NCBI GenBank assembly: GCA_035539375.1
Contig: DATLIP010000086.1
Location: forward strand, 16,848 to 80,847
Direction: 5' to 3'
Source: Bdellovibrionota bacterium
GTDB lineage: Bacteria; Bdellovibrionota; UBA2428
DNA length: 64,000 nt
Part shown: piece by piece, positions 1-64,000 of the stretch
Position numbering within the stretch: position 1 is the first letter of the stretch
Layout: each line of letters opens with the position of its first letter
Program-made: the position numbers and the translations under genes
Notes under the pieces: generated by a model
Seen by the model: the letters and a program-made list of their open reading frames with translations, nothing else
Told to the model about the DNA's origin: nothing
Database searches by the model: none

Positions 1-1456
1 CTGTCTTGGTAGAGGGTTCGATGCGTGCGCCGCCAAGTCCTACGAGACGCAGCGAGAAGACCGGCAGATGGCGCAAGGTGCGCACAACGACCTTGAGGTT
101 GCCGTAGTTAAAGGTCTCCACATTGTGAGAGGTGTCGGTTTTGAGTTTGGGGATTTTGGCTTTGCCAAGATCGTCGCTCGCCATCGGAGACCAGAAGGCT
201 CTGCCGGCTTTGGGTGTGCTCATCTTGGGCGGCGCAATGCCCGTTACGACCCAGTCCGCAGTCAGCCACTGATCGCGGGCAAATTCGATGTCCTTGATGG
301 TGAGCTCTTTGACACGTTCTGTGTACTGCGCGTCTTCGCGGTAATCGCCGGCGATGACTTCAAAGTAACCAAATTTTTGTGCGAGCCCGTCGACGGTTTC
401 CTTGGCGTAAACGTTCTCCGAGATGAGGTTGTTCTTGGCCACCGCGAGTTCGCGCTCAGAGATAGGCGCCATGAGTTCGTCGCGAACGATCTTGAGCACG
501 TCGCCAAAACGTTTGTCAAAATCCGGCAGACCGCGCATGCCGAGATCAAAGCAGCCCTGATCTTTGGGGCTCCACACGCCGGTGCCGACGGATTGGAGCC
601 ATTTCTTTTCGAGAACGAGCTTTTTGTGCAAACGTGAGGATTCGCCGTTGCCCACGATCAGTGAGAAGGCGTCGAGCGCCGGCACACTAGGATCGCGCAG
701 CGAAGGACCGCGCCAGGTGAGGTGCGCGATGGGATGCGGGTAGGGGTTGGCGATGAACTGCGAGGTTTGCGGTGCCAGCGAGCTCAGCTGGGGGCGATCC
801 GTCGTGCGTACGCCTTTCGAGAGCGGACCAAAGAGATCTTCGGCGATCGCCTTTAGTTCGGGCGGGTGAAAATCTCCCGACACGACAAGGAACATGTTGT
901 GAGCATTGTAGTACTTTTTGTAGAGCTCCACGATGCGCTCGCGAGGCATGCCCGCAACGACGTTCGAGTAACCGATCACGGGGCGCGAGTAGGGGTGGCC
1001 GCCAAAGAGCGTGGTGTGCAAAAGGTCTGAGGCCACGGCCCCGGGCATGTCGTTGCGGCGAGCGATTTCTTCTAAGATCACGCCCTTTTCTTTTTCAAGC
1101 TCCGTGGGATCGACAACCGAATCGAGGATCGCGTCCGAAAGGATATCCAGGCCCTGGCGCAAGTGTTTGGAGCCCACCGTGAGGTGCATCACCGTTTGGT
1201 CGTAGCTGGTGTAGGCGTTGACGTCGCCGCCCATGGATTCGATTTCTTTGGCAATTTGTCCCACCGCGCGTCGGTTCGTGCCCTTAAAGAGCAAGTGTTC
1301 GAAAAGGTGGGCAAGCCCCGCGATGTCGTCCGTTTCGTCGGCCGCACCGAAGCGAATCCAGGCCTGGAGTGCCACCACGGGCGCTTGTTTGGTGGGACTG
1401 GCCAGAATGGGCAAGCCGTTGGAGAGAGTGATTTTTTCAACTTCGATCGCAGACAT
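1..1456 (-). CDS. M16 (pitrilysin/insulinase) family zinc peptidase, N-terminal part only; gene runs off the left edge
   Basis: Absent from the ORF track because it leaves the window. Hand translation of the minus strand from ATG at 1456 gives MSAIEVEKITLSNGLPILASPTKQAPVVALQAWIRFGAADETDDIAGLAHLFEHLLFKGT... with the inverted-zincin HxxEH motif (HLFEH). The frame stays open to position 2. Plus-strand ORFs 68-637, 772-1182 and 1163-1471 are its shadows. Confidence 0.8.
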   Translation of the reverse strand, partial: MSAIEVEKITLSNGLPILASPTKQAPVVALQAWIRFGAADETDDIAGLAHLFEHLLFKGTNRRAVGQIAKEIESMGGDVNAYTSYDQTVMHLTVGSKHLRQGLDILSDAILDSVVDPTELEKEKGVILEEIARRNDMPGAVASDLLHTTLFGGHPYSRPVIGYSNVVAGMPRERIVELYKKYYNAHNMFLVVSGDFHPPELKAIAEDLFGPLSKGVRTTDRPQLSSLAPQTSQFIANPYPHPIAHLTWRGPSLRDPSVPALDAFSLIVGNGESSRLHKKLVLEKKWLQSVGTGVWSPKDQGCFDLGMRGLPDFDKRFGDVLKIVRDELMAPISERELAVAKNNLISENVYAKETVDGLAQKFGYFEVIAGDYREDAQYTERVKELTIKDIEFARDQWLTADWVVTGIAPPKMSTPKAGRAFWSPMASDDLGKAKIPKLKTDTSHNVETFNYGNLKVVVRTLRHLPVFSLRLVGLGGARIEPSTKT

Positions 1457-1502
1457 TGCGCTTTATTTTGACGTACTTTCTGCATTAAGACAAAGCCTTC
1501 TT

Positions 1503-2720
1503 ATGCCAGATCGAGGATTATACGTTCACGTCCCGTTCTGCGTGCACAAATGTGGATACTGCGACTTCAATTCTTGGGCCGAAACGCGCTCCGAATTCCA
1601 ATGGCAATGGCTCGAGGCCATCACACGGCAGGCACAATATTGGTCGCCCCGCAGCGCTGAGGATCGATTCGACACCGTCTTTTGGGGCGGAGGCACGCCA
1701 TCGCTCCTCGATTCCGAAATCCTAACGCGTTTCATGCGCGTCCTTCAAACTTCCTTTCGTCTCGCACCTCATGCGGAAATCACCGTGGAGTGCAATCCCG
1801 AGACGCTGAATGCGGACAAATTGTCCCGGCTCTGGGATGCCGGTGTGAATCGTCTTTCGATCGGCATTCAGTCGTTTCAAGACGATTATCTCGCGCGGCT
1901 CGAGCGGCAGACCACCCGCGAATCAAATTTGCGCGTGCTTGAGCTCGTGGCCAAAACCTGGCCGGGCCGCTGGTCACTTGATTTGATGTTCGCGCTGCCT
2001 GAGCAGAGTCTCGAACAGTGGCTCGCAGAGATGGACCTCGCGCTCGAATTTTCTCCTTCGCACATCTCCGCCTATCAACTGACGCTCTCCACGGCGCGTT
2101 CCAAAAATTGGAAACAAGCTCCTGAAGACGAACTGCTTGAATTTTTCGTGCTCACGCAGGAGAGGCTTCTCGAGGCGGGGCTCCATCAATACGAGATCTC
2201 AAATTACGCCAAACCCGGCCACGAATCTCAGCACAATTTGCACTACTGGCGACTGGATCCTTTTCTCGGGATCGGGCCTGGCGCCGCCGGACTCCTGCCC
2301 GCTGCTTGGTTGCGCGACCGCGCCGATGCGGCAACGGCCACAGGTTTTCACCAACGTGTGGCTCCACGCTGGGAACACTGGCTGCGCGATGCGGGCACCG
2401 CGGTGGAGTCCACTACGTGGCTCGAGCCGCGCACCAGCGAAGATCATCTCAAAGAGATGCTTATGATGAATTTGCGCCTCAATGAGGGGTTCTCTCTCAC
2501 GCGATGGGGCGTTTACGAAAGTCGCGCCCGCGAGGCGATGGAAGTGTTGCAGAGCAAAGGGCTCACGGAATTTTTGCCTGCTACGAATCGATGGCGCGCC
2601 AGCACGCGCGGCATGCAGATTCTCGATACCACAATTCAGATGGCTTACGCGCTGATTGATTTTGCGCCGTCGCGCGCATCGTCGGCGGACTTGTATGTGG
2701 ATCCGGCCTTTGCGTTTTAG
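1503..2720 (+). CDS. hemW: Radical SAM heme chaperone HemW / oxygen-independent coproporphyrinogen oxidase-like protein
   Basis: ORF 1218-2720 trimmed to ATG 1503: MPDRGLYVHVPFCVHKCGYCDF carries the radical-SAM CxxxCxxC. GGGTPS follows, then a HemN_C-like tail. The 5' extension of the ORF overlaps the divergent M16 gene. Confidence 0.85.
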   Translation: MPDRGLYVHVPFCVHKCGYCDFNSWAETRSEFQWQWLEAITRQAQYWSPRSAEDRFDTVFWGGGTPSLLDSEILTRFMRVLQTSFRLAPHAEITVECNPETLNADKLSRLWDAGVNRLSIGIQSFQDDYLARLERQTTRESNLRVLELVAKTWPGRWSLDLMFALPEQSLEQWLAEMDLALEFSPSHISAYQLTLSTARSKNWKQAPEDELLEFFVLTQERLLEAGLHQYEISNYAKPGHESQHNLHYWRLDPFLGIGPGAAGLLPAAWLRDRADAATATGFHQRVAPRWEHWLRDAGTAVESTTWLEPRTSEDHLKEMLMMNLRLNEGFSLTRWGVYESRAREAMEVLQSKGLTEFLPATNRWRASTRGMQILDTTIQMAYALIDFAPSRASSADLYVDPAFAF

Positions 2721-3451
2721 GGGCGTCGCGCTTTACGAACCGTCGAGCGCAACTCGCGCAAACGGTTCTTTTCGGCTAGCGAAACCTTTTCTACCGCTGC
2801 GGAATAGGCGCGCGGGTCGATCTCGTGCAAGTGACGTTCGATGAAAGCCATGGTGAGCTTGGCGTCCACTTGGTAGACCTCGCGCAGTGTCCAGCCCACG
2901 CCCTTTTGCACATAGTAGTGCTCGTCTTTGAGCAGCGGTTTTAGCGCTCCGAGCACCCGCTGCGCTGAGGGTGTTTTTTTACGATGTCGGGTGTAATAGA
3001 GCAGCGACACCACGGACTGGCGGCGCAGCCAGGGATTTTTGCTCGAATTCCACTTCACAAGAATCTGATCTACGGGACGGCCCAGATCTTCCAAAAAACG
3101 CGCGTAGAGCGAAGACATGCCGTCCGAGTGCGCCCAGTTGTTGAGGTCCGCGGCCCAAGCGAGAAGCTTTTTGTGGTGCCGTTTGGCGAGCTCGTAATTT
3201 TTGGGATGCGACCAAAAGTAAACCGCAAGATTTTGCTCTTCAAAGCTTTTGCCGCGTTTCCACAGGTTTTCCCAATAATCCCACCTCTGTTTTTCGCTAA
3301 AATCTTGGGTTTCGTCCATGAGCCGTTTCACAACGGCGCGCTGCTGGGGGGCTGTGTAGCCGACCACCGGCACGGGAGCGTTCATGATCCTGCGGACCAT
3401 ATCCAGGTCTGCAGCCTTTTGGTACTTGGGTTTGATTCCACGAAAGGGCAT
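2717..3451 (-). CDS. DNA alkylation repair protein (AlkD/AlkC-like HEAT-repeat family)
   Basis: 244 aa. Motifs NNWAHSD, NPWLRRQSVVSLL and YVQKGVGWTLRE resemble the DNA_alkylation HEAT-repeat family. Confidence 0.7.
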   Translation of the reverse strand: MPFRGIKPKYQKAADLDMVRRIMNAPVPVVGYTAPQQRAVVKRLMDETQDFSEKQRWDYWENLWKRGKSFEEQNLAVYFWSHPKNYELAKRHHKKLLAWAADLNNWAHSDGMSSLYARFLEDLGRPVDQILVKWNSSKNPWLRRQSVVSLLYYTRHRKKTPSAQRVLGALKPLLKDEHYYVQKGVGWTLREVYQVDAKLTMAFIERHLHEIDPRAYSAAVEKVSLAEKNRLRELRSTVRKARRP

Positions 3452-3524
3452 GGCGAGATATTAACATGCCGAAATTGTGAGACTATTTAACGCGAAAAAA
3501 TCCTACAAAAATCAACGCACCGTG

Positions 3525-3555
3525 GTTGACTCAGCTTTTTTAGCCCCCACATTTA
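3525..3555 (+). promoter_or_regulatory. Candidate sigma-32-type promoter for grpE-dnaK-dnaJ
   Basis: gTTGACt (3526-3530), a 14-nt spacer, then CCCCACAT (3545-3552), compared with CTTGAA-N13-15-CCCCATNT. Caveat: it would leave a leader of only about 5-10 nt before the ATG at 3564. Confidence 0.3.
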
Positions 3556-3563
3556 AGGGGCAA

Positions 3564-4124
3564 ATGTCAGACACTCAGAACAAAGCAGAACAGGACGTTA
3601 ACGAAAGCCAGGCCGAAGAGGTTTTGAGCGCCGTAGATGAGGCCGTGGCCGAAGAGAACAAAGCCCAGGGGGCCGAAACCCTGGTGAACGAATGGAAGTC
3701 CAAGGCCGCTTATTTGGCCGCCGAACTTGAGAACATGAAAAAGCGTGCGATCCGCGATCGCACGGAAACCATCAAGTTTGCCAACGAATCGCTGCTGAAG
3801 CTGGTGGTTCCGGTACTCGACAATTTGAGCCTCGCGCTCTCCTCGGCAAAAAACGCCAAGGTCGAAGACTCCGCACTTCTCAAAAGCCTTGTGGAGGGCG
3901 TCGAGATGACCGTGAAACTTTTTGAACAAACGCTCGCCCAGGCAGGCGTGGAATTCATCGTGACCGACGGTGCAGAATTCGACCCCGAAGTGCACGAGGC
4001 CATTGGTCAGGCTCAGAACGCCGACCTCAAAGACGGTGCCATCGTGACCGTCGTGCAACGCGGATTCAAGCTCAGCGGGCGCGTGGTGCGCACCGCCAAA
4101 GTGATTGTGAACAAAACAAACTGA
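3564..4124 (+). CDS. grpE: Nucleotide exchange factor GrpE
   Basis: ORF 3477-4124 trimmed to ATG 3564 (MSDTQNKAEQ...). It has an acidic N-terminus, the coiled-coil segment AAELENMKKRAIRDR and the C-terminal beta domain VVQRGFKLSGRVVRTAKVIV. It lies directly upstream of dnaK. Confidence 0.9.
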   Translation: MSDTQNKAEQDVNESQAEEVLSAVDEAVAEENKAQGAETLVNEWKSKAAYLAAELENMKKRAIRDRTETIKFANESLLKLVVPVLDNLSLALSSAKNAKVEDSALLKSLVEGVEMTVKLFEQTLAQAGVEFIVTDGAEFDPEVHEAIGQAQNADLKDGAIVTVVQRGFKLSGRVVRTAKVIVNKTN

Positions 4125-4160
4125 TTCGCTCAGTTAAGAACGTAAGGAGATAGAACAAAA

Positions 4161-6095
4161 ATGGCAAAAGTAATTGGAATTGACCTTGGAACCACCAACT
4201 CGTGTGTGGCCGTGCTTGAAGGCGGCGACCCGGTGGTCATCACCAACAGCGAAGGCGCGCGTACCACGCCGTCGATCGTAGCTTTTAACGACAAAGGTGA
4301 CCGCCTCGTGGGCGCCAGCGCCAAGAACCAAGCGATCACGAACCCCGACAAAACGATTTACGCCGTCAAGCGTCTTATTGGTCAACGCTTCGATTCCGAA
4401 GCCGTGCGCAGCTTGCAAAAAAACCTTCCCTATAAAATCGTCGCCGCCGACAATGGTGACGCTTGGGTGCAAGTGGGTGACAAAAAGCATTCGCCGCAAG
4501 AAGTTTCGGCCTTCATCTTGATGAAGATGAAAAAGACCGCCGAAGATTTTCTCGGTCACGAAGTCAAAGAAGCCGTGATCACGGTCCCCGCATACTTTAA
4601 CGATGCCCAGCGCCAGGCCACCAAAGACGCCGGCCGTGTTGCGGGCCTCGACGTTCTGCGTATCATCAACGAGCCTACTGCGGCTTCGCTTGCCTATGGC
4701 CTCGACAAAAAGGGCGACAAGAAGATCGCCGTGTTTGACCTTGGCGGTGGGACTTTCGACATCTCGATCCTCGAGCTCGGCGAAGGCGTCTTCGAAGTGA
4801 AAGCTACCAACGGAGACACTTTCCTCGGTGGTGAAGACTTCGACGCTCGCATCGTAGAGTGGCTCGCGGCAGAATTTCTCAAAACCGACGGCATCGACCT
4901 GCGCAAAGACAAGTTCTCTCTGCAGCGCCTCAAGGCTGAAGCCGAGAAGGCCAAGCATGCCCTCTCTGAGTCTCTCGAAGTGGACATCAACTTGCCCTTC
5001 ATCACGGCCGACCAGAATGGTCCCAAGCACCTCAACATCAAGCTGACGCGTGCGAAGCTCGAAGCGATTTGCGACGATCTCTTTGACCGTCTCGTGAAGC
5101 CTTGCGAACAGTGTATCGCCGACTCGGGTCTCGCTAAGAGCGAAATCCAAGAGGTGATTCTCGTGGGTGGTATGACCCGTATGCCCAAGGTGCAAGAAAA
5201 GGTGAAAGCGATCTTTGGTCGTGAACCGCACAAAGGCGTGAACCCCGATGAAGTCGTAGCGCTCGGCGCCGCGATCCAAGGTGGCGTCCTCAAGGGCGAC
5301 GTCAAAGACGTGCTCCTGCTCGACGTGACTCCGCTGAGCCTCGGTATCGAAACCCTGGGTGGCGTGTTCACCAAGCTCATCGAAAAAAACACCACGATCC
5401 CTAGCAAAAAATCGCAAGTTTTCTCGACTGCGCAAGACAACCAGCCCGCTGTGAGCATTCACGTGCTGCAGGGCGAGCGCGAAGTGGCGAGCGCCAACAA
5501 AACGCTCGGACGCTTTGATCTCACTGGCCTGCCGCCCGCTCCACGCGGAGTGCCCCAGATCGAAGTCGCTTTTGACATCGACGCGAACGGCATCGTGCAC
5601 GTGTCCGCTAAGGACATGGGCACCGGCAAGACGCAATCGATCCAGATCACCTCGAGCAGCGGTCTCAGTGAAGACGAGATCAAGCGCATGGTGAAAGACG
5701 CCGAAGAACACGCGGCCGAAGACAAACGCCGCACCGAAGAAGTTCAAGCCAAGAACCAACTCGATTCGCTTGTCTACCAAACCGAGAAATCGCTCAAGGA
5801 ACTCGGCGACAAAGTGGACGCTTCGCTCAAGGGCGAAGTGGAGTCGGCACTTTCGGAAGCCAAATCGGCTCTCGAGTCGGCGAACCTCGATTCGATCAAG
5901 TCGGTTACTGAAAAGCTCAACGCTACCAATGCGAAACTTGCGCAAGAGGTTTACGCCAAATCGCAAGCCGCGGGTGGTGGTGATGCTAACGGTGGCGACA
6001 CCAAATTCAACGACGACGCCTCGAAATACGGCGGCGGTGCTTCGGAGTCGAAAAAAGACGACGACGCGGTCGACGCTGATTACAAAGAAGTTTAA
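4161..6095 (+). CDS. dnaK: Molecular chaperone DnaK (Hsp70)
   Basis: 644 aa. [26 protein letters not shown] and [11 protein letters not shown] are canonical Hsp70 signatures. Confidence 0.99.
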
Positions 6096-6121
6096 AGAGG
6101 ATCTTCGTTGATTAAATCACC

Positions 6122-7264
6122 ATGGCATCCAAACGCGACTATTACGAAGTCCTGGGTGTAGCGAAAACCGCGAGCGCGGAAGAGCTGAAAAAAGCTTACC
6201 GCAAGCTCGCGGTTCAGTTCCATCCGGACAAGAACCCTGGCAACCCCGAGGCCGAAGCGAAGTTCAAAGAAGCTTCTGAAGCCTACGAGGTGCTGTCGAA
6301 TGCCCAAAAACGCCAAGCCTACGACCAGTTTGGTCACGCGGGCGCGCAGGCGGGATTTGGCGGCGCGGGTTTTGGTGGCTTCGGTGGAGCGCGCGGCGCG
6401 AACCCCTTTGGTGATTTGAACGACATCTTCGGCGACATTTTCTCGGAAGTTTTCGGCGGCGGTGCCGGTGGTGGGCGCGGGGGATCTCGCGCCACACGCG
6501 GCTCGGACCTGCGCTACAACCTGGGCATTAGCTTTGAAGAAGCGGCCTTTGGTTGCGAAAAAACCATCTCCGTTCCACGCGAATCCACCTGCAAAAAATG
6601 TAACGGCTCGGGCGCCAAGCCCGGCTCTTCGGTGACCACTTGCGGCTCGTGCCGCGGTACCGGGGAGATCCGTTTTCAGCAGGGTTTCTTCACGCTCTCC
6701 AAAACTTGTCCCGATTGCGGTGGCCAGGGCAGCATCATCAAAGACAAATGCCCTGATTGCCGCGGTTCGGGGCGCATCAGCGAAACCACCAAGCTCTCCG
6801 TCAAGATTCCGGCGGGCATCGACACCGGCCAGCGACTCAAGCTGCGCGGCGAGGGTGAGGCCGGCACCAACGGTGGTCCCGCGGGCGATCTCTACGTGGT
6901 GGTCGAAGTGGCCGCACACTCGATTTTCGAGCGCGATGGCTTCGACATCCTCTGCGATGTGCCCATTTCCTTTCCGCAGGCGGCTCTCGGGGCCGAAGTC
7001 GACGTGCCGACCCTTGAGGGCACGGTAAAACTCAAAATCCCTGCTGGTACCCAAAGCCACAAGCGCTTTCGTCTCAAGAACAAGGGCATTTCCCATGTGG
7101 GCGGACGCGGGCGCGGTGATCTCTTTGTGACCGCCATGGTGGAAGTTCCCACCAAGATGAGCTCCGAACAGCGCGCTCTTTTGGAGAAATTTGCCGAAAT
7201 CAGCGGTGAATCCTTTCCAGAATCGCAGAGTTTTATTCGCCGCATGAAAGATCTATTTCAGTGA
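6122..7264 (+). CDS. dnaJ: Co-chaperone DnaJ (Hsp40)
   Basis: J domain with HPD (FHPDKNPG), a G/F-rich linker, and four CxxCxGxG zinc-finger repeats. Confidence 0.98.
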
Positions 7265-7288
7265 TTTTACTCGCGGCTCGGCGCGGTT

Positions 7289-9364
7289 ATGATAGAGCCC
7301 ATGCTAGTCAGACCGACCCAGAGACTTACGTGCGCCCTTTTTTCGCTCACCTTCTTTTCGCTCGTGGCCTGTGCCGGGGGTATCCGGCGCCCGGGACGCG
7401 TGAGCACCGAACGCGAAAACATTCGCAACCTGCCCGAAACCATTCAGGGGGGTAACACGCCCGTTCCTGGCCAGCAGCGCTATCGCCAAGTGGTGGATGC
7501 GCCCGAAATCGCCACCGCTTACGCGGAGGCCAAGCGCAAACTCGGCACCTCCGAGAGCTACCAAGGTTACCGCAGTCTGCAGGCCTATGCCGATGCCAAC
7601 CCCAATGGTCAGTTTGTCGACGACGCTTTGATCCTGCTCGCCGCCCGCGCTGTTGGCGAATCGCAGTTCTCCCTGGCCGCCACCCATGCGGGCAAAGTGC
7701 TCGCGCTCGATCCGCCTTCGCGCCAGCGCGCCCGCGCGGTGCTCTTGAAGGCTCGCGCCGAGTTTCTCGCTGGCAGCCGTGAAGAATCCCTGCGCACACT
7801 TTCGCACGTGCAGGCCGAGGAGATTTCCGCTGGAGATCGCTACGATTTCTTCAAATTCTGGGGCGAGGCCGCTGAGTTCGAAGGCCGCTCCCTCGAGTCT
7901 ACTCTCGCGTATTTGCGCGCCATCAATGCAACGCCCGTGATGGCGGCTCAAGAAGAACTCAAGCGCAAGGTCGACTCCTTTGTGGAGACCAAACTCTCTG
8001 AAACCGAGCTGAGGTTTTTGCAGCGCGAGTACGCGCTGCCCGCATACCCTTCCTCACGCGTTCACCTGCGCCTTGCTGCCCTCGCCATCGCGAGCGGTTC
8101 CAAGCTGACCGCCGATCAATACCTTGCGCTCGTCATGCGCAGCAACCCTCCGGGGTCTCCGATGTTCAACGAAGCGCGCGAGATGAAAGAGCGCGCCGAG
8201 AACCTGGGCATGGCAAGGCTCACTCGCATTGGTCTCTTGTTGCCGATGTCGGGAGCTGGCGCTTATGGCGCCACAGTCAAAGAGGGGCTGGATCTCGCCT
8301 TCGCGGAAACTTCTGGCGCACAGATCGAAGTCGTGGCCGCCGATTCGGGCCGCAGCGTGGATTCGGCGATGGCCGCGTTTGAGCGTCTCGTGATGGAAGA
8401 GCGCGTGATGGCCGTGATTGGTCCCGTTTCGGGCGACCAGGCGGCCGCCACTGCCGTGAAGGCGCGTGAGTGGGGCGTTCCCTACATCACGCTCTCGGCA
8501 CGCGATGGACTTCTGGAATCAAACCCATTCCTTTTCCGTATGGCCGCAACGCCGCAAAAACAAGTTCGCGCGCTTGTGAAGCACACGGCAGAACGTTTCA
8601 ACGCCAAACGCTTCGCGATCATTTTCCCCGAAGACACCTTCGGCGAAGCCTTTGCCAAAGCCTACTTTGATGCTGTTGCCGGCGTCGGTGGCACGGTGAC
8701 GGCGGCCGAGTCTTATCAGCCGAACCAAGCAGATTTCCGCTCGGAGATTCAGAACATGGTGGGCAATAATTTTACCGAATGGCGTCGCTCTGAGCGTGCC
8801 GAGCTGATCAAAACTCAGGAGTCGAAACTCGGTCGCAAGCTCAGCCCCAAAGAGAGCAACGAGTTCCAGTTGCCGCCGATCATGGATTTCGACGTGATTT
8901 TTCTCCCCGACTCGTCGAAGGCGATCGGCCAGATTGTGCCGTACCTGCGCTACGCCGACGTCACCGGCCCCAAACTTGTTGGTCCTTCAACTTGGTCGTC
9001 GCAGGATCTCCTGCGCCGCGCGGGTCAGTACCTCGATAACTCGATGTTTGTGGATTCCTTCTCGCCCGATCGTTCGGGCACCGAGAGCTTCCTAAAATCG
9101 TACCGCGACAAATATCAAAAGATGCCGGGCGCTCTGAGCGCTTTTGGTTACGACATCGGTCTCAGCCTTGCGCGCGCTTATCGCGGCGCCGAGCTGCCCA
9201 AGTCGCGCGAAGATCTGCGCCTGCGTCTCACGAGCCTCGGCTCCATGCGCGGCGCCACGGGCGAACTCGTGTGGAACGAATCGCGTGACGTCTTGAAAGA
9301 GCTCCAGCTCTTTGTCATCCGCGGCGGCAAATTCCTCTACCAAAGCGGTGTCGTCACGGAATAG
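7289..9364 (+). CDS. Lipoprotein with helical-repeat N-terminal region and type-1 periplasmic-binding (LivK/LppC-like) C-terminal domain; LpoA-like penicillin-binding-protein activator candidate
   Basis: Lipobox FFSLVAC. The C-terminal half begins IGLLLPMSGAGAYGATVKEGLDLAF, typical of the type-1 PBP fold. Overall architecture resembles LpoA/LppC. Confidence 0.5.
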   Translation: MIEPMLVRPTQRLTCALFSLTFFSLVACAGGIRRPGRVSTERENIRNLPETIQGGNTPVPGQQRYRQVVDAPEIATAYAEAKRKLGTSESYQGYRSLQAYADANPNGQFVDDALILLAARAVGESQFSLAATHAGKVLALDPPSRQRARAVLLKARAEFLAGSREESLRTLSHVQAEEISAGDRYDFFKFWGEAAEFEGRSLESTLAYLRAINATPVMAAQEELKRKVDSFVETKLSETELRFLQREYALPAYPSSRVHLRLAALAIASGSKLTADQYLALVMRSNPPGSPMFNEAREMKERAENLGMARLTRIGLLLPMSGAGAYGATVKEGLDLAFAETSGAQIEVVAADSGRSVDSAMAAFERLVMEERVMAVIGPVSGDQAAATAVKAREWGVPYITLSARDGLLESNPFLFRMAATPQKQVRALVKHTAERFNAKRFAIIFPEDTFGEAFAKAYFDAVAGVGGTVTAAESYQPNQADFRSEIQNMVGNNFTEWRRSERAELIKTQESKLGRKLSPKESNEFQLPPIMDFDVIFLPDSSKAIGQIVPYLRYADVTGPKLVGPSTWSSQDLLRRAGQYLDNSMFVDSFSPDRSGTESFLKSYRDKYQKMPGALSAFGYDIGLSLARAYRGAELPKSREDLRLRLTSLGSMRGATGELVWNESRDVLKELQLFVIRGGKFLYQSGVVTE

Positions 9365-9395
9365 GCGCCCGACTCCCGCACATACCGGCAGCGCA

Positions 9396-10238
9396 TCATT
9401 TGGGCTTTGCAAAGGTCCAAGTGATGCCTTCGGGCGTCACCTCAACGTGAACGTTTCCAAACGTTTCTGCACGGCGCTTGCCGGTGTAGGGCGCGGCGAG
9501 CGAAAACCTCACGCGCGTGATGCGCTCTTCGTCGCCTTGAGTGAAGGTGATCGACTGGGCACCCTTCACGAATTTTGACCCCTCGGCTTTTACAAAACCC
9601 AAACGCTCCAGGACTTGCGCAAAAAATGCGAGCTGAGCGGGGCGAAGGGTCGAATGAACTTCCAGAATTTCTCCGGCTAACGGCACGCTCTTGTCGCTTT
9701 TCTTGTTGCGAAAGTAGGTCATCCACCGAGTGCGGTCCACGGCGCCTTTGACTCCCGCAAAGGTAGGGTCGACTTCTGCCACCCATATCGCGCTTTGCGC
9801 GCTCCACGAGTAGGTGTTGCGCGAAGAGGGGCTTTTTGAGAGTTCAAACTTTTGCTCTTGGAAGGGGCTGCCCTCCGAAGGCGGAAAGAGCGCATGAATC
9901 TTTTCAATCTCGCCCGTCGTCTCCGAAATCAACCCGAAACCTTGTTCTCCGATCTGCGAGAGCTTCGCCATCGCATCGCGGTCAAAGAGCTCGAGATAAC
10001 CTTCGCGGCCGCTGATGTAGTGCCCACTCCAGCGGCTTACGGTTTTGTTGAGTTCGGTGAAATATAATTTCGAGCCCGCAAAGAAATCGGACTTCTCGAT
10101 CGCGCGGTAATCCTGCGAGGAGATCTTCACGTAGACGTGATCGATTTTGATTTTGCCGAGGTCCACCGCGGGCAACGCGGGTAGGGGCTTTGAGGCGCAG
10201 GCCGTGAGGATGACGAAGGAAGCGAGGAGCGTTCTCAT
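9396..10238 (-). CDS. Hypothetical lipoprotein
   Basis: ORF 9396-10244 trimmed to ATG 10238: MRTLLASFVILTACASK (lipobox LTAC). I recognise no family. Confidence 0.6.
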   Translation of the reverse strand: MRTLLASFVILTACASKPLPALPAVDLGKIKIDHVYVKISSQDYRAIEKSDFFAGSKLYFTELNKTVSRWSGHYISGREGYLELFDRDAMAKLSQIGEQGFGLISETTGEIEKIHALFPPSEGSPFQEQKFELSKSPSSRNTYSWSAQSAIWVAEVDPTFAGVKGAVDRTRWMTYFRNKKSDKSVPLAGEILEVHSTLRPAQLAFFAQVLERLGFVKAEGSKFVKGAQSITFTQGDEERITRVRFSLAAPYTGKRRAETFGNVHVEVTPEGITWTFAKPK

Positions 10239-10288
10239 GCCCACGGTTTAATGCGCGGACCCGGCACGCTCAAGCCGCGTTCACGCCT

Positions 10289-10552
10289 TCACTGACGATT
10301 CGGGCGGTCGAGATCTTCGAGGTCGGGGCGCTTGGGGAGCTCCGCGGGCTTGGGCACCTTGCGTTCTGCTTGCACGCGCTTCAGGCTCTCGGCGGTATAA
10401 TCTTTGCCCAGCGATTTCGCCGGTTTGGCGCTTTCCGTGACCGCCGTCGCCGGGGCGGGGTGCAGGAGGTCCGGGTTGATCTCCGCCGGCGGCTCCTTCG
10501 AAGCGCAGGCTACCAAAAGTCCAAGGCTCAGCGTGGCGATGACTTTGTTCAT
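10289..10552 (-). CDS. Small Pro/Lys/Glu-rich lipoprotein
   Basis: MNKVIATLSLGLLVACASKEPP has lipobox LVAC. The mature part is low-complexity and probably disordered. Confidence 0.55.
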   Translation of the reverse strand: MNKVIATLSLGLLVACASKEPPAEINPDLLHPAPATAVTESAKPAKSLGKDYTAESLKRVQAERKVPKPAELPKRPDLEDLDRPNRQ

Positions 10553-10720
10553 GTTCCCCGTTCTAACACTGAAACCCTGTTTATTTCATTCTCAGGCCAC
10601 GGGATTTTGACAGGCACGACGAGTCATACAAGTTCGTGAATTTCATTAAAGCCATAGGGGGGATTTGCCGAATCTTATCCTGTGGGGACAAAGTGCGTCC
10701 CTGGAGCCTAAGGAGGATGA

Positions 10721-13201
10721 ATGGCACCTAACCGTGAAATGGATGATATTGTGATACCTGAGTCGCTGCCGATGTTGCCAGTGAGAGACGTGGTGGTCTT
10801 TCCCTATATGATCTTGCCGCTTTTCGTTGGACGAGAAGCCTCGATCAAAGCGGTTAACGAAGCCTTGAGCGGAAATCGTTTGATTTTCCTCTCCAGCCAA
10901 AAAGAGATCCGTGATGATAACCCTGCACCTGAGGGTATCTTCAACGTCGGTACGGTTGCGATGATCCTCCGTATGCGCAAACTCCCCGACGGCCGCGTCA
11001 AGATTTTGGCGCAAGGTATCGCCAAAGCCACCATCGAGCAATACCACGCGGTATCTCCTTACTACCAAGTCAAAGTGAACAAGATCGAAGAACCTACTTT
11101 CGATCCCGCCTCCAACGACCTCCAGATCGTGATCTCCGAAGTGAAGTCCAAGCTCGAGCAAATCATCAACCTCGGTAAAATGCTCTCGCCCGACATCATG
11201 ATGGTGGTCGAAGAACTCGCCGATCCCGGTCGTTTGGCCGACCTCGTTGCTTCGAACCTCGGTCTGCGCGTTGTAGAAGCCCAAAAGATTCTCGAAACCG
11301 TCAATCCTCTCGAGCGTCTCAAGACCGTATCTTCGATCCTCGACAAAGAACTCGAAATCCTCGCCATGCAGGCCAAGAGCCGTCAGACCGGCGGTGGCAA
11401 AGACCAAAATCAGCGAGAGCAGTTCCTCAAAGACCAAATTCGCGCTATCAAAAACGAACTCGGCGACCAAGACCCGCGCGCCGAAGAGATGGCCGAGCTT
11501 CGTACCAAGATCGAAGCCGCCGCGATGACCGACGAAGTGCGTGCCGAAGCCGTGAAACAACTCACGCGCCTCGAGCGCATGCACCCCGACGCTTCCGAAG
11601 CTTCGATCATCCGCACCTACCTCGACTGGCTCTGTGACCTGCCCTGGACGCACGGTTCGCAAGACAAGTTGAACCTCGTGACTGCCAAAGAGATCCTCGA
11701 CGAAGATCACTACGATCTCGAAAAGGTCAAAGAGCGTATCCTCGAGTTCCTCGCGGTTCGCAAACTCAAAAAAGACAACAAAGGCCCGATCATCTGCCTC
11801 AGCGGCCCTCCCGGAGTGGGTAAAACCTCTCTCGGCAAATCCATCGCTCGTTCGATGGGCCGTGAGTTCGTACGCATCTCCCTCGGTGGTGTGCACGACG
11901 AAGCCGAGATTCGCGGTCACCGCCGTACTTACGTCGGCGCTCTGCCCGGTCGTATCATCCAGGCGATCAAGCAATCCGGCACCAACAACCCCGTGATCCT
12001 GCTCGACGAGATCGACAAACTGGGTCGCGACTACAAAGGTGACCCTTCGAGCGCGCTGCTCGAAGTGCTCGATCCGGAACAGAACAATGGCTTCCGCGAT
12101 CACTACCTGAACCTGCCCTTCGACCTTTCGAACGTGCTTTTCATGTGTACCGCGAACGTTCTGGATACCATCCCCGCGCCGCTTCGCGACCGTATGGAAG
12201 TGATCCAGATCCCCGGTTACTCCGAAGAAGACAAAGTGAAAATTGCTCGCCGCTACCTGATCGACAAGCAAGTCAGAGAAAACGGCATCCCGAACGCCTC
12301 GATCGAGTTCACCGAAGAAGGTCTTGCTAAGATCATCGCCGAGTACACTCGCGAAGCTGGTCTGCGTAACTTTGAACGTCTCATCGGCACTTGCGCTCGC
12401 AAAGTAGCGCACGAATACGCCACTTGGGATGGCGCCGCGGAGTTCCCGCGCGTGTCGATCACCGAGAAGAAAGTTGAAGAGTTCCTCGGACCTCCTCGCT
12501 ACCTGCGCCAAGATGTTCGCGAAGAAGACGAAGTGGGCGTATGCAATGGCCTCGCCTGGACCCAAATGGGCGGCGAAGTGCTCGAAGTTGAAGCCACCTT
12601 CATGCCAGGCAAAGGCGGCGTACAAGCCACCGGTTCGCTCGGCGACGTGATGAAAGAGTCCTGCCAAACCGCGTGGTCTTGGATCCGCGCCAACGCTAAG
12701 GAACTCAATATCGACGCTTCTTGGTTCACCAAGAACGAAGTGCATATACATTTTCCTTCGGGTGCGGTACCTAAAGACGGTCCTTCAGCAGGCATCACGA
12801 TCACCACAGCGATCGTGTCGCTCATCACGAACATCCCCGTGCGTCGCGATGTCGCGATGACCGGCGAGATCTCGCTGCGCGGCAAAGTGCTTCCGATCGG
12901 TGGCCTCAAAGAGAAATCTCTCGCGGCTCTGCGCCACGGCGCAACCACAGTGATCATCTCCCACCGCAACACCAAAGATCTCGCCGAGATTTCGGATGAG
13001 TATCTGAAGAAGATGAACTTCGTATCGTGCCGCGAAGTGCGCGAGGTGCTCGAAACTGCTCTCGTTCGCTCGCCCTTCGGTACTAAGAAACTCAAGTCGA
13101 CAGGCACCGGCGGTCGTGGCGGCGGCAACTATTCTAAAGAGCCCACCGCAGCAGCCAAGCGTATCGGCGTCGATGCCGACACGCTCGACGAAGCAGCATA
13201 A
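10721..13201 (+). CDS. lon: ATP-dependent Lon protease
   Basis: 826 aa. LON N-domain (LPMLPVRDVVVFPYMILPLFVGRE), Walker A GPPGVGKTS, and catalytic PKDGPSAG with the downstream Lys region. Confidence 0.98.
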   Translation: MAPNREMDDIVIPESLPMLPVRDVVVFPYMILPLFVGREASIKAVNEALSGNRLIFLSSQKEIRDDNPAPEGIFNVGTVAMILRMRKLPDGRVKILAQGIAKATIEQYHAVSPYYQVKVNKIEEPTFDPASNDLQIVISEVKSKLEQIINLGKMLSPDIMMVVEELADPGRLADLVASNLGLRVVEAQKILETVNPLERLKTVSSILDKELEILAMQAKSRQTGGGKDQNQREQFLKDQIRAIKNELGDQDPRAEEMAELRTKIEAAAMTDEVRAEAVKQLTRLERMHPDASEASIIRTYLDWLCDLPWTHGSQDKLNLVTAKEILDEDHYDLEKVKERILEFLAVRKLKKDNKGPIICLSGPPGVGKTSLGKSIARSMGREFVRISLGGVHDEAEIRGHRRTYVGALPGRIIQAIKQSGTNNPVILLDEIDKLGRDYKGDPSSALLEVLDPEQNNGFRDHYLNLPFDLSNVLFMCTANVLDTIPAPLRDRMEVIQIPGYSEEDKVKIARRYLIDKQVRENGIPNASIEFTEEGLAKIIAEYTREAGLRNFERLIGTCARKVAHEYATWDGAAEFPRVSITEKKVEEFLGPPRYLRQDVREEDEVGVCNGLAWTQMGGEVLEVEATFMPGKGGVQATGSLGDVMKESCQTAWSWIRANAKELNIDASWFTKNEVHIHFPSGAVPKDGPSAGITITTAIVSLITNIPVRRDVAMTGEISLRGKVLPIGGLKEKSLAALRHGATTVIISHRNTKDLAEISDEYLKKMNFVSCREVREVLETALVRSPFGTKKLKSTGTGGRGGGNYSKEPTAAAKRIGVDADTLDEAA

Positions 13202-13220
13202 CCAAGAGTCCATTCATCCA

Positions 13221-13263
13221 AAACGCTCCGGCCCTTTGTAGGGGGGCCGGAGCGTTTTTTTTT
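13221..13263 (+). terminator. Rho-independent terminator after lon
   Basis: aaacgctccggcc / ggccggagcgttt forms the stem around the loop ctttgtagggg, followed by a run of about 10 T. Confidence 0.8.
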
Positions 13264-13314
13264 GCCCGCCCGGGGCGTTAAGAGGAGCGGTCGAAATACC
13301 GATAATTTCTTGCG

Positions 13315-15714
13315 ATGTTGAGGCTCTTTTTTTCATTCTTAATCGCGCTGGTCTTTTCGGTCGACGCGCGCGCCGAGTCGATCATAAAAGTTGTCATCAA
13401 CGGCCAAGAAATGGAACTCGATGAGAGTGCCGCTAAGAGCTTTGACTACGACGATAGCGCTCACCCGATGCGTCTCTACGTTCGCGATCAATCGAACCTC
13501 GTCGGTGTTGACGGCAAGGAAATTCCGCCCGGCACCTTGGCCCTCACATGGTCCGAATCCTTTAAAGCGACGTTTCGTAAAAACTCGCGTCCCTATAATC
13601 CGGCTCGCCTCGATGTTGTAGCGTTTAAATTCGGTGGTGAAAAAATCCTCATTGATGCAAGCCATCTGTCGAAGATCCGCTACGCGGATCTCGGCGAAGG
13701 CAAACCACTTAAGATTGTTGTGCCCGCAAGCGTGAACTTTGTCGACTCCAAGCAGCAGCCCATCGCCACGCGTGAAGGTGAAACCTACCGTACGAACGAA
13801 GTTTTCAAAGCTCAATTCAAGCTAGTGGCCAAGCCTCTCGAAGAGGGCACGCTCGTCGTTCCGGCCGTGGCTCCGCGGGCCACCTTGGTGGATGAAGTCG
13901 AACCCCCGCAAGCAATTCCCGTAGAGCACGACGATGAAACCCCCGCGCCACCGATCGTCGTGGGCCCTAACGTGCGAGTGAACAAAGATTTCTACGAAGC
14001 CTTCAATTACACCCGTACGGTTAAGCTAAAGAACGTTCACGGATTCAACGAAGATTCCGAGTATTGGGTGAAGGGCGAAGATGCCGTCAACGGTATGTAC
14101 TTTTTACAGGAGATTCCCAACGGAAAACTTCAGAGCCTCCCCCGCAGCATTGCAATCAATAAAGTGCACATGGTGCCTTACGAACACATGAGTCGAGTGA
14201 CCGTGTCCCTTAAAACAAAAGACCACGAGATTGCCCCCGGCACCGTGATCAAAGAGGTCGACCACTCCAGCTCCCAAGTGAGATTTAAAATTGTCGGCGA
14301 TCCCACAGAGACGCTCTTTAGCGTCTCGCGTGAAGCCTATCTCAAGAGCGTCAAGTCCGACATCGACATGAAGCGAGCGCAGGCTCAGGCGAAGCGCCTG
14401 GGTGGCTCGGTGACGCCCGGATTCGACGAATACACGGTGACGGCACTCGGTGGGGCCCTCTCGCTTCCATCCTCCCTGAGTGATGAGACCAAGAGCGATC
14501 CTCGCACGAGCGTGGCGGCGGGTGAAGTGATCGAGATCCTAGGTGAGGGTGCAGGTGCTGATAAAAACATGTACATCGCTCGTCGCAAGGGACATCCGGA
14601 AACGATTTTCTACATCCCCGAAGATCAGTTGACCGACAGCCAGATGTTTCAGTCACGGCAGGCTCAACTGAGCGATGCCACTTTAGAGAGCTCAGGACAT
14701 GTGACAAACTTGAACCCTGCTAAGCGTTCGGCCATCGATGAATCTTTCGACGAGACGACTCAGACCTACCATCATCGCAATTCTCGCGCCAAGACAGGTT
14801 TCCTCGGCGATGCCTCGGCGTTCACGCTGTCGTCTCCGCCCTGCCAACCTTTTTCGAATTACTCTCCGAAACAGCTCAGCTCTTGGGCCTCAACGCGTAA
14901 GTATTACCGCTCTGCGATCATCGCAGCTGCCAATGAGCACAGCATCGACCCCGCCATCTTGGAAACGAGCATCCAAATTGAGACGGATTTCGGCGACAAC
15001 GTCGAAAACGAAACGGAAATCGAAGAGATCATTGCCCAGCTCAAAGCAGAAGAAGTCCAAAAAAAATTGGCCAACCCCAAATACCAAAAGCAGGTGATCA
15101 CGCGGGCTTCGGCTAAGGCTTATGCCATCGCGAACAATTTAGAGCAGTGGGGGCGCGGCCCCGCTCAAATTGGACCCGCTTGCGCAAAACGACTTGGTCT
15201 TGAGTGGGACGTTGATAAGCCAGAACCTTTTCCACCGGTGCCCGAATCCTACCGAGCGGCGCACCCCAATTCGGTTTATATTCCCGAAGTGGCGCTCGAC
15301 GCGCAGGCACAGCTTTTTAAAGAAGAAATGCAAAAAGCCCGTAGCTTCACAGATTCCAAAGGCAAAACTTGGGATTTGCGTAAGCAGCTTTTTGGTCGAG
15401 GCTCGGCAGAAACGGCTCGCAACTTGCTCGCGATGTGGAACCGCGGGGAGCCACGCGTGATGGACTCTTACCGCGCTTACATCGAAAAAAATCGCAAGAT
15501 GCCCGATCATTTCGGCCAGGTTTGGTCGGCACGTCCGTACATGCAATACGATCGCGTGCTCTACGGGCAAAAAATCAACCGCCGGCACGTTTACTATGTG
15601 GCCGGTCTCTGCGGCGATGCAGATCGCGACAGTCTGCTCGCACGCTTTAGCCGCGAATACGGCTACGACAATGGCAAGTGGACGACAGCCGTGAATTCCA
15701 AAGGGGCGCGCTAA
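13315..15714 (+). CDS. Secreted 799-aa protein with C-terminal lytic-transglycosylase (SLT)-like domain; N-terminal ~500 aa unknown
   Basis: Signal peptide MLRLFFSFLIALVFSVDARA. C-terminal motifs AANEHSIDPAILETSIQIETDFG, GRGPAQIGP and LLAMWNRG resemble the SLT family-1 motifs (ES..., GLMQI, AYNAG). An acidic insert separates the first two. Confidence 0.55.
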   Translation: MLRLFFSFLIALVFSVDARAESIIKVVINGQEMELDESAAKSFDYDDSAHPMRLYVRDQSNLVGVDGKEIPPGTLALTWSESFKATFRKNSRPYNPARLDVVAFKFGGEKILIDASHLSKIRYADLGEGKPLKIVVPASVNFVDSKQQPIATREGETYRTNEVFKAQFKLVAKPLEEGTLVVPAVAPRATLVDEVEPPQAIPVEHDDETPAPPIVVGPNVRVNKDFYEAFNYTRTVKLKNVHGFNEDSEYWVKGEDAVNGMYFLQEIPNGKLQSLPRSIAINKVHMVPYEHMSRVTVSLKTKDHEIAPGTVIKEVDHSSSQVRFKIVGDPTETLFSVSREAYLKSVKSDIDMKRAQAQAKRLGGSVTPGFDEYTVTALGGALSLPSSLSDETKSDPRTSVAAGEVIEILGEGAGADKNMYIARRKGHPETIFYIPEDQLTDSQMFQSRQAQLSDATLESSGHVTNLNPAKRSAIDESFDETTQTYHHRNSRAKTGFLGDASAFTLSSPPCQPFSNYSPKQLSSWASTRKYYRSAIIAAANEHSIDPAILETSIQIETDFGDNVENETEIEEIIAQLKAEEVQKKLANPKYQKQVITRASAKAYAIANNLEQWGRGPAQIGPACAKRLGLEWDVDKPEPFPPVPESYRAAHPNSVYIPEVALDAQAQLFKEEMQKARSFTDSKGKTWDLRKQLFGRGSAETARNLLAMWNRGEPRVMDSYRAYIEKNRKMPDHFGQVWSARPYMQYDRVLYGQKINRRHVYYVAGLCGDADRDSLLARFSREYGYDNGKWTTAVNSKGAR

Positions 15715-16328
15715 TGTTGAAACGATTCGTATTATTCGTAGGACTTGCTTTGGTGTCGATGGCTCACGCCCAAGAGGGCGTCGAGACGTCCGAGGTGGCT
15801 CTGCGCACCTTCACCCGTGCGCTGGATAATGTGCAGCATCCGGGTGAGCTCGAAATGCTTGTGCTCGATATGGAAGACGTCTTCGGACGCCGTCCCGTTT
15901 GGACACTCTCGTTTTTGTCTGAGATTTACCAAATGGCCCTGCGGCGAACCAAAGTGCCAACGGAGATCAAGTTCTTCGGTCAACGCCTTGCGGGCGCTAA
16001 GAGTGAAGACCTCAAGCTTAGCGACACGGCGGCCATGCTAGCGCGCCTTCAAGTGCTAGAGGCCGAAAAGGCTCGAACACCCGGAGGTCCTTACACGCAG
16101 GTCGACTCGCAGCTGAAGATGATCTTTCTCGCAGCAGGTCGCGCCTACGTCCAGTCCGGCAACCGCGCCATCGACAACTTGTACGTGCAGGGACTCGCTC
16201 AGCACATCTCGCTGCGCGGTGGAAAGCCCTTTTTCGAGGCCTACCTCGCTCGTGCTCCCAAGCAGGGCGCCCGTACGAAGGACGCCCTGCGCCGCTTGGC
16301 CGACGTGATCCAGGCCGAAAATCATTAG
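15714..16328 (+). CDS. Secreted helical protein of unknown function, translationally coupled to the SLT-like gene
   Basis: ORF 15678-16328 trimmed to ATG 15714, which overlaps the upstream stop (TAATG). Signal peptide MLKRFVLFVGLALVSMAHA. Confidence 0.6.
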   Translation: MLKRFVLFVGLALVSMAHAQEGVETSEVALRTFTRALDNVQHPGELEMLVLDMEDVFGRRPVWTLSFLSEIYQMALRRTKVPTEIKFFGQRLAGAKSEDLKLSDTAAMLARLQVLEAEKARTPGGPYTQVDSQLKMIFLAAGRAYVQSGNRAIDNLYVQGLAQHISLRGGKPFFEAYLARAPKQGARTKDALRRLADVIQAENH

Positions 16329-16418
16329 GCATTTACCTAATTCAATCTTAGATGTTAGCGGAATATACTTAAACCACGCTCGGGCGTAATTCTGATTCCA
16401 CAGAGGAGATCAGAAACC

Positions 16419-16808
16419 ATGAGTTGGTATCACGCCCACATTTACTTCAACACCGATGACGACAGTGTCCGCCGCGCCGAAGACCTTTGGCGAAAGCTGG
16501 GGCTCGCGGAGCGTTATCCGCTGGAGTACCGGGGCGAGATCGAGCGCCGCATCGTGGGGCCGCATCCGCTGCCGCAATTCGAAGTGCATTTTCGCGAGAA
16601 GCATCTTTGGGATATCTTGCCCAAGCTGCATGGCGATCGCGACGGGCTGAGCATTTTGGTGCATCCGGTAACACCGAACGATCACGAAGATCATTTTACG
16701 AGCGCGATTTGGCTCGGCGAACCTTTTCGCCTTGACGCCACAAAGCTCGATCCGCCGGGCATGAACAAGGCGTTCTTCCGGCTCGGTAAAGAACAGTTCT
16801 CACACTAA
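16419..16808 (+). CDS. DOPA 4,5-dioxygenase family protein (DOPA_dioxygen/DUF1368-like)
   Basis: MSWYHAHIYFNTDD...VGPHPLPQFEVHF...LSILVHPVT..DHEDHF..AIWLG matches the conserved pattern of this small family. Confidence 0.7.
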   Translation: MSWYHAHIYFNTDDDSVRRAEDLWRKLGLAERYPLEYRGEIERRIVGPHPLPQFEVHFREKHLWDILPKLHGDRDGLSILVHPVTPNDHEDHFTSAIWLGEPFRLDATKLDPPGMNKAFFRLGKEQFSH

Positions 16809-16831
16809 AAAATCTCAAAGGAGGAGATGTT

Positions 16832-17329
16832 ATGAAACACCCATTAATCAAAGTCACCATGGTCCTAGGGATGGTCGCGGGGGCCAGCGCCCACGCCGCT
16901 CACGACGGAGGCTGCAGTCTTTCCGGTGCCGGGAACGAAGCCCGTGACGTGTGCATCATTACGGGACCTTTCGCCAAGCAGGAAATCGAACTGCATTACG
17001 GAAGCCTTTCAACCGAGGCTCTCATCGTGGAGGTGGTACGTGCGCCGGTGACGGTGCACAAGTTCATCGCACTCGCGACGGAGCTCAAGGTCGAAATCCA
17101 ATCGGAGAATGGCATCGACGGATTTGTGGAGCTTCTGCCGATCGTGAAAAAAGATCGCCTCGTCTACAGTCTCGATGATCTGCACCTTGCGCCAACTTTC
17201 ATTACCATGGTGCGCATCAGTGTGCGAAATCCTGAGGTCGCGTATTCGCTGCAGACGCTCGTGCATCAGATCTTCGGTCGCGAGGCCTTCGCCCTCGTGC
17301 TGAACAAACCGCGCGGAGAACAAGAATAA
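16832..17329 (+). CDS. Secreted two-Cys protein, paralog A (unknown family)
   Basis: SD aaaggagg sits upstream and a signal peptide is present. It shares LHYGS..TEA..EV.R, KVE, F.EL, RIS.R and IFG.EAF.LVL blocks with the next ORF. Confidence 0.7.
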   Translation: MKHPLIKVTMVLGMVAGASAHAAHDGGCSLSGAGNEARDVCIITGPFAKQEIELHYGSLSTEALIVEVVRAPVTVHKFIALATELKVEIQSENGIDGFVELLPIVKKDRLVYSLDDLHLAPTFITMVRISVRNPEVAYSLQTLVHQIFGREAFALVLNKPRGEQE

Positions 17330-17355
17330 GTCCCAAAAGTAGGAGGAGAAAAATC

Positions 17356-17865
17356 ATGAAAACCAAATTACTCACCATCGCCATGTTAACGTCCCTGACC
17401 GCCGTCGCCGCCCCCGTAGAAGCCAAGTTCAAAGACTGTGAGCTCGTGGGCACTACGGGAGATCTCTCGCGCACGATCTGCGGACTCGATGGCTACGACA
17501 ATGCGTACGACTTCAGCCTGCACTACGGCAGCATCTTTACCGAAGCGGTAGAAATTGAAGTGGCACGCGTCGCCCCCGATCCCGCCAAGCTCGAGGAGCT
17601 TCGTTCGCGAATCAAGGTCGAGCTCGAGGTCAACGCTTCCGATTCGCCGGATCGCTTTATGGAACTGCCCTCGCAAGTGGTCGCGAACCAAATCAACTTT
17701 CCGATCTTAGACAAAAGCGTTTCGTCGCGATTCATGTCGGTGCTCAGGATCTCTTTGCGGGACGAGCGCGATGGCAGTTTGCAAGCGCTCATATCGGAGA
17801 TTTTCGGCAACGAAGCTTTCGGGCTCGTACTGGTTCGTCGCCGGGCCGAGCGTGATCAGCCCTAG
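17356..17865 (+). CDS. Secreted two-Cys protein, paralog B (unknown family)
   Basis: SD taggaggag sits upstream. Signal peptide MKTKLLTIAMLTSLTAVAAPVEA. By eye about 35-40% identical to paralog A over the whole length. Confidence 0.7.
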   Translation: MKTKLLTIAMLTSLTAVAAPVEAKFKDCELVGTTGDLSRTICGLDGYDNAYDFSLHYGSIFTEAVEIEVARVAPDPAKLEELRSRIKVELEVNASDSPDRFMELPSQVVANQINFPILDKSVSSRFMSVLRISLRDERDGSLQALISEIFGNEAFGLVLVRRRAERDQP

Positions 17866-18845
17866 AGTACGGATTTTAGCCAGCGGTGCATTTCCGCCAG
17901 GCCTTCGCGCAGCTCGACTTTCGGCGCCCAGCCAAGAAGTTTCTTGGCTTTGCCGATGTCGGGCTGTCGTTGTTTGGGGTCGTCCACTGGCATGGGACGG
18001 TATTCGAAGTTACACGAGTAGCTCGCATCGAGCGACTTCACCACGTCGGCGAGCTCTAGCATGTTGAACTCTTTGGGGTTCCCTAGGTTCACGGGTTCGG
18101 CAAGGTCCGAAGTGGCATAGGCCAGGAATCCTGCGATCATGTCGCTCACAAAGCAAAAGCTGCGCGTCTGTTTTCCGTCGCCGTAAATGGTGATTGGTGC
18201 TTTCTCCACAAGTTGTTTGAGAAAGTTGATCACCACGCGACCGTCGCTCGGGTTCATGCGTGGTCCGTAAGTGTTGAAAATTCGCACGAGCCCGTGGCGC
18301 GTGCCGTGCACTTGGTTCCACGAATAGACAAGCGCTTCGCCGAAACGTTTGGCTTCGTCGTAGCAGGCGCGTGGTCCAAAGGAATTCACGTTGCCCCAAT
18401 AGTGCTCGGGCTGAGGGTGCACAGCGGCATCGCCGTAAACTTCCGAAGTCGAGGCGAAGATCACGCGCGCGCCGCGGGGAGTGGCGTACATAAGTGCCTC
18501 TTTGAGTCCGGTGGTGTTCACGCGCAGAGTTTCCAGAGGCATCTGCTGGTATAGGGGAGGCGAGGCGGGCGAGGCCAAGTGGAAAACCCATGTCAGATCT
18601 TTCACGTCACCCAAAAGCTCGGGCCAAGGCTTGGTGCAATCGTCCTCGATAAAACGAAGGCGCTCGGCACTTCCCGGAAGTGATTTTAAATATTTGAGGT
18701 TATTGCGATCGCCGGTGCAAAAATTATCGATTGCGACAACCGAATGGCCCAAAGATAAGAGTTTTTCGACGAGGTGGGAGCCTAAAAAACCCCCACCGCC
18801 GGTCACGATCACAGAGCAATTCTTCACCCTCTCTGATATAACCAA
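17862..18845 (-). CDS. UDP-glucuronate decarboxylase (UXS-type NAD-dependent epimerase/dehydratase)
   Basis: VTGGGGFLGSHLVEKLL Rossmann motif, DNFCTGDRNNL, and YDEAKRFGE (YxxxK). Confidence 0.85.
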   Translation of the reverse strand: MVISERVKNCSVIVTGGGGFLGSHLVEKLLSLGHSVVAIDNFCTGDRNNLKYLKSLPGSAERLRFIEDDCTKPWPELLGDVKDLTWVFHLASPASPPLYQQMPLETLRVNTTGLKEALMYATPRGARVIFASTSEVYGDAAVHPQPEHYWGNVNSFGPRACYDEAKRFGEALVYSWNQVHGTRHGLVRIFNTYGPRMNPSDGRVVINFLKQLVEKAPITIYGDGKQTRSFCFVSDMIAGFLAYATSDLAEPVNLGNPKEFNMLELADVVKSLDASYSCNFEYRPMPVDDPKQRQPDIGKAKKLLGWAPKVELREGLAEMHRWLKSVL

Positions 18846-18850
18846 GCCGA

Positions 18851-19855
18851 GTGAAGGTGTCCAAGGGTCTTATTTTGCAAATCGTGAAGCTGGGGCTCGC
18901 CCTCGGCATCGTGTTTTACCTTTTCCGCTCCGGGCGCCTCTCGCTCGACCACGTTTCCCAGTTCCTCTCCAAACCGACGTATTTTGCGGGCGCCCTGGGA
19001 CTCATGGCCTTCTTTTACGTGGCGAACTTCTACCGCTGGAAGCTGATCCTCTCGCTTGTCGAAATTGACATCAGCTTTGCCCTTTCGACCCGTCTCTCGA
19101 TGCTCGGACAATTTTTTTCGACCTTCATGCCTGGCGCCGTGGGCGGAGACCTGGTGAAGGCCGTGTATGTGGCGCGCCGCTATCCCACGCGCCGCACGCA
19201 GACGGTGATGACGGTGCTGCTCGACCGCCTGATCGGACTCTTCGCCCTGGTTTGCTGGGGAGCGCTAGGATTCTTCTTGGGCCGGGATCACTTCGAAGCG
19301 TCCACCCACGCGCTCAAGCCCCTCGCGCAACTCGCGGGCTGGGGTCTGGTGGCTGTGGCCCTCGTCGGACTCGTGGCGTTTTTGTGGATCACGCTGCTAC
19401 CCAAGGGCATTCCGCAAAGCCCGCCTTCATTTTTGAATCGACTGCCGATGGCTCGTCGCTGGAACTCGCTCTACGAACTCGTGCTCTCCTTTCAGCGTTA
19501 TCCCGCTAAGGCTTGGGGCGCCCTGGCGCTTGCGCTCATGGTGCAAGCCGTGAACCTGGGTGTGCTCGTGGTCATCGCCTTTGCCCTCTTCGGCGCGCCT
19601 CCATGGGGCCTCGTGCATATCGACACCTTCGTTGCCGCCTCGTGTTTGGGCCTCTGCTTTATGGCACTGCCGCTGGCGCCACTTGGGCTCGGTGTGGGAC
19701 AGGCGGCCTTCGCCACGATGTTCTCCATTCTTGGCGTGGCGGATCCGGCTTTCGGCGCTTCGATCGTTACCGGTTATCAGCTGCTCTCGCTGCTCCTGAA
19801 CCTTTCGGGGCTTTATTTTTATGTCAGCTACAAGCACGAGGTGGAGGCGGTATGA
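18851..19855 (+). CDS. UPF0104 / lysylphosphatidylglycerol-synthase-TM-like (flippase-like) membrane protein
   Basis: 334 aa and polytopic. The N-terminus KGLILQIVKLGLALGIVFYLFRSGRL and the GGDLVKAVY motif are typical of this family. Confidence 0.55.
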   Translation: MKVSKGLILQIVKLGLALGIVFYLFRSGRLSLDHVSQFLSKPTYFAGALGLMAFFYVANFYRWKLILSLVEIDISFALSTRLSMLGQFFSTFMPGAVGGDLVKAVYVARRYPTRRTQTVMTVLLDRLIGLFALVCWGALGFFLGRDHFEASTHALKPLAQLAGWGLVAVALVGLVAFLWITLLPKGIPQSPPSFLNRLPMARRWNSLYELVLSFQRYPAKAWGALALALMVQAVNLGVLVVIAFALFGAPPWGLVHIDTFVAASCLGLCFMALPLAPLGLGVGQAAFATMFSILGVADPAFGASIVTGYQLLSLLLNLSGLYFYVSYKHEVEAV

Positions 19856-20571
19856 GCCTCAAGGGCCCCGAGCTCAAAGATCACGCCATCGTCCTCTCGC
19901 TCGCTCCCTACCAAGAAAAGCATCTCATCGTTCAGCTCTACACGTTGAAGCACGGCAAGATCTCGGCCATCGCGATGAACGCGCGCAATTCGCAAAAGCG
20001 TTTCGGCGGCTCGCTGCAGGTGGGGCACTATGTGATGGCCAATTTGCATCGCAGCAACTCACCCGAGGGCTCGCGCCTGTGGCGACTCGATTCGGTAGAC
20101 CTGCGCGATTCTTTTGCCCACTTGCGCGCTTCTTTTGAGGCTATCGACGCGATGAGCTTTTATCTGTCGCTGGTGCGCGACTTGAGTCCCGAATCCCATG
20201 TGGACGAGGCGATCTTTGTGAGTCTTGGGCGCGTGCTGCGCGATTCGGTGAATCTCGATTTTTCTCGCCACGCGATGTGGTCCAAGATGGCGTTGTGGTC
20301 GTGGTGGTCGCACCATCACGGTTTCGGCGACATGACCTCGGCTTTCGAACGCGACTTGCGCGAGCACGATCTCGAGGGCGTGTGGCACCAGATTCTCGCT
20401 CAGGACCAGCCCCAGTGGACGGGCCTCTTTGAAGTCTTTCGCGTAGCCCTCAGTGAGGACCTCAAGTCCGATGTCGAAAAGCGCATGTATGTCGATTGGA
20501 TCAACGCCAGCGGGCTCGTGTGGTCGCACTTTGAGGCCTTGCACGAAGCGGCCCAACGGGAGTACCGTTAA
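19852..20571 (+). CDS. recO: DNA repair protein RecO
   Basis: ORF 19513-20571 trimmed to ATG 19852, which forms an ATGA overlap with the upstream stop. MSLKGPELKDHAIVLSLAPYQEKHLIVQLYTLKHGKISAIA is a RecO OB-fold N-terminus. Confidence 0.75.
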   Translation: MSLKGPELKDHAIVLSLAPYQEKHLIVQLYTLKHGKISAIAMNARNSQKRFGGSLQVGHYVMANLHRSNSPEGSRLWRLDSVDLRDSFAHLRASFEAIDAMSFYLSLVRDLSPESHVDEAIFVSLGRVLRDSVNLDFSRHAMWSKMALWSWWSHHHGFGDMTSAFERDLREHDLEGVWHQILAQDQPQWTGLFEVFRVALSEDLKSDVEKRMYVDWINASGLVWSHFEALHEAAQREYR

Positions 20572-20574
20572 GGT

Positions 20575-21030
20575 ATGAAACGCTCCGCCCCCCGCTGGTT
20601 TTTGAGTCTAGTGATGATCTCGGCCTCGACAAGCTTTGCCGCCTCCGGACTCAAGGAAGTCAAAAAAATTCGCCTCTGCGGAAAATCGCTCAGCGCCGAA
20701 ATCGCCCGTTCCGACGAGGAGCGCTCGCGTGGGCTTATGAATCGTCGCGGTATCCCGAACACCAAAGCGATGGTATTTGTTTTTGAATCCGAGCGCCCAT
20801 TGAGCTTTTGGATGAAGAACGTGCCTTTCGACATCGACATTGGCTTTTTCGATGCCAAAGGTAGCTACGTCTCGCACACCACGATGGCGGGAACTACGCC
20901 TATGCAACTCGAGTCCACGCTCCCCGCTTACCCTAGCGATGCCCCTGCGAAGTACGCCGTCGAAGTGAGTGCAGGATTCTTCGGAAAAATCAAAAACACC
21001 AAGTCCTGTCGTCTGACTCCACTGCTCTAA
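20575..21030 (+). CDS. DUF192 domain protein
   Basis: ARSDEERSRGLMNRR...AMVFVFE...SFWMKNVPFDIDIGFFD matches the DUF192/COG1430 pattern. A signal peptide is present. Confidence 0.75.
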   Translation: MKRSAPRWFLSLVMISASTSFAASGLKEVKKIRLCGKSLSAEIARSDEERSRGLMNRRGIPNTKAMVFVFESERPLSFWMKNVPFDIDIGFFDAKGSYVSHTTMAGTTPMQLESTLPAYPSDAPAKYAVEVSAGFFGKIKNTKSCRLTPLL

Positions 21031-21516
21031 TCAAAACTTCACGCCTTGTTTGAGCGCAACGCCCTCGCTGGCGCTGGGATTGGCATTTCCGTTTTTTTGC
21101 GCCAAGTAATAAACCGCGCCACCGGCGATGAGACCGACGCCGCTCCATAGCAGCCAGCGCTTCCAGCCCGAAGACGATGGGCTCGGCGTGCCGAGAGCTG
21201 TGGCTGAGGGCGAGGGGATGCGCAGGTAGGGTGAGAGATCCAGAGGTCGCTCGGCAAGCGCATCGGTGTAGACGATTTCCGCTTCGCCCGACCAAGTGGC
21301 CGTCTCGCCGCTCAGGTGCAGAGCGCCCGCGCTCTCTTCGAAATGAATGATGTTGGGGCACGAGGCGACGCCAAAATTCACGTTCAGCAGTGGCGAGACG
21401 CGTTTGATTTCGTGCACAACGTGACGCTGAACAATTTCGATCACGGGCGGTGGAGGCGCCGCCGTGGTGGGCGCGGTGACAGGAAGGATGCTGAGGCAAT
21501 AAATCATAGGATTCAT
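21031..21516 (-). CDS. Hypothetical protein with C-terminal TM segment (last gene of Flp-like operon)
   Basis: ATGA overlap with the upstream gene at 21513-21516. It has a Pro-rich N-terminus and the TM segment WLLWSGVGLIAGGAVYYL. Confidence 0.5.
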   Translation of the reverse strand: MNPMIYCLSILPVTAPTTAAPPPPVIEIVQRHVVHEIKRVSPLLNVNFGVASCPNIIHFEESAGALHLSGETATWSGEAEIVYTDALAERPLDLSPYLRIPSPSATALGTPSPSSSGWKRWLLWSGVGLIAGGAVYYLAQKNGNANPSASEGVALKQGVKF

Positions 21517-22037
21517 GGGGTGACTCCGGAGGGGTTTTCGTCAGGATAGAGGATCTTCACTTTGGCGGGAGCTGCATGGGGGACGCGTTTTAGCTCGAGA
21601 GACGTCCAAAAAATGGGTCGGTAGGGCGGCAAATCTTTTTTGGCCACCAGGCGATCGTCGACGCGTGCGATGTCGTCTTCGGTGAAGACCGCGAGCCGCT
21701 GTGTTTTGCTGAACGAAGCGGCAGGAGCGATGACGGCCTTGAGCATGCGCGCTTCGATCACCGTGCCTTTGGGAAAAGGCACGACCGGCACCATGACCGA
21801 GAGCGTGCGCGCGCTCGGCACTGCGATTTTGGGATCGGGCGGCGCCTGGCGTCCGAGCGCCACAACGAGAATCCCTATGGCGGCGAGGATTCCCAGCGCC
21901 GGCGCATAGGGGCGCAGTCGCGCCTTAACTTTGTCATAGGCGCGCGCCTCTTCCACCTTGGGAGCCGTGGTTTCGGGATTGGCCTTTTCGTCTTCGAAGG
22001 GATGTCTCCAGGGGAATTCTACGGTTTCTTGTGACAT
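21513..22037 (-). CDS. CpaB/RcpC-like protein containing only TM + SAF-like domain
   Basis: TM segment APALGILAAIGILVVAL. VMVPVVPFPKGTVIEARMLKAV...RLVAKKDLPPYRPIF fits the SAF-domain pattern of CpaB. Start taken at ATG 22037 with SD gaggtg; GTG 22043 is an alternative. Confidence 0.45.
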   Translation of the reverse strand: MSQETVEFPWRHPFEDEKANPETTAPKVEEARAYDKVKARLRPYAPALGILAAIGILVVALGRQAPPDPKIAVPSARTLSVMVPVVPFPKGTVIEARMLKAVIAPAASFSKTQRLAVFTEDDIARVDDRLVAKKDLPPYRPIFWTSLELKRVPHAAPAKVKILYPDENPSGVTP

Positions 22038-22165
22038 GTCCACCTCGTTTCTCGAAACTCTTGGTAGCGCTCTTGCAGCTGCGTGTGCACCGAGTCTCCT
22101 TGCGACACGAAAGCCACAATGGCGGTGATGACAACGCCGAGACTCAAGAAAAAATCTAAAACCAC
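22019..22165 (-). CDS. Candidate 48-aa single-pass membrane micro-protein
   Basis: Hand-found. GGAGG, 6 nt, then GTG at 22165, which overlaps the upstream stop. Product: VVLDFFLSLGVVITAIVAFVSQGDSVHTQLQERYQEFRETRWTCHKKP. Its 3' end overlaps the next start. Confidence 0.3.
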   Translation of the reverse strand: MVLDFFLSLGVVITAIVAFVSQGDSVHTQLQERYQEFRETRWTCHKKP

Positions 22166-22692
22166 GGCCGACCTCCGTCTTCGTGGCGAAAGCGCCAGGC
22201 GATCGTCTCTCCCATCATCACCACGATGCCGGCCTTGGCACCGTGAACACGCGTTTCGGCGCCCGGTGTGATGGTGTAGGGCCCGGTGATTTTGCATGGG
22301 TTCACTTTGCGAGTTGTGGGAGCTCCGTCGCGCACGCGAAATCCGCGCATCCGCATTTGCAAGAGAGGAATTTCTGCTTGGTAGCGCAGGCCACTTTGCG
22401 TGAGCGCCAGGGCTTGCGCTGTGGCACGGGCCGCGTTGATGGCGGGCACGGAGGCGACCGGAGGTAGCATGAGAAGGCGCGGGCAGCTTTCGTGCAGCAT
22501 CTTGAGTTGAGCATTGAGCAGACGCACGCGCCTTTCACTTTGCGCAATGGCATCCGCCCGGTCGCCGAGCCAGCGATCGATTTCCAGGCGATCTCCCAAG
22601 CTGCGCACGACTAGTTCTTTGAATTTGACAAAACCACTGGCGCTAAGAGCAAAGCCACTGAGGAGAAGGATGACAAGATAGAGATTCGGCAT
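22156..22692 (-). CDS. Hypothetical N-terminally anchored protein (TadG/pseudopilin-like position)
   Basis: N-terminal TM MPNLYLVILLLSGFALSASGF. It lies between the TadE-like and SAF-like genes. I recognise no motif. Confidence 0.45.
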   Translation of the reverse strand: MPNLYLVILLLSGFALSASGFVKFKELVVRSLGDRLEIDRWLGDRADAIAQSERRVRLLNAQLKMLHESCPRLLMLPPVASVPAINAARATAQALALTQSGLRYQAEIPLLQMRMRGFRVRDGAPTTRKVNPCKITGPYTITPGAETRVHGAKAGIVVMMGETIAWRFRHEDGGRPWF

Positions 22693-22696
22693 AGGG

Positions 22697-23038
22697 CTAC
22701 CTTCGCAGCTCCACCTGGGTGCGGTAGTTCAGGCGTTCCCGAAGCTCATCGTCGACTTGGCTAAAGAGCACGAATTCGCCACGCGCCTGCGCAAAGCCTT
22801 CGCAGTGATAGTTCAGCCGCGTTTGCAGCCAGCGTGGCCAATGCTCGGACGGCACACAGGACCTAGGCGACTGGTAAAGTGAGGAGCGTGCGAGCGAATA
22901 GAGCTCGAGATTCATCAGCACGACCGTAGCGGCATACATAAAGGCGAGCAGCAGCGTGCTCATCGCAAAAACCTGCGCCGCGAGAGTGATGCAGGTTTCC
23001 ACAAGAACTTGCCCTGCGCGGGAATCATTCGTCTTCAT
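22697..23038 (-). CDS. TadE-like pseudopilin
   Basis: ORF trimmed to MKTNDSRAGQVLVETCITLAAQVFAM. The G-Q-x-x-V-E motif followed by a hydrophobic helix is typical of the TadE N-terminus. Confidence 0.55.
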   Translation of the reverse strand: MKTNDSRAGQVLVETCITLAAQVFAMSTLLLAFMYAATVVLMNLELYSLARSSLYQSPRSCVPSEHWPRWLQTRLNYHCEGFAQARGEFVLFSQVDDELRERLNYRTQVELRR

Positions 23039-23279
23039 CGTTAAACTGAGTGCCTTCATCGAAGTCCGACATGTCGAGCGTGCGGTAATGCTTTTCTTCG
23101 GCCTCGACACCCTTCACCTCCGACTTTTTAACGCCGCGGATGGACTCGCTCACCACGGTGAACTTGCTGCGGATGTTGCGACTCACGAGCTGTACGATGG
23201 CAATCGAGCCCACGGAAATTAGGGCGGTTAGGATGAGGTACTCGGTCAGGCTTTGTCCTATTTTATTTTGTAAATTCAT
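23025..23279 (-). CDS. flp: Flp/Fap-family type IVb prepilin with extended charged C-terminal tail
   Basis: ORF 23025-23453 trimmed to ATG 23279: MNLQNKIG/QSLTEYLILTALISVGSIAIVQLV. This matches the Flp G/XXXXEY processing motif followed by a hydrophobic helix. Confidence 0.7.
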   Translation of the reverse strand: MNLQNKIGQSLTEYLILTALISVGSIAIVQLVSRNIRSKFTVVSESIRGVKKSEVKGVEAEEKHYRTLDMSDFDEGTQFNDEDE

Positions 23280-23324
23280 ATGCTTATATCCTTTCAAAAT
23301 GAGTGGGGGTGGGGGCTTTAGATC

Positions 23325-23340
23325 GGCGCCCGAAATGCCG
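23325..23340 (-). promoter_or_regulatory. Weak candidate sigma-54 (-24/-12) promoter upstream of flp
   Basis: Minus-strand CGGCATTTCGGGCGCC has GG and GC at the correct 10-nt spacing relative to TGGCAC-N5-TTGCA. It lies about 48 nt upstream of the flp ATG. The -12 element is poor. Confidence 0.25.
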
Positions 23341-23379
23341 ATAGCAATGTGTATGAAACCTAAGGGTGAATGGACGAGC

Positions 23380-24147
23380 ATGCGACGCAAAGACCTGGGG
23401 CTTTTGCTCGTGGTCGGTTTTTTGTTTGCTTCGCTCACCTTCAACCTCGGCATTTATTGGGGCATCAAGTGGGGGCTCAACCATTCGCCGCAAGCTAGCA
23501 GCGCGCATTCTGCGCCCGCCACTCCCGCGCACGGGCATGGTGGCGTGGTAGAAGCCGCGAACCATCCGGCCTCCGAAGCCGTCACTCCCGAAGTCGACTG
23601 GCACACCAAAAAACAAATTCCCGCCGAGATCACCGAAGCTTTTGTAAAATCCAAACAGAGCGCGCTCATCGAATCGCAGTTGCGTTCCAAAGATCGCACG
23701 CCTGTGGGCATTTCCATTGCGGATGCGGAAACCTATTTCCGCGAGAAAAAACTTCCATGGGGAGAAGTTCCCAAGGAACTTGCCAACCTCGATCGTCAGA
23801 TCGCGTCCGAATCGAAGAAAGCCTCGGAAAATGGCGCCAAAAAAGAGGCCTCCGGTCTCTTTGAACGTTCGCCTGCTTCGGTAAAAAGTTTCAAACCCAT
23901 TCCTGGTCAAAGCACTGTGCAAGTGGCGAGTTACGCCACCGAAGAAGAAGCTGTGGCCCGAGTGAATTTGCTCATCTCTAGTGGAATGAGCGACGCTTAT
24001 TACACCAAGACCAAAGTCAAAAACGAATTCTGGTACCAAGTTGCCGTGGGTTCTTACAAGGACAAGTCCTGGGCTCAAAAAACCGGAGAACGCATGGTTC
24101 ACCGCAGTCTCGCCTCGGAGTACTTTGTGCGCAAAGTTCCCGACTAA
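23380..24147 (+). CDS. SPOR domain membrane protein
   Basis: ORF 23140-24147 trimmed to MRRKDLGLLLVVGFLFASLTF (TM). The C-terminus TVQVASYATEEEAVARVNLLISSGMSDAYYTKTKVKNEFWYQVAVGSYKDKSWAQK has the SPOR pattern. ATG 23353 is an alternative start. Confidence 0.7.
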   Translation: MRRKDLGLLLVVGFLFASLTFNLGIYWGIKWGLNHSPQASSAHSAPATPAHGHGGVVEAANHPASEAVTPEVDWHTKKQIPAEITEAFVKSKQSALIESQLRSKDRTPVGISIADAETYFREKKLPWGEVPKELANLDRQIASESKKASENGAKKEASGLFERSPASVKSFKPIPGQSTVQVASYATEEEAVARVNLLISSGMSDAYYTKTKVKNEFWYQVAVGSYKDKSWAQKTGERMVHRSLASEYFVRKVPD

Positions 24148-24158
24148 GAGCGCCATCC

Positions 24159-25079
24159 CTAATTCCAAACCCATGTTCCCGTTTTGAGGTATTCGCTGAT
24201 CTCACCCGTCAACGTGGCGGGCAGGTCGCTGGCGCGGATCACATTGTCTTTGGCTCGCAGCGAGGCATAGAGAAGTCCATGCTCGAGCTCGCGCAAATTT
24301 CCCGGCCACGAATGTTCTCTGAGCAGAGCGAAGGCCGCGTCGTCGATGTCTTTGGGGGGCAATCCGTGCTGAGCACAGATCTGCGTCAGATAATGCTGCA
24401 CGAGTCCTGGAACGTCGTCGGCGCGAGCGCGTAAGGCGGGTAGGTAAATCGGACAGATGTTGAGGCGGTAGTAGAGATCTTTGCGAAATTGGTTTTTCTC
24501 AATGAGCAGCTCTAAGGGCACGTTGCTCGCTGTGATGATTTGGCACTGCACATTGTCGGTGCTCTGGGCGCCCAGGCGCTCGAATTCCCGGCTCTGCACC
24601 ACGCGCAGCAGTTTGCTTTGGGCTTCGAGGTTGAGGTTTTGGATCTCGTCCAAAAAAAGGCTCCCCTTTTTGGCGATTTCGAACTTGCCTCGCTGCACTT
24701 GGCGGGCCGAGGTGAAGGCCCCGCGCTCGTGCCCAAAGAGGATCGACTCGACGAGATTTTCGGGGAGCGCCGCGCAGTTGATGGGTACAAAAGGCGCATC
24801 GTCATCACCGAGACCGTGCAGCCGCCGGCGTTCGGCGTGGATCCACTTGGCGACAACCTCCTTGCCGGTGCCGGTTTCTCCGATGATCAGCACGTTGATG
24901 TTGGTGCTCGCTGCGAGCTCGACGTCGCGCCAGAGCGTTTCGCTCAGGCGCCCGCGCCCCTCAAACCAGCGGAAGCGGGAGCGGATCTTTTCGGCGAGGC
25001 TCGTGGCAGAAGGGGAGCGTTTACGGGTTGCGGCGCGGGAGCTGAGGGGCAATCCGTGGGGGAAAAAATGCGAACTCAT
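24159..25079 (-). CDS. Sigma-54-dependent activator (bacterial enhancer-binding protein), AAA+ core only
   Basis: Trimmed to ATG 25079 (SD ggagat). Walker A GETGTGKE, GAFTSA (the GAFTGA loop), Walker B LFLDEI, and GNLRELE near the C-terminus. About 45 aa precede the AAA+ domain and about 35 aa follow it. Confidence 0.85.
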   Translation of the reverse strand: MSSHFFPHGLPLSSRAATRKRSPSATSLAEKIRSRFRWFEGRGRLSETLWRDVELAASTNINVLIIGETGTGKEVVAKWIHAERRRLHGLGDDDAPFVPINCAALPENLVESILFGHERGAFTSARQVQRGKFEIAKKGSLFLDEIQNLNLEAQSKLLRVVQSREFERLGAQSTDNVQCQIITASNVPLELLIEKNQFRKDLYYRLNICPIYLPALRARADDVPGLVQHYLTQICAQHGLPPKDIDDAAFALLREHSWPGNLRELEHGLLYASLRAKDNVIRASDLPATLTGEISEYLKTGTWVWN

Positions 25080-25280
25080 CGTTGGATCTCCTTGTTTTGG
25101 CCAGTGACCCTTGCAATCCACAGGCCAAGGCCGAGAGCTCACGAAAAATTCGAAAATTTAAATAGTTATGATATTAAGGGTCGTCGTTTTGGGATACGCT
25201 GAAGGAGATTTTCGGGAAATCTCACGCGATAGTCCGGAGACTTGGAAGATTTTTGCAACGTGTTATTATTGAGCGAGAAG

Positions 25281-25517
25281 ATGAAAAAAAAGAAAGTCTC
25301 AACCACCGTCTACCTCACGGAAGATCAGGTAGAGGCTTTACGACAGCTCCACGAACGCACTCGCGTGCCCATTGCCGAGTACATCCGTATGGGCATTGAT
25401 TTGATCCTCTCCAAGTACGCCGAAAAACTCCCCGGTCAGGTTTCGCTCTTCGACGAGCTTTCCGTCGAGGACCTGGGCTACGGCAACAAAAAAAATACTC
25501 CCCAATCTGACGAATGA
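25281..25517 (+). CDS. Ribbon-helix-helix (CopG/Arc/MetJ-like) protein
   Basis: MKKKKVSTTVYLTEDQVEALRQLHERTRVPIAEYIRMGIDLIL shows a beta-strand followed by two helices, the RHH pattern. The C-terminal tail is acidic. Confidence 0.6.
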   Translation: MKKKKVSTTVYLTEDQVEALRQLHERTRVPIAEYIRMGIDLILSKYAEKLPGQVSLFDELSVEDLGYGNKKNTPQSDE

Positions 25518-25557
25518 TGCTCGAATGAGTCCCGCTTAGCGGCTATGACTAAAATCG

Positions 25558-27411
25558 ATGAGCATTCCGGCCCACAAGATTCGCAATTTTTCGATCGTCG
25601 CGCACATTGACCACGGAAAATCCACCCTCGCCGACCGCCTCATCGAATTCACCGGCGGCCTCAGCAAACGCGAAATGCAGGCCCAGGTGCTCGACTCCCT
25701 CGCCATCGAACGCGAGCGCGGCATCACTATCAAAGCCCAGACCGTGCGCCTCAAGTACACCTCGCTCGCGGGCGAAGAGTTCTACCTGAACCTCATCGAC
25801 ACCCCGGGGCACGTGGACTTCACCTACGAAGTCTCGCGCTCGCTCGCCGCCTGCGAAGGTGCCATCGTCGTGGTCGACGCCGCCCAGGGCGTCGAGGCCC
25901 AAACCCTCGCCAACGTCTACCTCGCGCTCGACGCGAACTTGCACCTCGTGCCCGTCATCAACAAAATTGATTTGCCCTCGGCCGACGTCGAGCGTGTGCG
26001 CCAAGACATCGAAGACGTCATCGGTATCGACGCCTCCGAGGCGATTCCCGCTTCGGCCAAAGAAGGCATCGGCATTCAAGAGATCCTCGAGGCCGTTTGC
26101 AAAATCGTTCCGGCACCGCCCTCGCAGCCCGAAAAGCCCCTGCGCATGCTGATCATGGACTCCTGGTACGACAACTACCAGGGCGTCGTACTGCTCACCC
26201 GTGTGGTTGAAGGCACCGTGAAAAAGGGCGACCGCATCCAGATGATGCACATGAACGAGCGTCTCGAGGAAACCGAAAAGAATTGGTACACGATCAACCG
26301 CATCGGTTACTTCACGCCCAAGCCCATCGACGTCGATGAGGGTGGCCCCGGCGAAGTGCTCTTCGTGGTGGCGAGTATCAAGTCGGTGCGCGATACCAAG
26401 ATCGGCGACACGATCACGCATTGGCACACACAGGCGGGCGATCAGCCCCTGTCGAACGTCGCCGAAGAGCCGCTGCCCGGCTTTAAAGAAGTGAAACCGG
26501 TCGTCTTCTCGGGGATCTTCCCCACCGACTCTAAAGACTACGAAGACCTCAAAGAATCGCTCGAAAAGCTCGTGCTCAACGATTCCGCCCTGACCTACGA
26601 GCCCGAATCTTCGGCCGCGCTGGGTTTCGGGTTTCGCTGTGGATTTTTGGGCCTTCTGCACATGGAGATCGTGCAGGAGCGCCTCGAGCGCGAGTACGAC
26701 ATGAACATCATCACCACGGCTCCCGGGGTGAAGTATCAAGTCACGCAGACCGACGGCAAAAAGATCGAGATCGAAAATCCCGACATGATGCCGCCCACCA
26801 CAAAGATTGAAAAGATCGAAGAGCCCTACATCCGCGGCACGATCCACACGCCCACCGAATACGTGGGCGCGATCATCGCGCTCTGCGAGCAGCGCCGCGG
26901 CCGCCAAGAGCGCATCGACTACATCACGCAGGACCGCTGTCAGGTGATCTACACCCTGCCCCTGGGCGAGATGGTGTTTGATTTTTACGACAAGCTCAAG
27001 TCGCTTTCTAAGGGATACGCGAGCTTTGATTACGAGATCATCGGTTTTGAAGAGTCGAGCCTTGTGAAACTCGACATCCTCATCAACGGCGAACCGGTGG
27101 ACGCGCTCTCGCTCATCGTGCACAAGGACAAGGCCCAGCACCGCGGACGCGAGCTCGCCAAGAAGATGAAAGAAGTGATCCCGCGCCAGCAATTCGACGT
27201 GGCGATTCAGGCCGCCATCGGCGCCAAGATCATCGCGCGCGAGAGCATCGGCGCCCTCCGCAAAAACGTGATCGCCAAGTGCTACGGTGGCGACATCTCC
27301 CGCAAGCGCAAACTCCTCGAAAAGCAAAAAGAGGGCAAGAAGCGCATGAAGTCCATCGGAACGGTGGACGTGCCGCAGGAAGCCTTCCTTGCCGTGCTCA
27401 AGATCGAGTAG
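25558..27411 (+). CDS. lepA: Elongation factor 4 (LepA)
   Basis: [34 protein letters not shown], and the LepA-specific C-terminal domain. Confidence 0.97.
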
Positions 27412-27427
27412 CCGAGAACTTTCAGCT

Positions 27428-27817
27428 TTAGTGCTTCATGGTGTGCGACACCAAGTATACGGTAGAGTCCTCAGTGGTGCACTCTTCGAGCGTGGCGCTC
27501 TGGCTGACGATGACAGTGATGTCTTTGCCGAGTGTCTTTGGCTGTGAGCCTTTTTGTTTATAAGTGATTTGATAAACTTGTTTGAACAAGTTTATGCCGA
27601 TGGGCTGTGAAGCCAGCAGTTGCACTTCGGTTTTTTCGAAGTCCACATTGTCGAGCGTCTTTTGATCAACGTATCCATGATTCCTTAGAGCATTGTGTCC
27701 GGACATTGCGGGACTATCTGTTTTTCCAACGCAATTGGGGTGTTTGGAGCTGCTTGCAAAGCATGAGACGGATGCGAGGGTGATGAGTGCTGTGGTGAAG
27801 TTGGTGATGCGGCTCAT
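27428..27817 (-). CDS. Hypothetical secreted/lipoprotein
   Basis: The N-terminus MSRITNFTTALITLASVSCF is signal- or lipobox-like. I recognise no family. Confidence 0.5.
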   Translation of the reverse strand: MSRITNFTTALITLASVSCFASSSKHPNCVGKTDSPAMSGHNALRNHGYVDQKTLDNVDFEKTEVQLLASQPIGINLFKQVYQITYKQKGSQPKTLGKDITVIVSQSATLEECTTEDSTVYLVSHTMKH

Positions 27818-27881
27818 GAATTGATCTTAAGGGATAAAATTTGAAACGCAAAATTGACCCGGGCTATGGGGTGGTGATGAA

Positions 27882-28256
27882 ATGTCTCCCATGGTGCAGA
27901 CGTTGATGGTGGCCGCATTGGGACTTTTGGGTGTGCTTTGCCGCTACGGCCTCGACACTTCGCTGAAAGATCTCAGCTTTCCCTGGAGCACGCTCATCGC
28001 CAACCTCAGCGGCGCGTTTTTGGCCGGAGTGATCTACGCCTACGCCTCGACGCGCGGGATTTCGCAGTCCCTGCAGCTGGGCCTGCTCGTCGGATTTTGC
28101 GGCGGTTACACGACCTTTTCGGCCATGACGCTGCAGTCCCTGCAACTCATCGAAAAGGGGCGTATCGAGCTCGCCATGCTCTACCTCCTGGGTTCGCCGC
28201 TACTGGGGCTCGCGATGGTGGCGCTGCCGGTCCTGCTGGTCAAACGCTTCCTCTGA
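27882..28256 (+). CDS. crcB: Fluoride ion channel CrcB/FluC
   Basis: 124 aa with 4 TM segments. Motifs STLIANLSGAFLAG and GFCGGYTTFSAM. Confidence 0.85.
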   Translation: MSPMVQTLMVAALGLLGVLCRYGLDTSLKDLSFPWSTLIANLSGAFLAGVIYAYASTRGISQSLQLGLLVGFCGGYTTFSAMTLQSLQLIEKGRIELAMLYLLGSPLLGLAMVALPVLLVKRFL

Positions 28257-28305
28257 AGAAATTCCCTAGCTTTGAGCGCTATTTTTTTGCTAGAGACGGG
28301 GCCTC

Positions 28306-29310
28306 ATGATTTTGAGGCACGCCCGCTCAATGTTCTTAGTCGTCGGCATCTCCGCCATGTCGAACGCGGTGCGGGCGACCCCGAATCCCTACAACCTGGG
28401 CAACGCGAGCGATGTGAGTGAGCGCATCAATAAACTGCGGTTTTACGATATCAGCAGCTCCCTTAAGCTCACCCCCTTGGGTGCGGTGCTCACTGAGCCG
28501 GTGATGCGTTTGCTATGGGTGGGACAGGTTTTTACCCATTCCGACTGGATCGGCATTCAGGCTTTTCTGGGGCTCATGCACCGAATTAACCCGGGCGGTA
28601 AGGACGACGCCTCCAACCTTTTCCTCTATACCTGCAAGGGCGGCTGGATTGACGTTGGTCACATACTGGGTACGGGGCTCATGTACAAAATTTTTCTGCA
28701 AACCTTGCGCCGGGGGCTGAATGGCCTGCGACCCATGACCTTCGTTACCCTAGATCGTTCGGACCGAATTCTTTTGGGCACCATTTCAAAGGAACTCGCG
28801 CGTGGGGTTCAGCGCGTCGATCCGCAGACCAAGAAGCTTCGCGGCTACGAATGGTGGGCAGGGTATTTCGCCATGCGTTCGAGCATACGCTATGAAGTTT
28901 GGCAGAATTCCAAAAAGAAAAAACTGAGATCCCCCCTGCTGGCGAGCGATGGCGAAGCCACCAGCGCGTTCACTATCGAAGATCTGCCTTCGAATTATTA
29001 CGGAATTATGCTCGCCGAGCGAATTGAGCGAAAGCATTCCGTACGCGGATTTGCGAAGCGCTTTGAAGCGGAGCTCATGCAGCTCCTGGGCGGCTTCGGA
29101 GTGGTGAATCTCGACCATCGCACACGCAAGCGAGGGTGCCCTAAGACGGTGCGAGAGACCCTCACGGCCGACGCGAACTATTACAAGAAGATTGCCGAAA
29201 ATGAGCAAGTGACGTTTCGTAAAGACGATTCCACCAATGTGAAAAGTCCGTACAACTACACCATTCACCCTAAAAAGACCCTCAGCCACGCGTGCCTGTG
29301 TGCGAACTAG
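28306..29310 (+). CDS. Secreted hypothetical protein
   Basis: Signal peptide ...VVGISAMSNAVRA. Conserved-looking blocks YTCKGGWIDVGHILG and SAFTIEDLPSNYYG. I could not identify the family. Confidence 0.55.
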   Translation: MILRHARSMFLVVGISAMSNAVRATPNPYNLGNASDVSERINKLRFYDISSSLKLTPLGAVLTEPVMRLLWVGQVFTHSDWIGIQAFLGLMHRINPGGKDDASNLFLYTCKGGWIDVGHILGTGLMYKIFLQTLRRGLNGLRPMTFVTLDRSDRILLGTISKELARGVQRVDPQTKKLRGYEWWAGYFAMRSSIRYEVWQNSKKKKLRSPLLASDGEATSAFTIEDLPSNYYGIMLAERIERKHSVRGFAKRFEAELMQLLGGFGVVNLDHRTRKRGCPKTVRETLTADANYYKKIAENEQVTFRKDDSTNVKSPYNYTIHPKKTLSHACLCAN

Positions 29311-29340
29311 TCGCCTGATGCGGGCATCCGACGCTTCATT

Positions 29341-29943
29341 TCAAGGAGCGGCGAGGTTCACTTCCAATTCCTTTTTCCAGCTGTAGACCTCAAGTCTGAT
29401 CTCCGTGGCATCGTCGTTGGCTTCGCCAAAGTGCGCCGAGTAATTTGCTGTGATGTGGTCGTCGTACGCGTGAACGGTAACACGACGGACATTGCGAAAG
29501 CCTAACCTTTCGTTTACGACTCCGGCGGCTGTGAACTCGCGGTAGGCCCGCAGAATCTCGGCGCGTAGTTCAGGGATTTTTTTGGGGTAGCGGGCGCGGA
29601 TCACGAGCTCGTCGATCTCGCTTGCGGTGGGTCGGAAACTGAAATCGGCAGCAGACTTGTGCCCAACTAAGGAAGACGCAAATCCCGAGGCGTTGTCCTG
29701 TAGCAGGCTGTCGTCGATACGCTCTATGTGAGGGTTTTGTAGCAACACGTAGGCCTTGACCACTGAGGAGATTCCCAATCGCCGAAGCTCAGTGTCGACG
29801 TTCATGAGATAGCCTACGCTGTTGTCCTGGATTCGGAATTGAAAAGTCGATGCCCGAAAGGATCTTTGCTCGCCGGATTCCTTAACAAGGGTGACGGCAA
29901 CGGCGAGAGGGAAGGCGGCGCTCGGGCCGTCAGCGAAGGCCAA
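29341..29943 (-). CDS. Hypothetical cytoplasmic protein
   Basis: 200-aa ORF starting at TTG with no signal peptide. The start is uncertain; an internal ATG lies at residue 47. It is convergent with 28306-29310. Confidence 0.4.
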   Translation of the reverse strand: MAFADGPSAAFPLAVAVTLVKESGEQRSFRASTFQFRIQDNSVGYLMNVDTELRRLGISSVVKAYVLLQNPHIERIDDSLLQDNASGFASSLVGHKSAADFSFRPTASEIDELVIRARYPKKIPELRAEILRAYREFTAAGVVNERLGFRNVRRVTVHAYDDHITANYSAHFGEANDDATEIRLEVYSWKKELEVNLAAP

Positions 29944-30098
29944 GTGAAGAGTCGTTTTTTGCTTAGATCAAACGCAATGTGAGACGATTGGACATGGGGC
30001 CAATGGCTATACCGCAATTTGGAGTTGCCCCCTATGGGAATCTTCTAGCGCGTTTCGACCTTGGCGTTCTCCGGACCTTGGGCTAGGCTGACTTTTCG

Positions 30099-31022
30099 AT
30101 GGCACGGTCAACGCGTCCTTCGAAAGGGCACTCCAAACAACTTCTCAAAATTGATGATCTTTCCAAGGCGCAGGTCAAAACGCTCATTGAGTCGGCTTAC
30201 CTAAAGCTCAAAAAAGGTCGCATCACACCCAGCAAGTCCAAAGCGTTGCCCGTGGGCCTCATTTTCGCCGAATCCTCCACCCGCACGCGGGTTTCTTTTG
30301 AGCGCGCCGCTCGCTCGCTCGGTATGGAGCCCTACCTCTTGGAGTCCTTTTCGTCTTCGCTTTCCAAGGGCGAAGACCTTAGCGACACGGTGCTAAATCT
30401 CCAGGCCCTCGGCATCAACGCCTTTGTGGTGCGCACGACTTCGACCGAAGAGCTCCTCGCCCTGCGCGCTCTCGGGGTGTCGGTGCTCAACGCCGGCGAC
30501 GGCGTGGGCGAACACCCTTCGCAGGCGTTGCTCGATCTGCTGTGCCTTTACGCCAAGTTTGGCGCCTCGTGGCCAAAGCTCCTCAAACAAAAACTCTGCA
30601 TCGTGGGCAATCTTTCGCACTCGCGGGTGGTGAATTCGTGGATAGCCCTTGGAAAACTTTTGGGCCTCTCCATCGAACTCGTCTCGCCCAAGGCGTGGCG
30701 GCCGTCACTGCTGGAGGATTTCCGCTGGTCGGAGGATCTGGAGCAGGGCCTCGAGGAGGCCACCGTCGTGATGGCCCTGCGAGTGCAGCGCGAGCGACTG
30801 GGCACCGGTTCGACCGCCGACCTCCACGACTACGTCTCCAGCTACCAAATCACCCCAAAACTCCTGGCCGGGCGGCCGCTCATGCATCCCGGGCCGATCA
30901 ATTGGGGTGTGGAGCTCGCTCCCGAGCTGCGCGAATATGCGAACTCGCTCATTTTAGACCAGGTGCGCTGTGGATATTACTTGCGCGCCACGCTCCTTGA
31001 GCACTTTATTTTGGGCCGCTGA
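30099..31022 (+). CDS. pyrB: Aspartate carbamoyltransferase catalytic subunit
   Basis: Motifs STRTRVSFE, HPSQALLDL and HPGPIN. Confidence 0.93.
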   Translation: MARSTRPSKGHSKQLLKIDDLSKAQVKTLIESAYLKLKKGRITPSKSKALPVGLIFAESSTRTRVSFERAARSLGMEPYLLESFSSSLSKGEDLSDTVLNLQALGINAFVVRTTSTEELLALRALGVSVLNAGDGVGEHPSQALLDLLCLYAKFGASWPKLLKQKLCIVGNLSHSRVVNSWIALGKLLGLSIELVSPKAWRPSLLEDFRWSEDLEQGLEEATVVMALRVQRERLGTGSTADLHDYVSSYQITPKLLAGRPLMHPGPINWGVELAPELREYANSLILDQVRCGYYLRATLLEHFILGR

Positions 31023-31070
31023 AATGGGCTCTTGTCTGGGCCCGAGACTATGCCCTAGAGTGACCTTTTA

Positions 31071-32255
31071 ATGACAGCGAATCGCGAGCCCACCAAGGTT
31101 ACTCTTCTGCTCGAGAAGGGTGTTCAGCTCGACGCATTTGCCTACGGAAACTTTGATCACCCTAGATTCGGAGAACTGGTTTTTTGTACGGCAATGACGG
31201 GCATCGAAGAAGCCCTTACCGATCCCTCGTACTGCGAGCAAATCGTCGTCACTTCTGTCGCCCACGTCGGCAACACCGGCTTCACCGGTGAAGACATGGA
31301 ATCCAAAAAACTCTGGGCCGAAGGCCTTGTCTGCCGCGAGCTCGAAACCGTGCCCTCCAATTGGCGCGCCAAAAAGCCCCTGCATGAGTGGATCGTGGAC
31401 GAAGGTCGCTTTGTGCTCTTCGATGTGAACACGCGCGCGCTCGTGCAAGAGCTGCGAGATCGCGGCTCGCAAAAAACCCTCGTCTTCCGCGCGGGCTCTA
31501 TGAGCGGCGACGAAGCCAAGTCCTATCTGCAAACCAAAGTGCCCTCGATGAAGGGCGCCGATCTCACCGCCAAAGTCACTTCGCCCAAACCCTTCATCTA
31601 TGGCAAGGACGATCCGGGTTATTGGCCGCTCGATGGCTACCTGGGACTCTCTGGTCTCAAAGAAAAACATCAAGAGTCGCGTAACATCGCCGTGTGGGAT
31701 TTCGGTGTGAAGAACAACACCCTGCGCATTCTCTCCTCCACAGGTGCGACGCTCTCGGTGATGCCGGCCACGAGCAAGGCCGAAGATTTTCTGCGCGCCG
31801 ACATTCACGGAATTTTTCTGAGCAACGGCCCAGGCGATCCTGCGGCCGCCACACACATCATCGCGGAGCTCAAAAAGATTCTCGGCAAAAAACCGATCTT
31901 TGCCATCTGCCTCGGGCACCAGCTTGTGGCGCTTGCGGCCGGGTCGAAAACTTTCAAGCTCAACTTCGGCCACCGCGGCATTCATCACCCGGTGGTAGAG
32001 TTGAGTCGCAGCGGCGAAGCTCAGCGCACCTGGATCACCAGCCAGAACCACGGCTTTGCCGTGGATCCCGATACCATATCGAAACAAGGCTGGTTAAAAT
32101 TTGTCCACGCGGACGACGGCAGCGTCGAGGGCATCTCGTACCCCGAGTGGAATTGCGACACTGTGCAGTTCCACCCCGAGGTGGGGCCCGGACCTTTCGA
32201 TTCGTCCGTACTGATCAAAAACTTTTTGGGAGAAACCGTGTATGCAGGGAGTTAG
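31071..32255 (+). CDS. carA: Carbamoyl-phosphate synthase small (glutaminase) subunit
   Basis: CPSase small-chain N-domain plus the class-I GATase motifs ICLGHQL and FHPE. Confidence 0.95.
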   Translation: MTANREPTKVTLLLEKGVQLDAFAYGNFDHPRFGELVFCTAMTGIEEALTDPSYCEQIVVTSVAHVGNTGFTGEDMESKKLWAEGLVCRELETVPSNWRAKKPLHEWIVDEGRFVLFDVNTRALVQELRDRGSQKTLVFRAGSMSGDEAKSYLQTKVPSMKGADLTAKVTSPKPFIYGKDDPGYWPLDGYLGLSGLKEKHQESRNIAVWDFGVKNNTLRILSSTGATLSVMPATSKAEDFLRADIHGIFLSNGPGDPAAATHIIAELKKILGKKPIFAICLGHQLVALAAGSKTFKLNFGHRGIHHPVVELSRSGEAQRTWITSQNHGFAVDPDTISKQGWLKFVHADDGSVEGISYPEWNCDTVQFHPEVGPGPFDSSVLIKNFLGETVYAGS

Positions 32256-32886
32256 AGCTTATCTAGACGAAGTGGCAACCTATTATTCTTCGGGCGCGTA
32301 CTACAACGAGATTGTGGCCGCACGTAAGGAGTTCGCCGAAAAGGTGGGCCTCCTCGCCGAAGGTGTCGACACGGATTTTGACCGCCAGGCGGACACCTTC
32401 CTGGATTGGTTTCTCTTTGATCGCAAACTCTCCAAACAGGAGATCGCGCCGATCAAGGCTTACCTTTACGACAATGGACCGACTTTAGAAGATGGCAAAA
32501 AAGAAATCTTCGGTCGCCTCTCTGAAAACGTACACTCGATTTTCGAAGTCTTGAAGGCCAAGAAGACCGACGTTTACCTCAAGGATCTGCTCGATGGCGA
32601 AAAGTACGTTGTCGAAGACGTCGAAGTGAACCAGGGGTTCATCAAGGGCGATATCCTCGAGACGCGCCTCGTGCAGCTCGGCGACCGCATGGTTTTCGGC
32701 ATCGCCTTCAATTTTCACCCTAAAGAGGCGGAGTCTTTCATCAAGAAGCAGTCCAAGCGTCTCAAGAACCTCGATGAGCCGCACCGGATCGTCTTCATGC
32801 ACCAGTTGCTGAAGATGCGCAACAAAGTGGAACAATACTCCCACATCGACATCAAACACATTTATTGCGAAGAACCACTGCTGTGA
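32242..32886 (+). CDS. Hypothetical protein embedded between carA and carB
   Basis: SD gggaga lies 7 nt before ATG 32242. The ORF overlaps the carA 3' end by 14 nt, and its stop overlaps the carB GTG (GTGA). 214 aa, soluble, no motif recognised. Confidence 0.6.
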   Translation: MQGVRAYLDEVATYYSSGAYYNEIVAARKEFAEKVGLLAEGVDTDFDRQADTFLDWFLFDRKLSKQEIAPIKAYLYDNGPTLEDGKKEIFGRLSENVHSIFEVLKAKKTDVYLKDLLDGEKYVVEDVEVNQGFIKGDILETRLVQLGDRMVFGIAFNFHPKEAESFIKKQSKRLKNLDEPHRIVFMHQLLKMRNKVEQYSHIDIKHIYCEEPLL

Positions 32887-35800
32887 AAAAAGAGCTCTTT
32901 GATTCCGTTCAGAACGTCCTGGTGATTGGCTCGGGTCCCATCGTGATCGGCCAAGCCTGCGAGTTTGATTACTCGGGCACCCAGGCGTGCAAAGCCCTGC
33001 GCGAAGAGGGCAAACGGGTGGTGCTGCTGAACTCGAACCCCGCGACGATCATGACCGATCCGGGGATTTCGGACCGCACCTACATTGAGCCGGTCGACAT
33101 CACGACCGTGATTGCCATTCTTCGTAGAGAAGGCATCGATTCGATCCTTCCCACCATGGGCGGCCAAACGGCGCTCAACCTCGCCATGGCGCTCGCCAAA
33201 ACTCCCGACGTGCTGGAGAACGTGAAAGTCATTGGCGCCAACTTGCGTTCCATTCACCTCGCCGAAGACCGTCGCGCGTTTCGTGAGCTCGTTGCCTCGC
33301 TCGGCATGGACACGCCTAAATCTCGCGTGATCCGCTCCGTCGAGGAGTGCAAAGAATTTGCGAGCGATGCGGGCTTTCCCTTCATCCTTCGCCCTTCGTT
33401 CACGTTGGGCGGTAGCGGTCAGGACTTTGTCTTTGCCGCCGAAGAACTCGTCAAGAAATGCCAAAAGGCCATCGACGCCAGCCCCGTGGGCGAAGTGCTC
33501 GTGGAAGAATCCGTGCTCGGCTGGAAAGAGTTCGAGCTCGAGGTCATGCGCGACTACCAAGACAACGCCATCGTGGTTTGCTCTATCGAGAACCTCGACG
33601 CCATGGGCATCCACACCGGGGACTCCATCACCATCGCCCCCGCGCAAACGCTCACCGACCGTGAATACCAAGCCATGCGTAGCGACGCCCTCAAGCTCAT
33701 CCGCGCCGTGGGCGTAGAGGCCGGTGGTTGCAACGTGCAGTTCGCCGTGCACCCGCAAACGGGTCGCCGCATCGTTATCGAAATGAATCCGCGCGTGTCG
33801 CGCTCCTCGGCGCTCGCCTCCAAAGCGACGGGCTTTCCGATCGCCTACGTCTCTGCGAAGTTGTCCATCGGTTATGCACTTTCGGAGATCGACAACCACG
33901 TCACCGGCACCACGAAGGCCTGCTTCGAGCCGCCGATCGACTACGTCGCGCTAAAAATTCCGCGCTGGAACTTTGAAAAGTTCCAAGGTGCAAAAGACAT
34001 CTTGAAGCCCCAGATGCAGGCCGTGGGCGAAGTGCTCGCCATCGGCGCCACCGTGGGCGAGGCCTTCCATAAGGCGCTCACTTCGCTCGAGCGGTCTTGG
34101 CCCAAATTCAAGCCTGTCGACTCGGCAAACCCTGTTGAGGCTTGGGAACACGAAGCGCCCTCACTGCTCAGCGTCGCGCACTCGCGCCGCGCTTACGCGA
34201 TTTGGGATGCGCTCGCATCAAACGTGGATCCCGAATGGCTCGCGAAAACCGTAGAGTGGGATCCCTTCTTCACGCGCCAAATTTCCAAATTCCAAAAGAA
34301 AGCTGGCCTTGGCCCCCGCGCCACGCGCCAGATGTCCCTGGAGCCGCGCTACGAGTGGATTGACACCTGCTCGGCCGAAATGATGGCGCGCACGCCGTTC
34401 TTTTATTCCACGCGCGTGGCGCTCGCTGCACCTGCGGGCGAGCCGGCAAAGTCCGCTACCGACACCAAAAAACGCGTGGTGATTCTCGGCTCGGGTCCCA
34501 ACCGCATCGGTCAGGGTGTGGAGTTTGACTACTGCTGCGTGCATGCTTCGCTGGCGCTGCAGCGCCTCGGTTACGAAACCGTGATGATCAACTGCAATCC
34601 CGAGACCGTGTCTACCGACCCTTCGGTTTCGACCCGTCTTTACCTCGAGCCGCTCGAGCCCTCTTCGGTGAAGAGCATCCTCGATCGCGAATTTGCCGGC
34701 ACGAAAAAAGAAGACGCCCTGGTGCTCGTGCAAACGGGTGGCCAGACGCCGCTCAAACTTTCCCAGTCGGTGAACGATTGGGGCTATTCGATACTCGGCA
34801 CCTCGCCCGCATCGATCGACCTCAGTGAAGACCGCGAAAAATTTGCGGCCCTGCTCGCCAAGCTCGAGATCGACTGCCCACCTTCGCGCGTGGCCACTTC
34901 GCTCGACGAATCGCTCGCCGCCGCCAAGGAACTCGGTTACCCCGTGATTGTGCGCCCCTCCTTTGTGCTGGGTGGTCGCGGCATGAAGCTCTGCAGCCGC
35001 GAGTCCGACATGATCGACGCTTTTGCGGAGGCCAAAGAGGTCTCCGAAGATTACCCGCTCTACATCGACAAGTACCTCGTGGGCGCTATCGAGTTTGACA
35101 TCGACGGCATCTGCGATGGCAAAGACGCTTGGCTCGCGGGCGTCATGGAACACGTCGAAGAGGCGGGCATCCACAGCGGCGACTCCTCTTGTGTGATTCC
35201 GCCCATCCGTCTGCCCAAGCAAACCTTGAAGCGCATGATCGAAGTCTCCAAGCGCCTCGCTGTCGCGTGCGGCGCGCGCGGACTTTTTAACATCCAAATG
35301 GCCGTCATCGGCGAGCAAATCTACGTGATCGAAGCCAATCCGCGCGCTTCGCGCACGGTGCCTTTCCTCGCCAAAGCCACCGGCCTTCCGATCATCGAGT
35401 GGGGCATCCGCGCGGCGCTCGGCGAGCCGATCGCCAGCTACGTTCCCGACCGATCTTTCGAAGAACTCCTGCGTCTGCCGAATGATCACTTTGCGGTGAA
35501 GGTCCCGGTATTCCCCTTCGACAAGTTCGACAATGTGGATCCCATCCTCGGCCCCGAGATGCGCTCCACCGGCGAAGTTATGGGCATCGATCAGCGCTCC
35601 GGCGCGGCTTTCGCCAAAGCCTACCTCGGCGCGGGTTTGAACTTGCCTGTCAAAGGCAAGATTCTCTTTAGTGTGCGTGATCTCGACAAGCCGCGCGCCG
35701 TGGCGCTCGCCCGAGTTTTTGAACTGCTCGGCTTTGAAATTTGGGCAACATCCGGAACGGCGTCGTACTTCAAGGACCAAGGCATTGAAGTGCTCGAGGT

Positions 35801-36080
35801 TGCAAAAATCGGACATTCGCAAATGGGCGAGAAAGACCTTCTCGGTCACCTCGAAGCGCGCACTTTCGACATGGTGGTGAACACCGCCGGTTCGGCCGGT
35901 TCCTTCAAGGACGGCACGAGCATTCGCCAGGTGGCACTCAAAACCCGGGTGCCACTCATGGGCACCTTGGCCGCGGCCGAAATGGCCTCGCTTGCGATCC
36001 GCACGCTCATCAAAGAGGGCACTCTGCGCCCCCTTTGCTTGCAGGAAGTGATGGCGGTTTCGCAGGTTCCAGGTACCTAA
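32883..36080 (+). CDS. carB: Carbamoyl-phosphate synthase large subunit
   Basis: Start moved to GTG 32883: VKKELFDSVQNVLVIGSGPIVIGQACEFDYSG. Duplicated ATP-grasp halves and an MGS-like C-terminus. Confidence 0.97.
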   Translation: MKKELFDSVQNVLVIGSGPIVIGQACEFDYSGTQACKALREEGKRVVLLNSNPATIMTDPGISDRTYIEPVDITTVIAILRREGIDSILPTMGGQTALNLAMALAKTPDVLENVKVIGANLRSIHLAEDRRAFRELVASLGMDTPKSRVIRSVEECKEFASDAGFPFILRPSFTLGGSGQDFVFAAEELVKKCQKAIDASPVGEVLVEESVLGWKEFELEVMRDYQDNAIVVCSIENLDAMGIHTGDSITIAPAQTLTDREYQAMRSDALKLIRAVGVEAGGCNVQFAVHPQTGRRIVIEMNPRVSRSSALASKATGFPIAYVSAKLSIGYALSEIDNHVTGTTKACFEPPIDYVALKIPRWNFEKFQGAKDILKPQMQAVGEVLAIGATVGEAFHKALTSLERSWPKFKPVDSANPVEAWEHEAPSLLSVAHSRRAYAIWDALASNVDPEWLAKTVEWDPFFTRQISKFQKKAGLGPRATRQMSLEPRYEWIDTCSAEMMARTPFFYSTRVALAAPAGEPAKSATDTKKRVVILGSGPNRIGQGVEFDYCCVHASLALQRLGYETVMINCNPETVSTDPSVSTRLYLEPLEPSSVKSILDREFAGTKKEDALVLVQTGGQTPLKLSQSVNDWGYSILGTSPASIDLSEDREKFAALLAKLEIDCPPSRVATSLDESLAAAKELGYPVIVRPSFVLGGRGMKLCSRESDMIDAFAEAKEVSEDYPLYIDKYLVGAIEFDIDGICDGKDAWLAGVMEHVEEAGIHSGDSSCVIPPIRLPKQTLKRMIEVSKRLAVACGARGLFNIQMAVIGEQIYVIEANPRASRTVPFLAKATGLPIIEWGIRAALGEPIASYVPDRSFEELLRLPNDHFAVKVPVFPFDKFDNVDPILGPEMRSTGEVMGIDQRSGAAFAKAYLGAGLNLPVKGKILFSVRDLDKPRAVALARVFELLGFEIWATSGTASYFKDQGIEVLEVAKIGHSQMGEKDLLGHLEARTFDMVVNTAGSAGSFKDGTSIRQVALKTRVPLMGTLAAAEMASLAIRTLIKEGTLRPLCLQEVMAVSQVPGT

Positions 36081-36094
36081 AGGTACCTGGAACC
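36065..36094. repeat. Perfect 14-bp-arm palindrome overlapping the carB stop codon
   Basis: ggttccaggtacct aa aggtacctggaacc. No U-tract follows. Confidence 0.9.
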
Positions 36095-36137
36095 TTATGT
36101 TTGACGACCCGAGGCCGTGCGGCTAGAGCTATTGGCT

Positions 36138-36611
36138 ATGTCAGACAAAGTGCCCATTACCTTGGCCGGAAAACTCGCTCTCGAAGAGGAACTCCGCCAC
36201 TTAAAGTCCGTGGAGCGTCCCGCTGTGATCGAAGCGATCGCCACGGCCCGTGCGCACGGCGACTTGTCTGAAAACGCTGAATACTCGGCGGCCCGCGAAA
36301 AGCAGAGCTTTATTGAGGGGCGTATTCTCGACATCGGCGACAAACTCGCGCGCGCCGAAGTCATTGATCCCGCGAGCATCGATACGACGAAAGTCGTTTT
36401 TGGTGCTACCGTAGAGCTCGTCGATGAAGACGGTAACGAAGTCACTTATCAAATCGTCGGGGATCCCGAAGCGGATCTCGACAAAGGGCGCATCTCGATC
36501 TCTTCGCCCATCGCGCGTGCGGTGCTAGGAAAAGAAGCTGGAGATGAAGCCGTCGTCAAAAGCCCCAAAGGCAACATCGTCTTCGAAATCGCCGCCGTCC
36601 GCTACTCCTAA
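36138..36611 (+). CDS. greA: Transcription elongation factor GreA
   Basis: Trimmed to ATG 36138: [23 protein letters not shown]...[23 protein letters not shown]. Confidence 0.93.
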
Positions 36612-36651
36612 GCGCGTGCCGGTGGCGACACCGGCGCCGACAGGCATTTTC

Positions 36652-38805
36652 ATGCCGGTGCGTTTCCTCAAGGGGATCGGCGACAAACTCTCCGAAAAAT
36701 TCTTAAAGGCTGACATCACTTCGCTGTGGGATCTTTTGCTGCTCATGCCGCGCAAGTACCTCGATCACCGCAAGCCGATGAGTTTTGGCGAGCTCGACAT
36801 GGCCGCGCGTATGGAGACGGTGGTCTTCGCTCGCGGGCGCGTGGAGTCTTACCACGAACGGCGCGGTGGTCCGCGCGGACGTTCGCTCTGCGAAGCCTTG
36901 GTGCGTATCGAACAGGGCGTCTCTGCGCTCCCGGCCTATGTGTACTTCGTGTGGTTCCATGCGCAGCAAAAAAACTTCGTCGAGCAGAAATTCCCACCCG
37001 GATCGGAGCTCACCTTCTCGGGCAAGGCGCAGGCCTTTCGCGGTCGCATTCAAATCTCGCACCCCGACATCTACGATCAAAAGCGTTCCGAAGACGAGCC
37101 TTGGCACCACGGCGCCTACGTGCCCATTTATACCGAAATTTCGGGCATCTCTTCGCGCGTGCTGCGCAAGATCCTCTACCAAGCGCTCCATCGCCCCGAG
37201 ATGGAAACGCTTCGGCAAACCTTACCGCCGGAGATCGAGGAGCGGTTTGAACTTCCGACACTGCTCGCATCCCTGCGCGAGTTGCATTTTCCCGAGCATG
37301 TGGAGCCGCACCCTGAGCATGGTCTATGGGGATCAACTTATTTCAAGCGCCTGGTCTTCGAAGAACTTTTTTACATGTCGCTCTCGCTGCTGCATCAGCG
37401 CGTGATGTGGGCCATGGACAAGAGTCTTGAGTCGCAGGTGCCGGTGCTCACGAGTGCAGATGCGGTGATGAAAGAGTCCGCAAAAAAACTCCCCTTCGCA
37501 CTCACCGGTGATCAGGCCAAGGTGCTCGAGCAAATCGCCGCGGACCTCGCGTGCAAAAAAGAAATCCTTCCGATGCACCGGCTCGTACAGGGCGACGTGG
37601 GCAGCGGCAAAACGGTGGTGGCGTTTTTATCGATGATCGCCGCTACGGAAGCCGGCTACCAGAGCGCTCTTATGGCGCCCACCGAGATCCTCGCCGATCA
37701 GCACTACCAGAATTTTGTGCGCATGTTCCCCGAGCGCGCCCAGCGCGTGATTCTGCTGAAGGGCTCACTCACCGCCAAGCAAAAAAAGCTCGCCCGCGAG
37801 GCTATCGCCGCTGGCGAGGTGGACGCCGTGATCGGCACGCAGGCGCTGATCGCTGAGGGAACCGTTTTTGCAAAGCTGGGCCTCGTTGTGGTCGACGAGC
37901 AGCACCGTTTTGGCGTTGCTCAGCGCATTGCCATGAAAAAGAAAAACGACACCGGCATCATTCCGCATTTGCTCGTGATGACAGCGACGCCGATTCCGCG
38001 CTCGCTTGCGCTAAGCCTCTACGGCGACCTCAGTCTCAGCGTGATCCGCGAAAAACCCCCAGGCCGTCAGCCCATCAAGACCCACTTGATATCGGACGTG
38101 CAAATCGATGGCCTCAAGCGCCGCATCCGGGATTTTGTGAACGAGGGCAAACAGATCTACCTCGTGTATCCGCTCGTCGAAGAGTCCGAAGAGCTCGACC
38201 TGCGCGACGTGCAGAGCGCCTTCGAAGAATGGACGCGCGAATTCGACGGCGTGAGCATCGGGCTTCTGCACGGCAAGATGAAAGCCAAAGACAAAGAAGC
38301 CGCCATGGCGAGCTTCAAAGCCGGTGAGACGCGCGTCCTGATGGCCACCACGGTGATCGAGGTCGGCGTCGATGTGCCCAACGCCTCGGTGATGGTAATC
38401 TTCCACGCCGAACGTTTTGGTTTGTCGCAGCTGCACCAGCTGCGCGGCCGGGTGGGGCGCGGCGCCGAGGCGAGCCTCTGCGTGCTGGTGGGCCCTAAGA
38501 ATCTCGGCGCGCAGTCCAAGGAGCGGCTCATGGCCATGGTGGAATCCGACGACGGGTTTTTTATCGCCGAAAAGGATCTCGAACTGCGCGGACCCGGGGA
38601 ATTTCTCGGCACCCGCCAGAGTGGGGTGCCGGCCTTTCGGGTGGCCCAAATCATCCGCGACCTCAGCCTTATGGAGCTGGCCCGCACGGCCGCCGAAGAG
38701 GTGTTGCGCGAGGACCCCTCCTTAGAAAAACCCGAGAGCGAGGTTCTACGTAAGGGCCTGAAAATATGGTGGGGTCAGCGCATGGAACTCACCCAAGCCG
38801 GCTGA
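36652..38805 (+). CDS. recG: ATP-dependent DNA helicase RecG
   Basis: Trimmed to MPVRFLKGIGDKLSEKF. Wedge domain, Walker A GDVGSGKT, VVDEQHRFG, and helicase C motifs QLRGRVGRG. The start is uncertain by a few codons. Confidence 0.9.
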   Translation: MPVRFLKGIGDKLSEKFLKADITSLWDLLLLMPRKYLDHRKPMSFGELDMAARMETVVFARGRVESYHERRGGPRGRSLCEALVRIEQGVSALPAYVYFVWFHAQQKNFVEQKFPPGSELTFSGKAQAFRGRIQISHPDIYDQKRSEDEPWHHGAYVPIYTEISGISSRVLRKILYQALHRPEMETLRQTLPPEIEERFELPTLLASLRELHFPEHVEPHPEHGLWGSTYFKRLVFEELFYMSLSLLHQRVMWAMDKSLESQVPVLTSADAVMKESAKKLPFALTGDQAKVLEQIAADLACKKEILPMHRLVQGDVGSGKTVVAFLSMIAATEAGYQSALMAPTEILADQHYQNFVRMFPERAQRVILLKGSLTAKQKKLAREAIAAGEVDAVIGTQALIAEGTVFAKLGLVVVDEQHRFGVAQRIAMKKKNDTGIIPHLLVMTATPIPRSLALSLYGDLSLSVIREKPPGRQPIKTHLISDVQIDGLKRRIRDFVNEGKQIYLVYPLVEESEELDLRDVQSAFEEWTREFDGVSIGLLHGKMKAKDKEAAMASFKAGETRVLMATTVIEVGVDVPNASVMVIFHAERFGLSQLHQLRGRVGRGAEASLCVLVGPKNLGAQSKERLMAMVESDDGFFIAEKDLELRGPGEFLGTRQSGVPAFRVAQIIRDLSLMELARTAAEEVLREDPSLEKPESEVLRKGLKIWWGQRMELTQAG

Positions 38806-38846
38806 CGTTGACACTTTGCGTTATTCTGGCTAGAGCCTTGGCCCAA

Positions 38847-40538
38847 ATGCTCCGTCGTTTCGCCGTCTTTGCGCTCGTCTTCGCTGCGTCTGCGGCCGGC
38901 GCGACGACGCCCGAAAAGAAGCCCAGTGTTCCAGGCAAATGTGATGGGCTTTTCGATAAGCTCGAGGAGCGTCAGCGCGAAGCGCTGAAGCATTTGGTTG
39001 GAGATGTCGAAGGCATGATCGAGCGCGGCGAGATGACACGTGCTGAGATTGAAGAAGCGGTGTTGCGCTGGTCGAAGATGTCGGATCAGGCCTCGGTGAT
39101 TGGCCACGATCCCGAGGGCTTTACGGCCAAAATCGAAAGCCTTGACGACATCAGATATTACCAAATGCAGATCATGGACGGCATTTGGGTGGTGCTGCGC
39201 GAGAAGATCTTTGATCCCTCACGCACAAAAATTTTCTACCATTCTATGGTGGAATCAAAGATTTTCCCAAAACCACTTCGTTTGCTGATCAATGACCTTT
39301 CTCTGGCTTTCCAGAATCCCAGTGGCCGAGTGTCCACGCGTGGGGCGGCGTCCATTCACCACATGCAGGCTGCGGTGACCACCCATGCCATGCTGACGCC
39401 CGAAAAACTCTGGCAGAGTTTTCAGCAATTGCACGACATCGGCGATGTTCAAACGCAGCGTGAGTGGATTGCGGTGGCCCTCTTAGAAGAGGCGGCGACG
39501 TGGCCACAGCGTCGTGCGATGTCCTTTCAATCGACATTGTTAAATTTGCACATGCATGACCTTGCTGTCTTCGACGAGAAACCGCGTCGGGCCAAAGTCA
39601 ATTTTGCCACTCCCTACCAAATTTTCGAGAACATTGTGCTCACCAAAATCTGGCTCGACCACCATATCAGCTACCTCAAAGTTGAGGAGTCATCGGAAGG
39701 TACTGAGGCTCGATTCACCTACGACGCCGATAAGGACATAGAAAAACAAGTTCACGCTCGCCTCTTGGAAGACGTGATCACGGCGCAGCTGAATCTTTTT
39801 GAGATCTGGAAAAATCGCAGCAATCTCGAGCTTCAGAAACAACTCGAAGTCATGATGGTCGACGCCAGGCATTTGGCCGAGGCCCTTTACGTCGAGCGCC
39901 ATCCGGATCGCGACACCCTCACGGCTCCTGAGCTACAAGCGGTTTACGACATCGAGCAGAAAATTCGTCCAGTCGTGGAAGTGGAGCCCGAGCCCGTGCG
40001 CGAAGAGCTTACCGAGCCCGAAGAGATCGCGGCGATGAGCCTGGCGGAAACTTTCGAAACCACATTGGTTCGCGAGCGCGAGCCGGAAAGCGCCACCGCT
40101 CTGCCGACGCTTCCGGTGAGCTTCGCACCGTTGCACCTCGGTCCGGACGGAAGCTTGTCCATGGCCCAACTCGACGCCGGTTCTGGTGCGTGGGTGCTCG
40201 CAGCCATCGATGGGCACCAGGCGGCCGCCACTCAGCGCTGGACGGTACGCCTTACTCGTGATGCGCAAAAGGAATGGAAGTTGGTGGCGAGATATGCGGA
40301 CAACCGGTCGCAGCAATTTTTTGAGCGAATGAACCGGGCTTTCGCCACTATCCTTTCTAGCGGATACTATGCATCGATCGGGCAACCCGGCTTTCCGTAC
40401 GTGAAAAACATTCGCGGCGGAGAGGATGTTTTTGAATTTTTGCTCGGCAATTCACGTCGGGTGATCTACCACGTAGACGCTGAACGCCGAGAGCTACTCG
40501 TGACGAGCTTCAGCGCTCACCACAAAGTGAGTTATTAA
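38847..40538 (+). CDS. Signal-peptide protein (563 aa) with C-terminal RelE/ParE-like domain; N-terminal ~460 aa unknown
   Basis: Trimmed to MLRRFAVFALVFAASAAGA. The C-terminus RDAQKEWKLVA...VKNIRGGEDVFEFLLGNSRRVIYHVDAERRELLVTSFSAHHKVSY parallels E. coli RelE (ERALKEWRKLG...LRGMPDCYKIKLRSSGYRLVYQVIDEKVVVFVISVGKRERSEVY). Confidence 0.55.
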   Translation: MLRRFAVFALVFAASAAGATTPEKKPSVPGKCDGLFDKLEERQREALKHLVGDVEGMIERGEMTRAEIEEAVLRWSKMSDQASVIGHDPEGFTAKIESLDDIRYYQMQIMDGIWVVLREKIFDPSRTKIFYHSMVESKIFPKPLRLLINDLSLAFQNPSGRVSTRGAASIHHMQAAVTTHAMLTPEKLWQSFQQLHDIGDVQTQREWIAVALLEEAATWPQRRAMSFQSTLLNLHMHDLAVFDEKPRRAKVNFATPYQIFENIVLTKIWLDHHISYLKVEESSEGTEARFTYDADKDIEKQVHARLLEDVITAQLNLFEIWKNRSNLELQKQLEVMMVDARHLAEALYVERHPDRDTLTAPELQAVYDIEQKIRPVVEVEPEPVREELTEPEEIAAMSLAETFETTLVREREPESATALPTLPVSFAPLHLGPDGSLSMAQLDAGSGAWVLAAIDGHQAAATQRWTVRLTRDAQKEWKLVARYADNRSQQFFERMNRAFATILSSGYYASIGQPGFPYVKNIRGGEDVFEFLLGNSRRVIYHVDAERRELLVTSFSAHHKVSY

Positions 40539-40553
40539 TAAAAGGAGAGAACA

Positions 40554-40796
40554 ATGAAGATCAAAAATGTTATGGCAATGATTCCTTTGGTGGTTTCAAC
40601 TTTCGCGCTGGTCGCGAAGTCCGAACAAAAATTCAAAACGGCTGCAGATCCCTGCCCCAAGGGCACGCACGAAGTGATCGTCACCGAAGAGTATAAATAT
40701 CAGGTTTCCAAAGACACGAAAGAAATCACGACGGTCAAAGACACTTCAAAAGGTTGTCGCGACAACAAAGATTCACAGATCGAGGAACGCCACTAG
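40554..40796 (+). CDS. Small secreted two-Cys protein
   Basis: SD aaaaggagag sits upstream. Signal peptide MKIKNVMAMIPLVVSTFALVA. 80 aa. Confidence 0.55.
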   Translation: MKIKNVMAMIPLVVSTFALVAKSEQKFKTAADPCPKGTHEVIVTEEYKYQVSKDTKEITTVKDTSKGCRDNKDSQIEERH

Positions 40797-40811
40797 GCGA
40801 GAGAAGGAGAC

Positions 40812-41009
40812 TCAGCTGTCTTTAGGCGGCGTGACGTCTTTTTCTTTTTCGGCGAGTTTCTTTTTGGCTTCTTCGTCCTTGCCTTCGAGGCCTTCGCGGA
40901 ATCCGCGAATGGCTTTGCCGAGCGAAGGTCCGATGCCCGCGAGTCGCGAGGGACCAAAAAGAAGAAGCAAGATGATGGTGATGAGAACCAGTTCGCCGAA
41001 GCCAAGCAT
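40812..41009 (-). CDS. tatA: Twin-arginine translocase subunit TatA/E
   Basis: MLGFGELVLITIILLLLFGPSRLAGIGPSLGKAIRGFREG followed by a charged tail. Confidence 0.9.
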   Translation of the reverse strand: MLGFGELVLITIILLLLFGPSRLAGIGPSLGKAIRGFREGLEGKDEEAKKKLAEKEKDVTPPKDS

Positions 41010-41062
41010 AGATCTATGTTAATCGACTCAGGGGTCGGCCTCAAGCCGCCGTCAGAAAACCC

Positions 41063-41554
41063 TCAAGACTCGCTCAGGGCCATGAGCGCTTTCAGCTCGC
41101 TCGCCACGGTTTCGGCGTAGGAGTTCCAGTCGACAAATCGAAGCGTTTTCTTAATGATTCCCTTGGGATCAACGAGAAACGTCACACGGTTGGCAAAACC
41201 CAGTGGCAAGAGCACCTTGTAGCTCTTGGCGACGGCCTTGCCTTTGTCTGAGAGGATCGGAAAGGGCAAACTCTGTTCGGCCGAGAACTGCTGGTGCGAG
41301 GCTTCGGAATCCGTAGAGATGCCGACAAGACCCACGTCGAGCGCACGCAAATCCGCCCACGAATCGCGAAAGGAGCACGCCTGCGCCGTGCAGCCTGGAG
41401 TGTTGTCTTTGGGATAAAAATAAATCACGAGCCATTTGCCGTGAAAGTCTTCAAGTTGATGAGAGTTTCCTGCTTGATCTTTGAGCTCAAAGGTCGGGGC
41501 ATAAACGCCCGGCTTGAGCCCTTGCCCGAGCCACTCGGTTACCGTTTCGAACAT
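41063..41554 (-). CDS. bcp: Thiol peroxidase Bcp (peroxiredoxin)
   Basis: FYPKDNTPGCTAQAC contains the peroxidatic Cys motif. Confidence 0.9.
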   Translation of the reverse strand: MFETVTEWLGQGLKPGVYAPTFELKDQAGNSHQLEDFHGKWLVIYFYPKDNTPGCTAQACSFRDSWADLRALDVGLVGISTDSEASHQQFSAEQSLPFPILSDKGKAVAKSYKVLLPLGFANRVTFLVDPKGIIKKTLRFVDWNSYAETVASELKALMALSES

Positions 41555-41644
41555 ACTGAGAAAATCATATTAAAAAATTCACCCAGGTCAACGACAACGA
41601 GGCTTCTCGTAGACGCTCTTTGAGAGGGACGTTATGATTTCGAC

Positions 41645-42928
41645 GTGGAACAAAAAAGTGGTGCCAAAAAGGTTCTAATCGTCGGCGGTGGCTTTGCCGG
41701 TCTTAACGCCGCGAAAGCGCTCGGCAAACGCGAAGATCTCGTGGTGACCATCATTGATCAGCGCAATCACCATTTGTTTCAACCACTGCTCTACCAAGTG
41801 GCTTCCGCAGGGCTCAGTCCGGCGGACATCGCCTCGCCCATCCGCTCCATCTTTTCGCGTAAGGATCACGTGAATGTGGTACTCGATCGCGTGCAGGGCG
41901 TACGCCTCGCCGAGCGCGCCGTTGAGCTGGCCGATGGCAAAACGCTTTCTTACGATTATCTCGTGCTCGCTTGTGGCGCCACTCACTCTTACTTTGGCCA
42001 CGAAGAGTGGGAAGAGCATGCGCCCGGACTCAAAACCCTCGAACAGGCGACCGAGATTCGTCGACGTATCTTGTTGGCGTTTGAAGAGGCCGAAAAAGAG
42101 TCGCTCCCAACTCGTAAAAAGATGCTCCAGACCTTCGTGGTGGTGGGCGGTGGTCCCACTGGCGTGGAGCTGGCCGGCGCCATTGGCGAGATGAGCCGCT
42201 ACACGCTGAAGCGGGATTTTCGTTCGATTGATCCTTCGCGCACGCGCATCTTCCTTATTGAGGCGGGCCCGCGAATTCTCCCTTCGTTCTCGGCGCGGCT
42301 CTCGCGTCGCGCCACACAGGATCTCGAGCGCTTGGGCGTGAGCGTGTGGACCGACTCGCCAGTGACTCGTATCGAAGCGCGCGGCGTGCAGGTGGGCGAA
42401 GACTTTTTAGAAGCGGGTTGCGTGCTTTGGGCTGCGGGCGTGAAACCCTCACCGCTCAACGCCACGCTCGGCGTGCCCCTCGACAGGCAGGGGCGCGTGA
42501 TGGTGCGCGAGGATCTCTCGCTCGCGTCTCACCCTGAAGTCTTTGTGTTGGGCGACCAGGCACACTCCCTCGATGCCAAATCGCAAAAGCCGTTGCCGGG
42601 TCTTGCGCCTGTTGCGATTCAGCAGGGACGACACGTTGCGCGAGTCATCGTAGCTGACTTGCACGGCAAAGCTCGCCGCTCCTTCAAATATATAGACAAG
42701 GGCCAGATGGCGACGATAGGTCGCAAAAAGGCTGTGGCCGAAAGCGCGGGCTTGGAATTTACCGGATTCACCGCCTGGATGATGTGGCTCTTCGTGCACG
42801 TCTATTATCTCATCGGCTTTAAGAACCGTCTTTTTGTGATGCTGCAGTGGATGTGGTCCTATCTCACCTTCAGTCGCGGCGCGCGGCTGATCGTTTCTAA
42901 GGATTGGCGCACCTTCAAAAACCCGTAA
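41645..42928 (+). CDS. ndh: Type II NADH:quinone oxidoreductase (NDH-2)
   Basis: Dinucleotide-binding motifs KVLIVGGGFAGL and VVGGGPTGVELAG, plus a C-terminal membrane-anchor helix. GTG start. Confidence 0.85.
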   Translation: MEQKSGAKKVLIVGGGFAGLNAAKALGKREDLVVTIIDQRNHHLFQPLLYQVASAGLSPADIASPIRSIFSRKDHVNVVLDRVQGVRLAERAVELADGKTLSYDYLVLACGATHSYFGHEEWEEHAPGLKTLEQATEIRRRILLAFEEAEKESLPTRKKMLQTFVVVGGGPTGVELAGAIGEMSRYTLKRDFRSIDPSRTRIFLIEAGPRILPSFSARLSRRATQDLERLGVSVWTDSPVTRIEARGVQVGEDFLEAGCVLWAAGVKPSPLNATLGVPLDRQGRVMVREDLSLASHPEVFVLGDQAHSLDAKSQKPLPGLAPVAIQQGRHVARVIVADLHGKARRSFKYIDKGQMATIGRKKAVAESAGLEFTGFTAWMMWLFVHVYYLIGFKNRLFVMLQWMWSYLTFSRGARLIVSKDWRTFKNP

Positions 42929-43076
42929 TGGGCCCATTATTGCGCCTACGGTGCCCAGATCCTGGACACTCTAAGTGCATGATCTGACAAATGGGGACGC
43001 CTGTATGCGCGTTCCTGCAACTTGGCCCGCGCTTTGCTTTACCTAAGAAAATTCTTTGGAGAGTGAGGACTAGTCT

Positions 43077-43727
43077 ATGAAAATTCAAAACGCCATTTCC
43101 GTATTGATGTCCCTTGTCGGCGCCACTTCGGCCCTGGCTTACCAAGTGCCCAGCGTGGACGTCGAAATCACCGTGACTCTTAACGCCGCCCAGAAAAAAG
43201 AACACAACAAAGAAACGACAAAAGAAACCCGCTTGGCGACCAGCATCTGGCAAGACGAATCGAGCGGCCGTACCTTCGTGGCCCTCAAAGAGCTCGAGTC
43301 TAAAACCAGCCAGCGCTTGGCGCTTTCAGCGGGCTTCGGTGAAGGCCGCGCCCTTACGAGCCTCATGATTCGCGGTGAGATCAAAGCCATCCAGGCGACC
43401 CGCGAGGGCGGCTCTAGCGATGAGCTGAAGATCATCTCCGTCACCAATGCCCAGGGCAAGATGTGCAAGGTGGATGCAAAAGCCCAAACCTCGCTTTTTG
43501 AGTGCCTCCTACGTGAGGACTTTAAAAACGTGCTCAACTCCAATGCCCCTCTCAAAAATTCGATGAAGATCTTCCGCAGCTCGGGCGCAAGCACCGTAGA
43601 GGATTTCCTCTTCGTGGTGGACATGCAGAGGAACTTCTTCGCAGAGATCGCCATTGTGGCCCGCCGCGAAGCCCGCGAGAGCAAAGAAAGCATGATGGCC
43701 ACCGACGTCCCCCATACTTTGAAATAG
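43077..43727 (+). CDS. Secreted hypothetical protein
   Basis: Signal peptide MKIQNAISVLMSLVGATSALA. No motif recognised. Confidence 0.55.
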   Translation: MKIQNAISVLMSLVGATSALAYQVPSVDVEITVTLNAAQKKEHNKETTKETRLATSIWQDESSGRTFVALKELESKTSQRLALSAGFGEGRALTSLMIRGEIKAIQATREGGSSDELKIISVTNAQGKMCKVDAKAQTSLFECLLREDFKNVLNSNAPLKNSMKIFRSSGASTVEDFLFVVDMQRNFFAEIAIVARREARESKESMMATDVPHTLK

Positions 43728-43736
43728 TTAGCTCGG

Positions 43737-43795
43737 GTGCCAGGTATAGGTTCCTGGAACCTATACCTGGCACTAGCTGTCTAATTCGTAGACAG
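43737..43795. repeat. 37-bp perfect palindrome followed by a second small hairpin
   Basis: gtgccaggtataggttcc t ggaacctatacctggcac (43737-43773), then ctgtcta attcg tagacag (43777-43795). It begins 10 nt after the stop at 43727. Confidence 0.9.
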
Positions 43796-43947
43796 GCGCC
43801 GTGATCTTTACCAAAGTTTTGCCTGATTTAGCCTTTTGTTAAGATTGGGTTAAGCCAAAAACCCCATGGGATCATGGGCTTAGCCATAAGGTCAAAAATC
43901 CGTCATCTCGGCACGCCCTTTGCTCCTACTCCGTTAAGGGGTGGAGT

Positions 43948-44760
43948 ATGCAAACCATACGTTTTAACAATTCGGTCTTCGCAGCCATGGCGTCACTGAC
44001 GCTCGTGATGTCCTGCGGAATCAAGCAAGTTGAAGGTACGGGTTCGTCCACCAACGCTGGCCGCTATAACAACGACATATATGATGACAGCGGCTCTTCT
44101 TCGGATTGGCAGCGTCTGTGCTCCAAGCCCGTGCTCTTCACTTCGGTGGGCGCGCTGGAAAGTGGACTTGAGAAGTACTTCTTTACGACCAAATACGGTG
44201 TGCCCGCGTATCCCGGCGAAGTTCGCGACTTGGAACTGCCCGTAAACTGGTGCTTTAAAATCGCCAGCGGCGGTTCGCGAGCAGCCTTCCGTATCGAATA
44301 CGAAGACCACTTCGGTGGTGGTTGGTACGAGATGTCGGCCTCCAAGAGCTCGAATCCTTCGAGCGCTTCTAAGGCTCCGATTCTCTTCCATTCGGAGATC
44401 AACACGAGCACCAACGTGCTCGACGTGATCTTCCTCGATTCGCAAGGTTTTACGCAAATCACCGGTCCTAAAGTTGGTGATTATTACGAAGCGACGATTC
44501 GTTTCGCGAACTTGCCTACCGAGTCGGATTACACCAACGCGCAAATCGCGAGCATCAAACAGAAGTGTCAGAGCGGCGAATGGACCGTGGCCAAGTGCCT
44601 TGGTTACAACATGCCCTCCACGTTCTGGTGGGAAGACCAAAACCAAAATCCGTCGAACAACACGCTCGAAATGGCGCGTGAGATGCTCGACGGCGGTGGC
44701 GGCGCCGAAGCCGGCACGATCGGTACCATGAAGTTCCGACTGAGCGATGTGCTCTGGTAG
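43948..44760 (+). CDS. Hypothetical lipoprotein
   Basis: AAMASLTLVMSCG is a lipobox. 270 aa, family unknown. Confidence 0.6.
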   Translation: MQTIRFNNSVFAAMASLTLVMSCGIKQVEGTGSSTNAGRYNNDIYDDSGSSSDWQRLCSKPVLFTSVGALESGLEKYFFTTKYGVPAYPGEVRDLELPVNWCFKIASGGSRAAFRIEYEDHFGGGWYEMSASKSSNPSSASKAPILFHSEINTSTNVLDVIFLDSQGFTQITGPKVGDYYEATIRFANLPTESDYTNAQIASIKQKCQSGEWTVAKCLGYNMPSTFWWEDQNQNPSNNTLEMAREMLDGGGGAEAGTIGTMKFRLSDVLW

Positions 44761-44796
44761 GAATTTGGAAAATTAGGGGAATAACTAGGGGGAATT

Positions 44797-45348
44797 ATGA
44801 AAAACTTAACCAAGAATCTACTGCTCGGACTGCTCGCGATCACCTTGAGCGCTTGCGGATCCAACGATAACGAATACGGCTACGGCCAGTATTATCCGGG
44901 AGCCTTCTCGGGCATGGCTTGCCAAGAGCTGGGCAACGCGCAAAAGCTCGGAGTGTACTTTGGTACCTTCGGCAACGGCGCTAAGTTCGGCATCGACATT
45001 TACCAGTCGACGGGCAACCAAATTGCCGCAGTAGGCGACATCTACATTCCGGATATCCAGCGCTTCTGGAACCCCGGCATGTACACGCCAGTAGGCCAGA
45101 CTCAGCAATTCGTAAGCTGTCTGACTTCTAACGGATACAACGGTACGCTGACCACGCAAGGCACAGGCGCTTATCGCACTATCGAAGTGGTGCTCCAAGG
45201 CTCGAACGTAGCGATCACACTGGGTGCCAACTTGCCCGGTACCTCGAACCGTTCGCAACTTGCCGGTAACAACATCATCGGCCCCGCGTATGTGCAGATG
45301 AACGGTGCCGCGGACATCTTTGTTTTGACTGAAGATTCGCCTTGGTAG
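44797..45348 (+). CDS. Hypothetical lipoprotein
   Basis: LLGLLAITLSACGS is a lipobox. 183 aa, Gly/Asn/Tyr-rich. Confidence 0.6.
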   Translation: MKNLTKNLLLGLLAITLSACGSNDNEYGYGQYYPGAFSGMACQELGNAQKLGVYFGTFGNGAKFGIDIYQSTGNQIAAVGDIYIPDIQRFWNPGMYTPVGQTQQFVSCLTSNGYNGTLTTQGTGAYRTIEVVLQGSNVAITLGANLPGTSNRSQLAGNNIIGPAYVQMNGAADIFVLTEDSPW

Positions 45349-45361
45349 TAACCAAGATCGA

Positions 45362-45982
45362 GTGAGTTACCTGGTCGTATCCCTAGTTTCCCTCAAGGGA
45401 GTCATCGCCTTCGGTACCTGGCAAGACGGCCAGGTACCGAAGGTTCTTTCGTTTTACGAATGGACAAGCGGTGACAACGCGGGGCTCTCGAGCGACGTCG
45501 CCCGCGCCTGGGGCGAGCTGCAAAACCGTGTCGGGGAATCTGCTCTGCGTGAGCTGCGTGAAATCTACGTGGTTTCGGGGCCGGGCTCCTTTACCGGCAT
45601 TCGCGTTGGAGCGGCCTTTGCCGCGGGTCTCGCCTATGGACTTGGCGTTCCTGTTTATTCCCTCTCGAGCTTTGACCTCTTTGCGCAGCCGGTGGGCATT
45701 CCTGTGCGCACGCATCTGGCGATGAACACCCCTGCTGACGAATGTGCGGCGGCGGTCATCGAATTTCTCTTTGCACCCCTTGCCGCGGGAGAGACGGCTG
45801 AGTGCCGCTTGCCCCATTCCGGGGACACTCTTCTGGGGGTGGCCGACGCTCCTGAAGAGTTGAAATTCTGGCCCACCGAGGCGCAGATTCATCACGCGCT
45901 TCTGCAAAGCGGCACCAAGCGCCAACCCCTACAGCCTGACTACGGCATCGGTCCTAAAATTTCGGGTCAGAGAATCAGCTAA
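45362..45982 (+). CDS. tsaB: tRNA t6A biosynthesis protein TsaB-like
   Basis: VVSGPGSFTGIRVGAAFAAGLAYGLGVPVYSLSS is the TsaB/YeaZ signature. GTG start. The N-terminus is divergent. Confidence 0.7.
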   Translation: MSYLVVSLVSLKGVIAFGTWQDGQVPKVLSFYEWTSGDNAGLSSDVARAWGELQNRVGESALRELREIYVVSGPGSFTGIRVGAAFAAGLAYGLGVPVYSLSSFDLFAQPVGIPVRTHLAMNTPADECAAAVIEFLFAPLAAGETAECRLPHSGDTLLGVADAPEELKFWPTEAQIHHALLQSGTKRQPLQPDYGIGPKISGQRIS

Positions 45983-46667
45983 AGAGCGCCACGCCCAGCG
46001 ACACCAACACGGCCGTCAGCATGCCAAAGAGGATGCTCATGATGAGCGCTGGCAAAATATAGATGCCAAAGAAAGTGCGTAGCTTGGAGAGTCCCGCGAG
46101 CTGCGCGAGACCCACTACGGTGTAAACCATCGGCAGGATGGCCACCGCAATGGCCCCAACTCCTGGTAGAAAGCCAAAAATCGTGGTCCAGTGGGCGGCG
46201 ATCATCACGCAAAAAATTCCCGACCAGCTGAGGCGCTGCGTATTTGCGCCGAGTAGGCGCAGCGTGAGCAGACCAAAGGCGGCGAGTAGCGTGGTGTAGG
46301 CGAGCGTGAAAAAGGGCGCGAGCGAAGAAAAAAGCTGTCCTGCCACTAGGGAGAGCTGCTGCAAGCCATGATGAATTTGTCCCGAAATGCGCGGATCGAG
46401 GCCTTCGAATTCTGCTGACCAGTGGGTCGGAAAGCTCACCGTGGAGATCATCGCGTTCAATGCGCCGAGCGCGAGGAAAACCAAAATGACTTTGGCCCAG
46501 ACAACGTGGTTGATGCGTTCGCTGTGACCAAAAAATTCAAAAAAGTGACGTGGCTTGGTGAGCAGTACCTTGAAGTCGACGAGCAGGTTGGACTCGTCGA
46601 GGGGGTGAAACGAACCCGCGACCGATGCGGTCGCGGGCTGTGAAGATGGCTCGTTGACTTCGCTCAT
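45975..46667 (-). CDS. Polytopic membrane protein (YIP1-like topology)
   Basis: Soluble N-terminal region of about 60 aa followed by 5 predicted TM helices. The family call is tentative. Confidence 0.45.
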   Translation of the reverse strand: MSEVNEPSSQPATASVAGSFHPLDESNLLVDFKVLLTKPRHFFEFFGHSERINHVVWAKVILVFLALGALNAMISTVSFPTHWSAEFEGLDPRISGQIHHGLQQLSLVAGQLFSSLAPFFTLAYTTLLAAFGLLTLRLLGANTQRLSWSGIFCVMIAAHWTTIFGFLPGVGAIAVAILPMVYTVVGLAQLAGLSKLRTFFGIYILPALIMSILFGMLTAVLVSLGVALFS

Positions 46668-46679
46668 TTGCGAAGCCGA

Positions 46680-48419
46680 CTATAGCGAGCTTTTGCGTCT
46701 ACGGCTAGCGGCCGCGATGGCGCCCAAGAAACAAAGCCCGGCCAGCAAGAACACCGTGGCCAGCACTTTGCGGTCGGTTTCGGACGAGAGCTGCAGGCGC
46801 GTGGCCTTGAGCTGACGGGGGCGAATGCCGAGCACATCTTTGTCCGCGAGCAGGTAGCTGACGCTGTTCATAAAGAAGTCCGAGTTGCCGAGCTGCGACA
46901 CGAAACTGTTGGCCACAAAAAGATCGCTCGCTACCACGACGAGCTTGGTTTCCGAAGGCTTGTCGTCCGTAGCCGGCGGCAGGGTGGCCGGAATGCTGGC
47001 GTCTTTTTTGTTTTGTGCCCAGGCTTTCGAAACGCCGAGCCACTCGGGGATGATCGAGCCATGATCGTGGCCATGGTCGTGACCATCGCCGTCGAAATGC
47101 CCATCGCTCGGGGGCATGAGTCCTTCGATGCCGCCCGGAACCTCATTTTTTGCCGGCGTGGCGCGTGGGTCTTCCACCAAGGCGGCCACGGAGAGCGGAC
47201 CTGGCAAATCGCCGGCGACCATCTGAGCGCGGATGGCTTTCATGCCATTTTTCTTTTTGCCAAAAGCGCGCGATTCCGAGCTCACCATGGATTTCACGGT
47301 GAAGTTGCCGCTCTTGCCCGAAGTAGGAAGGGCGAGCGAAGCGGCCTGGGGTAGGATCACGGGGCGATCGAGCGAGCTGACAATGTCGATGCCGGGCGTG
47401 AACTTTTGTGTGGCCACGATGGTAGGCGGTTGCACGCTGAGATCGAGGATGATGTCGTCGCGCAGCTCCACGCCATAAGGCTTGATGAGGGCGTTCCACT
47501 TTTGCGGCGTCGTAGCGCCGAAGAGAATGAGCACCTTGCCGCCGCTGCTGAGGTATTTCTTCATGACTTCGAGGCCATTGTCCGTGGGTTCGCTCTTGGG
47601 CCCTGCGATCACGAGCGCTTCGCAATCTGTGGGCACATCGGTGTTCGTGATCACTGAAACGGTTTTGGTTTGGTACGACGAATTTTCGAGCGATTGTTTG
47701 ATAGAGCTCAGGCCGCCGTTGTCGGGGCTTTCAAGGCTCATCTCGCCGTGACCGCTCGTGAAGCAAACCATCTTCTTGACTCCCTTGATGGCTTGCACGA
47801 GGGCGTTGGTGATTTGCTCTTCGATCTTATCCTTGTTCAAATTGTCGATACGCGATTCACGGCCGCTGGCGGCGCGCAGGAGAATCACGTTGTCTTTGGT
47901 GATGCCGCGTTCCTTGGCGAGCAAGTTGTCGTTGTTGGGATTGCGCACTTGAACTTTGATCTTGCCGCCCGATTCGATGCGGTAGTTCTCAAGGAACTTG
48001 GCAAGATCCTGGTTCGGAGCCATTTGCTGAATGTTGGTCGTCCAAACTTCAATCAGCATGCCTTCCTGGATCTGGCGGGCAATGTTCTTCGATTGGCTAC
48101 TCAGCGAGTAAAGCTGCGCTTGGGTGATGTCTTTTTTCTGGTTGTAGAGGTTGGCGACGACGTTCACAGTCACCAGAATTGCAGCGATGGCCAGCGCCGA
48201 AATCGCGAGGCTGATTCCAAACTGCGACGAGCGTTTGGCGAGGAAAGTGCGCAGTCCCGTAAGACCGGCGACGCCCCAGGCGATGAGGCTACACAGCGCG
48301 AGTCCGAGCAGCGTGTACGCTGGCCAGCCCATGTCCCAAAGAAAAGGCACGTAGCCCCAGATGATCACCAGAGCGATGAGAGAATAAATGAGAGTTTGCT
48401 GAGCGATACGCGATAACAT
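46680..48419 (-). CDS. gldG: GldG-like ABC-transport auxiliary component
   Basis: N-terminal TM helices, a large periplasmic domain and a C-terminal TM anchor. It lies immediately downstream of the ABC-2 permease and ATPase, the gldA-gldF-gldG arrangement. Confidence 0.65.
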   Translation of the reverse strand: MLSRIAQQTLIYSLIALVIIWGYVPFLWDMGWPAYTLLGLALCSLIAWGVAGLTGLRTFLAKRSSQFGISLAISALAIAAILVTVNVVANLYNQKKDITQAQLYSLSSQSKNIARQIQEGMLIEVWTTNIQQMAPNQDLAKFLENYRIESGGKIKVQVRNPNNDNLLAKERGITKDNVILLRAASGRESRIDNLNKDKIEEQITNALVQAIKGVKKMVCFTSGHGEMSLESPDNGGLSSIKQSLENSSYQTKTVSVITNTDVPTDCEALVIAGPKSEPTDNGLEVMKKYLSSGGKVLILFGATTPQKWNALIKPYGVELRDDIILDLSVQPPTIVATQKFTPGIDIVSSLDRPVILPQAASLALPTSGKSGNFTVKSMVSSESRAFGKKKNGMKAIRAQMVAGDLPGPLSVAALVEDPRATPAKNEVPGGIEGLMPPSDGHFDGDGHDHGHDHGSIIPEWLGVSKAWAQNKKDASIPATLPPATDDKPSETKLVVVASDLFVANSFVSQLGNSDFFMNSVSYLLADKDVLGIRPRQLKATRLQLSSETDRKVLATVFLLAGLCFLGAIAAASRRRKSSL

Positions 48420-48422
48420 GTT

Positions 48423-49205
48423 CTACGACCTCCAGGCACGGCTTTCGATGGATTGTTTGGTGAGAAAAAGAAAGAAGGCGATGAGCGAGATGAAGTACAC
48501 GAATGTCTTTAACTCGAGAATGCCCTTGGTGAAGGTTTGCAGCTGTTCCGAGGTGGCAAGGTACTTAAAGACTTCTTGCGAAGCGCCTGTGGCCGATTGC
48601 GAGGCGAGGGCGAGGAGCCAAAAGAAACCCAGGTTCGTCGCAAAGGTAAAGATCACGGCGATCATCTGGCTGCTGGTCATGCTCGACCAAAAGAGTCCGA
48701 TCGCAACGTAGGCGGAGCCTACAAGGAAAAGTCCCAGGTAGGTGGCGAGGATCACGCCAAGATCAGGACCGACGCCCTGGCCGGGTTCCGAAAAGGCGAC
48801 AAGGAAGATCGGAAAGATGACCGTCACGGCCAGCAGCGAGGCGAGCATCGTGACACCCGAGAAAAACTTGGCCCAAGTGATTTCCCAAGTTTTTACAGGC
48901 GAGGTGAGCAGCAGTGCCAACGTGTTGTTGCGTGTTTCTTCGGTGATGAGTCTCATCGTGAAGAAAGGAATGATGAAGACCAGGAAAAGGTGCACGTTTA
49001 GATAAAACGCCTCGGCGAGCTTATCGATAGTGATTTCCTGCTGGGCGCCAAACATGGCGCCCTTGGTGAACTGATCGTAGATGCTCAGAAAGGACTGCAT
49101 CATGAGACCGACAAGGATGCTGAAAATCCCGACAAAGATGTACGCCAGGGGGGTTTGAAAGTAGCCTTTGACTTCGCGTTTCCAAATGGTGGCAATGCTA
49201 TTCAT
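48423..49205 (-). CDS. gldF: ABC-2 type permease (GldF-like)
   Basis: 260 aa with 6 TM segments and an ABC-2 family pattern. Placement is consistent with GldF. Confidence 0.7.
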   Translation of the reverse strand: MNSIATIWKREVKGYFQTPLAYIFVGIFSILVGLMMQSFLSIYDQFTKGAMFGAQQEITIDKLAEAFYLNVHLFLVFIIPFFTMRLITEETRNNTLALLLTSPVKTWEITWAKFFSGVTMLASLLAVTVIFPIFLVAFSEPGQGVGPDLGVILATYLGLFLVGSAYVAIGLFWSSMTSSQMIAVIFTFATNLGFFWLLALASQSATGASQEVFKYLATSEQLQTFTKGILELKTFVYFISLIAFFLFLTKQSIESRAWRS

Positions 49206-49219
49206 GATGGGTGCACTCC

Positions 49220-49948
49220 TTAAGCGTCTCGGACGCGGTCCGAAGAAATCATTTTGATGTAGGCCTCTTCGAGGCTTTGCGACGAACTCGTGGTGAAGGA
49301 TTCGATGGTGCCCGAATGTAAGACTTTGCCGTGGTTGATGATGATCGCATGCGAGCAGGTCATCGTCACTTCGGGCAGGATGTGGGTGGAGAGAATTACA
49401 GTATGCGTGCCCGCTAGGTCTTTGATCAAATCGCGGATTTCACGGATCTGCACGGGATCGAGGCCCACGGTGGGTTCGTCAAGAATCACCACTTCGGGGT
49501 CGTGCACGAGCGCTTGGGCGATGCCCACGCGCTGTTTGTAGCCTTTGGAGAGCGTTTGGATGATTTGGCGTGCGCGATCGGTGAGACCGCAGCGCTTCAT
49601 CACGTATTCCACGCGCTCAGGGATTTTGCTTTTGTCGATTTGTTTGAGGGCTGCCACGTGCGCCAGGTATTCGGCCACGCGCATGTCAGGGTAGAGCGGA
49701 GGATCTTCAGGCAGGTAACCCACGCGGCGTTTGACTTCCATGGCGTCGTCTTGCACGTCGAAGCCTGCGACGCTAGCGGTGCCGGCGGTGGCTGGCATGA
49801 AACCGCTGAGAATTTTCATGGTGGTGGATTTGCCGGCACCGTTGGGGCCGAGCAGTCCGATGACGACCCCTTTGGGTACCGAAAAACTAAGATTGGAGAT
49901 GGCGGTAAAATCGCCGTATCGTTTGGTTAAGTTGCTTACTTCAATCAT
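49220..49948 (-). CDS. gldA: ABC transporter ATP-binding protein (GldA-like)
   Basis: Walker A GPNGAGKST, signature LSKGYKQR, Walker B VVILDEP. Confidence 0.9.
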   Translation of the reverse strand: MIEVSNLTKRYGDFTAISNLSFSVPKGVVIGLLGPNGAGKSTTMKILSGFMPATAGTASVAGFDVQDDAMEVKRRVGYLPEDPPLYPDMRVAEYLAHVAALKQIDKSKIPERVEYVMKRCGLTDRARQIIQTLSKGYKQRVGIAQALVHDPEVVILDEPTVGLDPVQIREIRDLIKDLAGTHTVILSTHILPEVTMTCSHAIIINHGKVLHSGTIESFTTSSSQSLEEAYIKMISSDRVRDA

Positions 49949-50085
49949 AAACCCTCTCGCTCATCGTTCTAGGCGACGAAGTCCTCGCCCGGATCCTACG
50001 TAGAATCTAATGTTTTCAGATACTTCTTGGCCAAGTCTCGATCGCGGGGCTGTGAAAGTCAAGAAGGCCGAGTTACAATGAGAGC

Positions 50086-51231
50086 ATGAGCATCAAGAGC
50101 GTCAACGACTTCTATTCGGAAGCCTTGCTCCCCTTGTCGCCGCGCCCCGAACTCGTGCCGCTGCTGAAGGCCATCATCAACTGCGGCGAGACCACGCGAG
50201 ACTTCGTTTGGGCGCTGCGAAACGATCGCGACCTACAAAAGTGGTTGCGCCAAACCGTGGTGGCGATGGGGTTCGAAACCCAGAAGCTCGGGCTCGAACA
50301 AGTGATCACGCTCATTGGCCAAGACAAAGTTCGGGACATTCTGCTAGGGCGCGCCATTGAGCAGGCCTTTGTGCCTGAGAGCGAAACGCTGATGGCTCGC
50401 CACTACAAAGGCAAAAAGAAGCCGGCCACCTCCGAAGATGGGGGCGAAGAAGAAGGTGGTGAGGCGCCGCCCATCGCGGAGTTTGCATCGTACCTCGTGT
50501 ATTCCAAGCGCGCCGAGGAAATCGCGAATGCCATTCGCAACTCTTATCCATGGCAAGCCTTTGTCGGTGGTTTGCTCTTTGATTACCTCTATTATTATCT
50601 CAAGTCGCGCAAGGTGGAGTCCACCGAAGGGCTCGAGCGAGCTGATCTCAAGAACTCCAAAAATTATCTCGACGCGATCTTCACCGAAGGGCTGCGTTCG
50701 GCCATCGCGGCCACCGAAGTCTTGCAAAAGATCAGCATCAAACATCAGAAGAACGTTTTCGTAACGGCGCTGCTGCACAACTGTGGTCAGCCCATTCAAT
50801 TTGGTTTTGATCCCCTGTCCTTCCAGAGTCTTATGAACGACGTCGACCAGCGACGCGGCGTGGGTGTCTCCATAGATGCCCCCACACTCGAAGCCAAGTA
50901 CTTCACCTTTGACCACGCGCAAATCGCCTCGCTCTTTATCGGGCGCTTGCCCTTTTTGCAGGAAATCGATCGGGTGCTCGACTACGTACACTCGCCGCGT
51001 GTTTTGCGCATGCGAGACTCCAACCTCTACGCCCTGCACTGTGTGATTAAGATCGGAAGCGATCTTGCCAAGTTGTTCCAGACTGAGCGTTCCAAGCAAA
51101 GCGATATCCAAAAAATCGATGACAAACAAATTCGCGACACCGAAGAATTCGGATTCCTAAAGCTGAATGCCGACGAGTGGAAAACGATCAAGTCGAATTT
51201 TGCTTTGAAGATTATGAAAGCAAGTTTGTAG
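50086..51231 (+). CDS. HDOD-like signalling domain protein (tentative)
   Basis: ALLHNCGQPIQF and FDHAQIASLFIGRLPF resemble the HDOD core, but the HD dyad reads HN. An acidic insert lies around residue 120. Confidence 0.4.
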   Translation: MSIKSVNDFYSEALLPLSPRPELVPLLKAIINCGETTRDFVWALRNDRDLQKWLRQTVVAMGFETQKLGLEQVITLIGQDKVRDILLGRAIEQAFVPESETLMARHYKGKKKPATSEDGGEEEGGEAPPIAEFASYLVYSKRAEEIANAIRNSYPWQAFVGGLLFDYLYYYLKSRKVESTEGLERADLKNSKNYLDAIFTEGLRSAIAATEVLQKISIKHQKNVFVTALLHNCGQPIQFGFDPLSFQSLMNDVDQRRGVGVSIDAPTLEAKYFTFDHAQIASLFIGRLPFLQEIDRVLDYVHSPRVLRMRDSNLYALHCVIKIGSDLAKLFQTERSKQSDIQKIDDKQIRDTEEFGFLKLNADEWKTIKSNFALKIMKASL

Positions 51232-51234
51232 GTA

Positions 51235-52704
51235 TTAAGCGGCTTTTTTCTTGTCGCCGGACTTGGCGTCTTTTTTCTCGGGCGTTTCGCTGCCCCGGAG
51301 TTCGTCGATTTGTTGATTGAGTATCTTTAGTGCGACGGCGAATTCAGCTTCAGCTTTGGCTAGCTTGGCTTTGAGCTCTTCGTTCTGTTTGCGCAGCTCG
51401 GTGTCGAGAGTCGGTTCTTTGCGTTCTTTTGTCAGCCGGAAAACGTCCTGACTCATGATTTCGTTGAGCTCTTTGAGACTAGTGAAATCGTTGCGCAGCT
51501 TCTCGAGATAGTTTTTGTTGACGATGGTTTCGTCATCGGTGAGTCGCGCTTGTTTGTCTTTTTCGTCAGCCGCGTTTTGATTGGCGCTCGAGGTGAGCGA
51601 GATGCGCTCGCCTTTTTTCTCGGGTGTGTCGCCGATCACGATAGGATCGTTGAGAATCTCGCTAAGGTCTTTTTCGCTGTGCGAAGTGACGGTCATGCGT
51701 GAGAGGTCATTAGTCTCGGCTACGGGAACCGAAGGCTTGGCTTCAATGAGCGGCAAGTGAGCCGTTGCAGGGTCGAGGTTCGTCGAGGGCTTCACGTGGT
51801 GAATCGAAAAATAATAGCCCAAGTGACCAGCCGTCTGCGCAGGCGTTCCGAAATGGATGCGGGTCACGAGGAACATGGGGTCAGCGAATTCGGTCTCCGC
51901 TTTGCTCGTGCCGCCCAAAATGGAGAGGTTGTTCACAGCCTTCACGAGGTGGTGAAATTCTTGAAACAACACGCTGGTTTTGAGTGTCGAGTTGTGGAAA
52001 TTGCTCAAGGCCTGCGCAAATTCATTGCGCAGTACTGAAGTGAGGTTGCCTTTGGAGTGGGCCGGAACGCTGAGCACGATCTTGTTGCGATCGGTGCCGA
52101 ATCTCAGTTCAAAGGCTTCGTCGATCTGTGATTCGCCATGTTTGCTGCGGATGTGACCCATGCACAGACCCATCAGCGCTTTCTTGAGGGTTTCTTCTTT
52201 GACGCCAAAGCGACCGGCAAAGAGTGAAAGCTTTTGCGTGATCGCATCGAGGTCTTCTTGTTTGGCGATCTTGGCAGACCCAGCTTTGTGTTCTGGGCTC
52301 AAAAAGAGCGGCAGGTGAATGTCGGTGGCCAGGGCAAAGGAATGGTGGATGATGCCCGCGATGTAGCTGAGATCTGCGCGCTCGATGGCCGGAAAAAACC
52401 CGCTGAGTTCGAGCGTCGTAAAGGGAACGGTAGTTTTTTCAGGCGCAGGTTCACCGAACATGAAAATCGGTCCTTTGAAACCCAGGTCGCGCAGCTCTTT
52501 GAGCCCTTCGAAACCCGTGTGTTCGATATGGAAGGAATCGATGAGCGCCGCGACACCTGTGGAGTCGAGGTGTTCGCTCGGGATTTGGGAGATCTTGGTG
52601 GCATGGCGAACCAAATAGGGCGCACTGCTCCTATCGAGTTCTTTTTGCAAACGGGCGCACGATGCATCGTCGCCCGAAATGAGCCAAACCACTTTCATGC
52701 CCAT
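51235..52704 (-). CDS. Receiver-like N-terminal domain + unknown middle + C-terminal coiled-coil protein
   Basis: The N-terminus KVVWLISGDD...ALIDSF...GPIFMFGE is patterned like a CheY-type receiver. The C-terminal ~100 aa is heptad-rich and Lys/Glu-rich. Confidence 0.45.
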   Translation of the reverse strand: MGMKVVWLISGDDASCARLQKELDRSSAPYLVRHATKISQIPSEHLDSTGVAALIDSFHIEHTGFEGLKELRDLGFKGPIFMFGEPAPEKTTVPFTTLELSGFFPAIERADLSYIAGIIHHSFALATDIHLPLFLSPEHKAGSAKIAKQEDLDAITQKLSLFAGRFGVKEETLKKALMGLCMGHIRSKHGESQIDEAFELRFGTDRNKIVLSVPAHSKGNLTSVLRNEFAQALSNFHNSTLKTSVLFQEFHHLVKAVNNLSILGGTSKAETEFADPMFLVTRIHFGTPAQTAGHLGYYFSIHHVKPSTNLDPATAHLPLIEAKPSVPVAETNDLSRMTVTSHSEKDLSEILNDPIVIGDTPEKKGERISLTSSANQNAADEKDKQARLTDDETIVNKNYLEKLRNDFTSLKELNEIMSQDVFRLTKERKEPTLDTELRKQNEELKAKLAKAEAEFAVALKILNQQIDELRGSETPEKKDAKSGDKKKAA

Positions 52705-52813
52705 TTTATCGGCATAAATATTTAAAAAATTTATGCTATTCTTAAAGTTGTGGGGGTTCCCCGGTCCCAGGCACCTGTGCTAAAGCCGGCTGGAGAGCTA
52801 CAAAGCTAATAAT

Positions 52814-54391
52814 ATGAACGAAAACAAGAACCTAAGCCGCCCGGGTGACGCATCAAGTTATTCCGACGTCTTTTTCATATCCTGCGACCGCCACGACAAA
52901 GACCGCATCGAGGTGCAGTTTGGTTTTGATGGTTTGGTGGATTCTACCGAGAAGTTTTTCAACTTCGATATCGATTTTGTGGTCTTCTCGCCCAAAACCT
53001 TGGGGCTCTTGGAGTCACAAAGCGTGGAGTCCATCCGGGCCGAATTCCAGTCCTATTTCCGCCTGCACTCCTACGTCTCCAATCCGGACTCTGAATTTTC
53101 GGTAGATCGCGTGCTCGAACGTCTTGAGGTTCTCAAAGAGGACTTCGATGTGCGCTACCTACGCCTCTTTGCGGTGGAGCTAGACGGTTACCTCAAAGGA
53201 CAAAAACGCAAGGTGAAGAATCACCTGATGCTTTACAAAAAGAAAGCCTTCTCCACCGAGGGTGCCTTAGCGGACCTCGAAGAGGTGCGCCAGGTGATCA
53301 GCCGTTTTCGTGAAATCCCGCAAAGCTTTCGCGCCAAGGACGAAGAGCACGCTCAAAAGTTTTTGGCGGACTTTGAACTCCTCAACGAATACGCCTCGCA
53401 CCTCTATGTGCAGTTCCTGGCGATGACCGATGCTCAGCTCAAAGAATTCGACGTTTCACACCCGATCAAGCACAAGGCGCAGTCGCTCGGCGTCGAGGAA
53501 GCCGCGTTTCGCGCCCAGAAGAGTCTGCTTCTGGGGGATATGGACTCCAGCTGGCACCATAATCGCAAAGAAGATTTGTACCTTCGCCGGATCTCTTCGC
53601 TTAAAAAGTACTTTCACCGCGCTCTTTTTATTCAGGTCACCAGCAACTCACTAGAGCGCAAACTCTTCGTTCCGGTTTACGGCATGTCCGCCGCCCTCGC
53701 TGCCGCCTGGACGATCATGGTGCAGCTCTATGCCACGCGTAACATGATCGACGGCGTGGAGATCTCCACCCTCGCAGTCATCTCGGTCGGTATCTTGGCC
53801 TACGTGGCCAAGGACATCATGAAAGACTTCTTCCGTCGCTACTTCTACCAATCGGGTCGCCGCTGGGTGCCGGATTTCGAGCGCAAGCTTTTTGCCAAGA
53901 CGTACAAGAAGCCCAAGTACATCGGAATGATCCGCGAGTACCTGCGTTTTCTCGACACCTCGGAGTTGCGCAAAGAGATCGTCGAGCAGCGCTATGCCGT
54001 GGAAGGTGGCGAAGTGGAGCGCGCCCTGGGCGAAGACATCGTGCACTTCAAAAAGAAGGTCTCGCTCGATTTGACCAACATGGATTACGACGATCAATTT
54101 CCGTGGGGTCTGCGCGAGATCTTGCGCATGCGTCTCGACCACCTCACGGTGTCGATGGAAGACGCCCACAAGCGTCTGCCGGTGCTCTACTCTTCGGGGC
54201 AACTAGAAGAACGCATGGGTCGTCGGCTCTACCACATTTACGTGGTCGCCCAGATTCGGGCGCGCGGTAAAGGGGCACAAGATTTTGCGGCGTCGGTCAA
54301 AGCCTATCGCGTGACGCTCGACAAGAACGGTGTCATTCAGACCACGCAAATTCCGTGGACCTCGCTGATCCACACGCCGGCAGATTCTTAG
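52814..54391 (+). CDS. Hypothetical membrane protein (central TM hairpin)
   Basis: 525 aa. TM pair VPVYGMSAALAAAWTIMVQLY and ISTLAVISVGILAYVA. No family recognised. Confidence 0.5.
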   Translation: MNENKNLSRPGDASSYSDVFFISCDRHDKDRIEVQFGFDGLVDSTEKFFNFDIDFVVFSPKTLGLLESQSVESIRAEFQSYFRLHSYVSNPDSEFSVDRVLERLEVLKEDFDVRYLRLFAVELDGYLKGQKRKVKNHLMLYKKKAFSTEGALADLEEVRQVISRFREIPQSFRAKDEEHAQKFLADFELLNEYASHLYVQFLAMTDAQLKEFDVSHPIKHKAQSLGVEEAAFRAQKSLLLGDMDSSWHHNRKEDLYLRRISSLKKYFHRALFIQVTSNSLERKLFVPVYGMSAALAAAWTIMVQLYATRNMIDGVEISTLAVISVGILAYVAKDIMKDFFRRYFYQSGRRWVPDFERKLFAKTYKKPKYIGMIREYLRFLDTSELRKEIVEQRYAVEGGEVERALGEDIVHFKKKVSLDLTNMDYDDQFPWGLREILRMRLDHLTVSMEDAHKRLPVLYSSGQLEERMGRRLYHIYVVAQIRARGKGAQDFAASVKAYRVTLDKNGVIQTTQIPWTSLIHTPADS

Positions 54392-54398
54392 AGCTCTT

Positions 54399-55019
54399 TT
54401 AGTAAAAACGTTGCAGGGCGACGACCTTGCCCAGCACTTGAAACTCCTCGTCGGGATCGACCAGGATGGGTTTCATCTTGGCGTTTTGAGGAATGAGCGC
54501 CACTGGGTCGCTTTTGCTCTTGGGGTATTGAATCGTTTTGACCGTGGCTTGATTCAGGTGTTGCGCCACAACCACATCGCCACTCTTGGTTTTCGCTTCG
54601 CGATCGACCACCAGGTAATCGCCTTCATAAATGCCGATGTCGATCATGCTTTCTCCGCGCACCTTGAGGGCGAAATAAGCGCCCGAGTTTTTGGGGTTGC
54701 GGATGGTTGCGGGACTCACCTGCAGAGTGCCCAGGGCGACTTCAAAGGCGTCTTGTAGGGCGCCTGCGGCCACTTCACCGACGATGGGGATGCTCATCGT
54801 CGGGCTCTGGCGATGCCCGCTGAGTCGAAGGCTGCGGCCTTTCTTTTCGAGGTAACCAAACTTTGTGAGCGCATGGATATGATCCTGAATGGTGCCCACC
54901 GCCGAGACGCCCAGATGTTTGGCCATCTCACGGTACGAGGGAATGCGCTGTTCTTGGTGCACGCAGGCTTCGATAAAGTTCAGCAGTTCCTTTTGTCGTT
55001 CACTTAAATTTGCGCCCAT
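54399..55019 (-). CDS. lexA: SOS repressor LexA
   Basis: N-terminal wHTH (LSERQKELLNFI...IPSYREMAKHLGVSAVGTIQDHIHAL), Ala-Gly cleavage site in GEVAAGAL, and the S24 peptidase motifs GESM and VVAQ...ATVKT. Confidence 0.92.
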   Translation of the reverse strand: MGANLSERQKELLNFIEACVHQEQRIPSYREMAKHLGVSAVGTIQDHIHALTKFGYLEKKGRSLRLSGHRQSPTMSIPIVGEVAAGALQDAFEVALGTLQVSPATIRNPKNSGAYFALKVRGESMIDIGIYEGDYLVVDREAKTKSGDVVVAQHLNQATVKTIQYPKSKSDPVALIPQNAKMKPILVDPDEEFQVLGKVVALQRFY

Positions 55020-55031
55020 ACACGTGTATGG
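55016..55031. promoter_or_regulatory. Palindromic operator candidate 1, overlapping the lexA -10 and start codon
   Basis: CCATACACGTGTATGG is a perfect 16-bp palindrome. In the lexA sense, TTGACA (55056-55051), a 17-nt spacer and TACCAT (55033-55028) follow, with 8 nt to the ATG. Confidence 0.45.
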
Positions 55032-55116
55032 TAATCCCTGGGCCTAAGATTGTCAAAATGAAGCGTTTTGATCGGTGCGGCATGGCTTTGGGTAAAAAAA
55101 TGTCGCCAAATCTTGA

Positions 55117-55136
55117 TACCATACGAACGTATGGTA
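55117..55136. promoter_or_regulatory. Palindromic operator candidate 2
   Basis: TACCATACGAACGTATGGTA is a perfect 20-bp palindrome. It shares CCATAC-N4-GTATGG and the 10-mer GTATGGTAAT with site 1. It fills the spacer between plus-strand TTGATA (55113-55118) and TAATTT (55135-55140). Confidence 0.45.
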
Positions 55137-55255
55137 ATTTGAATGAGGTAGACGTTTCGCGAGCAGTGGGCCGATGGCGTGGTGGACTCTTCTCTCCCCC
55201 CGACTGACGATCAGCCATCCCGTCCGGCCCACTCTTCTGTCGAAAGGCTCTCCCC

Positions 55256-55298
55256 AAAAAAAAACGGTAATGACCCCGAGGGGTCACTACCGTTTTTT
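55256..55298. terminator. Bidirectional rho-independent terminator
   Basis: An A9 run, the stem acggtaatgacccc / ggggtcactaccgt (13 of 14 pairs), then a T6 run. Confidence 0.75.
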
Positions 55299-55318
55299 CG
55301 TTTCTCGCAAAAGTGCGC

Positions 55319-55492
55319 TTAGTGCGACTGATGATCGGCAGGAGCCGCTTCAGCAGGAGCAGCAGCGTCGTCAGTTACGGGTGCAACTTCTTCGGTTGCA
55401 GGAGCTTCTGCGGGAACTTCCTCAGCTTGCTTGTTGCAAGCCATAGGAGCGAGAAGGGTAGCGACGATTGCGAGTCCAAAAATCTTTTTCAT
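55319..55492 (-). CDS. Small (57 aa) Ala/Pro/Glu-rich lipoprotein, absent from the ORF track
   Basis: Hand translation: SD aaggaggt, then MKKIFGLAIVATLLAPMACNKQAEEVPAEAPATEEVAPVTDDAAAPAEAAPADHQSH. The terminator follows. Confidence 0.6.
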   Translation of the reverse strand: MKKIFGLAIVATLLAPMACNKQAEEVPAEAPATEEVAPVTDDAAAPAEAAPADHQSH

Positions 55493-55630
55493 AGTTGTGA
55501 ATACCTCCTTGGGGTTACCTTTTTTGAGGATAGTCCAGGAATGACGGGCTGCATAGCGGGGGGGTGTGAATATATTTGATAGCTTAGGTCACTCTTTGTT
55601 GACGCTTGCTCGATGCAAAGGGGTGGAGTC

Positions 55631-57079
55631 TTAGGCTTGAACTGCCTTGAGGCGGATCAAGACTTCGAACTCGTTTTCCGAATTTCGGTGGGATTCAAAG
55701 GAGCCACCCATCTTTTCGATGATCTTTTCGCAGATCACCAGACCCAGTCCACTGCTCGTGGAGGTGCTCGAAGCCTGTTGTTGGGGTTCGTCGGAGCGCA
55801 GGAAACGGGACGAAGCTTTTTGGTCTAGGTAGCGAATCGTCACGTAGCGTTTGCCCGTGGGTTGTTGAACTTCTTCGATCGTGGCCTTGAGATTGCGGAT
55901 GGCGTTGTTGTGCTTGATGGTGTTCATCAGCAAGTTGCGAAAGACCATCGCGAGCTGCTTTTGGTCGGCGCCCACTTCGCGGATCTCTCCCATCTGCAAG
56001 TCGAAGCTGAGTTGAGGGTCAGCCCACTTGAGACATTCGGCGTAGGCCGATTTGATGATCTGTCCGACGTCCGTAGGTTCGATCTTGATCTTGTTCAGGC
56101 TCGAACGCGTGAACTGCAGAATGTCGTCGACAAGCTGTAAGCCCGAAAAGCAATTCAGCAGGGCACGCTTCCAGAGGGCTTCGAGTTCTTCGATGGTGGG
56201 TTTCTTATCGCGTTTGAGTTGCCAGATGTGGTGCAGGCTGATGATGGCCGAGAGAGGTTCCTTGAGGTCGTGCGCGGTTGCGGCCGAAACCACCGTCAAA
56301 AAGTTGCGAGATTCCTTGAGGCCCTTCTCCATACGGTTGAAGGAGTCGATCATCTCAAAAACTTCGGCGTCGAGGCCCGGCGAGACGGCGATCGGCCCCG
56401 GAAAGCGCTCGTTCTTGAGTTCGTTCTGGGCGCGGATGATCTTTTGCATCGGAACCACGACCTGTTGCTGCAGGTAACGGTTCTTGAGCAGCATGGTGGC
56501 GCCCACAATCATGATCGACAAAAAGCCAAAGGAGAGGATCAAGTCGCGTTGACGCTCAATTTCGGAGCTGAGGTACTTGAGGGTGAGCGAAAGGTATTCC
56601 GAAAGGTCGGCCGTTTTGGAGATGTGCGATTCGCTCAAGAGACGCAGCTGGTTTTTGAGCGCCCATGAGGTGCCGCTCTCTCGGGTCAAAAGCTCTTCGC
56701 CCAGGCGCAGTTGCACACCGAGGCGTCGCTTTTCGGACTCTACGTACTTGATGATGAGGTGGTGCAGGATGTGATCGTCGATCAGCTGCCCGTCAAAGCC
56801 CTGGAGCTGGGTGTTGGCCCGGTCGCTCAGCTCGCGCAACTCCCGCATACCGTATTCCGAAGGAGCGATCTCGATGTTTTCGATCACGGACGCCAGGTCT
56901 TGGTCGATCTTGGCCACACCCGAAGTCACGCTGAGCGAAACGTTGAGGGCATCGATCGTGGTTTTGAGCTCAGAAATGCGTGGGCCGACGCCCACGAAGT
57001 AAAATACGATGGGCGCCAGTAGCGTGCCAAGTTTGATAAAATCAAAAATATGCAGCTTGGACTGGAGCGAGGATCTCAT
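55631..57079 (-). CDS. Sensor histidine kinase (2 TM, HAMP-like linker, HisKA, HATPase_c)
   Basis: H-box AATAHDLKEPLS. N box and G box ...NLLMNTIKHN...GLGLVICEKIIEKMGG. Confidence 0.9.
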   Translation of the reverse strand: MRSSLQSKLHIFDFIKLGTLLAPIVFYFVGVGPRISELKTTIDALNVSLSVTSGVAKIDQDLASVIENIEIAPSEYGMRELRELSDRANTQLQGFDGQLIDDHILHHLIIKYVESEKRRLGVQLRLGEELLTRESGTSWALKNQLRLLSESHISKTADLSEYLSLTLKYLSSEIERQRDLILSFGFLSIMIVGATMLLKNRYLQQQVVVPMQKIIRAQNELKNERFPGPIAVSPGLDAEVFEMIDSFNRMEKGLKESRNFLTVVSAATAHDLKEPLSAIISLHHIWQLKRDKKPTIEELEALWKRALLNCFSGLQLVDDILQFTRSSLNKIKIEPTDVGQIIKSAYAECLKWADPQLSFDLQMGEIREVGADQKQLAMVFRNLLMNTIKHNNAIRNLKATIEEVQQPTGKRYVTIRYLDQKASSRFLRSDEPQQQASSTSTSSGLGLVICEKIIEKMGGSFESHRNSENEFEVLIRLKAVQA

Positions 57080-58059
57080 TTGAGCAGCACCCTCCTGTAG
57101 TCCACGTTCCGAAGCAGCGAAGCGTCGATGTAATCCGTCACGTTGAACTTACGGATTACCACCATAAAGGGGCGATACTCGTTCCTCGCCATGATCCATT
57201 TTTTGTAGAGGTTGTACTGAGCACGCAACGACTCGTCGATAAGCACGCGTAGTTCACGTCGCTGTAGGAGCTCCTTGAGGAGATCTTCGTGAGATTCTGG
57301 AAAGCAGGTTTTCAGTTTCGTGAGGCTTTCGTTGAGGTCTAGATAGAGCTCTTTTTCGGTGGAGATGAGCTCCTCTAAAAAGTCCGAAAGGATTTCGGCC
57401 TTTCGCTCGATCAGCTCTCGGCGCACGATCACCTGCGAGGTGATCTCGTGCACGCTGGAGTAAAAGATAGTGAAGCGGTTGGTGTCCAAGCGGCGACTGA
57501 TTTCGTCCGACACGATGGCGGCGTCCACGCTGCCACTTTCGAGCGCCTTCATCAGGCTCTCGTAGTTGGCAAAGGTAGTTTGCTGAATGCTGGTCTCGTT
57601 CACGCCTTCGGTCAGGAAGAAGTAGGTTTTAAAGAAGTCTACGATGTCGCCCAAGTGTCCGAGCTTGCGCGAGCGGATGTCTTTTACCGCGCGGATGCCC
57701 GATCGCTTGCTGGCCACCACAGCAAAGGTGTTTTGGATGTTGTTGATGCCCGCGATAATTCGGAACTCTTGCGCCTGCTGGGGGTGCTGGATGGCGTACT
57801 TGAAAAAGGTCGGGGGGGCGGAGATCGCCACATCGACCTTTTTGTCTGCCAGTTCGTGAAGGCCGCGTTCGGTGCGGTCGAGAAGCACCGACTTCCATCG
57901 CTTGCTTTTGCCCTTGCTGCCCTTTTCCACAAGGCAGATGAAGGCATTGGAGGCGCGGTTATTAACCCCGATGCTGAGGCTGTCTTGCGACGACGGGGCT
58001 CTCGAACATGCTGCAAGTACCCCCAGACCTAGGAGGCACAAAGGCCTCGCTAAAATCAT
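57076..58059 (-). CDS. Periplasmic solute-binding lipoprotein (SsuA/NMT1/PhnD-like fold, tentative)
   Basis: ORF 57076-58266 trimmed to ATG 58059: MILARPLCLLGLGVLAACS (lipobox). ATGA overlaps link it to both the response regulator stop and the kinase start. Confidence 0.55.
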   Translation of the reverse strand: MILARPLCLLGLGVLAACSRAPSSQDSLSIGVNNRASNAFICLVEKGSKGKSKRWKSVLLDRTERGLHELADKKVDVAISAPPTFFKYAIQHPQQAQEFRIIAGINNIQNTFAVVASKRSGIRAVKDIRSRKLGHLGDIVDFFKTYFFLTEGVNETSIQQTTFANYESLMKALESGSVDAAIVSDEISRRLDTNRFTIFYSSVHEITSQVIVRRELIERKAEILSDFLEELISTEKELYLDLNESLTKLKTCFPESHEDLLKELLQRRELRVLIDESLRAQYNLYKKWIMARNEYRPFMVVIRKFNVTDYIDASLLRNVDYRRVLLK

Positions 58060-58751
58060 TCCTCGCCGTCCTCCACGAGCTTGTAACCAAGGCCCGGTAC
58101 CGAGCGGATTTCGACGGTAGTGGGGCTGATCTTTTTGCGCAGGTTGGAGATGTGGGTGTCGATCGTGCGATCGACCACGTGCGAGTTTGGCCAAAGGTGC
58201 TCGAGGATCTGCTCGCGGCTCAAGATGCGGTTCTTGTTTTGGGCCATATACAAGAGCAGCTTCCACTCACGGGCGGTGAGTTCAAGGGGAGTGTTGGCGT
58301 TGGGATCCTTGCGGATGAGACTCTGTTCGGTGAGGTTCAGGCGCAGGTTGCCGACTTCGATGATATTCTCGGAGTCCGATTTGATCTCAGCCTGCTTGAG
58401 GCGGGCGTCGATGCGCGTTTTGAGCTCGAGGGGATGTATCGGTTTGGTGAGATAGTCCACGGCGCCTAACTGAAAAGCGGCGACCTTGTCTTCGATCTCG
58501 TCCGAGTGGGTGAGGAACATGACGGGGGTGGAGGCGTATTCCGGTTTTTCACGGAGTAGGGAAAAAAGCCTCAATCCATCGCCATCGGGAAGAGAAAGGT
58601 CGAGGATGATGCAATCAAACTCTTCAGACTTTTCGATAAGCTGCTTCGCAGCTTTGATCGACATGGCCGAAACCACTTCGTAAGCTTTGAGGGATTCTTG
58701 AATCAGTTCCACGTAATCTTTGTGATCTTCCACGCATAGGACACGTTTCAT
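58056..58751 (-). CDS. OmpR-family response regulator
   Basis: Trimmed to MKRVLCVEDH. Phospho-acceptor region CIILDLSLPDGDG and the winged helix LTAREWKLLLYM...DRTIDTHISNLRKKI. ATG 58769 is an alternative start. Confidence 0.9.
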   Translation of the reverse strand: MKRVLCVEDHKDYVELIQESLKAYEVVSAMSIKAAKQLIEKSEEFDCIILDLSLPDGDGLRLFSLLREKPEYASTPVMFLTHSDEIEDKVAAFQLGAVDYLTKPIHPLELKTRIDARLKQAEIKSDSENIIEVGNLRLNLTEQSLIRKDPNANTPLELTAREWKLLLYMAQNKNRILSREQILEHLWPNSHVVDRTIDTHISNLRKKISPTTVEIRSVPGLGYKLVEDGEE

Positions 58752-58897
58752 ATCGCCGAGTATATCCATATCCGCGTATCCTATCAAAAATTCATTTTCG
58801 AACGATTCATTTTCGAATGCATCAAGAAAACTTAACAAGTTCTCCACCTTAGACTGACAGTTCGCACCGATAATCAAATTTAAGGGAGATATTTATT

Positions 58898-59035
58898 ATG
58901 AGCACTCAACAAGAGACCTACTTTTTCGAAGACAAACTGGATTGGTGGCTCGAGCGCTACATGCTCGAGAGCGATGCGGGTGCCGTGCCCATCGTGGAAG
59001 AAGACACCGAAGAGCTCTGGCTCATTTCGGACTAA
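58898..59035 (+). CDS. Candidate 45-aa acidic small protein
   Basis: Hand-found. SD aagggaga lies 8 nt before the ATG. Product: MSTQQETYFFEDKLDWWLERYMLESDAGAVPIVEEDTEELWLISD. Confidence 0.35.
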   Translation: MSTQQETYFFEDKLDWWLERYMLESDAGAVPIVEEDTEELWLISD

Positions 59036-59097
59036 AGCCCTAAATCAAACAACCAAACGTTCACCGAATCACTAACGTCAATCTCAAGGGGGACAAC

Positions 59098-59178
59098 ATG
59101 AGATTCTCAACCATTGAAGACCAAGTTGATTGTGTGTTTCTCGGCGCTGTATTTGTTGTGCTGATCCTCTTTATCTAG
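59098..59178 (+). CDS. Candidate 26-aa hydrophobic-tailed micro-protein
   Basis: Hand-found. SD aaggggga lies 4 nt before the ATG. Product: MRFSTIEDQVDCVFLGAVFVVLILFI. Its stop overlaps the 3' end of the convergent pspC-like gene. Confidence 0.3.
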   Translation: MRFSTIEDQVDCVFLGAVFVVLILFI

Positions 59179-59603
59179 GACCCTTTTTCGGGCAATGCTA
59201 CCCAAGCGTAGACGTAGGGAATCAGCGAAAGCCCGCCAGAAACAAAAAGAATCACAAAAGAGACCCGTATCAAGACCGGGTCCCAGCCCAGGAGCGCTGC
59301 AAGGCCTCCGCAGACCCCGCCCAGCACTCGATCCGATTTGGAGCGGGTGAGCGGGTCGTGGGCTAGTACGGTGGGTTCTGGCGCGGGGTTTTCCTCGGCC
59401 GATGGCATAAGCACCCACAAGATCAAATAGAGCAAGATGCCGAAACCTGTGCCCAGCGTGAAGAGGGCCACGAGGCGCACCAGCGCCACCGACCAGCCCT
59501 TTTGCGTGGCGATGCCACTGCACACGCCCCCTAGGAGGGCGTGGCGCTTGGAGCGGTAAAAGCGGGTGGGGCTGGCGGGTGTCGAGACGTCTTCAGGATT
59601 CAT
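59175..59603 (-). CDS. Tandem PspC-domain membrane protein
   Basis: Trimmed to MNPEDV. Two copies of the PspC N-domain pattern: RSKRHALLGGVCSGIATQKGWSVALVRL... and RSKSDRVLGGVCGGLAALLGWDPVLIRV... Confidence 0.75.
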   Translation of the reverse strand: MNPEDVSTPASPTRFYRSKRHALLGGVCSGIATQKGWSVALVRLVALFTLGTGFGILLYLILWVLMPSAEENPAPEPTVLAHDPLTRSKSDRVLGGVCGGLAALLGWDPVLIRVSFVILFVSGGLSLIPYVYAWVALPEKGS

Positions 59604-60978
59604 TCTGCGGCTCAGAATCAACCGCTTTGGCAGCCTTTTCAAGATTAAACTTGGGCTTTTGCCCAGGTTGCTGAGATTCAAGAATGGCCATCGTCTTTAG
59701 CAGGCCCACGGCCTGACCAACCATATAATCCGCAGCCACTTTTTTCGCGATTTCCGTAGTGGCTTTCTCTTCGGCCTGCGCGGCTGGATGCTGAACATCG
59801 TCGGTGGCCTCTATGTGACCCGCGAGGTCGTTTTCACGAATGCTCTTTTGCTTGGCGCGCGTTTGGGCCACCACGTCGGGCGTGAAATTGTCGAGGCTCA
59901 CGTCGGGCTCGATACCTTTGGCCTGAATCGAGCGACCCGAAGGTGTGTAGTAACGAGCGATGGTGAGTTTCAATCCTGAGCCGTCGCCGATGGGCAATAC
60001 GGTTTGCACCGAACCCTTGCCGAAGGTGCGCTGGCCCGCGATGATCGCGCGCTTGTAATCTTGCAGCGCGCCCGCGACGATCTCCGAGGCCGAAGCCGAA
60101 GATTGATCGACGAGCACCACGATGGGAGCTGTCGAAATGCGGTGACCCTTCTTGGCGTTGGCGATGTCCTTGGCTCCCTTGTCGCGGCCGATGGTGTACA
60201 CGATGGGGCCTTCGTCGATGAAGAGGTTCGACACCTTGATCGCCTCATCCAAGAGACCACCCGGGTTGGAGCGCAGATCGAGCACGATGCCCTTGGTGCG
60301 ATCACGATTTTCTTTGATCACTTTAGCGAGGTCTTCGCTCGCGCGCTCCATGAACGAGGAGATGCGCACGTAGAGCATGCCCTCTTTGAGGAGCACGTGT
60401 TTGACGGCCGTGACCTTGATCAGTTGCCTCTCGAGTTCGAAGCTGAGCGGCTTGAGCTCGCCCGGGCGCTGAATGCCAATTTTGACTTTGGAACCGGGCT
60501 TGCCGCGCATCATGCTGATGGCCTCGGGCAGGGTGATGTTCACTGCGGATTTTTCGTCGATGGAGAGGATCTTGTCGCCCTTCTTGAGGCCGGCCTTCGC
60601 AGCGGGTGTGTCGTCGATGGGAGAGAGCACGGTGATCTTTCCGTCTTCTACCGACACCTCAATGCCCACTCCGCCGAATTTGCCTTCGGTTTCATTTTTC
60701 ATTTCGGAGTAAATTTTGGGCGGTAGGTAAGCCGAGTGCGGATCGAGCTCGCCGAGCATGCCGTTGATTGCGTTCTCCACCAGCTGGTGCACGGGCGCGA
60801 CATCGACGTAGGAGTCTTCGACAAATTGCAAAATCTTCGCGAACTTTTCGAGCGGCTGGTAGGCCGAGTCTTTGTTCGCCTGCGAGTTGCGATGGAAGCA
60901 GGAACCCACCAGGAATCCTGAACTCGCGACGAACGAAAGGGTGAAGACTTGGATGTATTTATTCTTAAAGGAGAACAT
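59593..60978 (-). CDS. ctpA: Carboxy-terminal processing protease (S41 family, PDZ domain)
   Basis: PDZ (GGVGIEV...PAAKAGLKKGDKILSID), catalytic SASASEIVAGALQD and TFGKGSVQ. Confidence 0.9.
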   Translation of the reverse strand: MFSFKNKYIQVFTLSFVASSGFLVGSCFHRNSQANKDSAYQPLEKFAKILQFVEDSYVDVAPVHQLVENAINGMLGELDPHSAYLPPKIYSEMKNETEGKFGGVGIEVSVEDGKITVLSPIDDTPAAKAGLKKGDKILSIDEKSAVNITLPEAISMMRGKPGSKVKIGIQRPGELKPLSFELERQLIKVTAVKHVLLKEGMLYVRISSFMERASEDLAKVIKENRDRTKGIVLDLRSNPGGLLDEAIKVSNLFIDEGPIVYTIGRDKGAKDIANAKKGHRISTAPIVVLVDQSSASASEIVAGALQDYKRAIIAGQRTFGKGSVQTVLPIGDGSGLKLTIARYYTPSGRSIQAKGIEPDVSLDNFTPDVVAQTRAKQKSIRENDLAGHIEATDDVQHPAAQAEEKATTEIAKKVAADYMVGQAVGLLKTMAILESQQPGQKPKFNLEKAAKAVDSEPQNES

Positions 60979-61003
60979 CTCCCTACATTATACGGTGCAG
61001 TCT

Positions 61004-61888
61004 TCAGAGACCCAAGATGTCTAGATTCTGGCGTGCAAAGACAAGTCGTGGATTGACGGCTTTGCCCTTGTGGCGCACCTCGAAGTAGAGCGAATCTTGG
61101 CTGTTGCCGACCACTTCACCCGTGCGCAAGCTCGCGCCGAGCTTTACGACGTTCGCATTTGGCACCAGGTTGGCATAAATCGTCAGAAAGTCGTCACCGT
61201 GATCGATCATCACCACGTGACCGCGTCCCTGCATGGGGCCCGAAAAGACGACCTTGCCCTTGAGGCAAGCACGTACGTGCGAAGCGGGCTTTTGGCCAAT
61301 CCACCAACCGAGCGAGTTCCACTCAAGACCCGTGAGGGCATCTTTGCGTGTGCCGAAATCCTGAAGGATCGGCTTCTCCGAGAGGCTGGTGAAGGAAACG
61401 GGCACGTCTCCACAGTGAAAGTTGGTGGCTTCGGCCACAGCATTTTCTTTGATGGCGGGCATGGCGCCCTTGGCGATCTCTGTTGTCGTAGGCGCAACGG
61501 GCTTGGCACCTGTGACTTCATGGCTCATCCAGTCGAGCTGAGAGGTGAGTTCGGCGTTGATTTGCTGAATGCGAGCGATTTCGTCTAGGTGACGGCGCAC
61601 GGCGAGCTTTAAAATCTTTTCGATCGAGGCGCGGTTGCGCTGGGTGACGGGCACGTCCTCCCAGAGGTAGACCGGCACGCTGGCTCCATTTTGCAGCTGA
61701 TTGAGTAGGGAAACTTTTTTGCTGAGTTCCGCTTTGAGAAAGGTTGCGCGCTGGGAGTTGGCGCCCAGTTGCGCGTCGAGCTCGGAGCTCGAAATGCTCG
61801 CTTTGAGAACGCTTTCGGGGGGCGTGAGGGCGGCCTGGGCCGCCGTCGCGCTGACTAAGGTAATTGCTAGGAGACGCTTCACGATCAC
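61004..61888 (-). CDS. M23/LytM-domain protein with N-terminal coiled coil (EnvC-like murein hydrolase activator)
   Basis: Signal peptide, coiled coil, and the C-terminal LytM block GHVVMIDHGDDFLTIYANL...LYFEVRHKGKAVNP. It lies directly downstream of ftsEX. Confidence 0.85.
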   Translation of the reverse strand: MIVKRLLAITLVSATAAQAALTPPESVLKASISSSELDAQLGANSQRATFLKAELSKKVSLLNQLQNGASVPVYLWEDVPVTQRNRASIEKILKLAVRRHLDEIARIQQINAELTSQLDWMSHEVTGAKPVAPTTTEIAKGAMPAIKENAVAEATNFHCGDVPVSFTSLSEKPILQDFGTRKDALTGLEWNSLGWWIGQKPASHVRACLKGKVVFSGPMQGRGHVVMIDHGDDFLTIYANLVPNANVVKLGASLRTGEVVGNSQDSLYFEVRHKGKAVNPRLVFARQNLDILGL

Positions 61889-61891
61889 GTC

Positions 61892-62782
61892 CTAGCCTTC
61901 GGTCGCAGGTTTGTTAACAAGGGGCCAGGTGAAGAGAGCACCTAGCATGGCGGCCAGCACGCCGAGGGCGAGCAGGCCGAGGTTCGAACTCATCGAGAGC
62001 GTTTCGAGCTGCGTGCCCGAAGGGAGAAGGATTTCTGAGTATTGCGGGAGCACGCCCTTCACGATCCAAAACAGCGTGCCGAGGGCGAGGGCCGAAGCCA
62101 CAAAGCCGATGATGGCCGATTCAACCACGAGCGGAAAGAAAACCCAGCTCTTGGACGCGCCGAGCACTTTGAGCGTTTCGAGTTCGCCGCGGTTCGATTC
62201 GAAGATGAGGCGAATGAGGTGACTCACGAGCAGCGAAACCACCATGAGTACGGCCACTAGGAAGATCGTCGACCACGAGAAGGCCTTCGAGGAGATCGAG
62301 GTCTTGGCGGAGGGCAGCACGTCCGAGCCGTCGTCCACGTCGAGCACACCAGGCAGCGAGCGCAGTTCGTTCATCTGCACGTTCCACTCGTTTGTATTGA
62401 TGGTGTTCGACTGGAGTTTGGCTTTGATCATCAGCGGAAAGGTCTCCGAGCCGAGGGCATCGGTGAGGGCTTTGCCGAATTGTTTTTCGAGTTCGGCGCC
62501 GGCTTCTTCGGGCTTGATGGTTTCGATGCCCACAAAATAGCTGCGCGAGGAGATGTTCGACTGGAGCTTGGCGACTTCATCGGCGCTCAGGCTAGGATCC
62601 ACGAAGAAGGTGATGCTCGGGCTCTCGCCCGCCTTGGTCTGCGACATGCGCACCTTCTCGAGGTTTTCCGTGATGGTCCAGAACGAGCCGAGCAGCGTCA
62701 GCGCCGCAGACACGGCGAGGATGGTGAGGGCCGAAGATAGGGGTCGTGCTTGCAGGTGACGTACAAGAATTTTAGCGATCAT
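61892..62782 (-). CDS. ftsX: Cell-division ABC permease-like protein FtsX
   Basis: 4 TM segments with a large first periplasmic loop. A 4-nt overlap links it to ftsE. Confidence 0.85.
   Translation of the reverse strand: MIAKILVRHLQARPLSSALTILAVSAALTLLGSFWTITENLEKVRMSQTKAGESPSITFFVDPSLSADEVAKLQSNISSRSYFVGIETIKPEEAGAELEKQFGKALTDALGSETFPLMIKAKLQSNTINTNEWNVQMNELRSLPGVLDVDDGSDVLPSAKTSISSKAFSWSTIFLVAVLMVVSLLVSHLIRLIFESNRGELETLKVLGASKSWVFFPLVVESAIIGFVASALALGTLFWIVKGVLPQYSEILLPSGTQLETLSMSSNLGLLALGVLAAMLGALFTWPLVNKPATEG

Positions 62783-64000: not shown

Follow-up and report, generated by a model that had tools for sequence, protein, structure and literature searches.

Predatory Bdellovibrio and its relatives require pili for prey entry, and Flp pilin genes are more numerous in these bacteria than in others. 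In a canonical Tad locus, such as Aggregatibacter tad, Caulobacter cpa or the Bdellovibrio TAD/hit locus bd0108–bd0119, the TadA/CpaF ATPase, the TadB/C platform, the RcpA/CpaC secretin and the TadV prepilin peptidase are encoded together with the pilin. The flp3 gene (bd3297) of Bdellovibrio bacteriovorus HD100 was instead described as a ‘non-TAD-associated’ flp gene and treated as a lone gene (Avidan et al., 2017; PMC5430801). It was silent in all tested conditions and dispensable for predation, and several flp genes were needed with one TAD operon in the same strain (PMC5430801).

The window analysed here, a 64-kb stretch of DNA from an uncultured Bdellovibrionota order with MAGs from freshwater lakes, carries six genes that an earlier note had read as an orphan Flp-pilin module, either dependent on machinery encoded elsewhere or forming a stripped-down system of unknown type. 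In common with canonical Tad loci, the module encodes a prepilin of the Flp type (G/XXXXEY), prepilin-like minor pilins and a bitopic, SAF-bearing CpaB/RcpC-like protein, and genes of the TadA/CpaF, T2SSF and secretin families are found elsewhere in the genome. Unlike those loci, it has no ATPase, platform, secretin, TadZ or peptidase gene, its pilin has a long conserved hydrophilic tail, its minor pilin gives no TadE profile match, its CpaB-like protein has no RcpC domain, and the candidate motor comprises three recognisable genes. The comparisons described below give a somewhat better than even chance that these genes encode the filament and its accessory proteins for a second Tad-type (type IVc, Flp) system, which is ancestral to Bdellovibrionota and whose motor half has been relocated in this lineage. 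Earlier readings saw in flp3 a solitary silent pilin gene and in its proposed partners scattered ‘type IVb’ genes.

Layout and conservation of the six-gene operon

The tightly packed, co-directional set described in the earlier note is present in full on the minus strand between positions 23279 and 21031, as six overlapping or abutting open reading frames (Table 1). Both overlaps reported there were seen again, one of 14 nt between g1 (flp) and g2 and an ATGA shared by g5 and g6 (21516–21513), and in addition the GTG start of g4 overlaps the stop codon of g3. A synteny comparison showed that the order flp-g2-g3-g4-g5-g6 is identical at 17 loci, that is, at every locus examined from nine of the ten genera of the order. 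The six frames are therefore taken to be genes rather than chance open reading frames. A g5 homolog was detected in 19 of the 20 genomes of the order; a first contig profile scan with the six closest g5 sequences had given no match, and a wider alignment was required. No paralogs of g2–g6 were found elsewhere in the genome by tblastn. Downstream of the operon lies a DUF192 gene whose position is conserved inside the order, where other families have an amidohydrolase gene; as a neighbour conserved within the order only, it was rejected as a part of the module.

Table 1. Features of the flp3-type operon and its upstream neighbourhood (positions within the window).
Feature	Position	Strand	Description
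g1, flp pilin	23279-23025	-	84 aa; MNLQNKIG/QSLTEY; RBS GAAAGGA
g2, prepilin-like minor pilin	23038-22697	-	113 aa; leader, G/QVLVET, hydrophobic helix
g3, N-terminally anchored protein	22692-22156	-	178 aa; from AF2 model and alignment
g4, single-helix membrane micro-protein	22165-22019	-	48 aa; GTG start; from hydropathy
g5, bitopic TM+SAF protein	22037-21513	-	174 aa from ATG, 176 aa from GTG
g6, C-terminally anchored protein	21516-21031	-	161 aa; from alignment
SPOR-domain gene	23353-24147	+	Pfam SPOR, E 2.5e-7; context, not part of the module
Core-only sigma-54 enhancer-binding protein	24159-25079	-	306 aa; from Pfam
Sigma-54-type promoter element TGGCCTGTGGATTGCA	25112-25127	-	9/11 consensus positions; GG and TTGCA intact

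The pilin gene and its orthology to flp3

The product of g1, MNLQNKIG/QSLTEYLILTALISVGSIAIVQLV, consists of a seven-residue leader followed by Gly, the QSLTEY sequence, a single hydrophobic helix and a 40-residue hydrophilic tail, which bears a conserved D-(L/M)-x-(D/N)-F motif. The hallmarks of an Flp/Fap prepilin, namely a basic leader, G/XXXXEY and a hydrophobic stretch of about 20 residues, are all present, and G8, Q9, E13 and Y14 are invariant among 14 orthologs. The Pfam Flp_Fap profile (PF04964) gave 17.9 bits (E 0.0027), which is below its gathering threshold of 32.2 bits; nine of the 14 orthologs match at E ≤ 0.1 (best E 0.001), and the canonical Flp encoded on contig C44 of the same genome likewise reaches only 23.5 bits. 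The earlier assignment of g1 as an Flp prepilin is upheld by the motif and by orthology to flp3, though not by the Pfam cut-off.

A g1 profile covers positions 1–84 in 393 of 401 Bdellovibrionota genomes. In the HD100 genome (3,782,950 bp) the published flp3 primers, the MKAQTIIK start and the N- and C-terminal residues all lie inside the g1-profile match, and g1 is, judged by its sequence, the ortholog of flp3. The two pilins have in common a G/Q-x-L-x-EY start, the helix and a Y-K-K-(K/R)-D-(F/L/M)-x-(D/N)-F tail. Moreover, in HD100 a homologous prepilin-like gene comes next, followed by the same architectures in the same order: an anchored protein of about 180–240 aa, a small membrane protein, a TM plus beta-domain protein and a C-terminally anchored protein. 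The retention of the pilin across the phylum, with its Gly/Glu processing motif conserved, argues for a subunit that is processed and polymerised.

The minor pilin, the anchored protein and the micro-protein

The g2 product, MKTNDSRAG/QVLVETCITLAAQVF, has a prepilin-like N-terminus in which the leader is followed by Gly, Glu at +5 and a hydrophobic helix. Across an alignment of 15 sequences the Gly is invariant and the +5 residue is acidic in 13 (Glu in 12, Asp in one); R51, Y55, C61 and C79 are also invariant among the orthologs. The earlier description of g2 as a TadE-like pseudopilin holds as far as this generic N-terminus, while the TadE part of it is not supported: Pfam TadE (PF07811) gave no match to g2 at E ≤ 1, matched one of the 15 orthologs at E 0.29 and gave E 0.052 with the counterpart in a Bdellovibrio-genus genome (L090). 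A sequence search of the PDB with the g2 profile returned nothing meaningful. Compared profile to profile with the gene next after flp3 in other families, g2 gave an hhalign probability of 96.7% (E 3.9e-10) and is on this basis considered homologous to the minor pilin after flp3 across the phylum.

The N-terminally anchored g3 protein, also recognised in the earlier note, was modelled by AF2 with confidence (pLDDT 91.4, pTM 0.78) as a long helical hairpin followed by a six-stranded sheet, and D39, C70, C133, G155 and W166 are invariant in its alignment. Foldseek comparison of this model with the PDB yielded noise only (best E 0.22, probability ≤ 0.18), and word-based homolog searches returned g3 itself only, or two relatives. 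Against its positional counterparts in other families g3 gave an hhalign probability of 46% (E 2e-4). Those counterparts carry a leader plus Gly; g3 in this genome has none. The 48-aa reading frame proposed as a membrane micro-protein (g4) proved to be conserved: when the 17 loci were tiled, 15 had an equivalent in the corresponding place (the choice in L048 is doubtful, and L054 yielded none). In other families the g4 position is occupied by a small GQILIE-type prepilin, and a PDB sequence search with a profile of that distant position-4 gene gave nothing meaningful. Both g3 and g4 have thus lost their leader peptides in this order, which also sets them apart from HD100.

g5 resembles the N-terminal part of CpaB

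The g5 protein begins with a conserved cytoplasmic segment (MSxxxVEFPW), crosses the membrane through a TM helix (residues 41–66; 33–62 in the AF2 model) and ends about 25 residues past a periplasmic domain of SAF fold. Its residues 48–148 match positions 4–99 of the 262 in NCBIfam TIGR03177 with E 7.8e-6 and 25.3 bits, the cut-off being 71. The AF2 model (pLDDT 83.8) comprises a TM helix and a beta domain; its top Foldseek matches are FlgA, the NeuB C-domain and type III antifreeze protein, and the best PDB matches are all SAF-fold proteins, RcpC (9gzr_A) among them at rank 45. Pfam SAF (PF08666) weakly matches 13 of 75 relatives. Of the parts of CpaB/RcpC, the N-terminal TM helix and the SAF domain are therefore recognisable in g5, and the C-terminal RcpC beta-clip is not, with no match to the RcpC domain (PF16976) in g5. 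The family is small in size throughout, its approximately 83 cluster representatives each having 71–188 aa. Taken together, the profile match and the model suggest that g5 resembles the first 100 or so residues, the N-terminal third, of CpaB/RcpC, and the earlier reading of a CpaB-like protein reduced to TM plus SAF is borne out, with all of these matches below curated cut-offs.

The g6 protein has a short hydrophobic N-terminus with an invariant C7, a domain of about 100 residues with an invariant C53, and a C-terminal K-x-W-L-P-W motif with a Gly-rich hydrophobic segment; together with P22 these are its only conserved features. Of the earlier description as a Pro-rich protein with a C-terminal TM segment, the C-terminal hydrophobic segment is conserved and the Pro-rich stretch is not. 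No Pfam or NCBIfam match to g6 was found, and hhalign aligned it with the same-position gene of other families through the C-terminal anchor only (probability 2.7%). Similarly, g5 showed no profile similarity to the genes at its position in other families (probability 4.7%). The protein encoded at that position in one family weakly matches both SAF (E 5.5e-4) and RcpC (E 1.2e-3). Neither protein has detectable sequence similarity to its HD100 counterpart, and because of this the roles of g5 and g6 are argued from architecture and position alone.

The reduced size of g5, the lost leaders of g3 and g4 and the absence of machinery from the contig might be taken as signs of a decaying Tad-locus remnant with no present function. 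Set against this, all six frames are intact at the 17 loci, their motifs and invariant cysteines are conserved, the tight gene overlaps have been retained and the AF2 models of g3 and g5 are confident. Such conservation comes close to refuting the idea of a remnant, which we regard as highly improbable.

Pilus machinery in this genome and beside flp3 elsewhere

Genome-wide Pfam searches gave no T2SSE, T2SSF, Secretin, RcpC or Peptidase_A24 match on the contig that contains the window (C86, 124,462 bp), so that the absence of Tad machinery first remarked on for the window extends to the whole contig. Candidates were found on two others. Contig C44 holds a canonical Tad/hit locus with Flp, a TadE-like gene, CpaB (RcpC plus SAF), a secretin, a TadZ-CpaF fusion, TadB and an RHS gene, and this CpaB accounts for the sole RcpC match in the genome. 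Contig C10 holds a cluster of three recognisable genes, encoding a secretin, a TadA-family ATPase (TIGR03819, E 7.5e-51) and a T2SSF platform protein, with no pilin gene nearby. One Peptidase_A24 gene was detected in the genome (C41:6871-7197); the genome is 79% complete, and a TadV-type peptidase or other parts may therefore be missing from it. Within the order the C10-type secretin is conserved in all 20 genomes, and the module never lies near the C10 cluster.

Outside the order the arrangement is different. In 17 of 25 genomes (HD100, two other Bdellovibrio genomes, G068 and 13 of 20 further genera), a response regulator gene, a small secretin gene (bd3306) and a CpaF-like ATPase gene (bd3307) lie 5–10 kb downstream of flp3. 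In HD100 the distance is 6–9 kb, whereas in the present genome the secretin/ATPase half is on another contig. Every flp3-linked secretin of other families that was tested has its best match here in the C10 secretin, never in the C44 CpaC. Of the ATPases in this genome, those on C44, C14 and C70 are closer to the flp3-linked ATPases of other families than the one on C10 is, and the partner evidence for C10 accordingly comes from the secretin alone. In family f4 a PilQ gene lies 3.6 kb upstream of the operon; it belongs to a pilNOPQ cluster and was set aside as not part of a Tad machine.

The ATPase matches bear on the possibility that the module is an alternative filament cassette, under sigma-54 control, for the C44 Tad/hit machine, with Flp3, its minor pilins and the CpaB-like adaptor exchanged onto the motor there (TadZ-CpaF, TadB, CpaC) and C10 serving something else. 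The C44 locus carries an ATPase, a platform and a secretin together with CpaB, a pilin and a TadE-like gene; an RcpC match is present in 19 of the 20 genomes of the order (in single copy, except for two in G009 and none in G008); the module lies 40–64 kb from the Tad locus where one contig holds both; and several flp genes are required with the one TAD operon of HD100 (PMC5430801). However, 40–64 kb is not operon-level linkage, and with a pilin, a minor pilin and a full-length CpaB of its own, C44 would have no need of a second CpaB-like gene. Furthermore, the bd3306-type secretin that neighbours the flp3 operon in 17 of the 25 genomes has its ortholog on C10, not on C44. A cassette for C44 is thus a reading that we consider doubtful, while giving it serious weight.

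A second alternative is that no external fibre is made, the genes instead forming a short periplasmic pseudopilus or membrane complex (for sensing, envelope functions or export) or a cryptic, rarely expressed set. The silence and dispensability of flp3 in HD100 under laboratory conditions (PMC5430801) would fit this, as would the leaderless g3 and g4, a g5 without RcpC domain, a conserved pilin tail unlike that of typical Flp and, in most genera, a gene for a SPOR (peptidoglycan-binding) protein interleaved with the module. The near-universal pilin with its conserved processing motif speaks against it, and a secretin gene linked to the operon in most families suggests that its product crosses the outer membrane; we consider this alternative improbable.

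The earlier suggestion that the module depends on machinery encoded elsewhere is supported by the contents of C10 and C44. The term orphan is apt for this order and not beyond it, since in most families the orthologous operon lies 5–10 kb from a secretin gene and a CpaF-like ATPase gene. Given that linkage, a stripped-down system of unknown type is unlikely; the match to the flp3 locus, combined with a likely motor and pore on another contig, points to a known kind of system that has been rearranged.

If the six genes are indeed the filament half of a second Tad-type system, the g1 and g2 prepilins would enter the inner membrane, and the A24 peptidase encoded on C41 would cleave them behind the conserved Gly. 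The products of g2, g3 and g4 could then form a priming or tip complex for Flp3 polymerisation, and g5, perhaps with g6, a periplasmic ring or adaptor that joins the platform to the secretin in the manner of CpaB/RcpC. The fibre would be extruded by the C10 ATPase, platform and secretin.

Across the phylum flp3 is the most widely conserved of the Bdellovibrio Flp pilin genes. It heads a six-gene operon with minor pilins and a CpaB-like protein, and usually adjoins a small secretin gene and a CpaF-like ATPase gene, which provides a candidate machine for a silent gene. The proposed pairing would help to sort which of the scattered Tad parts work together.

A core-only sigma-54 activator upstream of the operon

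Each of the 17 loci of the order has the activator gene upstream of flp. Its product matches Sigma54_activat (E 6.4e-59) and AAA_lid_14 (E 7.7e-19) and has a Walker A sequence (GETGTGKE) and a GAFTSA loop; Pfam detected no receiver, regulatory or HTH/DNA-binding domain in its 306 residues. Of the features of an enhancer-binding protein, the AAA+ core with a GAFTGA-type loop is thus present and an rpoN gene, with an ARRTVAKYR box, was found on contig C25, while the HTH and the N-terminal regulatory domain are absent. In HD100 a small bd3296-like protein is encoded upstream of flp3 instead. Judged from these gene neighbourhoods, the gene that normally precedes the flp3 operon has given way to a core-only sigma-54 activator in this order.

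Sigma-54 activators without a DNA-binding domain include Helicobacter FlgR, Chlamydia CtcC and Rhodobacter FleT. The activator described here is like them in having the AAA+ core and the GAFTGA-type loop and no C-terminal HTH, and differs in having no receiver or sensory domain either and in the conserved sigma-54 promoter before its own gene. This element, TGGCCTGTGGATTGCA, sits 33–48 nt upstream of the activator ATG, and 16 of the 17 loci of the order have an equivalent (8–11 of 11 consensus positions) shortly before the activator gene; the 64-kb window holds 17 sites on both strands that score at least 9 of 11. Expression of the module may depend on the adjacent DNA-binding-domain-less activator, and the promoter before the activator gene would allow positive autoregulation.

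The SPOR gene, with a start (MKPKGEWT) that is conserved with L023, sits between the activator gene and flp on the opposite strand. It is missing from that position in genus g8, where the activator gene ends 2–11 nt before flp on the same strand; there the same promoter could co-transcribe the activator with flp through g6. No terminator-like site was found between the activator and flp.

This lineage would show that the two halves of the system are separable and can be placed under a different regulator. More speculatively, the flp3 operon and the bd3306/bd3307-type pair may constitute a distinct second Tad-like nanomachine in nearly all Bdellovibrionota, with its own CpaB-like ring protein and a g3 protein of unmatched fold. 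In this order the machine would have been divided and brought under a sigma-54 activator that switches on its own gene and has no DNA-binding domain, giving a bistable switch by which an alternative surface fibre is turned on or off. We offer this fuller scheme tentatively, as possible rather than probable.

Directly upstream of flp the window contains no sigma-70-like promoter and no conserved promoter. A −24/−12 element proposed there previously (23325–23340) could not be sustained, as 6 of its 11 positions fit the consensus and the nearest relative does not retain it. A strong sigma-54 site before flp occurs in one genus only (g2), with the sequence TGGCACTATTTTAGCA.

A six-gene operon in a housekeeping setting

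The earlier note had described six co-directional, tightly packed genes at 21031-23279. This holds: all six open reading frames (g1 to g6) lie on the minus strand, with the overlaps as described, and all six are genuine genes. Synteny in relatives, which the note had proposed to check, was complete, with gene set, order and tight spacing identical in the 17 loci examined (nine of the ten genera of this uncultured Bdellovibrionota order, plus metagenome contigs). A g5 homologue was found in 19 of 20 genomes of the order. Plausible counterparts of the micro-protein g4 (40-75 aa, a single hydrophobic helix) occur in 15/17 tiled loci; the pick at locus L048 is dubious and L054 has none. The loci share the setting carB-carA-pyrB-lepA-RHH-activator-(SPOR)-operon-(DUF192)-recO, the DUF192 gene being downstream of g6 and convergent with it, and this conserved housekeeping setting is chromosomal and vertically inherited. 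Several of the metagenome-assembled genomes with related loci come from freshwater lakes.

Features of the operon and its upstream region, with residues invariant or conserved in alignments
Feature	Coordinates	Strand	Length (aa)	Characteristics	Invariant residues or conserved blocks
g1, Flp prepilin	23279-23025	minus	84	MNLQNKIG/QSLTEY; single hydrophobic helix; charged 40-residue tail; GAAAGGA 5' of gene	G8, Q9, E13, Y14, F73
g2, minor pilin	23038-22697	minus	113	MKTNDSRAG/QVLVET; 14-nt overlap with g1	G9, R51, Y55, C61, C79
g3, anchored protein	22692-22156	minus	178	hydrophobic N-terminus	D39, C70, C133, G155, W166
g4, micro-protein	22165-22019	minus	48	single hydrophobic helix; GTG start overlapping g3 stop	
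g5, CpaB-like	22037-21513	minus	174	TM segment 41-66	N-terminal FxW; AKKD-x-x-P-x-x-PIFW
g6, C-anchored protein	21516-21031	minus	161	g5/g6 overlap is ATGA	C7, P22, C53
SPOR-domain gene	23353-24147	opposite to operon		upstream of g1	
Sigma-54 activator	25079-24159	minus	306	AAA+ core only	
Sigma-54-type element	25127-25112	minus		TGGCCTGTGGATTGCA; directly upstream of activator gene	

Family assignments of the operon products

Pfam by itself supports little: g1 scored 17.9 bits against Flp_Fap, where the cut-off is 32.2, and g2 to g6 gave zero matches. The Flp assignment in the earlier note therefore stands on the prepilin motif and on orthology with a known pilin (see below), and not on the Pfam cut-off. 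The protein that the note called TadE-like, g2, has a prepilin-like N-terminus, but the TadE profile did not match it.

The proposal that g5 is a CpaB-like protein reduced to its TM and SAF portions was supported, by matches that all fall below curated cut-offs. It matches NCBIfam TIGR03177 (CpaB; E = 7.8e-6) with residues 48-148 on profile positions 4-99 of 262, which corresponds to the TM and SAF part only, and the RcpC domain is absent. An AF2 model built from 75 relatives (pLDDT 83.8) consists of a TM helix and a small β-domain, whose top PDB matches all have the SAF fold (FlgA, the NeuB C-domain and type III antifreeze protein), with RcpC (9gzr_A) at rank 45; Pfam SAF was matched weakly by 13 of the 75 relatives. 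The family is small, with ∼ 83 clusters at 50% identity among 1.84 billion proteins, and is restricted to this order in the sample of 401 phylum genomes. The PDB gave no similar structure for the confident AF2 model of g3 (pLDDT 91.4, pTM 0.78), in which a long helical hairpin precedes a six-stranded sheet.

The pilin is conserved across the phylum as Flp3

A g1 profile that covered the tail as well gave a full-length match in 393 of the 401 sampled phylum genomes. In Bdellovibrio bacteriovorus HD100 the match contains exactly the published RT-PCR primer for flp3 (bd3297), starts with the MKAQTIIK of the published cloning primer and has the same end as the published reverse primer (PMC5430801). 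The presence of these primers within the match identifies g1, as judged from sequence, as the orthologue of flp3. The sole experimental data on flp3 come from HD100, where this non-TAD-associated flp gene was silent in all conditions tested and dispensable for predation (PMC5430801). The flp4 of that study begins MNKRGQIVVE and is another gene (PMC5430801). One genome of genus g8, G013, carries two flp3-type pilin copies of equal score 2.5 kb apart (C1:88008-88247 and 90492-90731), which suggests a local duplication.

An operon of like build follows flp3 in HD100 as well as in seven other families. Its first gene encodes a prepilin-like protein for which hhalign shows homology with g2 (probability 96.7%, E = 3.9e-10); the product of the second, ∼ 240 aa with a leader and Gly, bears a weak similarity to g3 (probability 46%, E = 2e-4). 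The third, a small GQILIE-type prepilin, takes the place of g4. The fourth (160-240 aa, TM and β-domain) and fifth (290-430 aa, signal peptide and C-terminal anchor) take the places of g5 and g6; neither shows profile similarity, and the equivalence is in position and architecture only. The position-4 protein of family f4 looks like a fuller CpaB, since it weakly matches SAF (E = 5.5e-4) as well as RcpC (E = 1.2e-3). At one f4 locus (L095, G030:C64) a type IVa pilNOPQ cluster lies 3.6-7.7 kb upstream of flp, with the flp3-type operon just downstream.

Secretin and ATPase genes linked to the flp3 operon

Profile searches of the genome (2.89 Mb, 116 contigs, 79% complete) gave zero T2SSE, T2SSF, secretin, RcpC or A24 peptidase matches on the whole of C86, the 124,462-bp contig of which the window is bases 16848-80847. 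The reported lack of Tad machinery in the window thus extends to the complete contig. The genome-wide search that the earlier note had advised located machinery on three other contigs. C44 carries a canonical Tad locus of Flp, a TadE-like gene, CpaB (RcpC and SAF), secretin, a TadZ-CpaF fusion and TadB, then an RHS/YD-repeat gene, an arrangement that the Bdellovibrio TAD/hit locus shares, RHS/YD-repeat gene included. The fusion (L015:8665-10872, minus strand) has 735 aa and joins a TadZ/CpaE-like CbiA/ParA domain to a CpaF ATPase. A compact cluster at C10:16285-19398 (L100:5286-8399) encodes a 427-aa secretin, a 360-aa ATPase (best NCBIfam match the TadA family TIGR03819, E = 7.5e-51) and a 363-aa T2SSF protein; neither a pilin nor a CpaB or minor pilin was recognisable beside it. 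The single A24 peptidase found adjoins type IVa pilus genes on C41. Two more stand-alone CpaF-like ATPases (C14:19493-20326 and C70:1705-2538) have no adjacent platform or secretin. Among the 20 genomes of the order, an RcpC gene is found in 19 (all but G008), with two copies in G009 and one in each of the rest; where it shares a contig with the module, the two lie 40-64 kb apart.

Past the operon, HD100 has two opposite-strand genes and then, on the flp3 strand, genes for a response regulator, a 433-aa secretin (starting 7.7 kb past the flp3 start) and a 369-aa CpaF-like ATPase; the latter two are bd3306 'pilQ' and bd3307 'cpaF' of Capeness et al. (PMC3818213). Two more Bdellovibrio genomes, as well as G068, have the same set 5-10 kb downstream, and it was found in 13 of 20 additional genera of other families; in G333 it was not found in the first 19 kb or so downstream. 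The description of the module as an orphan hence fits this order but not the phylum at large, since secretin and ATPase are linked to the flp3 operon in 17 of 25 genomes beyond the order.

In the main rival explanation, the canonical Tad/hit locus on C44 supplies the machine for the module. When the genome was searched with seven flp3-linked secretins, including that of HD100, the best match was in every case the C10 secretin (E = 1e-11 to 4e-19) and none matched the C44 CpaC, which speaks against this explanation. The flp3-linked ATPases, on the other hand, are matched better by the C44, C14 and C70 ATPases than by the C10 ATPase, which favours it and makes the C10 ATPase no more than a possible orthologue. 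The C10-type secretin, kept in 20/20 genomes of the order, is by sequence comparison the orthologue of bd3306.

We read the module as one half of a second Tad-like system that is ancestral to the phylum, namely the half comprising pilin, minor pilins and CpaB-like protein. The pilin half would in this order have been split from the secretin/ATPase half, for which the C10 cluster is the best candidate, and now stands beside a putatively self-activating sigma-54 activator without a DNA-binding domain. The prepilins would be processed by the sole A24 peptidase, g2-g4 may prime the pilus, and g5 with g6 may form a ring or adaptor. Non-TAD flp genes and scattered Tad parts in these bacteria are already published; the literature searched held no report of the operon behind flp3, its phylum-wide conservation or its linkage to bd3306/bd3307.

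Regulation and upstream elements

The gene before flp3 differs between groups. In most other families, as in HD100, it encodes a small conserved bd3296-like protein, whereas in this order the sigma-54 activator takes that place. The bd3296-like protein had no Pfam match and carries the motif MEKVKLSKDGSSIDF...KKFRQSPE.EGFYRF.FENDL.KEA (loci L089, L094, L096 and L097/L101); C114 may hold a weak relative near 60.2 kb.

The activator comprises an AAA+ core and has no DNA-binding domain. A sigma-54-type element lies just upstream of its gene in 16 of 17 loci of the order, with 8-11 of 11 consensus positions; those equivalent to the window's are in L023, L028, L030, L044-L052, L054, L055 and L057. 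For sites scoring at least 9, the chance expectation per such stretch is ∼ 0.05 (from 17 sites in 128 kb, both window strands). The genome contains rpoN. This position of the element, before the activator's own gene, implies positive autoregulation. In genus g8 flp begins 2-11 nt after the activator, so transcription from the activator promoter would extend over the whole set. In the window the two are separated by the antisense SPOR gene; no conserved promoter was found directly upstream of flp, and no terminator-like site on the minus strand from activator to flp, so read-through may occur.

Several further elements were observed. An exact 12-mer, CAAATTATTGGC, is conserved 26-48 nt upstream of the flp ATG in L044, L045, L048, L053, L055 and L057, loci of four genera, where it precedes the ribosome-binding site of flp and forms part of an inverted repeat (GCCAA-ATTA-TTGGC). 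This 12-mer may be an operator; it is absent from the window and from the entire genome to which the window belongs. Within the 73-bp divergent SPOR/flp region, CTATCGGC is conserved at ∼ 23310-23345, the nearest relative having TTATCGGC; the reverse complement (GCCGATAG/GCCGATAA) fits the sigma-28 (FliA) -10 consensus when read on the strand of the SPOR gene, whose ATG follows after only ∼ 8 nt. Finally, a ribbon-helix-helix gene (RHH_3 in relatives) at 25281-25517, divergent from the activator, is kept in the nearest relatives, and its product might provide the DNA-binding function missing from the activator.

Follow-up and report, generated by a model that had tools for sequence, protein, structure and literature searches.

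The RelE-like group of toxin domains is classed as predominantly intracellular in a 2026 classification, and its members are overwhelmingly components of intracellular toxin-antitoxin systems. A 2012 survey contains a single exported example, 'Tox-RelE', defined as a head domain that polymorphic toxins exported through Sec/T2SS carry and represented by one instance from Paenibacillus elgii, where it occurs with RHS repeats, HINT and Imm54 (Zhang et al., 2012; PMC3482391). An initial annotation of the protein studied here had held that no secreted RelE fusion of this kind was described, a statement that these heads contradict. Our search of the literature on secreted RelE in Bdellovibrio found nothing relevant.

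Our study concerns an orphan protein of 563 residues encoded in a 64-kb window, the whole stretch of DNA that was analyzed, from an uncultured bacterium of the phylum Bdellovibrionota. Its sequence is 100% identical to the NCBI entry 'hypothetical protein VM901_09815 [Bdellovibrionota bacterium]', which derives from a metagenome-assembled genome (MAG).

The gene, its locus and its neighbors

The gene and the elements on either side of it are as follows.

38808..38836, + strand: tentative, weak promoter-like sequence identified by eye, with TTGACA and TAGAGC at a spacing of 17 nt, located after the stop codon of recG and before the ATG
38847..40538, + strand: gene for the 563-residue orphan protein, including its stop codon, from the ORF list
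40554..40796, + strand: ORF of 80 residues, two of them Cys, whose N-terminus resembles a signal peptide, with a strong AAGGAGAG ribosome-binding site and a gap of 15 nt after the stop codon of the 563-residue protein

The reading frame is uninterrupted and displays a coding-like pattern (GC1>GC2<GC3) over its entire length. An alternative start at ATG 38766 was rejected; the longer ORF would overlap the end of recG, which lies at 38805, and gene callers chose 38847. The promoter-like element was missed by a consensus scan; it is also present in the related contig L004, and the homologue on L003 is preceded by TTGACC-16 nt-TATATT, which ends 6 nt upstream of a GTG start. Since the ATG has no Shine-Dalgarno sequence before it, the mRNA of this gene may be near-leaderless.

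The locus belongs to a housekeeping core (carAB-greA-recG ... tatA) and not to a toxin island, and the synteny with recG is kept in a 70%-identical relative. It displays no mobile-element signature, neither a secretion system nor a delivery domain accompanies the gene, and a tblastn search of the window found no paralogues of either module of the protein or of the 80-residue ORF. The latter is probably co-transcribed with the larger gene, and any functional link between their products is hypothetical. It has no match in Pfam, NCBIfam or PADLOC, and none to an antitoxin family in these libraries; at the locus of the full-length homologue (P0002, described below) it is missing, and a convergent tRNA-synthetase gene lies directly downstream, 16 nt away, with no small gene in this position. 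Beside the 563-residue gene there is no small antitoxin-like ORF, the upstream neighbor being recG and the downstream neighbors the 80-residue ORF and then tatA. The adjacent co-transcribed RelB/YefM/ParD/HigA-type gene that marks a type II toxin-antitoxin system is absent, and so is an immunity gene such as Imm54 directly downstream, where the unmatched ORF is not conserved at the homologue. The surroundings of the gene are as the initial annotation read them, with recG upstream, no adjacent antitoxin and a signal-like two-Cys ORF 15 nt downstream.

Architecture, export signal and family

The protein can be divided into the following parts, all of which lie within the reading frame given above.

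38847..38903, + strand: predicted Sec-type signal peptide, residues 1-19 (MLRRFAVFALVFAASAAGA, cleavage between AGA and T), assigned by inspection from the top hydropathy window and the AxA site
38904..39953, + strand: orphan N-terminal domain, residues 20-369, predicted all-helical, acidic (pI 5.6), with one conserved Cys (C32)
39954..40130, + strand: acidic, Pro/Glu-rich and poorly conserved linker, residues 370-428, with the lowest identity, indels and pLDDT <35
40131..40238, + strand: conserved stretch that extends the toxin-like module on its N-terminal side, residues 429-464, with invariant residues and short predicted beta-strands
40239..40535, + strand: RelE/YoeB-like domain (RelE/ParE superfamily, BECR fold), residues 465-563, from the AF2 model and Foldseek
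40518..40535, + strand: conserved C-terminal tail HHKVSY, residues 558-563, a candidate active-site segment; P0002 ends in HHKVEY

The N-terminus, MLRRFAVFALVFAASAAGA followed by TTP, is the sole strongly hydrophobic segment of the protein and on inspection consists of a basic n-region, a hydrophobic core of 13-15 residues and an AxA-type site. The corresponding ends read MLRRFAPFALVFAASAAGA in P0003 and MISQRAHKILAVFFTLKSVSVSASGA in P0002, so that an n-h-c organization resembling a signal peptide and an AxA site can be seen by inspection in all three family members. These features agree with the Sec-type signal peptide of the initial annotation, and the protein appears to carry the kind of secretion signal by which polymorphic toxin systems are recognized. 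Export by Sec is more likely than by Tat, because the twin Arg is not kept in P0002; Tat was rejected as the main route, as the residues after the RR pair do not fit the consensus, and so was a lipoprotein, there being no lipobox ahead of C32.

A full HMMER search of 1.84 billion representatives recovered a family of just three proteins, comprising the 563-residue protein, one full-length homologue and one fragment. The full-length homologue has 33-38% overall identity and shares with the 563-residue protein both its architecture and its C-terminal HHKVxY tail. Identity to P0002 is 46-49% in the C-terminal domain and 30-50% in residues 20-369, where it includes conserved blocks such as QREWIxVALLEEAA; the C-terminal domain and residues 201-240 are the best-conserved regions between the two full-length proteins. 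Word-indexed searches of 5.8 billion proteins, with the full-length sequence, a two-sequence profile and a C-terminal profile, returned the query itself or nothing, and no relatives turned up when genome and metagenome contig collections were scanned with the full-length and the C-terminal alignment.

Residues 20-369 match nothing in Pfam, NCBIfam, PADLOC or PHROGs. The full-length AF2 model has a pLDDT of 40.7 and renders the N-terminal region as helical at a pLDDT of ~40; its Foldseek matches (designed helical repeats, Exo70 and Txp40) have probabilities of <=0.35 and were disregarded. The stretch that follows, residues 370-464, has a pI of 4.4 in the 563-residue protein and 4.5 in P0002. 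In and next to the extension, P428, L429, P433, G435, L437, W449, D455, A459, A461 and T462 are invariant, and the full-length model, of low confidence, predicts strands at 429-431, 437-442 and 449-451.

The protein has no RHS, FilH, HINT, pre-toxin or Imm domain, and both full-length members of this three-protein family bear the same C-terminal head, with no alternative toxin head among them. With this fixed head in a very small sample, the missing accessory domains and the housekeeping locus, the suggestion that it follows the logic of polymorphic toxins is not supported; the profile search that was to reveal other heads behind the same N-terminal region yielded only the three proteins.

The RelE-like C-terminal domain

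At the level of sequence the relationship of the C-terminus to RelE lies below every family threshold. No alignment of the tail with E. coli RelE, a query confirmed to be exact against the PDB, is reported by BLASTP at E<=100, and MAFFT places the two at 19% identity. PDB sequence searches with phmmer and a profile returned no RelE, but only chance matches (EccD5, fluoroacetate dehalogenase and teneurin-4). The match to PF05016 (ParE_toxin) reaches 13.5 bits where the cut-off is 23 (E=0.11) and that to phrog_1213, 'RelE-like toxin', is likewise sub-threshold (E=0.022); these are the best or near-best matches in both libraries and span 85-95% of the profiles. The C-terminal domain of P0002 has no ParE_toxin match, NCBIfam gives no match to a RelE/ParE family, and no match rises above a curated gathering threshold for such a family. 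With hhalign, a YoeB profile built from a small alignment of PDB sequences is matched at a probability of 1.6% (P=0.03), in a sensible register that is too weak to serve as proof.

From a two-sequence alignment as input, AF2 gives a model of moderate confidence for the C-terminal domain, with a pLDDT of 63 (70-79 in the core), a pTM of 0.62 and the topology beta-alpha-alpha-beta4, while three of the five models stand at a pLDDT of <=54. The order of the secondary-structure elements in the model (E22-25, H27-40, H45-61, E75-79, E84-89, E93-100 and E105-113) matches that of RelE/ParE exactly. A RelE-type topology emerges from two independent AF2 runs without templates, one on the C-terminal input and the other on the full-length one. 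When searched against the PDB with Foldseek, nearly all of the top 50 matches of the C-terminal model are RelE/YoeB/YafQ/HigB/ParE toxins, with a best E-value of 6.3e-4 and TM scores of 0.55-0.70, although the E-values are modest throughout (6e-4 to 0.07); the full-length model repeats this result independently. The top match in BFVD is a phage 'Cytotoxic translational repressor', and Txp40 (7xbj) and the HP0892/HP0894 proteins of H. pylori are also among the structural matches. The models thus support a RelE/ParE-superfamily fold for the C-terminal ~100 residues. Of the initial annotation, which had the tail track E. coli RelE block by block and expected toxins of this superfamily from a structural search, the fold, as a prediction, and the search result stand, and the block-by-block correspondence is not statistically detectable.

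The pI of residues 465-563 is 9.8, and 9.8-10.1 across both homologues, compared with 9.7 for RelE. Neither K520, R537 and R538 nor the HHKVxY tail varies between the two full-length proteins. In alignments that are not significant, R538 falls opposite R65 of YoeB and H558 opposite H83 (hhalign register, extended by hand), while MAFFT sets R538 opposite R61 of RelE and the tail opposite R81-Y87; H558, H559, K560 and Y563 would thereby come to lie in the region of RelE R81-Y87 and YoeB H83-Y84. Equivalents of RelE K52/K54 and of YoeB E46 are not clearly conserved in the same non-significant alignments.

Possible functions and comparison with known systems

We tentatively propose that the 563-residue protein is a Sec-exported effector, an RNase of RelE/YoeB fold carried by an orphan helical region. 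It would be built from two modules, a probably all-helical orphan region of ~350 residues and a basic C-terminal module of ~100-135 residues, with the acidic linker between them. The C-terminal module would adopt the RelE/YoeB-type endoribonuclease fold, placing the Arg of strand beta3 (R538) and the His-His-Lys-x-x-Tyr tail at the catalytic positions of RelE/YoeB. The exported protein would act on the RNA of another cell, be it prey or competitor, and its substrate could be ribosome-bound mRNA, as for RelE/YoeB, or free RNA; the role of the N-terminal region would be in targeting or entry, and the producer would be protected by the departure of the protein from its cytoplasm, with no need of a dedicated antitoxin. 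RelE-type RNases are normally ribosome-dependent, and an entry route into the cytoplasm of the target must therefore be assumed. The predatory lifestyle of the organism is assumed as well, from its phylum label only. A fuller version of this proposal is doubtful: a RelE/YoeB-type, ribosome-dependent mRNA endonuclease of a predatory or competitive Bdellovibrionota lineage would have moved out of its toxin-antitoxin context and been fused to a new helical carrier with a Sec signal, giving an immunity-free effector that halts translation in prey, with the acidic region before the domain perhaps acting as a built-in inhibitor until delivery.

If the effector proposal is true, the protein would be an antitoxin-free exported RelE/YoeB-fold protein on an orphan carrier, in a phylum known for predation. 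It would represent a second route by which toxins of toxin-antitoxin systems are turned into inter-cellular weapons, and would offer a new delivery or entry domain for study as well as a candidate prey-killing factor. Were the domain to lack activity, the protein would be an uncommon example of co-option, with a RelE fold put to use beyond the cytoplasm. In both events the case remains small, built on a predicted structure and a family of three sequences.

Such co-option is what the best-surviving alternative, which we consider unlikely, would entail: the protein would be a periplasmic or surface housekeeping protein whose C-terminal domain is a non-toxic RelE/ParE fold used for binding or as a structural module. 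The housekeeping locus with its preserved recG synteny, the fixed architecture without head swapping, the lack of immunity or antitoxin genes and of mobile-element signatures, and the lack of clearly conserved equivalents of RelE K52/K54 and YoeB E46 all fit this picture, but a strictly conserved basic/His/Tyr tail and a beta3 Arg that align with the active-site positions of the RelE family, together with a pI as high as is typical of RNA-binding toxins, speak against it. We also know of no well-documented non-toxic RelE-fold domain outside the cytoplasm, and count this against it.

It is quite unlikely that the exported domain is a digestive or scavenging RNase, which would cut free RNA without ribosomes, for instance that of prey in the course of predation, or RNA outside cells. 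HP0892 and HP0894 of H. pylori are reported to cleave RNA independently of the ribosome, and their presence among the structural matches speaks for such an enzyme, as do the same indications of fold and export that underlie the effector proposal; a ribosome-free RNase would make immunity unnecessary, and the absence of an immunity gene fits. A family of such rarity would be odd for a nutritional enzyme, however, and the large conserved N-terminal region would be left unexplained.

We regard as very unlikely a self-neutralized fusion of toxin and antitoxin, in which the acidic residues ~370-464 serve as an inbuilt antitoxin or as a pro-region, keeping the toxin masked until processing or a trigger frees it. 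The antitoxins of RelBE and YefM-YoeB bind through acidic C-terminal segments and are encoded upstream of the toxin, and in both homologues the acidic stretch directly precedes the basic domain and has conserved residues and predicted strands at 428-464; yet conservation is at its lowest in the linker, searches of Pfam, NCBIfam and PADLOC detect no resemblance between it and an antitoxin family, and the full-length model is too poor to show docking; such masking would in any case be compatible with the exported effector. That the C-terminus is unrelated to RelE/ParE, and that the AF2 model and the sub-threshold matches mislead, is highly improbable: all sequence tests fall below significance and the model confidence and Foldseek E-values are modest, but two separate AF2 runs, an almost uniform list of top structural matches, independent near-top matches in Pfam and PHROG and an exact order of secondary structure converge on one superfamily.

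Returning to the proposed effector, one of its closest counterparts is Tox-RelE (PMC3482391); both would be long proteins with a Sec signal that end in a RelE-fold domain, and delivery to other cells is presumed for both. The effector differs in having no RHS or filamentous repeats, HINT, pre-toxin domain, Imm54 or head swapping, and in its phylum and housekeeping locus. The type II RelE/ParE toxins (RelE, YoeB, YafQ, HigB and ParE) have in common with it the predicted fold, a core of ~95-100 residues and a basic pI, and in the case of RelE and YoeB also the beta3 Arg within an RhhhY motif and a His/Tyr tail resembling ...RYHY of YoeB and R81...Y87 of RelE; they are free-standing cytoplasmic proteins of ~90 residues, however, whereas the domain described here is fused behind 464 residues with a signal peptide, has no antitoxin gene on either side and matches their families below every threshold. 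Colicins have no Sec signal, are freed by lysis proteins and are plasmid-borne, in all cases known to us with an adjacent gene for a tightly bound immunity protein. While the head of the 563-residue protein would fall in the RelE-like and not the colicin-like group, its plan is that of colicin D and colicin E5, with an N-terminal region presumably for reception and translocation, a linker and a putative BECR-fold RNase at the C-terminus.

Locus, reading frame and neighbouring genes

The gene for the 563-aa protein lies in a housekeeping core and not in an island. The gene order is pyrB-carA-x-carB-greA-recG-[563 aa]-[80 aa], followed by tatA in convergent orientation, a peroxiredoxin gene and an NDH-2 gene, with dnaK, lon and lepA farther away.

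38847-40538, + strand: gene for the 563-aa protein, a single unbroken ORF
40239-40535, + strand: its C-terminal domain, aa 465-563
40554-40796, + strand: orphan 80-aa ORF encoding two Cys behind a signal-like N-terminus; strong ribosome-binding site, AAGGAGAG, ahead of it
40812-41009, - strand: tatA/E gene (PF02416, E=1.4e-14), convergent to the 80-aa ORF

Codon-position GC is coding-like over the full length of the 563-aa ORF (GC1 high, GC2 low, GC3 high), and the product is a 100% match to the NCBI entry 'hypothetical protein VM901_09815 [Bdellovibrionota bacterium]'. In two public contigs, gene callers independently placed the start at 38847; a longer ORF from the ATG at 38766 is unlikely, as it would overlap the 3' end of recG, whose stop codon is at 38803-38805. 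A -35/-10-like pair abuts the start codon both here (TTGACA-17 nt-TAGAGC, window 38806-38846, ending 10 nt before the ATG) and in the only other full-length homologue, P0002, encoded on contig L003 (TTGACC-16 nt-TATATT, L003 104-137, ending 6 nt before the GTG). The Shine-Dalgarno sequence is absent in both, and judged from these sequences the two mRNAs may be leaderless or near-leaderless.

ORF, family-profile and neighbour checks found no antitoxin-like gene beside the 563-aa gene. What the initial annotation said of the neighbours is right: recG lies upstream, and the next ORF begins 15 nt past the stop codon and encodes 80 aa, with a hydrophobic N-terminus and two Cys. This small ORF has no family matches. 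It is missing beside P0002, whose stop codon is followed after 16 nt by a class I tRNA-synthetase gene in convergent orientation, so it is no conserved partner of the 563-aa protein. A terminator-like hairpin (40824-40839) lies between the 80-aa ORF and the tatA/E gene.

Other ORFs with no Pfam match lie amid this otherwise housekeeping region; the three large ones (799, 489 and 525 aa) encode further orphan proteins.

13315-15714: 799-aa ORF, no Pfam match at E<=1e-5
43077-45348, + strand: three consecutive ORFs (216, 270 and 183 aa) with hydrophobic signal-like N-termini and no Pfam match on record
51235-52704, - strand: 489-aa ORF, no Pfam match at E<=1e-5
52814-54391: 525-aa ORF, no Pfam match at E<=1e-5

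The GC of the 43077-45348 stretch is 0.51-0.55, lower than that of housekeeping genes, and its ORFs may form a cluster of lineage-specific exported proteins.

A rare family with a signal-like N-terminus

With the full-length protein as query, HMMER returned three proteins, the query among them, from 1.84 billion cluster representatives. Neither word-indexed searches nor four collection scans added a member; the family is extremely rare and lineage-restricted. P0002 (573 aa, contig GC ~45%) is 38% identical over residues 95-563. P0003, a 193-aa fragment whose gene follows recG, is 70% identical; its last ~14 residues (VSYTHLTLPTICSV) are an artefact of the public metagenome assembly, since its contig L004 ends in Nextera adapter sequence (CTTATACACATCTGACGCTGCCGACGA, L004 2763-2789).

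The query and P0002 share one architecture: a signal-like N-terminus, a conserved Cys, an N-terminal region, an acidic linker that varies between them, and a C-terminal domain ending in HHKVxY (HHKVEY in P0002). Conservation is highest in residues 201-240 and in the C-terminal domain, which is 46-49% identical vs 33% overall. Invariant residues include K520, E526, E530, R537, R538, Y541, H558, H559, K560 and Y563.

By inspection, the protein begins like a signal peptide, with MLRRFAVFALVFAASAAGA followed by TTP: two Arg, a hydrophobic core of 13-15 residues, the only strongly hydrophobic stretch in the protein, and an AxA-type site. Both relatives start alike (MLRRFAPFALVFAASAAGA and MISQRAHKILAVFFTLKSVSVSASGA), making this a family trait. 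No lipobox precedes C32, the single conserved Cys. Because the twin Arg lacks a Tat consensus after it and is absent from the distant P0002, Sec is a more likely export route than Tat.

Predicted fold of the C-terminal domain

According to the initial annotation, the tail follows RelE block by block. This is a motif-level impression with no statistically supported alignment behind it, and the sequence-level case is only suggestive. BLASTP with E. coli RelE, verified as exact, gave no match to the tail, and PDB sequence searches gave chance matches only. ParE_toxin (PF05016) was sub-threshold in Pfam (E=0.11, 13.5 bits vs a cut-off of 23, profile positions 1-77/89), and the P0002 domain had no Pfam match. 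The top PHROGs match was phrog_1213, 'RelE-like toxin' (E=0.022, positions 3-85/88); hhalign against a small YoeB alignment gave a sensible register, but P=0.03.

The structural test is clearer. A template-free AlphaFold2 model of the last 119 aa, built from a two-sequence alignment (pLDDT 63, core blocks 70-79; pTM 0.62), runs strand, helix, helix, four strands, tail, which is how the elements are ordered in RelE-like BECR RNases (bioRxiv 10.64898/2026.08.28.747851). Its top 50 Foldseek matches in the PDB are almost only RelE, YoeB, YafQ, HigB, ParE and H. pylori HP0892/HP0894 toxins, led by T. thermophilus RelE (E=6.3e-4), with target-normalised TM of 0.55-0.70; the top match among viral models is a 'cytotoxic translational repressor', the name given to RelE. 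A separate full-length model is poor overall (pLDDT 40.7), and its only confident matches, RelE/YoeB/ParE toxins, all fall on the C-terminus. On these models the domain very probably has a RelE/ParE fold, and at family level the protein can be assigned only by this predicted fold, to the RelE/ParE superfamily.

The RelE-family matches of the model (window 40179-40535) include Txp40 (PDB 7xbj), an insecticidal toxin of Xenorhabdus nematophila (probability 0.98, 67-72 aligned columns), which may contain a RelE-like subdomain.

Proposed function and comparison with known systems

The analysis shows the architecture, conservation and predicted fold of the protein and that no antitoxin gene neighbours it; its export, catalysis, target and delivery are inferred. 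The leading reading, a tentative one, is that the protein would be exported by Sec and its RelE/YoeB-fold domain used as an RNase outside the producer's cytoplasm, against translating ribosomes of another cell or free RNA. The orphan helical N-terminal region would serve targeting or entry, and export would take over the antitoxin's role in protecting the producer. The acidic stretch ahead of the domain might also mask it.

In weak MAFFT and hhalign alignments, R538 pairs with RelE R61 and YoeB R65, and the HHKVxY tail with RelE R81-Y87 and YoeB H83-Y84; counterparts of RelE K52/K54 and YoeB E46 are not evident. On these weak alignments the domain seems closer to the RNase branch (RelE/YoeB/YafQ) than to ParE. 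A RelE fold co-opted for a non-toxic role is unlikely, though it is the strongest of the alternatives. A digestive RNase, to which free RNA would be the substrate, is a slimmer prospect. The domain is basic in both full-length proteins (pI 9.8-10.1 vs 9.7 for RelE) and is preceded in both by an acidic stretch (pI ~4.4); a fusion neutralised by itself, partly compatible with the exported RNase, is improbable as a full account. A wrong fold call, set against the Foldseek matches, is equally improbable.

Overall, the initial observation was largely real, and its interpretation is supported in part. Head swapping, expected under polymorphic-toxin logic, was not seen: no protein among the 1.84 billion representatives joins the N-terminal region to a different head, which is a weak test in a family with just two full-length members. 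Pfam, NCBIfam, PADLOC and PHROGs gave no match for the N-terminal 440 aa, and the protein contains no RHS, filamentous-haemagglutinin, HINT or pre-toxin domain. Nor is a secreted RelE fusion without precedent, as had been claimed. Tox-RelE is listed among the BECR-fold heads of polymorphic toxins that are exported by Sec/T2SS and have RHS repeats, HINT and Imm54, with a single instance noted, in Paenibacillus elgii (Zhang et al., 2012; PMC3482391). RelE-like proteins are still described as predominantly intracellular in a 2026 preprint (bioRxiv 10.64898/2026.08.28.747851). The 563-aa protein lacks the operon feature that defines type II TA modules and every other hallmark of the Tox-RelE system, but shares with Tox-RelE the head position and the N-terminal signal. 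Demonstration of toxicity and prey delivery would raise its significance substantially; as it stands, it would represent an exported RelE-fold head, a kind already known, in an extremely rare, lineage-restricted family.

Follow-up and report, generated by a model that had tools for sequence, protein, structure and literature searches.

The stretch of DNA analysed here (the window, 64,000 nucleotides) belongs to contig C86 of a Bdellovibrionota genome, G000, which comprises 2.89 Mb in 116 contigs, is 79% complete and has a G+C content of 56.6%. On its minus strand, at positions 54399-55019, lies an open reading frame of 206 amino acids with a winged-HTH domain and an S24 peptidase domain, identified as LexA by a profile search (TIGR00498, 144 bits against a cut-off of 111). 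Its recognition helix, AVGTIQD, begins at residue 40 and is followed by the VAAG cleavage site (from residue 83), GESM (with the catalytic Ser, from residue 122) and TVKT (with the Lys, from residue 159). When aligned to LexA chains from the PDB, the Ala-Gly cleavage site and the Ser/Lys dyad coincide with those of E. coli LexA, and VAAG, GESM and VKT are all conserved; in its winged HTH, cleavage site and dyad the protein is a canonical LexA.

Two copies of a dyad, CCATAC-N4-GTATGG, accompany the gene. Box 1, GCCCATACACGTGTATGGTA (55014-55033), is the proposed LexA operator lying over the -10 element, the probable transcription start and the lexA start codon, and a perfect palindrome of 16 bp, CCATACACGTGTATGG (55016-55031), forms its core. 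Box 2, TACCATACGAACGTATGGTA (55117-55136, core 55119-55134), lies 103 bp from box 1 and is a proposed operator of full consensus, composed as TACCATAC-GAAC-GTATGGTA. Neither box is assigned to a strand, and the two have the 10-mer GTATGGTAAT in common. The original prediction described site 1 as a perfect palindrome overlapping both the lexA ATG and the -10 hexamer, with an exact 10-mer recurring at site 2, and both statements hold in sequence and coordinates; its description of site 2 as a perfect 20-bp palindrome is correct for the arms (8+8) but not for the centre, since GAAC is not self-complementary.

The lexA ATG (55019-55017) falls inside the GTATGG arm of box 1. It is assigned as the start codon because reading the frame upstream reveals no further in-frame start before a stop, and because the next in-frame start, a GTG at codon 20, lies within helix 1. 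The promoter proposed in the original prediction was also recovered, with TTGACA (55051-55056, minus strand) as the -35 hexamer, a 17-nt spacer, and, 8 nt ahead of the ATG, TACCAT (55028-55033, minus strand) as the -10 hexamer, which the upstream arm of box 1 forms; a promoter scan scored this promoter at 10 of 12 matches. Scans of genome and metagenome contigs seeded with this LexA found the closest relative at 59% identity, and the other contigs that carry an identical LexA are 100% identical across the region, so that population variation is absent here.

All exact copies of the motif in the genome lie at SOS promoters

CCATAC-N4-GTATGG occurs six times in the 2.89-Mb genome, against an expectation of 0.018 calculated from the plus-strand counts of the two half-sites (209 for CCATAC and 245 for GTATGG). 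At other spacings from 0 to 12 the half-sites are never paired anywhere in the genome, except once at spacing 9, and the only site with one mismatch is found within a coding region. Scores from a position weight matrix are cleanly bimodal, with the six sites at 28.8-32.5 bits and the next best in the genome at 14.5; exact matches were the starting point for both the matrix and the survey, which therefore underestimate degenerate sites and the full size of the regulon.

The genome scan that the original prediction had called for placed every exact copy at an SOS promoter: two at lexA, and one each at umuDC, recA, dinB and a radical-SAM gene of the PA0069 family. The neighbouring genes were identified by profile scores of 160 bits for UmuD, 404 for UmuC, 544 for RecA, 492 for DinB and 473 for the PA0069 radical-SAM protein, and together they constitute the classical LexA core regulon. 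The motif is a dyad of ~16-20 bp over-represented at the promoters of DNA-damage genes, as is characteristic of an SOS box.

The position of the box relative to the promoter takes several forms. At umuD-umuC the layout is that of lexA (TGGACA, 17 nt, TACCAT, 8 nt, ATG), with the ATG inside the box, and at dinB the box ends 12 nt before the ATG. The radical-SAM gene has TTGAAA, then the box as a 16-nt spacer, then TATACT, with the ATG ~13 nt further on. At recA the box is directly flanked by TTGATC and TATGGT and lies ~250 nt upstream of the gene (C41:21215-21464), a roughly conserved distance that is 170-190 nt in five relatives (G004, G008, G011, G012 and G014). The recA leader has a Shine-Dalgarno (SD) site of its own, and the length of the interval suggests that recA has either a second promoter or an extended, structured leader. 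The same box is common to a divergent gene (C41:21533-22681) whose ATG lies 52 nt from it and whose product, of 382 aa, has an N-terminus resembling a signal sequence and no match in Pfam or NCBIfam; this may be a lineage-specific SOS gene.

The motif recurs across the phylum and tracks the LexA recognition helix

In a sample of 201 genomes (200 drawn from the phylum, plus G000), 59 contained exact copies of CCATAC-N4-GTATGG, while the reversed control pattern gave single matches in about ten. Among motif-bearing genomes of families f4, f10, f13, f19 and f26, 33 of 38 had a site no more than 400 bp upstream of lexA, compared with none of seven in families f7, f9 and f12. A site at the lexA promoter, as expected of an autoregulated gene, is seen both in these 33 genomes and in the window, where box 1 covers the -10 element and the ATG. 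The 67 distinct sites collected have the consensus TACCATACAWWTGTATGGTA, with an A/T-rich, variable spacer; the CCAT/ATGG core is present in all 67, which were chosen as exact core matches.

Within the family to which G000 belongs, the motif was found upstream of recA in five genera, that of G000 included, upstream of dinB in four genomes, and upstream of operons combining an imuA-like gene with lexA, of imuB-like genes, and of two types of radical-SAM gene, PA0069 and TIGR03916 (annotated as "DNA modification/repair"; 564 bits). Genes of the TIGR03916 type are known LexA targets in other phyla; the one in G006 (L170, 564 bits) begins at the ATG of a box, and none was seen beside a box in G000. 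The sampled genomes of f4, f10 and f19 carry just one or two exact sites each and none at recA, and their predicted regulons look minimal, consisting of lexA and an imu cassette. The imuA- and imuB-like genes of f1 and f10 gave no profile match and are connected to f13 proteins by weak BLAST links. With the motif at lexA or other SOS genes in six families, and with the placement of the sites in G000, the suggestion that the two palindromes are LexA-box candidates is well supported by comparative sequence analysis.

Boxes were also found in the same family upstream of Y1-transposase and HNH-endonuclease genes. A repeated gene family with weak Pfam matches to Y1_Tnp (IS200-like; 25.9 and 20.5 bits) has a box over its promoter or start, in the arrangement TTGACA, 17 nt, TATGGT (L046, L050, L052, L054, L058, L060 and L184-L187 in G014; L049 and L051 in G011; L166 in G002). 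At least ten such copies, many of them at contig ends, are present in G014, where they inflate the site count to 19. These genes may encode damage-inducible transposases, as judged from the position of the box. In four genomes of the family (G014, G011, G013 and G002), genes for HNH endonucleases of 320-350 aa (HNH_4, HNH_5 and HNH in Pfam, all weak matches) have a box within 13 nt of the start (L048, L053, L059, L178 and L181).

Presence of the motif tracks the recognition helix of the accompanying LexA. In an alignment of DNA-binding domains, in which the E. coli row was taken from the PDB alignment, box-associated LexA proteins have AVG(T/S)xQD where E. coli has SPNAAEE, the one exception being an f10 protein with AVGSAQT. 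Sampled LexA proteins from genomes without the box, among them two divergent ones from the family of G000 (genera g2 and g10), have SLG, SFG, SVG or SAS at the helix position. The LexA proteins of G001 and G010 (L037 and L038; same family, genus g2), of ~34% identity, have the helix RSLGHVQ and no CCATAC box; further upstream at these two loci lies TACTAGAAATATACTA-CTACTAGTAATATACTA, a repeated TACTA-type element that resembles the LexA motif of Xanthomonadales.

A predicted -10 element and the start codon inside the box

At the loci compared in relatives, the ATG of GTATGG is the first codon of 18 open reading frames that are 100 codons or longer. They encode LexA (f1, in two genera, f4 and f10), ImuA-like proteins (f1, f10 and f13), an ImuB-like protein (f13) and UmuD. 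In 17 of the 18, TACCAT stands 8 nt before the ATG, its TA preceding the upstream arm of the box, and in most of them TTGnnA lies another 16-18 nt upstream. The order of -35, 16-18 nt, TACCAT, 8 nt and ATG, with TACCAT and ATG both part of the box, is found in five families, at lexA, umuD and imuA/imuB-like genes.

For the genes of G000 itself, lexA and umuD (TACCAT, 8 nt, ATG) both have a -10 element within the 5-9 nt before the start codon that mark leaderless genes, with no room for an SD site, and SD sites are used elsewhere in the organism (AGGAGG at recA and AAGGAGGT at the neighbouring lipoprotein gene). The gap of 8 nt from the -10 element to the A of the ATG at lexA is at the long end of the usual promoter geometry. 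The original prediction of a lexA mRNA that is leaderless, or nearly so, receives strong comparative support from the layout common to the 18 box-started reading frames, and we consider a leaderless transcript likely. Conservation of this layout argues for a design in which both the -10 element and the ATG come from the operator and the mRNA would start at or next to the AUG.

Box 2 and the interval beyond it

Two genomes of f10 (L061 and L062) offer a parallel to the arrangement of the boxes in the window. In both, lexA starts at the ATG of one box, and 102-104 bp upstream of it another box provides the start of an imuA-like gene (MVIQP...) running in the opposite direction, with an imuB-like and then a dnaE2-like gene behind it; the two boxes of the window, 103 bp apart, are laid out in the same way. 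In the window, the plus-strand ATG of box 2 opens an ORF of only three codons (55131-55142; ATG GTA ATT TGA, M-V-I-stop), and the ImuA-like genes of relatives start with MVI, MVL or MVV at the same position of the box. "ATG GTA" is imposed at this position by the consensus on both strands, and since protein similarity is also lacking downstream, the argument that box 2 is a relic is weakened: in tblastn searches, ImuA-like proteins gave noise only against 55031-55330, and neither ImuA-like nor ImuB-like proteins matched the G000 genome, which at 79% completeness does not prove that imuABC is absent from the organism. G000 has umuDC rather than imu genes.

Reading of the sequence around box 2 suggests a plus-strand promoter (55113-55140), which can be drawn in two ways. 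One consists of TTGATA, the 16-nt box core as spacer and TAATTT, both hexamers directly abutting the box, a layout with the box as spacer that recA and the radical-SAM gene also show. The second takes TG-a-TACCAT (55114-55122) as an extended -10 element, with the ATG of the box 8 nt downstream. The candidate was sub-threshold in the promoter scan and was not reported by it.

Beyond the box, on the plus strand, a long imperfect hairpin of ~110 nt (55145-55255) contains no ORF and matches no family; the fold of 55145-55300 has a minimum free energy of -71.3 kcal/mol (z = -5.98). The hairpin interval is unique in the genome, with no second copy, and no Rfam family was found in 54900-55650. It is followed by a bidirectional intrinsic terminator (55256-55298; A9, a 14-bp stem and T6), which ends the minus-strand lipoprotein gene and would end any plus-strand transcript from box 2. 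The hairpin is a candidate for a small RNA under LexA control, or alternatively for debris left after loss of the imu cassette.

Each part of the reading of box 2 carries its own weight. That LexA binds it appears highly probable; the chances that it gates a plus-strand transcript, whether or not this is a functional sRNA, are about even; and that it is a functionless relic is possible, though we doubt it. Rather than being a second lexA operator, box 2 probably belongs, as operator, to a divergent promoter that has lost its genes.

A candidate LexA operator and its alternatives

From the sequence of the motif, its enrichment, gene context and conservation, and its co-variation with the recognition helix, we infer that the two palindromes are very probably LexA binding sites and, with high confidence, that CCATAC-N4-GTATGG is a LexA operator. 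We propose that TACCATAC-N4-GTATGGTA, with the consensus TACCATACAWWTGTATGGTA, serves as the LexA operator of a large clade of Bdellovibrionota that includes G000. A LexA dimer would bind the dyad, and as box 1 carries both the -10 element (TACCAT, in the upstream arm) and the start codon (GTATGG, in the downstream arm), bound LexA would exclude RNA polymerase. Upon DNA damage, RecA-stimulated self-cleavage of LexA at the Ala-Gly bond would lift the repression, and the lexA transcript would start at or within 1-2 nt of the AUG, to be translated without a Shine-Dalgarno site. The same operator would control umuDC, in an identical leaderless layout, as well as dinB, recA and the PA0069 radical-SAM gene, where at recA and the radical-SAM gene the box would form the 16-nt spacer between the -35 and -10 elements. 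Box 2 would be another LexA site, pointing away from lexA; most likely it is the operator belonging to a divergent imuA-imuB-dnaE2 promoter of the kind known from another family; with the cassette missing here, the 3-codon ORF and a structured, terminated interval of 150 nt would be what is left. We hold this explanation as a whole, with its clade-wide operator, leaderless layout and outward-facing box 2, to be highly likely.

It could be argued that another dimeric regulator, for example a damage co-regulator of the XRE/DdiA type, binds the palindrome, with lexA merely one of its targets. LexA-independent damage regulators are indeed described for related groups (PMC12288472). Yet lexA itself carries the site in six families, the LexA recognition helix co-varies with the presence of the site, sampled genomes without a LexA match have no site, and the regulon is the classical LexA core, which makes a different binder very improbable. 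It is more improbable still that the six copies are a short mobile repeat, MITE- or REP-like, found near these genes by chance. The many copies at contig ends in the relative G014, adjoining the repeated Y1-transposase gene, would fit such an origin, but in G000 only 16-20 bp are common to the sites, all six are at SOS promoters, and the site has the same position at orthologous genes of other genera. A MITE or repeat origin was rejected for G000 on the grounds that the flanks of the six sites are unrelated.

With LexA retained as the preferred binder, the arrangement at the locus could still be read differently in two respects. The lexA promoter could lie further upstream, for instance near box 2, in which case box 1 would be a roadblock within the leader and translation would proceed without a canonical SD; the slightly long distance of 8 nt between the -10 element and the ATG, and an AGGGA 15-19 nt upstream of the ATG, could be taken in this sense. 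This seems unlikely to us given the sigma-70 promoter (10 of 12 matches) that ends 8 nt before the ATG, the conservation of the -35/TACCAT/8 nt/ATG order at 18 reading frames in five families, the strong terminator upstream, and the sequence around box 2, in which no convincing minus-strand promoter could be read. Box 2, for its part, could be a true second lexA operator, cooperating with box 1 at a distance of roughly ten helical turns. E. coli lexA carries two boxes, the 103-bp spacing is close to in phase, and box 2 is of full consensus with nothing recognisable to regulate on its far side. We nevertheless regard this as improbable, as the box at the same spacing in L061 and L062 is clearly that of the divergent imuA, a single box is usual at lexA in the clade, and the plus strand at box 2 offers an abutting -35 (TTGATA) and an extended -10 element to which nothing on the lexA strand is comparable.

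The reading of box 1 as the LexA operator of a leaderless lexA, and of box 2 as an outward-facing operator, can be extended to an all-in-one SOS element, in which a single 20-bp LexA dyad would serve as operator, -10 element and start codon of leaderless damage-response genes. Being portable, it would have been picked up by Y1-transposase and HNH genes, rendering them damage-inducible, and the orphan box 2 would drive a LexA-controlled structured sRNA. We offer this extension tentatively and think it rather less likely to be right than wrong.

Relation to known LexA boxes

The SOS box of E. coli and other Gammaproteobacteria is CTGT-N8-ACAG, with the consensus TACTGTATATATATACAGTA. The motif described here resembles it in being a 20-bp dyad with outer tetranucleotides 8 bp apart (CCAT-N8-ATGG), and agrees with it at 7 of 10 positions per half-site (TAC..TA.A.), so that the E. 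coli-like TAC...GTA frame pointed out in the original prediction goes further than had been suggested. The two systems are also alike in the placement of the box over or next to the -10 element, in an autoregulated lexA, in a regulon that includes recA, umuDC and dinB, and in the wHTH-plus-S24 architecture of the regulator. They differ in the core, which is CCAT and not CTGT (CCATAC where E. coli has CTGTAT), and in the recognition helix (AVGTIQD where E. coli has SPNAAEE). With CCAT/ATGG in all 67 exact-core sites, the motif is, as had been predicted, not the CTGT/ACAG box. A further difference is that here the operator itself would supply the -10 element and the start codon of leaderless genes. 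The Gram-positive Cheo box, GAAC-N4-GTTC, is likewise a palindrome with inner tetranucleotides 4 bp apart (here ATAC-N4-GTAT), but differs from the motif at two of its four core positions. That GAAC forms the spacer of box 2 is coincidental and peculiar to that site.

Within the phylum, the LexA box of B. bacteriovorus is TTAC-N3-GTAA (Campoy et al. 2005, as quoted in PMC8565304). The motif was predicted to be distinct from this box as well, which agrees with the absence of any match to TTAC-N3-GTAA in the window and with the presence of this published box at lexA, as TTACACTGTAA, in family f7 (Bdellovibrio-like, with genomes of 3.4-4.0 Mb). B. bacteriovorus and the clade belong to the same phylum, and the regulons of f4 and f10 are equally minimal (lexA and a cassette of the imuA/imuB/dnaE2 type, with no recA), whereas the sequence and spacing of the two boxes are unrelated, and recA, dinB and umuDC are under the box in the organism studied here, which differs from what is reported for B. 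bacteriovorus. Other lineage-specific LexA motifs, that of Balneolaeota among them, are similarly located upstream of lexA and control translesion polymerases, recA and a radical-SAM gene. Their sequences are unrelated to the present one, and they have been validated by EMSA, whereas the box described here is known from sequence; the Balneolaeota motif differs further in being a direct repeat.

About 17 LexA motifs were known by 2021, with B. bacteriovorus the only representative of Bdellovibrionota (PMC8565304). In the literature searched, we found no description of TACCATAC-N4-GTATGGTA, and nothing relevant to this motif on LexA in Bdellovibrionota. What appears to be new is an undescribed, probable clade-wide operator of a canonical LexA that would double as -10 element and start codon. 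Among regulators, LexA is the usual example of repeated evolutionary change in the binding motif, and a motif that differs from the E. coli box at three positions per half-site, with the helix changing alongside, is a useful case for the study of drift in LexA specificity. The candidate motif covers at least six families of Bdellovibrionota and makes their SOS regulons directly readable from MAGs; within the clade these regulons range in size from the full core seen here (recA, dinB and umuDC) to lexA and an imu cassette in other families. A -10 element and start codon embedded in an operator would also represent a compact regulatory design that is directly testable.

The lexA promoters of f7 and its neighbours show a different organisation. 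In f7 (L189-L192 and L042) they read TTGAC-TTACAC-N5-TTACAC-TGTAA, with TTAC-N3-GTAA sitting inside a direct repeat, and in neighbouring families TTACGC-N5-TTACGC or TACGG-N6-TACGG is found at lexA (L033 and L036 in f8 and f9, and L035 in f9). The f7 direct repeat resembles the LexA motif of Balneolaeota, the direct repeat TTACACATATTTTWTACATA (PMC7739468), and the LexA proteins of f7 and neighbouring lineages may recognise direct repeats.
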